A stretch of DNA of 63,274 bases, counting the filler, from Collodictyon triciliatum (lineage: Eukaryota), in NCBI GenBank assembly GCA_043381765.1. It is 16 parts of 16 records of this genome, joined end to end, with 100 filler letters (N's around TTAATTAATTAA, not from the genome) between each part and the next. Parts side by side here need not be neighbours in the genome. Positions count along the whole stretch, not along the records: positions 1 to 3,869 come from JBHJMP010006777.1; 15 more parts are not named here. One strand, given 5' to 3'. The notes beneath the pieces are model-generated. The model searched no databases. It saw nothing but the letters and a program-made list of their open reading frames with translations, and had not been told where the DNA came from. Below are positions 1 to 63,274 of the stretch, one piece after another (position 1 is the first letter of the stretch; the number at the start of each line of letters is the position of its first letter). A program made the position numbers and the translations under genes.

Positions 1-93
<93 letters not shown>
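1..93 (+). repeat. (ATT)n microsatellite at contig end
   Basis: Near-pure ATT run; other AAT/ATT runs at 7738-7837, 10495-10606 and 47357-47446. Confidence 0.97.
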
Positions 94-329
94 GTATTTT
101 CATTTTGCACATCTATCCTTGCTTGATTCGGCTATCATGATTTTGTAATAATAATTTGGCTGATATTTGATAGAAACCAGACGCAAGAATCCTTTTGACC
201 CAGCCTATGAGGAAACTGCAGAAACTGGAAGTTCAGATTATGGGATTGCAATAGAGTAATCCGAGCATTCTTATCCAAGGTAGCGACTGCTTCTCTTGTA
301 GTTCTGATTACTTTTATATTCTTTTGTAG

Positions 330-857
330 CACCCTCAGCGATGATCTTGTGGAAAGATTATATGATGATAGGGAAGAATTTGATAGGTATATATATATAT
401 TCTATCCCAGATAAATTCATATGTGTGTTATCCATTAATAGACTCTTAGAGAAACCGCTGTTATGAATGATGCTGATTTCGTGTCCAGCCACTTAATTTA
501 TTCTTGATGGCAATTAAACTTATTTCAGGTATGCGAAGATAACTATGGGCATCCAAGACAATATTGCCGGGCTGTCTGACCCTTGGATTATCATGGAAGT
601 GTAAGTTATTCCCCAGCCGCTTAAATCGTAATTCACACCAATGTTATGTGTGTATCGCATAATTGCTAATGCAGTTTTTTTTTATCACTTCTGTTTATGT
701 TTTTGTTGGTGATAATTTGAAAAAAAAAAGCTTGGCCGATGATTTGTTAGACGAAGTACTACAAGGAAGTGCCAAAGATATCAACAGCCTTTGTGATGGG
801 TATGTGGAGGCACTTCTCCATAAAGAGTCGTTAGTAGCAAACCAGCCCACAAAATAA
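330..857 (+). CDS. 3' exons of a Moonraker/KIAA0753-like centriolar protein (partial)
   Basis: GT-AG exons 330-386, 529-600 and 731-857 splice to LSDDLVERLYDDREEFDRYAKI...SDPWIIMEVLADDLLDEVLQGSAKDINSLCDGYVEALLHKE*. This resembles the KIAA0753 C-terminal PW...E...D...E..L......L...C..Y.EA....E motif as recalled. Confidence 0.55.
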
Positions 858-1384
858 AACTTTTCCTAGAACTTTCTCGTATCGCCTATAAATGAAAGTA
901 CATGTGTCGGTAGTTTTATATTTCGATGACCGATCACCTAGCATCAATCCCTAAGCCCCATAGAGATGCAAATATAATTTAGCCAAAAATGTTAATTTCT
1001 TTGTTTCATTGTTTATGCGTCTATTGTCATCATTTTATTTTTCTTTATGTTTTGAAAACTAAGGCATATAGCCTTCCCTTTCGGAGATAAAAAAAAAAGT
1101 AATTAAATTTCGACACAATCAAAGGCGGGGACAGAAGGACATTTGTTTCAGACACCTATGGAGCCAGACTTTTTTTTTTTTTTTTGCTTCGTATTTTGTT
1201 TCGGTAGAATTTAGGTTGATGAAGTTTTAAAAGTTGGGGTAAGAAGTAGAGGGGAAGATAGTATAGGGCGAAGGGGAAAATATGAGATTAAGAGCGAGGT
1301 ATGAATCGAATAGTGTCTTGATTAAAATTTTGATGGCAAATCAATTCCATTTGCTATGTTTCCTCTTCCTGCCTCTTTATTTTT

Positions 1385-2740
1385 TTAATTGATTTGGTCG
1401 TTTAGAACAAAGTCCAAGTGCAACTTGTATAAATGCTGCTTCTGTGATTGCGGTTGCTCTTCATTCTGAACACCAACGTCCCTGTTGATTGTATCTTCAT
1501 AAGTCAAGGGGATTGAGCTGGTTTGGGCTGCATCCCTTCTGTGGGGCGATATATTCATTTGGATTCCTACGGACTCAGATATATGCCTTTCCTGTTTTTC
1601 GGAGATTACTTCACTCCGCTTCCTTGCAGTGCACAAACGAAGCTGTTTTCGTATTTGAATCTTTGCTTTACGTATTGCAATAGCCCTCTTGGCCTCATCT
1701 AACACAGAAGCGTTCCCTGTTGAGTCTTGGGATAGGTCGGACGCCTTGGCGGCTTCCACTAGCATTACCTCCTGCTTCAGTTGCTGGAGATGATGCAAAT
1801 GCACTTTAGGGTCATAATTTAGTTCGGTTGGTGGCGATTCTGTTGTTTGGGGATCGGAACTCAGAGTTCCTTCGGCATTTATCCGCTGCAGCCACCGCGC
1901 CCGGCATTGGATATCAATTCGTCCGGGGATGTGTGCCGCTACTTTAGACCATGAGCTTGTACCGAATTTGCTGATTGCATCGATAAGGAGATTATCCTCG
2001 TCAGGAGACCATGTGCCTTTGCGGATATCGGGATGAAGGACACGTTGCCAACGTTGAGAACACTGACGTGCCGTGCGGTGGCCCATATCACGTGAAATGT
2101 CACTCCATCGCTTCCCCAGCCGAATCAGCCGCAGCAACTCAGCATCCTCGCTATCTGTCCAACCACGTGCGGGGCGCTTGACGGGCCGATTCTTTTGGAT
2201 CGTAATGTTGTGTATAACTGTTTTTGAGTTGGAATCAGAGTCTATGCTTTGGTTGGCATCCGAGTCACCTGCAGTGGTGGTTGTGGTGAAGTTCTTCAAC
2301 ATGAATGCGCTGTGAGAGGCCAAAGCTGTCATGGTTGATTCAGATTCTCTATCCCGATCAACGCCTGCAGTTATCTGCCTGACAGCTATAGAGGCCATTT
2401 GGCTGCTGGATTGGGTGCTATTCGACGATGCATTAGCATCCGCGGTAGAAAGATTGTCCAGCGCGAAGCCATCCTTGGATTTTTCCGTCCGTTTAAGGGA
2501 AAGCGCATAGAGCGAAGCATTTGTGTCTGCTATTGTTCTTTCATTCAATGGGCACTTAAGTAGGAAAGAAACCAGATGCATGGAGTCGATCTCCCTGCAA
2601 GTCAAGCCTCCATCTTGGCTGTCACAGCTGCTTTGGACACTTTCTTGCTCTGGGTCTGCACCCTTGTTGGCTTCAAAGTTCAAGTCAACTGCCATCCCAT
2701 TGCATCGATAGAGACTCGCAGCAAAAGGAAGATTCGACAT
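1385..2740 (-). CDS. R2R3-type Myb transcription factor
   Basis: 451-aa ORF with two Myb repeats: WTDSEDAELL...W..I....RTARQCSQRW and KGTWSPDEDNLL...WSKVA..IPGRIDIQCRARW. Confidence 0.92.
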   Translation of the reverse strand: MSNLPFAASLYRCNGMAVDLNFEANKGADPEQESVQSSCDSQDGGLTCREIDSMHLVSFLLKCPLNERTIADTNASLYALSLKRTEKSKDGFALDNLSTADANASSNSTQSSSQMASIAVRQITAGVDRDRESESTMTALASHSAFMLKNFTTTTTAGDSDANQSIDSDSNSKTVIHNITIQKNRPVKRPARGWTDSEDAELLRLIRLGKRWSDISRDMGHRTARQCSQRWQRVLHPDIRKGTWSPDEDNLLIDAISKFGTSSWSKVAAHIPGRIDIQCRARWLQRINAEGTLSSDPQTTESPPTELNYDPKVHLHHLQQLKQEVMLVEAAKASDLSQDSTGNASVLDEAKRAIAIRKAKIQIRKQLRLCTARKRSEVISEKQERHISESVGIQMNISPHRRDAAQTSSIPLTYEDTINRDVGVQNEEQPQSQKQHLYKLHLDFVLNDQIN

Positions 2741-3480
2741 GGTGTGAGGTAGTGACAGTTACTTCGGACCAGCTCCTGCAATCGAGATGTAATTTAGTTT
2801 AAAGTTAAAAATAGACACTGCGTGGAGGGTTGTCTGTAGACAGGATGGAATCAGTTATTAGTTCGTTTGTTTGATAGTGTTTGACTGTTTTTTTTTTTTT
2901 TTTGGTAACAGGCCCAGTGCTGACTTGGCGCACGTCATATTGTGGAAAACACCAAACATAAGACGTACAAGGCTTCGTAAGAGCCTCACCAGGTCAGAAA
3001 GAAAACATAAATAAGAAAGCCTGAATAGAATATACATTCCTTTCTCTTTATTCCATGCGTCCATGCCATCACGATTCTTTTCTTGCCGCCATATTGCCTT
3101 GTGATCGATATCATTTTGTTGGTCGTGTTGTCTGGTGTGATTTTTGACAGCCCATCCTTCTGCTTCGGTTCATTCAAAGTCCAATTTAGGGTGGGTAATG
3201 AGAATTTTTGGTTTGTCTAACATTTTGAAAACATGAACAATGTAGTGGTGGATGGCTGCGCTTCATGGCGGGATAGACGACGCAAGCGAAAATCACGTTC
3301 GCAGCTATCTTTCTTTCTACCAGGAGTGGGTTTGCATGAATATGATGATATTTAATATTTATCTGTTTATTAAGCATAGGGGTATTCGGTTGGGTGACAA
3401 GGGAACGCATTTCTATTCAAATATGTTTCACAAGGAAATTAAATAAAATATTTTTTTATTTATACGTTTATCATCGCGAG

Positions 3481-3869
3481 TTTTTCTTGGGTTCACTTTA
3501 TTTGTCAGACTTGGCCATACAATGGGACGAGATAGGTTCGCATGGTAGAGAGCAAACGCGAGTAAGAGAAGACACTACCGTGGAGAGGGTAGCACTGGAA
3601 AGAAATCAGTGATAGCGAGCTGGTCAGGTGGACGACCCAACTGGTTGATTGGCTGCGTGGGTAGCAGGGGTTGGATGTGCTGTCGGAGATATTGCACGAC
3701 ACATTCCCACATCTCTCTTCGTTTGCGGTCAGAGTAGCAAAGAATGCGGGCGTGTTTCAGCAGGCTGTTCGTGAAGCTGTATTGCACGAAGCTTTCTGGC
3801 CTGGATACATTGATTTCTCGTTCGGGTGAATCATTGGAGCGAGAGAATGCACGCACACTCCATAGTGAC
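3481..3869 (-). mobile_element. 3' end of a non-LTR-like retroelement, copy 1 (ORF end, 3'UTR, AATAAA)
   Basis: Clearly homologous to 51072-51403. ORF SLWSVRAFSR...QYSFTNSLLKHARILCYSDRKRREMW...QLAITDFFPVLPSPR* is open to the contig edge. AATAAA and an A-rich end follow on the minus strand. Confidence 0.75.
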
Positions 3870-3969
3870 NNNNNNNNNNNNNNNNNNNNNNNNNNNNNNN
3901 NNNNNNNNNNNNNTTAATTAATTAANNNNNNNNNNNNNNNNNNNNNNNNNNNNNNNNNNNNNNNNNNNN
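3870..3969. other. Artificial contig spacer (first of 15)
   Basis: N44+TTAATTAATTAA (stops in six frames)+N44. The same spacer starts at 7838, 11805, 15771, 19736, 23700, 27663, 31624, 35585, 39545, 43517, 47447, 51404, 55362 and 59320. Contig lengths fall roughly from 3869 to 3855 bp. Confidence 0.99.
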
Positions 3970-3972
3970 AAA

Positions 3973-4031
<59 letters not shown>

Positions 4032-5712
4032 CAGCCTCGCAGTATGCAGAACTTTACGTTTTCTTTTCTTAGCATTGTCCACATATTATAATATTATTTC
4101 CTGTTATATTTCCTCCTTCGATGAGGCAGAGCTGGAGAGTCCTCAAAGCCTGGGAGCGTCTCAATCAAACCCAGAAAAGCAACCCCGATCAAACAATCAG
4201 ATATGACAGAAAAGACCAGCAACGCGTCTCTTCAACACCAATAGGCCAACTTAAGTTGCAGACATCTTTATTTTTCCCATCCTTCCTCACTTCTGTGAAA
4301 CTTCGCTCTGACTCAACCGAGCGCTTTGCATCTGCGGCTTCGAATGCGTTGTGACTTCGGCCGCTTTGTCGGGGGAGTGCGATTGTCTCCATTTGTGGGG
4401 TTGATTCATCTCTGCCGAAGGGCACGAATAAGTGAAGGTTTGTTGCGTAAATGGAGTGACGTGTCGACATCACGAAACCCATAATACATACATCTGTATT
4501 ATTGTGGAAAATAATGAAAACTGACATTCGAATCGAAAAAACACCTATTTTGGGCGCATAATCAATCTATTTTAGTTCATTTATGAATAATTAAAGTGTC
4601 CGGTAATTGTCGCTCTTTGTTGGTAGACACAAGGGCGCAAGCTTTAATTAATGGAGATGATTCAGAAAGAAAAGCATATGCAAACAAGTTCTTTGGTTTG
4701 AAGCTTCGGTCAGATGCCTCAAGGTATAATAATATTGGTGTGTTGACAGCTTTGACATCACATAGCCCGTACGATGAACTTGGACTGAGTGGTGGCGATG
4801 GAAAGCACTTTTACTTCGGATTGGCTGTTGTGTGTGATACGAGGGACACATCCTTTTTTCTTATATTTTTTACATTACATTATCATATTTTACTGATACT
4901 TGGTCAATATTGATAGAAGCTACAGCGACGAGAATATATGAGACATTAGCACTAAATGGGTGGCTATGTTTCACTGTTTTGTTTTGAATAGAATCAGGTT
5001 CCATTCAACACTGTATGTGACTTAAAAACGAGCCGAAAGGTTATTTTTCAAATTTTATGGATATTTTGTGGAAGAAAGCACGCGTATGATTGACTCTCTT
5101 AAAGATGAAAATTTGAGAACGGGGTAAGTATTTTGGCATTCGCGCCCTTCGAATTTTTTTACTTGTAACAAGCAATTAAATCAAGTTCAAGTTTCTGAAT
5201 GATATGTAATCATGCCATTATTCGCTCTGTATTATGTGCATATGAATTAGAAAAAGCAATAGATATCATTAAGAAATCCAAATGTACCAGATTGATACAA
5301 ATACAATTCTGTAGCTATTTTTTTTCTATTTGCATATTAAGTTATCCTTTGAAGATGATACAAAGAATGTGAAAATTTTGCTGCATGGAGCACTAGAATA
5401 TATGCGAGTTGATGCAAAGGTTGACGTGAATAAGAGCGTTGGTTGCGGTTTTTTTTTAAAAAAAAATGAAATGATTCACAGGCTATGATTACTTGAAAAA
5501 AATTGATGTTATGAATTCCAATAGGCATAAATCCTTACTTTTTATTTGTTTATTTTCAGAATGTGGTTTTTATGTTTTTCAGTAGATTTATTGATCGATA
5601 AAAACGGAATAAAAGTGGTTGGAAAGTCTTGTTAGACCTGTATTATATGTATATTTTACGCGCACCCCACATGCAGATTTTTGGGGAAGCATGATTGAAT
5701 AAGGGCTTGTCA

Positions 5713-7272
5713 TTAAGAATAGAGGTCGACTAATATATGAACATAAAATGCACAGAAGATAGAAAAGTATGTAATGAATGAGCCGCTCAGAGGTTTCCAA
5801 TTAGATGTGATATCATGTGGGATGTGGCCATTGCGGAGTTGATAAGCCAAAGACACGATATCACCGAGGAATTCAAAAGCTAATTGCACAGCAATTTGAA
5901 TAAGACAGTCTTCCATAGTCTGGATGGTCTGGAATGGCGTATTGGGAAATATGTTGTAAAGAAAGTACATTTGCAAGGGAGCTAAAAATATTGAGAACAT
6001 TTCTGAACTGATATCATCACATATTTGCTTGGAGTGGAAAGCGAACGATTCGTCAAGATATTGATCTCTATTTGCATCCGTGGTGTTGTTCCCAGAATGT
6101 GGTGATCCATTGACAATATTATCCATATTGGCTATAGACACAATCCTATTTCTTCTTGAAGGGTTGACCATAACATAAAGCTTAGCAAGCCTCTGTCTGA
6201 TCTCAAATAAAATGTTCAGTCTATACTTGAGACTAAACACGGAGACCATCTCCAGTATCGAAGCACCAAAGTTGACTAGTATAAACTTTGTCGAACTAGA
6301 CCCACTTGTGGTGATGTTGGATAAGTATAGACGCCCTATAAAATGCATGTAGTAATTGCACATCTTATTGAAGCATAGTCTTTTTTCCCTGAGTTCTTTG
6401 GACAAACTAAAGATAACAATTAGTTGATACCATCGAGATATCGACATGCACATAGGAAAAACAACAAATCTGAAGACTAACTGAACAAAAAAGGACGCAC
6501 TTAGATAAACAGGAAATAGATTTTGAAGAAGCACATTTACGAATAATATCAAGGCAACCAGGCCTTTCAACAGAGCCAGAGGAGTGCCATCCTTTGTCAA
6601 GGAATAATTTCCTTTCATCTCTGGAGGCATGTTGTTGGACATTTTCGATTTGGAAATTAGGAATAGGCCGAAAGGAATTCCAAAACCAGTCGTACCGTTG
6701 ATGAAAAAGTTGAAGAAAAATGGATTCTTGGAAAAAAAGTATCCCAAAGCAAAATGTATAGCAGAAGTTGGAAGAAAAGAATAAAGAACAGGGCGCAATA
6801 TAAAATGGAACCCAAATATCTCTATAAGAATCAGTACCATTGCAACCCAGAAGGAACTGATAGCAATAATATTTCTTCCCTGTTCGTAAACTATAGGAGA
6901 AATCTCGTCCAATATGTCTTTTGTAACAACCCTTGATGGGACGTAATACAGTAGTAGGAAAAGAATAGAGATGCTGAGTCTTGGTAGAGAAAGCCACGCT
7001 ACATGAAACCATGCACTGATGGCGAGACGAAAGCAGTCTACCCAGCCAAGTGGACGGGATGCCACATTACTCTTATTGCTCCTTACTTTTTGTAAACCTA
7101 TGGAGCGGCCGCCGTCTAATGGAGTCACTGTGTCCTTTCTTTCAGTATCTTCGATAGACTCCTCGGGGCGCACTACAGGACAGTGGATACTGGCACATTC
7201 TTTCGTGTCTTTCGGGGTTGGATCGGTACCCGAGGTTTGTCTCGAGCCAGATGAACATCCATCATCTTTCAT
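5713..7272 (-). CDS. Multi-pass membrane protein of unknown function
   Basis: Intronless 519-aa ORF with a hydrophilic N-terminus and many hydrophobic segments. Confidence 0.8.
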   Translation of the reverse strand: MKDDGCSSGSRQTSGTDPTPKDTKECASIHCPVVRPEESIEDTERKDTVTPLDGGRSIGLQKVRSNKSNVASRPLGWVDCFRLAISAWFHVAWLSLPRLSISILFLLLYYVPSRVVTKDILDEISPIVYEQGRNIIAISSFWVAMVLILIEIFGFHFILRPVLYSFLPTSAIHFALGYFFSKNPFFFNFFINGTTGFGIPFGLFLISKSKMSNNMPPEMKGNYSLTKDGTPLALLKGLVALILFVNVLLQNLFPVYLSASFFVQLVFRFVVFPMCMSISRWYQLIVIFSLSKELREKRLCFNKMCNYYMHFIGRLYLSNITTSGSSSTKFILVNFGASILEMVSVFSLKYRLNILFEIRQRLAKLYVMVNPSRRNRIVSIANMDNIVNGSPHSGNNTTDANRDQYLDESFAFHSKQICDDISSEMFSIFLAPLQMYFLYNIFPNTPFQTIQTMEDCLIQIAVQLAFEFLGDIVSLAYQLRNGHIPHDITSNWKPLSGSFITYFSIFCAFYVHILVDLYS

Positions 7273-7737
7273 CCTTCCTATGTTGTTTAGCTTGGTTGTG
7301 GCTGATGCAGTGGGCTAGAAGTGAATATTGGAGGTTGAATGATCCACTGAGAATTTTCGGCTTATTTCTATTTTCATTTTTTTTATTTTATTTTATACCA
7401 GAATATTTTTAGTTTTTACTATCTTGCTGGTATTCGCATTTCATGAAAACCTTTTTCTCCAGTCTCTATCTTCCACCTGTAAGGCAGTGGCTGCAATACG
7501 AAAAGGAAAGGAAAGGGAAGGAAAGGAAAGGAAAGGAAAGAAAACAGAACAAAATATGGCCAAACAAAGCTGACAGGATCAACCGCGGAGTAGGTGTAGG
7601 CTTCGGCAGGGCAGAAATTTTGGACTAAGTTGACCAAACACACTTCACATACCACTTCTGGAAAATAAAATACGACAAGCAAAAGCAATAAAAAGCCAGC
7701 AAACATGAAGCTGGTGCTGAGGGTCTATGATGACGGA

Positions 7738-7837
<100 letters not shown>

Positions 7838-7937
7838 NNNNNNNNNNNNNNNNNNNNNNNNNNNNNNNNNNNNNNNNNNNNTTAATTAATTAANNNNNNN
7901 NNNNNNNNNNNNNNNNNNNNNNNNNNNNNNNNNNNNN

Positions 7938-8239
7938 GCATATACTCACGCAAAGCAAGACTCAACAACCAGCCACCCATTCCTGATAATAGACTGGATG
8001 ACATCATACAAATCTCTTTCCTCAATAGCTTTCTTCGCCACCTGAATGTCCTCTACTACTCCGACCCCGTGAGAAGAGAGATGTGGATAGAGGCTGAGAA
8101 ATAGATTCAACCTCGCCTTGTATCTCTCATGCAAGCACAAGACCCAGGCTGCAGGCCAAACCGCAGGATGCAATTCCTGATTACCGACTACTTCTCCGCC
8201 ACCCGGCCAACAAGTAGCATCCATGCAAACGATGGCTAG
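7938..8239 (+). mobile_element. Diverged, stop-interrupted copy of the same retroelement ORF C-terminus
   Basis: Translates IYSRKARLNNQPPIPDNRLDDIIQISFLNSFLRHLNVLYYSDPVRREMWIEAEK*IQ...QFLITDYF...*, aligning to copies 1 and 2. Internal TAG at 8102-8104; lies at a contig edge. Confidence 0.75.
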
Positions 8240-8929
8240 AGAATCAAAGCCAACCTATCAATATATTGCGCCAAATACGACAGGAAGAATTAATTAAATC
8301 TTTTAGTGCCCCGATTGTCCGCGCCACCTATTGCACTTCTATGTCGTCGTCTTCACTAAAAACAGCACATTCGTTGAATGAATGCAAGAATTGTCTGGGT
8401 GACAGGTAAAAAAAAATAAAAGCATTGAAATCGATCGCAGGGGCTGCTGCTGTGTGCGCACTGTCAATGATCAGACGACCGTATCTGCTCTTTCAGTCTC
8501 GAACATAGCCAAAAACTGCATCAGCGTCGTAATCCTTGGGGTGGAATAATTTGTGTATAAAAACACTTCGTCTCGTTCCTATTTCGCCGCCAGACCTATT
8601 TTTTTCTTGCACCCTGTTTCATTTATACTACTTTGCTTTCTTTTCCTTCTCCCAAAACACAATAGCGTCAGCTACATAATCCAGGCTTTCCCTGTCTCAT
8701 ACACAGCAAACTTGCTATTTCTTTTCTTTTTTCTTTTTTTCTTTTCTTTTCTTTTTTCTTTTTTCTTTTTCTTTTTCTTTTTCTTTTTCTTTTTTCTCTT
8801 TCTTTTTCTCTTCTGCTTATGCTTATGCTTCCCTCAGGTTTGACCGACGCACCACCCTCCCGGCCTTGCCGTCTCGACCAAGCAAAGGGCAGGAGCAGAG
8901 CAGCCAAGGGCAACGCACAATCACAGCCG

Positions 8930-11660
<2,731 letters not shown>

Positions 11661-11698
11661 GTATATACCATGCTGCAGTATGTTATATTTTTTTATTT

Positions 11699-11804
11699 TA
11701 TTGGTTTTTTATTGGTTTTTATTGGTTTTTATTGGTTTTTATTGGTTTTTATTGGTTTTTATTGGTTTTTATTGGTTTTTATTGGTTTTTATTGGTTTTT
11801 ATTG
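11699..11804 (+). repeat. (ATTGGTTTTT)n intronic minisatellite
   Basis: 10-bp tandem unit; a related 9-bp (TTTTATTGG)n array lies at 12861-12966. Confidence 0.95.
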
Positions 11805-11904
11805 NNNNNNNNNNNNNNNNNNNNNNNNNNNNNNNNNNNNNNNNNNNNTTAATTAATTAANNNNNNNNNNNNNNNNNNNNNNNNNNNNNNNNNNNNNNNN
11901 NNNN

Positions 11905-11936
<32 letters not shown>

Positions 11937-12575
11937 AATGTAGTTGTCTCTCTGTTTACTGTCATACAGAAACAGCCCTTTCCAATTATTTCATGGACCA
12001 ATTCAGTTGATTAAAATAACATCGCAAAATGTGTTGTTATAGGATGCTCAGAGAAAGCCGCTCTGCCGAGCTCAATACGTTGATGGCAATGGACGGCGTC
12101 TGAATAAAAAAAACAACAAACAAACAAACAAACAAACAAAAAGAAGCACGTCTCCTGCCTGCAAATAATAATATTAATATTAAAAACAGAAGGGAAATAA
12201 GTCCCGCTCGTAGCAATCACACAAACCTCGGTGCAATGCAATAGTTGGCGTCTAGCTCCCAGGTGCATCTCCAGGAATCACTCGGTCTCATCGTGTGCGT
12301 TCGTGTGTGTTTGAAACAGCGAGATAAGCGGCCTGGCGCCTCCTGCCCTTTTCCAGGAATGGAACATCTGTTTTCAGGCGTCAAAACCTCTTCGTGCCTC
12401 GCAGACACACCGCTCAGATTACACCCTCCCGCTGCGGCTGTCGCTTCCTCGGCTGCGCCTTTGATTCGTGCCACTTTCCTGCGCTGCCCTTTCGCTCTGA
12501 GTGCGGCTCAACTCTGTTTCGAAGCTTCTGAAAGATGCCTTATCTGCCTTTGGCAACAAACCCGGTGTCTCTAGC

Positions 12576-14819
12576 ATGCAAGCAAAGTCTGCCGAGGCGT
12601 CGCTGAGCGCAAAGGTTTCCCCGCCCAAGGCCACTGTTGTTTTTATCACGGGACTCTTTGGAGCCGGCCTGAATCACCGCGCTTTGGAGCGGGTCAAAAG
12701 CGATCCCCGCCTTCGTGATTGTCGCATCATATGTAAGCGATCTATTTCGATCTTGCCCTGCATAGCCTCGGCAATTGTGTTGTTTGACACGGATATTTTT
12801 TTTCTGTTAAAAATAATGACGTATGCTTTTATATTGTCTTTCCTTTCTTTTTGTGTATTGTTTTATTGGTTTTATTGGTTTTATTGGTTTTATTGGTTTT
12901 ATTGGTTTTATTGGTTTTATTGGTTTTATTGGTTTTATTGGTTTTATTGGTTTTATTGGTTTTATTGTTTGAATGGCAGTTTGCGGTGGTCATGCTCTTT
13001 CATTTCTCATGGTATGTGAGCCGCACGATTATATTTCTTGATGCATAAAAATCACAGCCCTGACACCCGGCCCAGTCTCGTCTGCGAGAGACAGAGCCAT
13101 CGAATGCTTTTACATGCTGAAGGGTGGTCGTATAGATTATGGTCAAGAACACTCTGCCAAGGAGGGCCACGAAAGGTCTCTGCATAACTCTTGATGGTTG
13201 AAATGATGGGCTCTGATAGCAATATCCTATTGAAATATTAATATGTATATTATTTTTAATGATTTGTTTTTTTCATTTTCCAAAAAAAAAATAATTATGA
13301 ATTGATAAAACAGAAAATCATATTCTGATTAACATCACATCGCTGCATGATTTGATTTTCAAAGGTTTGGTCGGTGGGAAGAAGGTTTGATGCCCGAATG
13401 GGATGAAAAACATCCTATAGACCTAGTTGGGTATTCACTTGGAGCAACCACCGCGCGGTATCTTCAACACCTCCTCGTGAAACAAGAATTTTCAAGTTCA
13501 GTGTCTGCTGAAGGGAAGTACGTGACTCGGAAGGTATCTTTTTCATTCCGATTAAACATTCATGATTTTATATCGCACAGGGCAAAATACCACAGAACCA
13601 AGGGAACTTGGGTGAGGAGTATAATTACTATGCAAGGGGTGAATAATGGAACCAACGCCATTCATCTTCTTGGGTATTCTTTTTATTCACTTGAAAACAG
13701 CTAGCGATTCAAATTGGTGCTTTGAATCGAATAAAAGAAAAAATTCTAATCGGACAACCTAATATAATACAGTCAGGAGTATCAGTTGAATCATATGTCT
13801 TCTTTTTTTTAAAAAAAGAAAAAAACTGCATATTTTTACAGAATGGAACCGGAAACACTTGATATACGTCCTTGGACTATACTTTGGGTTATCTATCAAT
13901 TAATATATTTCTCTCAGTGGCTTTCCATACCAGTCCTGGACCAGTTTTGGCGACTTGAGAAGTGGGGGAGGTATGTTTAATGTTGTTCAAGATGAGCTGC
14001 GTTTTGTGAATACACTACCCTGCAAACCATCAATTCGAACCCCGCCCTTCATAAATACTCTTTTAACACTTGTGCATCTTAAGTCACATTTTTTTTATTT
14101 ATGACAATGTATAATGAGATGTCAACCTGCATGTTTTGAATTCATGAGGAACTATCAAATCTAAATGTTTTTGTGTTGAAGATGTCGAAGACATGGATAT
14201 CCTTTGATAAATCTTCTGAATGACCCTCCCGCAAGGACGGATAACGCCGGCCGTGATTTGTGTCCGAAAAGAATGGTAGAAATAAACGAAGAGATAGCAA
14301 CTACACTACCACAGAGACGTCACACTTACTATTATGCCTTCCACTGCCATACAACGTACAAAGTTGAACCTCTCGGGACGTTTCACATACCTCGAATCGG
14401 AAGACTCTTTTACAAATTCCCGCTGGGCCTTGTCATTGGTTTATATCAAATATAATATGCAGTCACATAAATCTATTTTTTATTTTTATTTTATCACAAT
14501 TTTTTCTTATTCAACTGCAAAAAAAAAAAAAATGCATCAATTTCGGAGACAATATTCATCAGAAATTGCTTAAAACTAATATCAGATACATAGCTCATTA
14601 CTCTCAAGCAATTACCAAATGTCTTATGTGTATTTAAAAGGATGTTTACAACGACTATTTCATCTACATAGGAACACTTGCTGCGCTGATAAGTCTCTCT
14701 GCAACTCTATCAAGAAATCGACTCTTTCAATTCTTATTCCCGAAATATTCGTTCAAGAGGAATGGTGCTGTGGACAAGTCCACTGCTGCGTAATGAACCA
14801 AAATCATTTGCTTTTTTTG

Positions 14820-14899
<80 letters not shown>

Positions 14900-15345
14900 T
14901 TTTTTAAAAAAAAAATACACGATTAGATGCGATTGTGTCTTTGGTCATATTATTCTTATTCTTATTCGTTATAATATTTGTTGTCTTTTATGCTCAAAAT
15001 CCAGTTAATGGCTTATTGGCACCAATTCCTTGCTTGCTTCACAGAGAGCGCATCAGCCGATTAGAAGAATGGCACCAGGCAAGTGACGGACTGGTCTCGG
15101 TTGCTGGTCAACGCCATCCGGAACATGAGACCGGGTTTAACTTTCAAGGGGCTATTGAATCTCTTGTCAGTGCTGGGAAGCCCCTTTCAGGGGTGTGGCA
15201 CAGTGTGCATATATCGGACGAGTGGGACCACTTTGATTCTGTTTTTTCTATGCATCACACACACGAAATTGTTGCAAACATCGTCTGGTTTATCTCCACC
15301 TTCCCTGCTATCACGCCCACCAGCGAAGCCCGCACAACTTTGTAG
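12576..15345 (+). CDS. Alpha/beta-hydrolase lipase (Staphylococcus/Geobacillus-type family), multi-exon
   Basis: Motifs [55 protein letters not shown] (nucleophile Ser), NNGT, SDGLVS (Asp) and WDHFD (His). Start codon is tentative. Confidence 0.85.
13720..13743 (+). mobile_element. Solo retroelement 3'-terminal motif in a lipase intron
   Basis: CTTTGAATCGAATAAAAG plus A-rich tail; the 16-mer is identical to the element end at 51080-51095. Confidence 0.6.
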
Positions 15346-15639
15346 CCCCTTTCAAAGCTCTGTTTGGTTAGCGAATATCCCAGAAGATGATGAATTTTGA
15401 TATAAGATAGAACCGGGTTTACCCAACCTGCCACCAACACAATCGAGGCGAGTGGGAATAAAAGTAAAAACGGAATCATTGCGGTTGGTGGCACTCACCC
15501 AGGTACTCGCTGGGTACCTTCTTGATACCTTATATGATACTATTCTTTGAACTTTCTGTTTGGTTTGCCCCATTCGACTGCCCATGACGACATTATTCCA
15601 AGTAAGGCAGCACTTCCGAAAGGGTTTTGGCAAATTGGG

Positions 15640-15770
15640 ATGTGGAAACTCATCACCAAACTGTGCGCAGACTTCAAAACACAGTTGCAACAAAGAACAA
15701 TCCCACGACCACCTCCAAACACACCAGAGCCTTTGCTGTCACGTTGGCAGATTCTATATACTCACTGCGA
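15640..15770 (+). mobile_element. Internal fragment of a repeated element ORF at a contig end
   Basis: MWKLITKLCADFKTQLQQRTIPRPPPNTPEPLLSRWQILYTHC. The last 14 bp are identical to, and in frame with, the start of the fragment at 55462-55665(-). Left boundary approximate. Confidence 0.55.
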
Positions 15771-15870
15771 NNNNNNNNNNNNNNNNNNNNNNNNNNNNNN
15801 NNNNNNNNNNNNNNTTAATTAATTAANNNNNNNNNNNNNNNNNNNNNNNNNNNNNNNNNNNNNNNNNNNN

Positions 15871-18705
15871 ACCAGTTGGACATTTCTCGCATGCATTTGA
15901 TTGTTGATTGAAAAAGTATCCTCCTTGGCATGGACTCCATACTTTGATAAATGTGTCAGAGCTCGCTGAAATTATTTTCGAGTCAGGAGTAGCAAAAACA
16001 TTATTTACTGAATCTGTGTGACTCAAAAGAGTTCGAATATTCCTCCCATCTGATATTGTCCATATTTTTACTGATTTATCACTGCTTCCAGAATAGAGTT
16101 TTGTTCCATCAGATGTCACTGATATGCTATTGACTGAGCTTGTGTGTCCTATTAGCGTTCGAATTAACAAGCCATCTGATATGTTCCAAATTTTGATTGT
16201 GTTATCACTGCTTCCAGATATAATTCTTGTCCCATCTGGAGATGTAATAACACATCTGACAGCATTTCCGTGACCAGTAAGTGATTTTATTAATGTTCCA
16301 TCAGACAAATTCCATACTATTATTGAAAAATCAGAACTTCCTGATATAATTTTTTTATTATCTGGAGTGATAAAAATAGAATTCACTCCCTTTGTATGAC
16401 TCGATAAGGCTCTAGTTAAAATTCCATCTGAAACTCTCCAAACATTTATATTCATGTCATCACTTCCTGATACTATAACATAACTATCTGGTGATATAGC
16501 AACGCTTCGAACAGCAGCGGTATGTCCGATAAATGTTTTTAATTGAGCACCATCTGAGAAATTCCAAATTTTTACCGTCTTGTCGCTGCTTCCTGAGACT
16601 ATTTTTGTTCCATCAGACGAAACAACAACACAATTCACAGCACTTGTATGGGCATTTATGGATAGAGCTTGAGAACCATCAGCATAATTCCAAATCCTTA
16701 CTGTATTGTCACTGCCTCCTGACACAATTTTAGTTTTATCTGGGCTCAAATAAACGCTATTCACTGTACTTGTGTGACCTGAGACTGTCAGAATCAAGCT
16801 GAAATCAGGAAAATTCCACATTTTAATTGTTGTGTCATCGCTTCCTGACAAAAATCTTGAGGCATCAGAAATTATTGATATTCCATTCGTGGTAAATCCA
16901 TGTTCTGTAAGAAGAGTTATTGTGACTCCATTCGAAAGATTCCAAATTCTTATTGTTTTATCACCGCTTCCAGAAATAATTTTTGAGCCGTCAGGGGATA
17001 TCGAAACTGTTTTAACGATTCCTGTATGCCCGTTGAGAGTACGAATTAAACCTCCATCTAAAATGCTTGTTATTCTGATTGTTTTGTCACTGCTTCCAGA
17101 AACAATTTTTGTTCCATCTGGCGTTATAGTGATAGAATTGACCGCATCAGTATGACCTTTTATCTCTTGAACTAATGTTCCATCAATATAATTCCAAACT
17201 TTGATTGTTTTGTCAGCACTTCCAGACACAATTTTTGAATTATCGGGAGTTAAAGAGAGGCTTGTGACAATTTCAGTGTGTCCGGCAATAGAACGAATTA
17301 CAGTTCTGTCTGAAATATTCGTAATTTTGATTGTTTTATCGCTACTTCCGGATATAATTCTAGTTTCATCTTTAGTCAAAGTAATGCCGTTTACTGATTC
17401 AGTATGAATATCAAATGATTGAATCAAAGAACCGTCATCAATATTCCATACTTTGACTGTTTTATCTGAACTTCCAGAAATTATCTTGGAGCTATCTGCT
17501 GTTAAAGTCAGTGCGTTAACGACATTAGTGTGTCCAATCAATGACCTGATTAAATTTCCATTTGATAGATTCCAAATCCTAATGATGTTGTCTGAATGGC
17601 CTGAAATAGTGATAGATTTCATTTGAGACGAGGCTATGCTTGTAACTCTGGAACCTTTTGAGTAAATTGGACTTCCGTCAGAGAGATTCCAAAGTTTTAT
17701 TGTGTAGTCGTGGCTTCCAGAGACAATTTTTGAACCATTAGGAGAAACAGCAACACTGTAAACACTACTAATATGACCAGTCAGTGTGCTAATCAAAGTT
17801 CCATCAGAAAGGTTCCAAATTATAATATTTTTATCACTACTCCCAGAAATAATTTTTGAGCCATCAAGAGTAACAGCAACACTGTTAACCCTCGCAGTAT
17901 GACCAAACAATGTGCGAATCAAAGCTCCGTCAGAAAGGTTCCAAATTTTGATTGATTGGTCACCCCAATAACCTCCAGAAACAATTTTTGAGCCATCAGG
18001 AGTAACAACAACACTACAAACTCCTGCGGTATGACCATTTAGTGTGCGAATCAAAGCACCATCAGAAAGATTCCAGATTTTGATTGTATAATCCTGACTT
18101 CCCGAAAGAATTTTTGAGCCATCAGGAGAAACTGCAACACTCCAAACTCCTGCGGTATGACCATTTAGTGTGCGAATCAAAGCACCATCAGAAAAATTCC
18201 ATATTTTGATTGTATTATCCCAACTTCCAGAGACAATTGTTAAACCATCAGGAGTTACAGCAACACTACAAACACCACTAGTATGACCAGTCAATGTGAG
18301 AATCAAAATTCCATCAGAAAGGTTCCAAATTTTGATTGTTTTATCAATACTTCCAGAAACAATTCTTGAGGCATCAGTATTAACAGCAACACTGTAAACC
18401 TCACGAGTGTGCCCAGTCAATGTGCGAATCAAAGCTCCATCAGAAAGATTCCAAATTTTGATTGTAGTATCGAAACTTCCAGAAACTGTTATTGAACCAT
18501 CAGGAGTAACAACAACACTCCATACAGAATTGCTATGACCAGTACCAACGTCGTAAATCGAAGATACTTGTGCCATACTGGAGATAATATTTCCGAAGGT
18601 GATGAAACCTAGTCATAAATATTGTTACAATAGAATTAATTAAATATTACAACTTAATTGATAAAAACCTATCAGAATTCGCAGGGGTAAAAAGCTTTTT
18701 GGCAT
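15871..18705 (-). CDS. Signal-peptide-bearing WD40-repeat protein with Cys-rich repeat (3'-truncated)
   Basis: Exon 1 18705-18669, GT-AG intron 18668-18609, exon 2 in frame with the 917-aa ORF. About 21 GH...WN repeats, then CQGGYFFNQQSNACEKCPTG. Confidence 0.88.
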
Positions 18706-20555
18706 TTCCTTGTGCTGATATCGTCAGATACCTAATAATTCATGAAAATTTTTATGATATTTACTGATTTTCTTAATTTTGATTTAAATGGCCTCTCATG
18801 TCTGTTTATTCGAAAAATTTATGTATTATATTCATTCATTTGCTGCTTCGCTTGTATTATAGAAAACACTCATCAATTTATTGTAAAATTAATTAAAGAT
18901 ATAAAATCACAAAATGAAAATAATATTCGATGATTGCTTTGATTTTTGTACGTAAAATTTATTGAACTTATAAGATAACCATCTTAAGTTCTAATTTTTG
19001 AGTAATTTTTATCCAAAAAGTTATAAATAAAAAGATTATTAAATATATCATTATGATTTAGTACATCTAATTTTTATTTTTTATTTTTGCGTTATTAAAG
19101 GTAATTGCATCAAATTTGTGTAGAAACTTTCTTTTGGAATTAAATAATATCTTTATACATGATAGATATCTCATTTATTAAAGTTAATTATTATAAGGGC
19201 AAAAAAAATGAAATTAGCTACCAACAAGAGCAATGGATTGAAATTAATTCGTATAATAAAATACCAGAAAGAATCATTTTAAACTATCACGCAGTATTTA
19301 CAATTTTGATAATCAGGAAAATCAAATATTTTACTTATTTTAATACTGGGACAAAGAAAAATAGAGAATATAACATAAGATAATTAATAAAAAAACCACC
19401 ATAAAAATATAAAGGATGATAAGAAAATTATTAAAACAACAATCCTGATTATTATATCAATTTCACTTATGAATATTTTTGAATTATCTTGTATTGAAAA
19501 TTTCAATGCTTCGACTCGTAAATTAATTCTTCGGCAAAGTTCCTCTGTTGACACCAGCCATGTTCTATATATAAATATTGATTTAAATTCAAATTAAATT
19601 ACGAATTCAGATATAATTTCCAATTCGAAAAATATCGAAAAATTCAGGCCGAGACCAAAATATTGTTTCATGTACGTAACGACCAAAAAAATATGCTATA
19701 GATTTTGCAATAGCCGATGATTTCAAAAAATCACTNNNNNNNNNNNNNNNNNNNNNNNNNNNNNNNNNNNNNNNNNNNNTTAATTAATTAANNNNNNNNN
19801 NNNNNNNNNNNNNNNNNNNNNNNNNNNNNNNNNNNTTTTCTTTTTTTCTTTTTTCATTTTTCATTTTTCATTTTTCATTTTTCATTTTTCATTTTTCATT
19901 TTTCTTTTTTCATTTTTCTTTTTTCTTTTTTCTTTTTTCTTTTTTCATTTTTCTTTTTTCTTTGTTTTCTTTGTTTTCTTTTTGATTTTTTGCTTTGTAG
20001 AGATTTGCTGCTCTTTTTCAAAACACTTTGTTCTCTTTCCTGCTATGTTTCTGTCTCCTTTTTTCTCCCTTTTATCTGTTCATTCTTTTTATTCTAATGA
20101 GCTCCAGTTCAAAACTATTTTGGGCTTTTTTATATTATTAGTCTAATATCTCGATTTCCCTTGTATTATCTTGTTTATAAAGTATGTTGTGTTTTTTGTT
20201 AAGATTTTTTCTTATTCTTTATTTATTTTTTGCTCCTTTTTTTCTTTTTGTTTTTTCGATTTCTTAAACGACTGTGAGTTTGTAGCTCACATGAGGCTCT
20301 TTACACAGGTTCCAAGTTTTTTGCGAGTGACACTGACTCATTCGCGCAGAATCGGAGTGACTGGTCATCTGTGGAGAACACTGGCCTTCAAGCCGAGGTA
20401 TTAGAATTCTTAGTCGAATACTTGTTGAAATCCCCTTCACCTTCTTCGCAACTCCGTCAAACCATTTGACCATATGGACATCATACATTATTCTATTTTG
20501 TTTATCCATCTTAACTCTTTCTTTTCCCTCATCGAAACCTTTTCCGATATCATCA

Positions 20556-23500
20556 GGTCTTCGAATCGTCTTCCAGAATAGCCTTCCCTGTCTCTGAGTC
20601 TTTCATAAAGTCACCAGGACAAAAAGCACAGTGCCCTTCCGACTCGAGCCACAGTCCCATTTCTTCAAATGATCACGGCGACTTCACCATTGTGCCGCCA
20701 ACCCCAGTTGTTGTGTCCATAAACGCAGATGTATATATTCACAAATCCCTCAGTTTCTACCAAAAGTGCTACATCCTTCCTTTCCCAAAACCACACGAAC
20801 AACCCTTCTCCATTTATATAATGATTGCCCTATGTACCATTGCATGAATTAACTTATAACTTTTCCTCTGCAGTATGAAGCAGTTTCCGAGGATGAAAAC
20901 ACAGATAAAAACCAAGAAGAATTAATAAGCACGCCTGTCTTGGGACAGCGGTCCTCATCTTTCAAAAGGCTCAGCGAAGGTCGCTCTATCGAGCCAAACA
21001 ATCTGATGCGGTCATTCGAGGAGCTTTGCTTATCCACATCCAAAGAGAATATCCCCCCCGGTGCAATTCAACAGATGGACAGAGATTCAGATATCGAAAC
21101 TCCAGGGATATTCCCAAATACGGATACGGGCCACCAGCACGCTGCATCTTCATCACGGCATGACCACAATGTTGTTTTGAAACGCGGTTATCGCGAGCAT
21201 CACTTGCGCAGGTCAAGCGGCTTCTGCTTTTATGCACCAGCTTTTCTATTCAGCGAAGACCTTGAACTATCATCTGGTGAAGTAGAGCCAAACACAATCA
21301 GCACTGATTTTGCTAGAGATGATACTGCTCTATATGATGCGACTAGTCGTTACGCAATCTTAAAGAAACCTGATGTCGCTAATATAACAATCCAAAAAAC
21401 TAAATCACATGAAGCTTATTTTTCTCGTGTCGATGGGTTATCGGAGGCATCTATATCAGCTGATGAAAACCCAAATCACGCCACATTAAACAGGTTTTTC
21501 ATCGCAATAATTGCACGTACCTTGCCTTATCTCTCTACATCCCATTTTTGTTGATGCAAAATTGAATTTATCTTTTGATGCGGAGTCTCTTGATATTTTC
21601 TTATTTTATTCTTGCAACAACATATATCGCATTACTATTAAAAATTTTAAAGTAATTATAATGTCAAAGACACAATATTCGACCCATTTTAGTATCGAGC
21701 ATGGAATGCAACAAGGACACAACACACCATCTAGTAAGGAAAGACGCAGGTGGGTTCAAACTCCGCCACATCGCCCGGAGGCACTACACCAATACAATAT
21801 ATTTGAGGTATTTTTGATTTAATTAATACATAATAAGGATTGTCATTTCATACTCTTCTTGATGAAACATGCCATCTGAAGAATATCATATTCCACCCAC
21901 CTTGCAGTTGTGACTTGCTTAAATGACTATCAAGTACAATGGCCAGATAATTTTTGTTTTCTCCTAACAGGTCGACAGCGACATCCATGAAAGTATTTCT
22001 GTTGTCTCGCATTTATCGGGTGCCACAGATGTAAGCGACTTATCAAGCCTTACGAAAACTCTCGCAGTAGTTCCTAGTGTAGAGGTCATTTAACCTATAA
22101 ATAAACAGAAAGTCGAAGACGATATCATTTAAGAATCAAATAAAAATATATTTCTTAAATTCTGATCAAATGTTTAATTTAGACTTTCTCTAGTTAAGTG
22201 GCTCATTTTGCAAACTAACTTTATTCTCAATAATTCCAGAAACGTATTCATAATCAAACTTCACGAGACCTATCGAAGGCCAAACAAGCACCCCCCGCTA
22301 AGGTTACCTCGTCTGTCACTTATGACTTTGAACAGGAAAACCTGCGCGCAACAGTAATTCGTTTATTAGATACATATCAGCTTTCCCTGAAATTTGTCGT
22401 TGTATGTCATTTTTTGTAATATTTTTGGTCATTTCTACACTCATTTTCATCCTCTCTTGCCAATTTTTTTTCTAACTAGACGGTCATTCTAATGAATATG
22501 AATATTAAGATGTTTTATTGCGACAATTGTTTGAAGACTACATTCATCCTCAAATAGAACCCTCGATTGTCTACAATTAGCTCATCTTCTTCTCTTGGTT
22601 CTGGCTTTGTCCCGATTGCCGTTAAAGTTGAAAAGTACCAGAAAAACATCCGTAAATTTAAAATGAAGGCGAGTACCTCATACTGTAGAATCATCAAATG
22701 AAAATAAGAAAGCATGAAATGAAGAAAACGCAGAACAAAAAAGCAATTCAAGTCTCATCCTTCTTTACGTATCTTTTCAATTTTCAATGTGCCTTTGTAA
22801 CCCAAAGTCAAATTTTAAACTTACGATATAGCCCCGTGAAAACACAACAGGGAAAGAAAATCATGGTGGGAACTTTGCGGAGGTATCACACAACACATTC
22901 TGTAGTTCTCTTGTGTTTGTGGTTGATTATGACACGCCCTGTGGCAACATTTTTTTATTATGATTATGATTATGATTATGAATATGAATATGATTATGGA
23001 TATGATTATGATTATGATTATGATTATGGTTATGGTTATGGTTATGGTTATGGTTATGGTTATGGTTATGGATATGATTATGATTATGATTATGATTATG
23101 ATTATGATTATGATTATGATTATGGTTATGGTTATGGTTATGGTTATGGTTATGGTTATGGTTATGGTTATGATTATGGTTATGATTATGATTATTTGTC
23201 AGAAACCAACAAAATTAAAAAAATATATCGACGCATAAAAGCTTCTTAGGAGACTCTGGGAGACCAAAAACCCAACTGAATTAATGACAACTGAATTCAC
23301 ACAGAGTGCTTTGCAGAAACCAGTGGTTCAAAGCACCCAGGAGGGAGAACTGAAAAGACCCAATAAAGTGTCATCTTTATGTCGCCCAACACAATCCTAC
23401 GAGGTAGCACTACTTCGCGTTTAGCATTCTTCCCCTAATTTTAAATCTTTATTTGATGCCCAAAATAATCTCTTTTCCTTTTTTTTCCCCCTCTTGATAA

Positions 23501-23570
23501 TAACAAAGGCAAAAAAGGCATCAAAGAAACCTCTGAAGCACAAATAAGCTCTCGAATCTATGGAAAGCGT
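20556..23570 (+). CDS. Hypothetical Ser/Pro/Thr-rich multi-exon protein (partial)
   Basis: Open segments (e.g. ~20556-20730, ~20873-21493) bounded by AG/GT splice signals. No recognisable domain; boundaries approximate. Confidence 0.45.
22957..23194 (+). repeat. Compound (TATGAT)n/(TATGGT)n microsatellite
   Basis: Alternating blocks of two hexamers. Confidence 0.95.
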
Positions 23571-23799
23571 GCTTTTCTTCGGAACCCCACCTCCACCTAT
23601 TCTTTTCTTTTCTTTTCTTTTCTTTTCTTTTCTTTTCTTTTCTTTTCTTTTCTTTTCTTTTCTTTTCTTTTCTTTTCTTTTCTTTTCTTTTCTTTTTTTN
23701 NNNNNNNNNNNNNNNNNNNNNNNNNNNNNNNNNNNNNNNNNNNTTAATTAATTAANNNNNNNNNNNNNNNNNNNNNNNNNNNNNNNNNNNNNNNNNNNN

Positions 23800-26700
23800 T
23801 GTCGTAAGACTGGCCATACGACACAGAGTAGACACTGAACTCTGGCGTGTATGTAAAAGTCCAGACAGAGTCGCCTTTGGTCCCAGATTTCACTACTTCG
23901 CTCATTGTTCCACAGGATGGTGTCGTTATGAGTGAGATAGTCAAATTGTCACCATCAGCATCGGTAAATCTTCCTGCTTGGGCAATCCTCACTGTCACAG
24001 TGGAGTTCTCGTTCACATACACGGACTCAGATGGGATGAGAATCTGTGAAATTATATTAAAAGTGTTACTATTATAATGAGTAATTATGAGTCTTAACTT
24101 AAATTAATCCATTTTTTATAAAAAAAAAAAGCGAAATGAATTGTGTAGAAAATAAAAAAACCTCGGGCGCGTGGTTGATGTCAATGACATGGATAGGAAC
24201 AGTGAAGACTTCAGTTTCAGCAGTTCCATCAGTTACATAATAGCTGAAGGAGCCCGCATCTCCGCTGATATAATCAATAGGCTTGAATGTAACGTTTGCT
24301 CCAGCAGCAAGGAGTAGATTCATGTCTGTGAAAGGCTCTCCGTTGATTATTACTGACCCGAACGATGAATCAGGCAGAGATGTGATACGAACTGACAACG
24401 TATCTGCTCTGTCATAATCCATGGCATCAAGTCTTACCAGTGAGTTGGGGACTGGAAGGGATATAATGTCGTCTATGCCGTGTGGTATCTCAAACACATA
24501 GATGTTAGAGACTGGAACAGGGATAGGCGCATGGTTGACGTGATTGACAAAGATAGATAGGGTTTGCTCGGCCGACTGAGAGTTTCCATCGCTCACGTGG
24601 TAGCGAATCGATGTCAGCGGACTGCCGAACGTATACTTCGGCGGTGTGTATGTCAATGTCCACTCTCTGTTTGCTCCTCCGCTTATCGCCGTGCTGTTTG
24701 ATACAATCTCGTTTCCGTCAGAGTCGATGAGGATGCCGATGCTTGGTAAGCCGCTGATGAATATCCTCAATGTGTCGTTCTTGTTGTCGTCCTTTGCACT
24801 CAGTGTAAATGTCACCGACTGGTCTTCATCAAATGCAGGAATGCTGGTGGTGGTGGTGACAGGTGCAAAGTTGACATCCGAGGTTCTCACCACAAGCTCT
24901 AGCTCAGTGGACTTGAGTCCGAGCGGGTCTTGTGTGTACACCTTGATTCTATCGACCTCACCGACATACAGAGCTGGCACAACAACATCGAACTTCCACA
25001 GTCCATCGGTCGTCTTTTTCAGAGGCTGGGTGATGTCAATATCTTGGCCGTCTTGCTGCAGCTTAATTTGAGTATTTGTGTGGCCGAGGATGTAAGCATT
25101 GATGACATCACTATCCGGGTCGACTCCACTTAAGACAAATGTAACAGTTCTGATTGATTGTGAATCAGGAATCGAGATATTCGGTTGCGCATAGATGAAA
25201 GGGGCAAAGTTCTTGTCTTGGATGTTGATATTGACTGGGAATGTCGTTGCTATTTCATCATTCCTGACGATTATATTGAAAGAGTCAGACTGACGTCCAG
25301 CTGAAACCATCACATCGGGTGCAATGTTAACATACAAGAACTTGGCCTTCGTTGTCCCAGCATAGGGTATAATGATTTTGTTTCCACTTATCAGATTGCC
25401 CTCTGTGAGTACGGCTGGATAGTAGAGCTGTCCAAGTTTTGGCAGCGAACTAAGTTCTAGTTGGACGTTGACTATGTTGTCAGGGTCAGGCAGTCCTTCA
25501 ACTTCGATTTCCATTGATTCTCTTTCGTTCAAGGAGGGAGAAATAGGGTTCGATGATACTTTGGGGGGCAATGCAGAGAAAAGGACATCAAAGGATACCG
25601 TCACTGAAATAGGAGCAGAGTCTCCATCGGTAATCGTTACTTCAACGGAATTGTAATTATCATTATCTCCTGAGCCAGCGCTTGGTGCTGTGTATTCAAG
25701 CTGAAGTGCTTCATAGTTATCATACACAGATGTGTGAGTAGCAGCCAAGGGAGTGTCATTGAGCTTGAACGTGCCCTTTGACGAGTCTCTTGTCTCAATG
25801 GTAATCCTCAGTTTGTCATCGACATCAAAGTCTTGTGCAATGACGATAAACGGTACAGCCTGTCCTCTTGTGGCGTGAAGCACTGATGAAGGTGTCGATA
25901 TTACAGGAGGGTGGTTGACATGGTTGACTGATATGGTCACCGTCGCAGATACAGAGTCTGCCTTTTCGTCGTTGGCCGTGTAGGTGAAGCTTGTGTATGG
26001 GTCTCCAAACGAGTACAGTGCGTTCAAGAAGCTTACGCTAGTCGACGACCCAAGTGTAAACGGTACGGTCGTAATCGCCTTCCCCTCAAAAGACAGCGTG
26101 CCCTTTGTCGGAAGGGTGCGGATAGTGTACGTGAGGTCTTCGGCTGGAATATTCGCATCGGTCGCCAATAATGTGATGGTCACCGACTTGTCCTCATCTG
26201 TGGTGATGCTAAGAGCTTGAGCTACAGGCGCGATGTTGACATAGTTTACCACAATCGGGACAGCCTTGGTGTCGGTCGCCTGGCTATTGTCGCTGACTTG
26301 TACGGTAATTTGATCAGTGTAATGTCGGTTCTGAGCAGGGGTGTATGTCAGAGTGGCGCCAGCTGATGTCAGCGGATAGACTGTGCCTGCCGTGATTGGC
26401 ATGTTGTCCATGGAAAGCGATGAACCCAATGTGGTAGGTAGACTCGTGACCTTGAAAGTCAGCGTATCTCCTGCGTCCACGTCCTGTCCCTTGATAACAA
26501 TAGACGCTGCAGTGTTAAGGTTTGTTGTTACTGTCGTGGGCACCACAGCTGTGGGTGCATGATTGACATGGTTGACGTTGATTGCAAGTGTCTGCTCATT
26601 CGATCGAAGCTGTCCGTCATTCACATAGTATCGGAACGTTGTCAACGGCTTGCCATCATTCAGCAGCGGTGGTGTGTATCGGATGGTGGTCACGCCATTC

Positions 26701-27662
26701 GTCATCACAAGAGGTGTGCTTGTTGTGACTGCTGCCCCGCCATATGTGAGGGTGCCGATGGAAGGCAGCTGAGATATGTATGCAGTGATGGCGTCTTGGT
26801 TGTCATCTTTGCCTTCCAGCTCAATATGGACGAAGCTGTCTTCATCGCAATCTGGTGTGGTTGTGGTTGTTGCCACTGGAGCGAAGTTGACGCGGTTGAT
26901 GGTAAGGCTGAGAGTCAGCGGGCTTGAAGTGGCTTGGAGAGAGTCTCTGGTGACAACAACGATGCTTGCGACTGTACCGAATGTCAGAGCGGGAACGTTT
27001 ACAGTTATAAGCCATGTGTTAGAGCCTGTGGGTGCTCTAAGGAGTGGGCTGTTGGTGGCCAGTGCGCTACCACCGTTTGTGATGGCAACATCCTTCGATG
27101 TGATACTGGTCACAGTAGCATTAATGGAGTTTGAATCTGGGTCGACACCGCTGACGGTGAATATCACAGTCTGTGCGGTTTGGGAGGACTGGATGGTTAC
27201 GGATGGGTTTGTTGCACTGACGAAGGGAGCAAAGTTTCTGTCAGCCACGTTAACATTGACTGTAACAGTCGAGCTCTTGCCGCTGTTTTGGCTCATTATG
27301 GTGTATGTATCAGAGTTGGCTCCAAGAGACACAAGCGCAGATGGTGGAATGGGCGCAACGTAAATAATTTGAACAGACGAACTACCCTGACTACCCGTGG
27401 CTATCAGTTGTCCACTTCGAAGAGCATCTCCAGTTACTTGCCCGAGTGTATTGGCAAGGTACAATTTTCCGTTCGCTGGGATGCTTGAAACAATTAACGA
27501 GACAGGGAGATTATCAGGGTCACTTGTGCTGATGGTAGTAATCTTCTGCTCCTGTTCTTGGATGGATACAGAGGATGGATTCGAAGAAATGGTTGGGTTC
27601 ATCGCAACAAAGGCGACGTTAATGGGGACGCTCACTAATGATGTTGCGAGTTGATTGTCAAT
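23800..27662 (-). CDS. Large tandem Ig/cadherin-like repeat (Big_9/tandem-95-like) surface protein, partial at both ends
   Basis: ~110-aa units NHAP/NFAP...DED....L.G.D.D....I.SLP..G.L...YTP...F.Y.V.DG. A GT-AG intron at 24161-24044 joins INHAPE|ILIPSESVYVNENS. Confidence 0.88.
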
Positions 27663-27763
27663 NNNNNNNNNNNNNNNNNNNNNNNNNNNNNNNNNNNNNN
27701 NNNNNNTTAATTAATTAANNNNNNNNNNNNNNNNNNNNNNNNNNNNNNNNNNNNNNNNNNNNA

Positions 27764-27970
27764 AAGGTCTCCCAATATGAAGACCAATCCAAGGCCAAAA
27801 AGCCCCTTATGCCAAATGCTGTCGAGTTGGTTGCCCAGTGTTACCAAAACGGATGGGGGGTTGAACAGGACATGAAGCGGGCTGGGGAATGGGCCAATCT
27901 GCTGCGTCCGCCATCGGCCCCCAAACAACAAAACCAAGGAGGCAAAGGAGGAGACTGCACCATCTGCTAA
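27764..27970 (+). CDS. C-terminal exon of a Sel1-like repeat protein ending in CaaX
   Basis: KVSQYEDQ...AVELVAQCYQNGWGVEQDMKRAGEWANLL...GGDCTIC*. Confidence 0.6.
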   Translation, partial: KVSQYEDQSKAKKPLMPNAVELVAQCYQNGWGVEQDMKRAGEWANLLRPPSAPKQQNQGGKGGDCTIC

Positions 27971-51756: not shown

Positions 51757-54640
51757 ACCCACGAAGGCTCTCCACTATGTTGAACGTCGACGAAGTCTGC
51801 TCCACACACGACCCACGAAGGCTCTCCACTATGCCGAACTGCGACGAAGTCTGCTCCACACAAGACCCACGAAGGCTCTCCGCTATGCCGAGCGTCGACG
51901 CAGTCTGCTCCACACAAGACCCACGAAGGCTGTGCACTATGCCGAACGTCGACGAAATCTGCTTCACACACAAGACCCACAAAGGCTCTGCACTATGCCG
52001 AACGTCGACGAAGTCTGCCTCCACACAAGACCCACAAAGGCTCTGCGTTATGCCGAAATATGACGAAGTCTGCTTCACATAAGACCCGCAAAGGATCTCC
52101 ACTATGCCGGACTGCAACGAAGTCTGCTTCACACAAGACCCGCAAAGGCTGTGCACTATGCCGAGCGTCGACGCAGTCTGCTCCACACAAGACCCACAAA
52201 GGCTCTGCGTTATGCCGGAATACGACGAAGTCTGCTTCGCTCACAAAACCCACAAAGGCTCCACTATGCCGGAATACGACGAATTCTGCCTCACACAAGA
52301 CCCACAAAGGATCTCCACTATGCCGAAAGTCGACGAAGTCTGCTTCACACACGACCCACGAAGGCTCTCCGCTATGCCGAAATATGACGAAGTCTGCTTC
52401 ACACACGCAAAGACTGCAAAGGATCTCCACTATGCAGAACGTCGACGAAGTCTGCTCCACACACAAGACCCACAAAGGCTGTGCGTTATGCCGAACGTCG
52501 ACGAAGTCTGCTCCACATAAGACCCGCAAAGGCTCTCCACTATGCCGAACGTCGACGAAGTCTGCTTCACACAATACCCGCAAAGGCTCTCCACTATGCC
52601 CGGAATACGACGCAGTCTGCTCCACACAAGACCCGCAAAAGATCTCCACTATGCCGAACGTCGACGAAGTCTGCTTCACACAAGAACTGCAAAGGCTCTG
52701 CACTATGCCGGGATGCGACGCAGTCTGCTCCACACAAGACCCGCATGGCCCTCCACTATGCCGAACGTCGACAAAGTCTGCTCCACACACGCAAGACCCG
52801 CAAAGGTGCTCCGCTACACTGAACGTCGACGAAGTCTGCGTCACATAAGACCTGCAAAGGCTCTCCATTGTGCCGGACTGCAACGAAGTCTGCTTCGCAC
52901 ACACAACCCTCGAAGGCTCTCCACTACGCCCGAACGTCGACGAATTCTACTTCACACAAGACCCACAAAGGCTGTGCGTTATGCCGAACGTCGACGAAGT
53001 CTGCTTCACACACGCAAAGACTGCAAAGGCTGTGCACTATGCCGAACGTCGACGAGGTCTGCTTCATACACAAGACCCGCAAAGGATCTCCACTATGCAG
53101 AACGTCGACGAAGTCTGCTCCACACACAAGACCCGCAAGGGCTCTCCACTATGCCGAACGTCGACGAAGTCTGCTTCGCTCAAGACCCACGAAGGCTGTG
53201 CGTTATGCCGAACGTCGACGAAGTCTGCTCCACACAAGACCCGCATGGCTCTCCACTATGCCGAACGTCGACAAAGTCTGCTCCACACAAGACCCGCAAA
53301 GGCTCTGCACTATGCCGGAATACGACGCAGTCTGCTTCACACACAACCCGCAAAGGCTCTCCACTATGCCGAACGTCGACGCAGTCTGCTTCACAAACAC
53401 ACAAAACCCTCGAAGGCTCTCCACTATGCCGGGATGCGACGAAGTCTGCTTCACACAAGACCCGCGAAGGCTGTGCACTATGCCGAACGTCGACGAAGTC
53501 TGCTTCACACAAGACCCGCAAAGGCTGTGCACTATGCCGAGCGTTGACGCAGTCTGCTCCACACAAGACCCACGAAGGCTCTCCACTATGCCGGAATACG
53601 ACGAATTCTGCTTCACACAAGACCCACGAAGGCTCTCCACTATGCCGAACGTCGACAAAGTCTACTCCACACACGCAAGACCCGCAAAGGTGCTCCGCTG
53701 CACTGAACGTCGACGAAGTCTGCTTCACATAAGACCTGCAAAGGCTCTCCGCTATGCCGGAATATGACGAAGTCTGCCTCACACAAGACACACGAAGGCT
53801 CTCCACTATGCCGAACGTCGACGAAGTCTGCTTCGCACACACAACCCTCGAAGGCTCTCCACTACGCCCGAACGTCGACGAATTCTGCTTCACACAAGAC
53901 CCGCGAAGGCTCTCCACTATGCCGAACGTCGACGAATTCTGCTTCACACAAGACCCACAAAGGCTGTGCGTTATGCCGAACGTCGACGAAGTCTGGTCCA
54001 CACAAGACCTGCAAAGGCTCTCCACTACGCCCGAACGTCGACGAATTCTGCTTCACACAAGACCCACAAAGGCTGTGCGTTATGCCGAACGTCGACGAAG
54101 TCTGGTCCACATAAGACTCGCAAAGGATCTCCACTATGCCGAACGTCGACGAAGTCTGCTTCACACAAGACCCGCGAAGGCTCTCCACTATGCCGAACGT
54201 CGACGACGTCTGCCTCACACAAGACCCACAAAGGCTGTGCACTATGCCGGAATATGACGAAGTCTGCTTCACACAATACCCGCAAAGGCTCTCCACTATG
54301 CCCGGAATACGACGCAGTCTGCTCCACACAAGACCCGCAAAAGATCTCCACTATGCCGAACGTCGACAAAGTCTGCTTCGCACACACAACCCTCGAAGGC
54401 TCTCCACTACGCCGGAATCCTGACGAAGTCTGCTGCACACAATACCCGCAAAGGCTCTCCACTATGCCGAACGTCGACGAAGTCTGCCTCACACAAGACC
54501 CGCAAAGGCTCCATTATGCCGGAATGTGACGAGGTCTGCTTCATACACAAGACCCGCAAAGGTTCTCTGCTATGCCGGAATACGACGCAGTCTGCTTCAC
54601 ACAATCTGCAAAGATGCTCCACTATGCCGGAATACCAAAA
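51757..54640. repeat. GC/CpG-rich 54-bp tandem array (~50+ units)
   Basis: Consensus AAGACCCGCAAAGGCTCTCCACTATGCCGAACGTCGACGAAGTCTGCTTCACAC, with CA-slippage length variants. Decayed units at ~54850-55030. Confidence 0.96.
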
Positions 54641-55461
54641 CTGTAAGTCTAGTTCAACCAGAAATTCTATTTTTCGTTTCTAGCACTTTGTTTTGTGCAA
54701 CACACACTTAGCAGATGTTTTTGTCATAATTCATACGGAAGGATTTTTTACCATAAAGGTGGAAAAATTGAATTTCTCCTGTCAAAAATAGGACAGTCTG
54801 TGTCCGGATATGGGGAATATTTGAAGCCAAATTACCTGTTTATGAAACGACAAAGTGCTTCGCACACACTGAGACTCGATAAGGCTTTGCACTATCCCGG
54901 AATACGACGATGTCTGGTTCACACACTAAGAACCCAAGAATACTCCACTATACTGGAATGTGGCGAAATGTGCTTCACACACAAAACGCAGAAAGGCATC
55001 AAACTATGCTGGAATACGATGAAGTCCTCCTAACAACCCCGTAAGACCTCAAGGGCCAAAAAAAAAACCTAAATAGAAGCACGAGGTCGCTACATAGCAC
55101 AATTCCCACGAGAAACCCAGGCACCACAGGTGTCGCAAGAGTCACAACCCTCAGAAGCACGGGCTAGACTCTGAAGTCCCACAAAGCCTCACAAGACCCT
55201 CAAGCACCAATGATGACAAGCCCGCGACTCCAAGCCATACTAGGGACAATTAGACCCGCAAAAATTAGAGGAAACAAAAAAAAAAAGCATCGAATTACCA
55301 AGATGTCCACCCCACACGCAAACCTCACAAGTCACACAACTACCAAGAAAAGCAAAAAAAANNNNNNNNNNNNNNNNNNNNNNNNNNNNNNNNNNNNNNN
55401 NNNNNTTAATTAATTAANNNNNNNNNNNNNNNNNNNNNNNNNNNNNNNNNNNNNNNNNNNN

Positions 55462-55665
55462 TGGCTGTGCATCTTGTGTGCGGAATGCGGTGGAGCCTGG
55501 CGTTGTGATGTATGAGCCGTCTTCTTTGAATGAGATTTCTCTGATGGTGGCCGCGTTGCCTTCGTGAGTCTGTTTGATGATGCAGAAGCTTTTCTGGTTG
55601 TCCCAGCATATTTGTCCTGCTGCCAATGGCTCGTTCAGGGGTATTGTCATTTCGCAGTGAGTATA
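55462..55665 (-). mobile_element. 5'-truncated internal fragment of a repeated element ORF
   Basis: YTHCEMTIPLNEPLAAGQICWDNQKSFCIIKQ... is open to the contig edge and continues the frame that ends at 15770. Confidence 0.55.
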
Positions 55666-56798
55666 CATCTAAAAGGGTCACTGTGAGTGTCGTAGTGATG
55701 CTTTCAACGATTAAATGACATCTTGCATCCTGATTTCGCGAAAGCGATTCCACTCCTCCAACTAAACTCCCATTAATATAGCCTATCTTTGAATACAAGT
55801 CATCCAGCGATTAACCATATCTCTTTCTTTTTGGCAACCCCAAACTTATCGATGCGTTTATCATTGACTGTAATCCACCTATTTATCACATAGCCAACAT
55901 AAACACAGTTTTTAACATCACAAGTTAAACACTCGAAACATTTACAAGAAAAAAAAAAGTCGCACCCAGTACATATACCATATTGCTTCATCAGTTTCAC
56001 ACTCAACCCACCAGCAATTCTAAGGCCAACGCAAGTGATTCCAATTTGATGTAGGGTGTGCCACTGACCCGAACCTCGAAAGAAGGGTAAACAGACCCAC
56101 CCCTAAAGAAAGAAAGATTGTGCTAGTTTTTCGGCTTATTGATTGCTTTGGGTCGTGTGCATAAAGGTCGGCGAAATATGAGTCCCGTACCAGAACCAGA
56201 CGACACGTCCTTCCTGCCACACGAAAGTAGTGATGGTGCATCCAACCCCTTATACCCCACATTGTATTTTTCTTATGGGGACTATACATCATGGATATTT
56301 TTGTACATGCTTTGTGTAAATGAACTTACTTCAATAAATATGTTTCGTAAAATATACAAACACAAAGCAGCAGTATGCCTTCCTTTAATAGACAAGAGGA
56401 AATGAGGAACTCTCCGAGTGGCCATACAGACTAATGAGCCGCAGGAAGGTCGAAGGTGGAAAATCTGGACATATCCCGCGCCCATGTGCGCAAGCAGCAA
56501 GCTTCTGGGTTTGTCTCAAAGAGGTTTCTGAGCAACAGCATCACACTTATCCATTCATTTATTGAACTCTGCATTCACACCATCCGACTCATGGCAGTGC
56601 CCTGACATCCCAAGCGCACGCATTGAAGATATCGAACCACGGGTCACAAGTCATGTATCCTTTATTATTCACGAAACCGTCGACTTGAAACAAGTAGAAA
56701 AGAAAAGTAGAAAAAGAAGAAAACGCGCAACACCTTGACTATTCTCCCTCACAGCCTTAGAACCCGCTCGTAGGGTTTCCCACCACACTTGTGCCACA

Positions 56799-58422
56799 AT
56801 GCCCGACGAAGCGGAGCTCTTGGAGGAGCTGCGAATGATCACGGAGGACGCCGACATCTCCTCGTTAAAAAACCGCTCGACACTGCGCGATCTCTGCTCC
56901 AAAAGGCTAACGTCTGTTCCATGCGGCGTTTTTCTGCTGGGCGATCTGAGAGAACTAAGGATGTCAGGCAATGAGCTCCCGTCTCTGCCTCCAGAAATAT
57001 CGTGTTTGAATCGTCTCATACAACTTTATGTAAATGACAATAAGCTGTCTTCGTTGCCACCGGAAATATCACACTTAACTGGCCTCTCACATCTATGCGC
57101 TGACGTGAATTCGTTGTTATCACTACCGCAAGAAATATCACACTTGACTGGTCTGTCATATCTTGGGCTTTACAACAACTTCTTGTCATCTCTGCCGCCA
57201 GAAATATCGAGTTTGACTGGTCTCACAGTTTTTGGTGTTGCAAATAATAAGTTGTCGTCACTCCCACTAGGATTATCTTGTTTGACTGGTCTTACACGCC
57301 TTGATGCACATTACAACCAGTTATCGTTGCTGCCGCCAACAATGTCGTGTTTGACTGGTCTAAAACATTTTGGTGTTGCTGGAAATCGAGTATGCCTGTG
57401 GATATGTTGTTTTACGCATTCATTCGTTATTTTCTCATATGTGGCGTTTTTTTTTTATGTAACAATAACAATGCAGCTAACGTTTTTGCGTGCAGATGGA
57501 ACTGCTTCCGCCACAAATTACAGCACTCACAAATATGAAGGAGCTCTTCATCAAAGGGTATGTTAAACGAACTATCACCAGAGCACCTCGCGGCATCACA
57601 AACCTTCCTTGCTGGGAAAATTCAGGCCATTGTGATTACATAGATATTCGTGGTCTGGAGCTTTATGAAACGGTAATCATTCCAATATTAATATAAAAGT
57701 CACACAATATTCATTTTACCTTTATTCGATTCAAAGCATACAATATGCATCTTAATTAATACAGGTAAATGCCATTACTGAACAAGGATGGACACCTAGC
57801 ATGGAGCAGATTGAATTTATTTCCTTGGGACTGTACGGAATGAAACTAGCAACTTTACCGGAGAATATCAAACTTATGCAAAACCTGACATATTTATGTC
57901 TCAAAGGAAATTATGTAATTTTTTTTAATTTATTGATCGAAAATTCGACCAAAAATAATGATACGAATACAACCTAACATCTGAGCAAAACAGCTCAATG
58001 ACATCCCAGAGCCCATATTTTGTCTCACTACGATCAAGGAACTGGATGTTTCAAACAACAAGGTGACAAAAAGAAAAAAAGACAAAGAATATTGACCATG
58101 AATAGTTTTCCGTGCTATATCTATACAATGTTCAAATATCAATCCGATAAACTATGCATCATCGACTAGATAACTAGTATTTCTGGCTCTATCAACCGAC
58201 TCTACAACCTTGAAATACTTGATGTCACAAATAATGAGGTGAGGAATTCCACAAAATACCTACATATCAACTATTTCAGCACATTTTACATAATCTTATC
58301 ATCTTTTGATAATTGTATGATAATTTAATTCAATTACTTTTAATAAAACAAAAATTCGATCTCACCGTTTTGATTGTATGTCGTAGTTATCTCAGCTGCC
58401 TATGTTTCTTGCAATCCCATAA
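56799..58422 (+). CDS. LRR protein, six exons
   Basis: 23-aa LSSLPPEISHLTGL repeats in exon 1; phase-0 GT-AG introns; stop TAA at 58420-58422. Confidence 0.88.
57719..57736 (-). mobile_element. 18-bp solo insert with a degenerate 18-bp TSD in an LRR intron
   Basis: CACACAATATTCATTTTA (57701-57718) - CCTTTATTCGATTCAAAG - CATACAATATGCATCTTA (57737-57754); 15/18 match. Confidence 0.75.
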
Positions 58423-59420
58423 GAACGCAGTAAGTAGACAAGGATTTGAGACTGACCCTGGATGACCTATCCAAGAAGACAAAGAAATAAACAGAAATAC
58501 ACAAGTGAATCGAATGAGGTTTAGAGCCTGCTGATAGTTTTGAGTATGGCGCTTGGCAAAGGTTTTTTTTTCTACCAGAGAAAGATATTTTCTTGTTTTA
58601 GCAGAGGCCACGACACATACTTGTATGTCCCTTCTGTTTTTCTGAATCTTATAGCAATTTCGTGTATTGGTACTACTTATAGATAAAATAAAAATACCAA
58701 AAGACCGCGAAAAAAACATGATTTAATTGATAAAAACAAAGAAGGATCGAAACTACCATTTTTAATTATTCTGTTGGGATTATTTTTACATTATTTTTAA
58801 TCCAAAAAATCTTTACAGGTAAAAAATCTTTTCCTTTATTCGATCTGTAGTATAGTTGAATATATAGAACAGTCATGAGTTGATTGCTCTCTTGGCTCGA
58901 AAACCAACATAATTGATTCAAAAGACAAAAGATGGTATCTATTTTGTTCGTGGGGTTCATCGGGTGTTTGGCAAAACCTGTTCGTTCATGCCAAAATTAT
59001 TTCGTTTCTTTTTTCTTCTTTTATTCAAAAATTATTTCGTTTCTTAGATTTTTTTTTGCCATGAAGCAACCGAACAAATTTCGATCATGCGCCTGTTGAG
59101 TTCGAAGACAGAAACTCATCTTTGATGTTATTTTCGATGTTTTTTGTTTTTGCTTTTTCTGCTTTTTTCTTCTTTTTTCTGCTTTTTTCTGCTTTTGCCT
59201 GCTTTTCTTTTTTTTTTCTGTTTTTCTGTTTTTCTGTTTTTCTGTTTTTCTGTTTTTCTGTTTTTCTGTTTTTCTGTTTTTCTGTTTTTCTGTTTTTCTA
59301 TTTTTCTGTTTTTCTGTTTNNNNNNNNNNNNNNNNNNNNNNNNNNNNNNNNNNNNNNNNNNNNTTAATTAATTAANNNNNNNNNNNNNNNNNNNNNNNNN
59401 NNNNNNNNNNNNNNNNNNNA

Positions 59421-59612
59421 AATAATAACAACAAATAATAACAACAAATAATAACAACAAATAATAACAACAAATAATAACAACAAATGATAACAACAAA
59501 TGATAACAACAAATGATAACAACAAATGATAACAACAAATGATAACAACAAATGATAACAACAAATGATAACAACAAATGATAACAACAAATGATAACAA
59601 CAAATAATAATA
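59421..59612 (+). repeat. 12-bp (AAATGATAACAAC-like) minisatellite
   Basis: Tandem units at a contig start. Another A-rich (AATGATAAAAA)n array lies at 60686-60933. Confidence 0.93.
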
Positions 59613-59949
59613 ACAATACTACTACTAATAATACCAGTAATACTAATAATAATAAGAATAATAAGAATAACAACCACATTAACATCAATAATTGTAATAA
59701 CACCAACAGTAATAGTACTAGGACGATATAACAAAATATAAAAAAGGCAATGAAAATTTATGAATTATAGAAATAGAGAATATAAAGAAACATTAAAGAA
59801 AAACACTATGTAAAATGGATTCAAGGTTAGGAATGACCATCTTGATGATTATATACTTTTTATCTATGATTTGTACACTCCAAAGATGTGTAATTTATTA
59901 ATAGCAATATCATCATTCTCTCTCTGTGTCTGCATTTTACCAAATCAAA

Positions 59950-62097
59950 GAGCTCATACGTTTCACGTACGTTTGGTTGATGTGGCCTATCGCGACCTAA
60001 TTCTTCCCGTGTGGAGCTTCAATGAAAGTGAAGAGTACTCTCGCTGTCCTTTAAGCGCTCTGCCTGTGGTGAACCCTGACCAGAGCCTCTCTTTCTCCGT
60101 GGTGGTGCCTATTGGGACACAATCTTTTAGGATCGCAAAATACTTCCCCTACTCCTTCAGAAGATTTGAAAAGCTCAGAGAAAAAGTTATTTTTCTTTAT
60201 CTCTTTACAATAGCATATTTCTATCACCGAATTGTGAGTGGACCAAAGTGAAAACATCTTGTTTGAATGAAAATTTTCGTGATATTTTCCAGCGCAGTAA
60301 AAAATAATAATAATAAAATGACTCTACACAGGTCCTAAAGCAGAGAGGGCTGGTACGCGAGTCAGTTCCAGGCTTATCTTCATTTGGAAAGCCCATATAC
60401 CTCTGGGAATTCACAGATTCTACCACGTCCAGTGTTGGGAAAAGACGTGCCTTTATTCAAACTGCCCATCACCCATCTGAAAATACAGCTTATTTCATGA
60501 TGGAAGGTTTCGTAGATTGGCTACTGTCCGGTGCGGCCGAGGCAAAAGCATTGCTTCAGAACACCATCATCAACGTAGTACCTATTGCAAACCCGGTTTG
60601 TCACCATCACGAATTATCGATGTTCACATCTCTTACCATATAGATCCCCTATGAAATCGCTTGCCAATAATGATAAAAATTATGTTAAAAAATGATAAAA
60701 AAATGATAAAAAATGATAAAAAAATGATAAAAAAATGATAAAAAAATGATAAAAAAATGATAAAAAAATGATAAAAAAATGATAAAAAAATGATGAAAAT
60801 AATGATAAAATAATGATAAAATAATGATAAAATAATGATAAAATAATGATAAAATAATGATAAAATAATGATAAAAATAATGATAAAAATAATGATAAAA
60901 ATAATGATAAAAATAATGATAAAAATAATGATAATAGAAAGTGAAGCTACTTCTCCGCACTTTTGACAAAATCAATACTTTCTTACTTTTCTTTCATCCA
61001 TTGAAAAATTAAGTTGACAATTTTCAACGGACTTCACAGGACGGCCTTTTCTTTGGAAATTATCGAGTTTCTGGAAAATCTCTCAACCTGGAGGTTCAAT
61101 TTGCAGCTCCATATGATTCAAGCAATCCTGAAACCAAGGTGCTTTTGAGTCTTCTGGATAGCTTTATGGGCACGTATTCTCAACCAGGCTCCAACCCAGT
61201 GGAAATATTTCTGAACCTGCACAGTACTCATGAAGTTAATTACCCCTTCCATTTTGAGCACAGACCGTACTATCTTATCAACGGAACTGGTACACCTCTT
61301 CTTTCCTATATCTCCTTCATTCGATATAGACACATAGTCCTTGAAAGAGCTTTTACTATACCATCTTATGTATACAAAATTATTCTCCCAATCTATGATG
61401 TCACTGATTCAAAAAAAAAATGATGTCACTGATTCATTTTCATAATCTTCTGCATTTGATGTATTAGGTGTCATTCCTGTGGTGACCGAGCTGGAGGAAC
61501 TTTGGATAGATATTTTTAAATCCAGAAACAATTTAGTGCAAAAAGGCAGTTCCTATATCATACCGTATCATATAAAAAATATAATAAAAAAATCATACCG
61601 TAGCATATTTTAACAGATGGCTGACTGCACTGTTTATCCATAGGTGTTACAGAATACAGCGAGCTGACCTCAAGACAGTACCCTGAGTCCATGATACATG
61701 ATCGCTGGAGCGCAAATTCTCGCTGGACTGGACCACCAGTCATGGCAATAACCATAGAAGGGACGTACCACTATGGTAGGATTTACACTTCCGACGCTCG
61801 TTTCTATATTGTTTATTCATCATTGATCTTATTCTTTCAGAAATCCACCACCTACTTACTGCATAACATATATAAACAAACGGAAAAAAAAAAAACAAAC
61901 AAAAAAAAACAAAAAACAAAAACGAAGGTACCAATGGTTGTTGTAGCACGGTCGAAGATTACACGACGATGGGAAGGGACATGGGGCTCTCTATCCTCGA
62001 CTACTTCTCTCTTGTACGACCGAGGCCATCGAATTTGGAATTGCATGAAAAAGCTAGCTTTGGTACCGACTATGATTTTGAAAAAATTAGAGTCTAG
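59950..62097 (+). CDS. M14 zinc carboxypeptidase (Nna1/CCP-like), multi-exon, 5' end uncertain
   Basis: IAKYFPYS, FIQTAHHPSE (HxxE), VVPIANPDGLFFGNYR, FLNLHS and AITIEG. Confidence 0.85.
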
Positions 62098-62827
62098 TCG
62101 GCATCTCTTTTGCCTTGCAAAGACAATAAACCACTTTCACACAACATATCTGAGCCAATATATATATATATATTAATATGGTTTTTTTGAATGTTTTTTT
62201 TATTTTTTTTTTATTTTTTTCTCTTCGGTTTGAGTTAGTAATGTAGTGTTCAAAAGATTCAATCGCAACTATTAAACTTGTGCTGGGCCCATATTGTGTT
62301 TTCCCTCATGGTTCCCCGATATATTCCCAACCCTTCACAAATCTTGACGTGCCCGCAGAAACACAACAGCGCGCAGAAAGAGTTACCCCGCGCCGAGTGC
62401 GTGGTGTCCCATTAATTCCACAATAGGTACACAAACCGAGCAATTTGGCACAACCACAGTCAGCTCGCTGTTTTTTTTCTTTTTCGTTTATGTGCCTTTT
62501 CAAAGGAATCCATTTTTTCGACACGTTTTGGTCGAAAACGAAACCGTCACCTCTTTGCCTTTTTATTTTTCTTTCCCACGTCTCTTTCTTCCTGCCCCAA
62601 TCCCCTCTCTACTTCTTTTTCTTTCTTTTCCATCTCTCCCTATTCCCATTTTCCTTTTTTGCCTTCTCTCTAATTTACTCTACTCAATACCAGTTCTCTC
62701 GCTAATTCCTGAAGCGACTGCGTATGTACTCTTGTACACGGCCGCCTTGCTCTCCTTTTGCGTACCCCTCTTTTTACACAAAGTTGTCGGAGTCATCACT
62801 TTATCACTTTCGCTCCGCATCAAAGGA

Positions 62828-63025
62828 ATGCAGCCGAGCGATCCGCCCCCGCCCACACCGGGTCTCAACTACCTGACGGAAGATCCGAGCTCTGCGCTTC
62901 CCCTGCTGCATTCTGGCGATAGTCACAAGCAGCCAAAGATCGTCACGTCGCTTTCAGCCGCTGTCTTTAACCTCACAAACGCCATTCTCGGTGCCGGCGT
63001 CTTGGCTTTGCCGTACTGCCTCAAG
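62828..63025 (+). CDS. First exon of a second Aa_trans amino-acid transporter
   Basis: MQPSDPPP...TSLSAAVFNLTNAILGAGVLALPYCLK|gtatac; same intron position as the paralogue at 8930. Confidence 0.85.
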
Positions 63026-63274
63026 GTATACAGTTGTTGGTCGGGTCGCGATACTTTAACTTTCTGTCCCTCTTTAGCCTCTTCTTTCTTTTCTTTTTCT
63101 TTTCTCTTTTTCTCTTTTTCTCTTCTTTATACTTTTTTATACTTTTTTTCACTTTTTTTCACTTTTTTCACTTTTTTCACTTTTCACTTTTCTCTTTTCC
63201 CTTTTCTTTTTTCTTTTTTTCTCTTTTCTCTTTTCTCTTTTCTCTTTTCTCTTTTCTCTTTTCTCTTTTTTTTT

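What the first reader, a model, noticed from the sequence alone, without database searches (positions are those of the whole stretch)
3575..3869. Retroelement ORF ends in a conserved canonical PCNA-binding PIP box
Seen: three copies end in QLAITDFF (3599-3622), QLAITDFF (51193-51216) and QFLITDYF (8171-8194). The third copy is strongly diverged in the linker yet keeps Q-x-x-I-T-D-aromatic-aromatic. Known: this is the PIP consensus with the p21-type TD pair. Human L1 ORF2p has an internal PIP between EN and RT, and pogo-family transposases have C-terminal ones. Inference: the W..R...W pattern, AATAAA/A tail and TSD-flanked derivatives suggest an L1/Tx1-like ORF2 with a C-terminal PCNA-tethering tail, coupling insertion to replication or repair. 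The RT domain itself is not in this window.
Basis: partly seen in the sequence, partly recalled or inferred. Interest (0 to 1): 0.7.

Follow-up and report, generated by a model that had tools for sequence, protein, structure and literature searches.

The report
LINE retroelement tail with PCNA-docking motif
A repeated LINE-type jumping gene in this eukaryote ends its main protein in a short, strongly conserved tag of the kind that replication and repair proteins use to dock on the DNA sliding clamp PCNA, but binding has not been tested.

Summary
The three motifs are at the stated coordinates: QLAITDFF twice and QFLITDYF once. The motif lies 7 residues (copies 1 and 2) or 14 residues (copy 3) before the stop, not at the very end.

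Three subfamilies share 1 of 28 linker residues but keep Q..IT[DN][FY]F. Ten of 12 sequences spanning the site have a canonical PIP box, and 9 have the TD pair. The conserved residues use different codons between subfamilies, tail dN/dS is 0.09-0.39, and the motif lies in a predicted disordered tail.

PCNA binding is inferred only; the complex prediction never ran. My six literature searches found no C-terminal PIP box in a LINE. I rate this a new variant of a known kind.

The parts
3578..3869 (-). Copy 1 (subfamily A). The last 97 codons of the retroelement ORF2, cut by the contig end at 3869. Stop TAG at 3575-3577.
   Evidence: ORF. It is 91% identical to P0011 residues 307-359. Metagenome contigs continue upstream of 3864 (loose ends).
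3599..3622 (-). PIP-box-like motif QLAITDFF of copy 1, 7 residues before the stop.
   Evidence: It lies in the tail (residues 72-97) with pLDDT below 50, with a one-turn helix at residues 86-89.
3481..3574 (-). 3' UTR of copy 1. Positions 3514-3574 are shared with copy 2. Positions 3481-3513 are a variant tail with AATAAA (3497-3502) and an A5 run (3481-3485).
   Evidence: The terminal 23-mer is found only at 3514 and 51110. Assigning 3481-3513 to the element is my reading.
51172..51403 (-). Copy 2 (subfamily A). The last 77 codons of ORF2, cut by the contig end. Stop at 51169-51171.
   Evidence: It is 87% amino-acid and 88.9% DNA identical to copy 1.
51193..51216 (-). PIP-box-like motif QLAITDFF of copy 2. 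The Q codon is CAA, against CAG in copy 1.
51072..51168 (-). 3' UTR of copy 2, ending in AATAAA (51080-51085) and an A7 run (51072-51078). The flank differs beyond that.
   Evidence: The same tail with A10 is in metagenome locus L001, followed by a different flank. The same tail appears as a loose end before 3514 in run X2.
7938..8239 (+). Copy 3 (subfamily C). A decayed C-terminal fragment with an in-frame TAG at 8102-8104 and stop at 8237-8239.
   Evidence: It is 88% identical to P0012 residues 103-196.
8171..8194 (+). PIP-box-like motif QFLITDYF of copy 3, followed by SATR (R at +4) and preceded by NRRM.
15615..15770 (+). Fragment of the same element from further upstream in the ORF (between the expected RT and the zinc knuckle), frameshifted, running into the end of contig 4.
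   Evidence: tblastn with P0013 residues 9-59. ORFs. No Pfam family found.
55462..55668 (-). Fragment of the element (subfamily C, upstream of the zinc knuckle) at the start of contig 15. It is 5'-truncated near 55666.
   Evidence: 97% identical to P0014 residues 1-63. No homology to the contig 4 copy upstream of the shared 14 nt. No RT family in upstream ORFs.

Best explanation
The three sites are the 3' ends of copies of a non-LTR (LINE, L1-like) retrotransposon of a eukaryote. The assembly broke inside this repeat. Its ORF2 protein ends with a C-terminal domain like that of human L1 ORF2p, including a C-x2-C-x8-H-x4-C zf-RVT knuckle just upstream of what the window holds. After that comes a poorly conserved, proline-rich, probably disordered linker of about 15-30 residues, and then a canonical high-affinity-type PIP box, Q-x-x-I-T-D-[FY]-F, 7-14 residues before the stop.

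The most likely function is that this exposed tail docks into the hydrophobic pocket under the interdomain connector loop of DNA-loaded PCNA. That would bring or hold the ORF2p-RNA particle at primer ends, nicks or replication forks during target-primed reverse transcription. It could also bring in PCNA's other clients, such as RNase H2, flap and ligation enzymes, to finish the insertion.

Shown here: the motif, its selective conservation, its position in a predicted disordered tail, and the LINE-type C-terminal domain, 3' end and 5' truncation. Inferred: the presence of RT and endonuclease upstream, PCNA binding, and what that binding is used for.
For: Retroelement identity:
- A HMMER scan of 1.84 billion proteins gave 7 hits at E<=0.001. 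Six are short metagenome fragments of this family and 1 (P0002) is a spurious repeat protein.
- All 4 relatives that span the knuckle region match Pfam zf-RVT PF13966 above its 27.5-bit cutoff: P0003 36.4, P0004 33.0, P0011 32.3 and P0012 31.2 bits.
- P0004 and P0011 overlap copy 1 at 85-91% identity.
- The 3' end is AATAAA plus A7 (copy 2) or A10 (L001), followed by unrelated flanks.
- The contig 15 copy is 5'-truncated.
- Five of the 16 contigs end in the element.

Motif under selection:
- 12 sequences span the site. These are 3 window copies, L001, P0001, P0003, P0006, P0007, P0008, P0009, P0010 and P0012. Ten of the 12 keep Q-x-x-I-x-x-[FY]-[FY] and 9 of 12 keep TD.
- Across subfamily representatives A, B and C, 1 of 28 linker columns is identical against 4 of 8 motif columns.
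- Between copy 1 and copy 3 (47% nucleotide identity over 69 codons), the five identical motif residues Q, I, T, D and F all use different codons.
- dN/dS over the last 77 codons within subfamily A is 0.23, 0.39 and 0.09.
- In contigs of 3 freshwater metagenome runs, 9 of 15 coding differences are synonymous. The only 2 inside the motif are both synonymous.

SLiM-like setting:
- The tail has pLDDT below 50 in both models: P0003 residues 228-253 and copy 1 residues 72-97, the latter with a one-turn helix at 86-89.

Motif quality, from papers read as passages:
- The Pogo PIP QKKITDYF and the Cdt1 PIP QRRVTDFF are among the tightest tested. I at position 4 and F at position 8 raise affinity in a p21 peptide (PMC8191301).

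Precedent:
- Human L1 ORF2p needs PCNA (PMC10830420; PMC7617806).
Against: - No binding data of any kind. The complex prediction never ran because the queue was full at every try.
- The RT and endonuclease domains were not recovered in the window or by walking upstream in the protein collections. The class assignment rests on the C-terminal domain, the 3' end and one truncated copy.
- The flanks of the motif in subfamilies A and B are proline-rich and neutral rather than basic, and basic flanks raise affinity in known PIP peptides (PMC8191301).
- Two of the 12 sequences have a broken motif (P0007, P0006), and P0012 has TN instead of TD. These may be decayed copies.
- The 12 sequences are not independent. 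Six belong to one subfamily and are nearly identical.
- FF-containing PIP-like motifs can serve partners other than PCNA. This last point is recalled, not checked here.
Confidence: 0.6

Rival explanations
1. The conserved tail motif is functional but its partner is not PCNA. It could be another FF- or aromatic-binding protein of repair or replication, an import or chaperone factor, or an intramolecular contact with the rest of ORF2p or its RNA.
For: Conservation shows selection but does not identify the partner. In human L1 the sequence that matches a PIP box (residues 404-419) packs against the palm and fingers (PMC10830420). PCNA binding there has been reassigned to a non-PIP wrist motif (PMC7617806). 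So a PIP-like string in an ORF2p has already been a doubtful guide once. The loose PIP pattern is common by chance (17 hits in the window).
Against: All four consensus positions plus the rare TD pair are kept. The TD-type pattern is expected 0.02 times by chance. The motif sits in a predicted disordered terminal tail beyond the folded domain, unlike the buried L1 helix. It closely resembles the experimentally tight Pogo and Cdt1 boxes.
Confidence: 0.2
2. The motif acts mainly as a PIP degron. Once the tail is docked on chromatin-bound PCNA, the protein is ubiquitylated by a CRL4-Cdt2-type ligase and destroyed. This would limit ORF2p to a short window, either as host restriction or as self-limitation.
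For: The degron signature Q/N-x-x-psi-T-D-theta-theta-x-x-x-R/K (PMC3973308) is met in full by subfamily C: QFLITDYFSATR in copy 3 and an R at +4 in P0012. Subfamily C also has basic residues just before the Q. That paper says the TD pair seems to be specific to CRL4-Cdt2 substrates.
Against: Subfamily A has P at +4 and subfamily B has H, so the basic +4 residue is not a family-wide feature. P0012 has TN. Whether the unknown host has the Cdt2 pathway is untested. The subfamily C copy in the window is a pseudogene.
Confidence: 0.1
3. The element is a DNA transposon (pogo-like or other DDE type), in which a C-terminal PIP box is already known.
For: Pogo, Tigger and Lemi1 transposases carry PIP boxes (PMC5371812), and the Pogo box QKKITDYF is very like this one. 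The catalytic domain of the present element was never seen.
Against: Four of 4 relatives spanning the region carry zf-RVT. The fold search picks only L1 ORF2p. The 3' end has AATAAA plus an A run. One copy is 5'-truncated. The terminal 23-mer has no inverted copy in the window, although the other end may simply be absent.
Confidence: 0.04
4. The motif is a chance match carried along by common descent, with no function.
For: The loose PIP pattern occurs 17 times in six frames of this window. Half of the 12 sequences are near-identical.
Against: Three subfamilies with 1 of 28 identical linker residues keep the motif. The conserved residues differ at synonymous sites. dN/dS is 0.09-0.39. Only synonymous variants occur in the motif across metagenome contigs.
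Confidence: 0.03

Closest known systems
Human LINE-1 ORF2p and its dependence on PCNA
   Different: In L1 the PIP-like sequence is internal (residues 404-419), forms a helix packed on the palm and fingers, and may not be the real PCNA site. An unusual wrist motif (W1011, I1014, N968) is now proposed instead. Here the motif is a textbook TD-type PIP box appended after the C-terminal domain in a predicted disordered tail. Sequence identity to L1 is about 10%. RT and endonuclease domains were not seen here.
Pogo / Tigger / Lemi1 transposase PIP boxes
   Same: A mobile-element enzyme carrying a canonical PIP box with an I-T-D-[FY]-F core. The Pogo box QKKITDYF (PMC8191301 Table 1) differs from copy 3's QFLITDYF only at the two free positions. 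PCNA binding of Pogo was shown by two-hybrid (as cited in PMC5371812).
   Different: Those are DDE DNA transposons. This element has a reverse-transcriptase-type zinc knuckle, a poly(A)-type 3' end and 5' truncation. The resemblance would be convergent.
CRL4-Cdt2 PIP-degron substrates (for example Cdt1 and Set8)
   Same: The TD pair inside the PIP box. In subfamily C there is also a basic residue at +4 and basic residues before the Q.
   Different: Subfamilies A and B lack the +4 basic residue. No evidence of regulated degradation. The carrier is a retroelement protein, not a cell-cycle regulator.
L1/Tx1-type LINEs with the Pfam zf-RVT (PF13966) C-terminal knuckle
   Different: Clade membership cannot be assigned without the RT. 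I found no report of a terminal PIP box in such elements.

Membership tests
Non-LTR (LINE) retrotransposon, L1-like ORF2 | Reverse transcriptase domain (RVT_1 motifs) in the same ORF | tested here: inconclusive
   Not in the window: 9 ORFs next to the two upstream fragments gave no RT family. Walking upstream in the protein collections stopped about 270 residues before the knuckle. The only metagenome locus is 1157 nt.
Non-LTR (LINE) retrotransposon, L1-like ORF2 | N-terminal APE-type (or other) endonuclease | not testable with these tools
   No sequence of the 5' half of the element could be obtained.
Non-LTR (LINE) retrotransposon, L1-like ORF2 | C-terminal CCHC knuckle (Pfam zf-RVT PF13966) | tested here: met
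   P0003 36.4, P0004 33.0, P0011 32.3 and P0012 31.2 bits against the 27.5 cutoff. P0004 and P0011 overlap window copy 1 at 85-91% identity. The knuckle itself lies just beyond the contig end, so it is not in the window.
Non-LTR (LINE) retrotransposon, L1-like ORF2 | C-terminal domain fold like a solved ORF2p | tested here: met
Non-LTR (LINE) retrotransposon, L1-like ORF2 | 3' end with polyadenylation signal and A tail; variable 5' truncation; target-site duplications | tested here: inconclusive
   AATAAA plus A7 or A10 followed by differing flanks: met. One 5'-truncated copy: met. TSDs are not testable because no copy in the window has both ends.
Canonical PIP box (PCNA-interacting peptide) | Q-x-x-[ILM]-x-x-[FY]-[FY] | tested here: met
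   Ten of 12 sequences spanning the site. The exceptions are P0007 and P0006.
Canonical PIP box (PCNA-interacting peptide) | Lies in an accessible, disordered region or terminus | tested here: met
   Prediction only. The tail has pLDDT below 50 in both models. It lies 7-14 residues from the stop.
Canonical PIP box (PCNA-interacting peptide) | Binds PCNA, and binding is lost on changing the aromatic pair | not tested
No host PCNA sequence is available.
PIP degron (CRL4-Cdt2 substrates) | TD at positions 5-6 and a basic residue at +4 | tested here: inconclusive
   TD in 9 of 12 sequences. The +4 residue is R in subfamily C, P in A and H in B. The signature is taken from PMC3973308.
Pogo-like DDE transposon | DDE transposase domain and terminal inverted repeats | tested here: inconclusive
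   No DDE family was seen in any fragment. There is no inverted copy of the terminal 23-mer in the window, but only one end of the element is present. The positive LINE features argue against membership.

The most novel reading that the evidence does not exclude
A LINE family has acquired, independently of pogo-type DNA transposons and of human L1's own clamp-binding surface, a terminal p21/Cdt1-grade PIP box. In one subfamily this is a complete PIP degron (TD, R at +4, basic N-flank). If so, the retroelement's reverse transcriptase would be both delivered to DNA-loaded PCNA and then destroyed there by the host CRL4-Cdt2 pathway. That would give a built-in 'one shot per clamp' control of retrotransposition, or else a clamp-blocking activity that stalls the fork at the insertion site.
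Probability: 0.1. Interest if true: 0.8.

Novelty: new variant of a known kind. Interest (0 to 1): 0.55.

Why it matters
How LINE elements use the sliding clamp is an open question. Human L1 needs PCNA. Its textbook PIP-like helix packs against the palm and fingers of the polymerase (PMC10830420). The binding site has recently been moved to an unusual wrist motif (PMC7617806).

A distant LINE family that carries an unambiguous, exposed, high-affinity-type PIP box under purifying selection would be independent evolutionary evidence that clamp recruitment is a general requirement of target-primed reverse transcription, reached by different structural routes. It would also provide a simple peptide-level system for testing this. 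It would add a retroelement to the list of mobile elements (pogo, Tn7, IS families) that converge on sliding clamps.

If binding fails, the result is an ordinary LINE fragment with a conserved tail of unknown partner.

Tried and rejected
- Whole-genome search: no genome is held for this window.
- Pfam on the 97-residue window fragment alone: 0 families.
- Word-based search for longer proteins with the 97-residue query: 61 candidates, none at E<=0.01.
- ESM Atlas: closed or not holding the sequences.
- Metagenome locus search: the first alignment was too diverse. The second gave 163 pattern matches, of which only 1 was confirmed, the 1157-nt locus L001.
- Walking upstream: 2 hits, then only self. 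RT not reached.
- Profile of the family against PDB sequences: 0 hits at E<=10.
- Foldseek against PDB: nothing at E<=0.001. The top two rows were L1 ORF2p at E 0.14 and 0.25.
- P0002, a 2803-residue hit, is an unrelated internally repeated protein scoring by 16 summed stretches. I dropped it.
- Sequencing runs: 7 freshwater-metagenome holders with small shares (0.05-0.10) and no RNA holder listed.
- Laid contigs: run X3 laid nothing. The unique flank 3300-3513 was essentially uncovered, while 3514-3869 was covered in X1, X2 and X5. I read this as the repeat, not the host locus, being present there.
- Getting a eukaryotic PCNA through a locus handle failed.
There is no result of any kind.
- Earlier findings of this scan: nothing for this sequence or genome and nothing on retroelements. 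The 8 PIP/PCNA notes listed concern archaeal and giant-virus proteins and did not bear on this one.
- The Warbrick 1998 paper is not held. What I say about pogo two-hybrid binding comes from the review PMC5371812.
- No supplementary files were opened. Supplementary Figure S5 of PMC3973308 and fig. S12 of PMC7617806 might refine the comparisons.
- The A50 run at 3970-4030 was considered as a poly(A) tail and rejected. It lies in the next contig, beyond the artificial spacer.

Full report
**What the window is.** The 63,274-base window is not a continuous locus. It is 16 contigs of about 3.83-3.87 kb, joined by identical artificial spacers (N44-TTAATTAATTAA-N44). G+C is 0.40. Long intron-free ORFs encode Myb, WD40, LRR, HMG-box and cadherin-like proteins, so the source is a eukaryote. 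No whole genome is held for it. This matters for the finding. Each of the three copies abuts a spacer, so the assembly broke inside a repeat and only its last 230-360 bases are present. The long A run at 3970-4030, right next to the finding, belongs to the next, unrelated contig.

**The observation.**
- On the minus strand, 3578-3869 is an open frame of 97 codons that runs off the contig end. It ends ...GRPPDQLAITDFFPVLPSPR, then TAG.
- Copy 2 (51172-51403, minus strand) is 87% identical in protein and 88.9% in DNA. It ends ...QLAITDFFSVLASPR.
- Copy 3 (7938-8239, plus strand) is only 35% identical to copy 1 over 69 residues. It has an in-frame TAG at 8102-8104 and reads ...NRRMQFLITDYFSATRP....

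The motif is near the C-terminus but not at it: 7, 7 and 14 residues follow.

A bare match to the loose PIP pattern means little. It occurs 17 times in six frames of the window, against 6.1 in shuffles. The TD-type pattern occurs only at these three places, against 0.02 expected.

**What the repeat is.**
- The 97-residue fragment alone matches no Pfam family. A word-based search found no longer protein.
- A full HMMER scan of 1.84 billion representative proteins gave 7 hits. One (P0002) is an unrelated internally repetitive protein that I dropped. The other six, plus five further members of their clusters and two proteins from a later search, are short fragments (45-359 residues). They come from ENA and JGI metagenome contigs of at most 1.4 kb.
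- These fragments extend the frame upstream. P0004 and P0011 overlap copy 1 at 85-91% identity. About 70 residues upstream of where the contig ends, they contain C-x2-C-x8-H-x4-C.
- All four relatives that span that region match Pfam zf-RVT (PF13966, 'zinc-binding in reverse transcriptase') above the curated cutoff: 31.2-36.4 bits against 27.5.
- An AlphaFold2 model of P0003 (12-row alignment, mean pLDDT 58, core 70-78) was compared with the PDB. Foldseek's two best rows are human LINE-1 ORF2p, though only at E 0.14 and 0.25.

**Ends of the element.**
- Copies 1 and 2 stay alignable for 64 bases past the stop and then diverge.
- The one metagenome locus recovered (L001, 1157 nt; 163 pattern matches, 1 confirmed) shows that the copy 2 sequence continues for a further 38 bases of shared 3' UTR. 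It ends in AATAAAG plus an A run: A7 in copy 2 at 51072-51078 and A10 in L001. After that the two flanks are unrelated. The same tail appears as the loose end of a metagenome contig at position 3514.
- Copy 1 has a variant tail that also holds AATAAA and an A5 run (my reading).
- tblastn with the metagenome proteins found two more pieces of the element at two other contig ends, 15615-15770 (+) and 55462-55668 (-). So 5 of the 16 contigs break in this repeat.
- The contig 15 piece loses all similarity upstream of about 55666. Nothing RT-like lies beside either piece. The contig 15 piece is therefore a 5'-truncated insertion, and the 5' limit of the contig 4 piece could not be set.

Taken together, these features identify a non-LTR retrotransposon: a reverse-transcriptase-type knuckle, an ORF2p-like C-terminal domain, a polyadenylation signal with a short A tail, and 5' truncation. 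The RT and endonuclease domains were never seen, because two further protein searches ended before reaching them. So the clade (L1, Tx1 or other) is open. Target-site duplications could not be examined.

**Is the motif selected?** The sequences fall into three subfamilies:
- A: copies 1 and 2, L001, P0001, P0004, P0008, P0009, P0011.
- B: P0003, P0007, P0010.
- C: copy 3, P0006, P0012, P0014.

Twelve sequences span the motif site.
- Ten keep Q-x-x-I-x-x-[FY]-[FY]: six QLAITDFF, plus QTAITDFF, QTAITDYF, QFLITDYF and QFLITNYF.
- Nine keep TD.
- P0007 and P0006 are broken there, as expected of decayed copies.

The twelve are not independent, because subfamily A members are nearly identical. The informative comparison is therefore between subfamilies.
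- Among representatives of A, B and C, the two helices before the tail keep 11 of 33 residues, the linker 1 of 28, and the motif 4 of 8 (Q, I, T, F). Its other two constrained positions vary only D/N and F/Y.
- Copy 1 and copy 3 are 47% identical in DNA over 69 codons. The five motif residues they share (Q, I, T, D, F) are all written with different codons. The conservation is therefore at the protein level.
- Within subfamily A, dN/dS over the last 77 codons is 0.23, 0.39 and 0.09.
- Contigs from three freshwater metagenome runs cover 3514-3869 but not the unique flank. They show 15 coding differences from copy 1. Nine are synonymous. The only two inside the motif (CAG>CAA, GAT>GAC) are synonymous. 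The six non-synonymous differences fall at four residues (33, 44, 59, 62) at which copy 1 also differs from copy 2 and L001.

**Setting of the motif.** In the model of P0003 the last long helix ends at residue 225, and residues 228-253 have pLDDT below 50. In a model of the window's own 97 residues, two helices (22-46 and 51-68) reach pLDDT of about 90. Residues 72-97 are below 50, with a single helical turn at 86-89 inside the motif. The linker is rich in P, Q and G. This is the usual setting of a short linear docking motif. It contrasts with human L1, whose PIP-like helix (404-419) is packed on the palm and fingers (PMC10830420, passages).

**Comparison with what is known.**
- The PIP consensus and its degron form (Q/N-x-x-psi-T-D-theta-theta-x-x-x-R/K) are as given in PMC3973308. 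That paper also states that TD confers high affinity and is rare among PCNA partners (passages).
- In a systematic peptide study, the Pogo box QKKITDYF and the Cdt1 box QRRVTDFF were among the tightest binders. I at position 4 and F at position 8 each increased affinity in a p21 background (PMC8191301, passages and Table 1). The retroelement's boxes combine those features.
- Pogo, Tigger and Lemi1 are DNA transposons with PIP boxes, and human L1 ORF2p binds PCNA (review PMC5371812, passages).
- For L1, however, a 2025 study moved the PCNA contact from the PIP-like helix to an unusual wrist motif, based on AlphaFold3 prediction, pull-downs and mutagenesis (PMC7617806, passages).
- Six full-text searches turned up no report of a C-terminal PIP box in a non-LTR retrotransposon. 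This holds only for the open-access library searched. No supplements were opened.

**Mechanism proposed.** I consider it most likely (0.6) that the tail docks on DNA-loaded PCNA.
- Shown: the motif, its selective conservation, its predicted accessibility, and the LINE character of the carrier.
- Inferred: binding itself, and what it is used for.

The main rival (0.2) is that the conserved tail serves another partner or an intramolecular contact.

A bolder reading (0.1) rests on subfamily C. Its box is preceded by basic residues and followed by R at +4, which is a complete PIP-degron signature. The tail might then also mark the protein for clamp-dependent destruction. Subfamilies A (P at +4) and B (H at +4) do not fit this.

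A DNA-transposon identity (0.04) and a chance match (0.03) are poorly supported.

**What could not be done.** The full-length element was not recoverable from the collections available.

**Verdict.** The retroelement reading is supported by new evidence. PCNA tethering remains a well-founded but untested inference. This is a new variant of a known kind: a LINE that appears to have reached the sliding clamp by a terminal, pogo-like PIP box rather than by L1's internal surfaces.

Noticed in passing
whole window; spacers at 3870-3969, 7838-7937 and so on (15 in all): The window is a pseudo-molecule of 16 unplaced contigs of nearly equal length, joined by N44-TTAATTAATTAA-N44. Any feature that seems to span a spacer is an artefact. 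Five of the 16 contigs end in the same LINE repeat.
   Followed up: yes
51757-54629: A 2.9-kb tandem array of a 54-nt unit (52.5 copies, 79% matches; higher-order period 328). It is open in several frames on both strands and fills most of contig 14.
   Followed up: partly
15874-18612 (-): An intron-free ORF of 913 residues made almost wholly of WD40 repeats (19 stretches), with a 126/252-nt DNA periodicity in its 3' part (17674-18526).
   Followed up: partly
1388-2758 (-): A gene for a 457-residue protein with two Myb DNA-binding repeats lies about 700 nt from the 3' end of LINE copy 1.
   Followed up: partly
24102-27662 (-) and 28167-31310 (-): Two very long intron-free ORFs. One has bacterial-type Ig and cadherin-like domains (Big_9, Cadherin_4/5). 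The other has at least 9 LRR_8 stretches. These are unusual surface-protein-like genes for a eukaryote.
   Followed up: no
13351-15345 (+): Lipase-like coding pieces (a weak Lip_C match, E 0.0035) lie directly upstream of the LINE fragment at the end of contig 4, so that insertion may sit in or just after a gene.
   Followed up: no
3970-4030; 31365-31623; 7738-7837; 10494-10618: Contig ends and interiors carry long homopolymer and trinucleotide runs: about A50, 259 nt of mostly T (78% matches), (AAT)33 and (TTA)42. These are a likely second cause of assembly breaks.
   Followed up: no
41488-41733: A 246-N gap inside contig 11. It differs from the 44-N spacers and is presumably a scaffold gap.
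   Followed up: no
L001 about 560-600: The metagenome copy L001 has a frameshift between the zinc knuckle and the tail, while its tail stays intact. Copies decay individually while the family consensus is maintained.
   Followed up: partly
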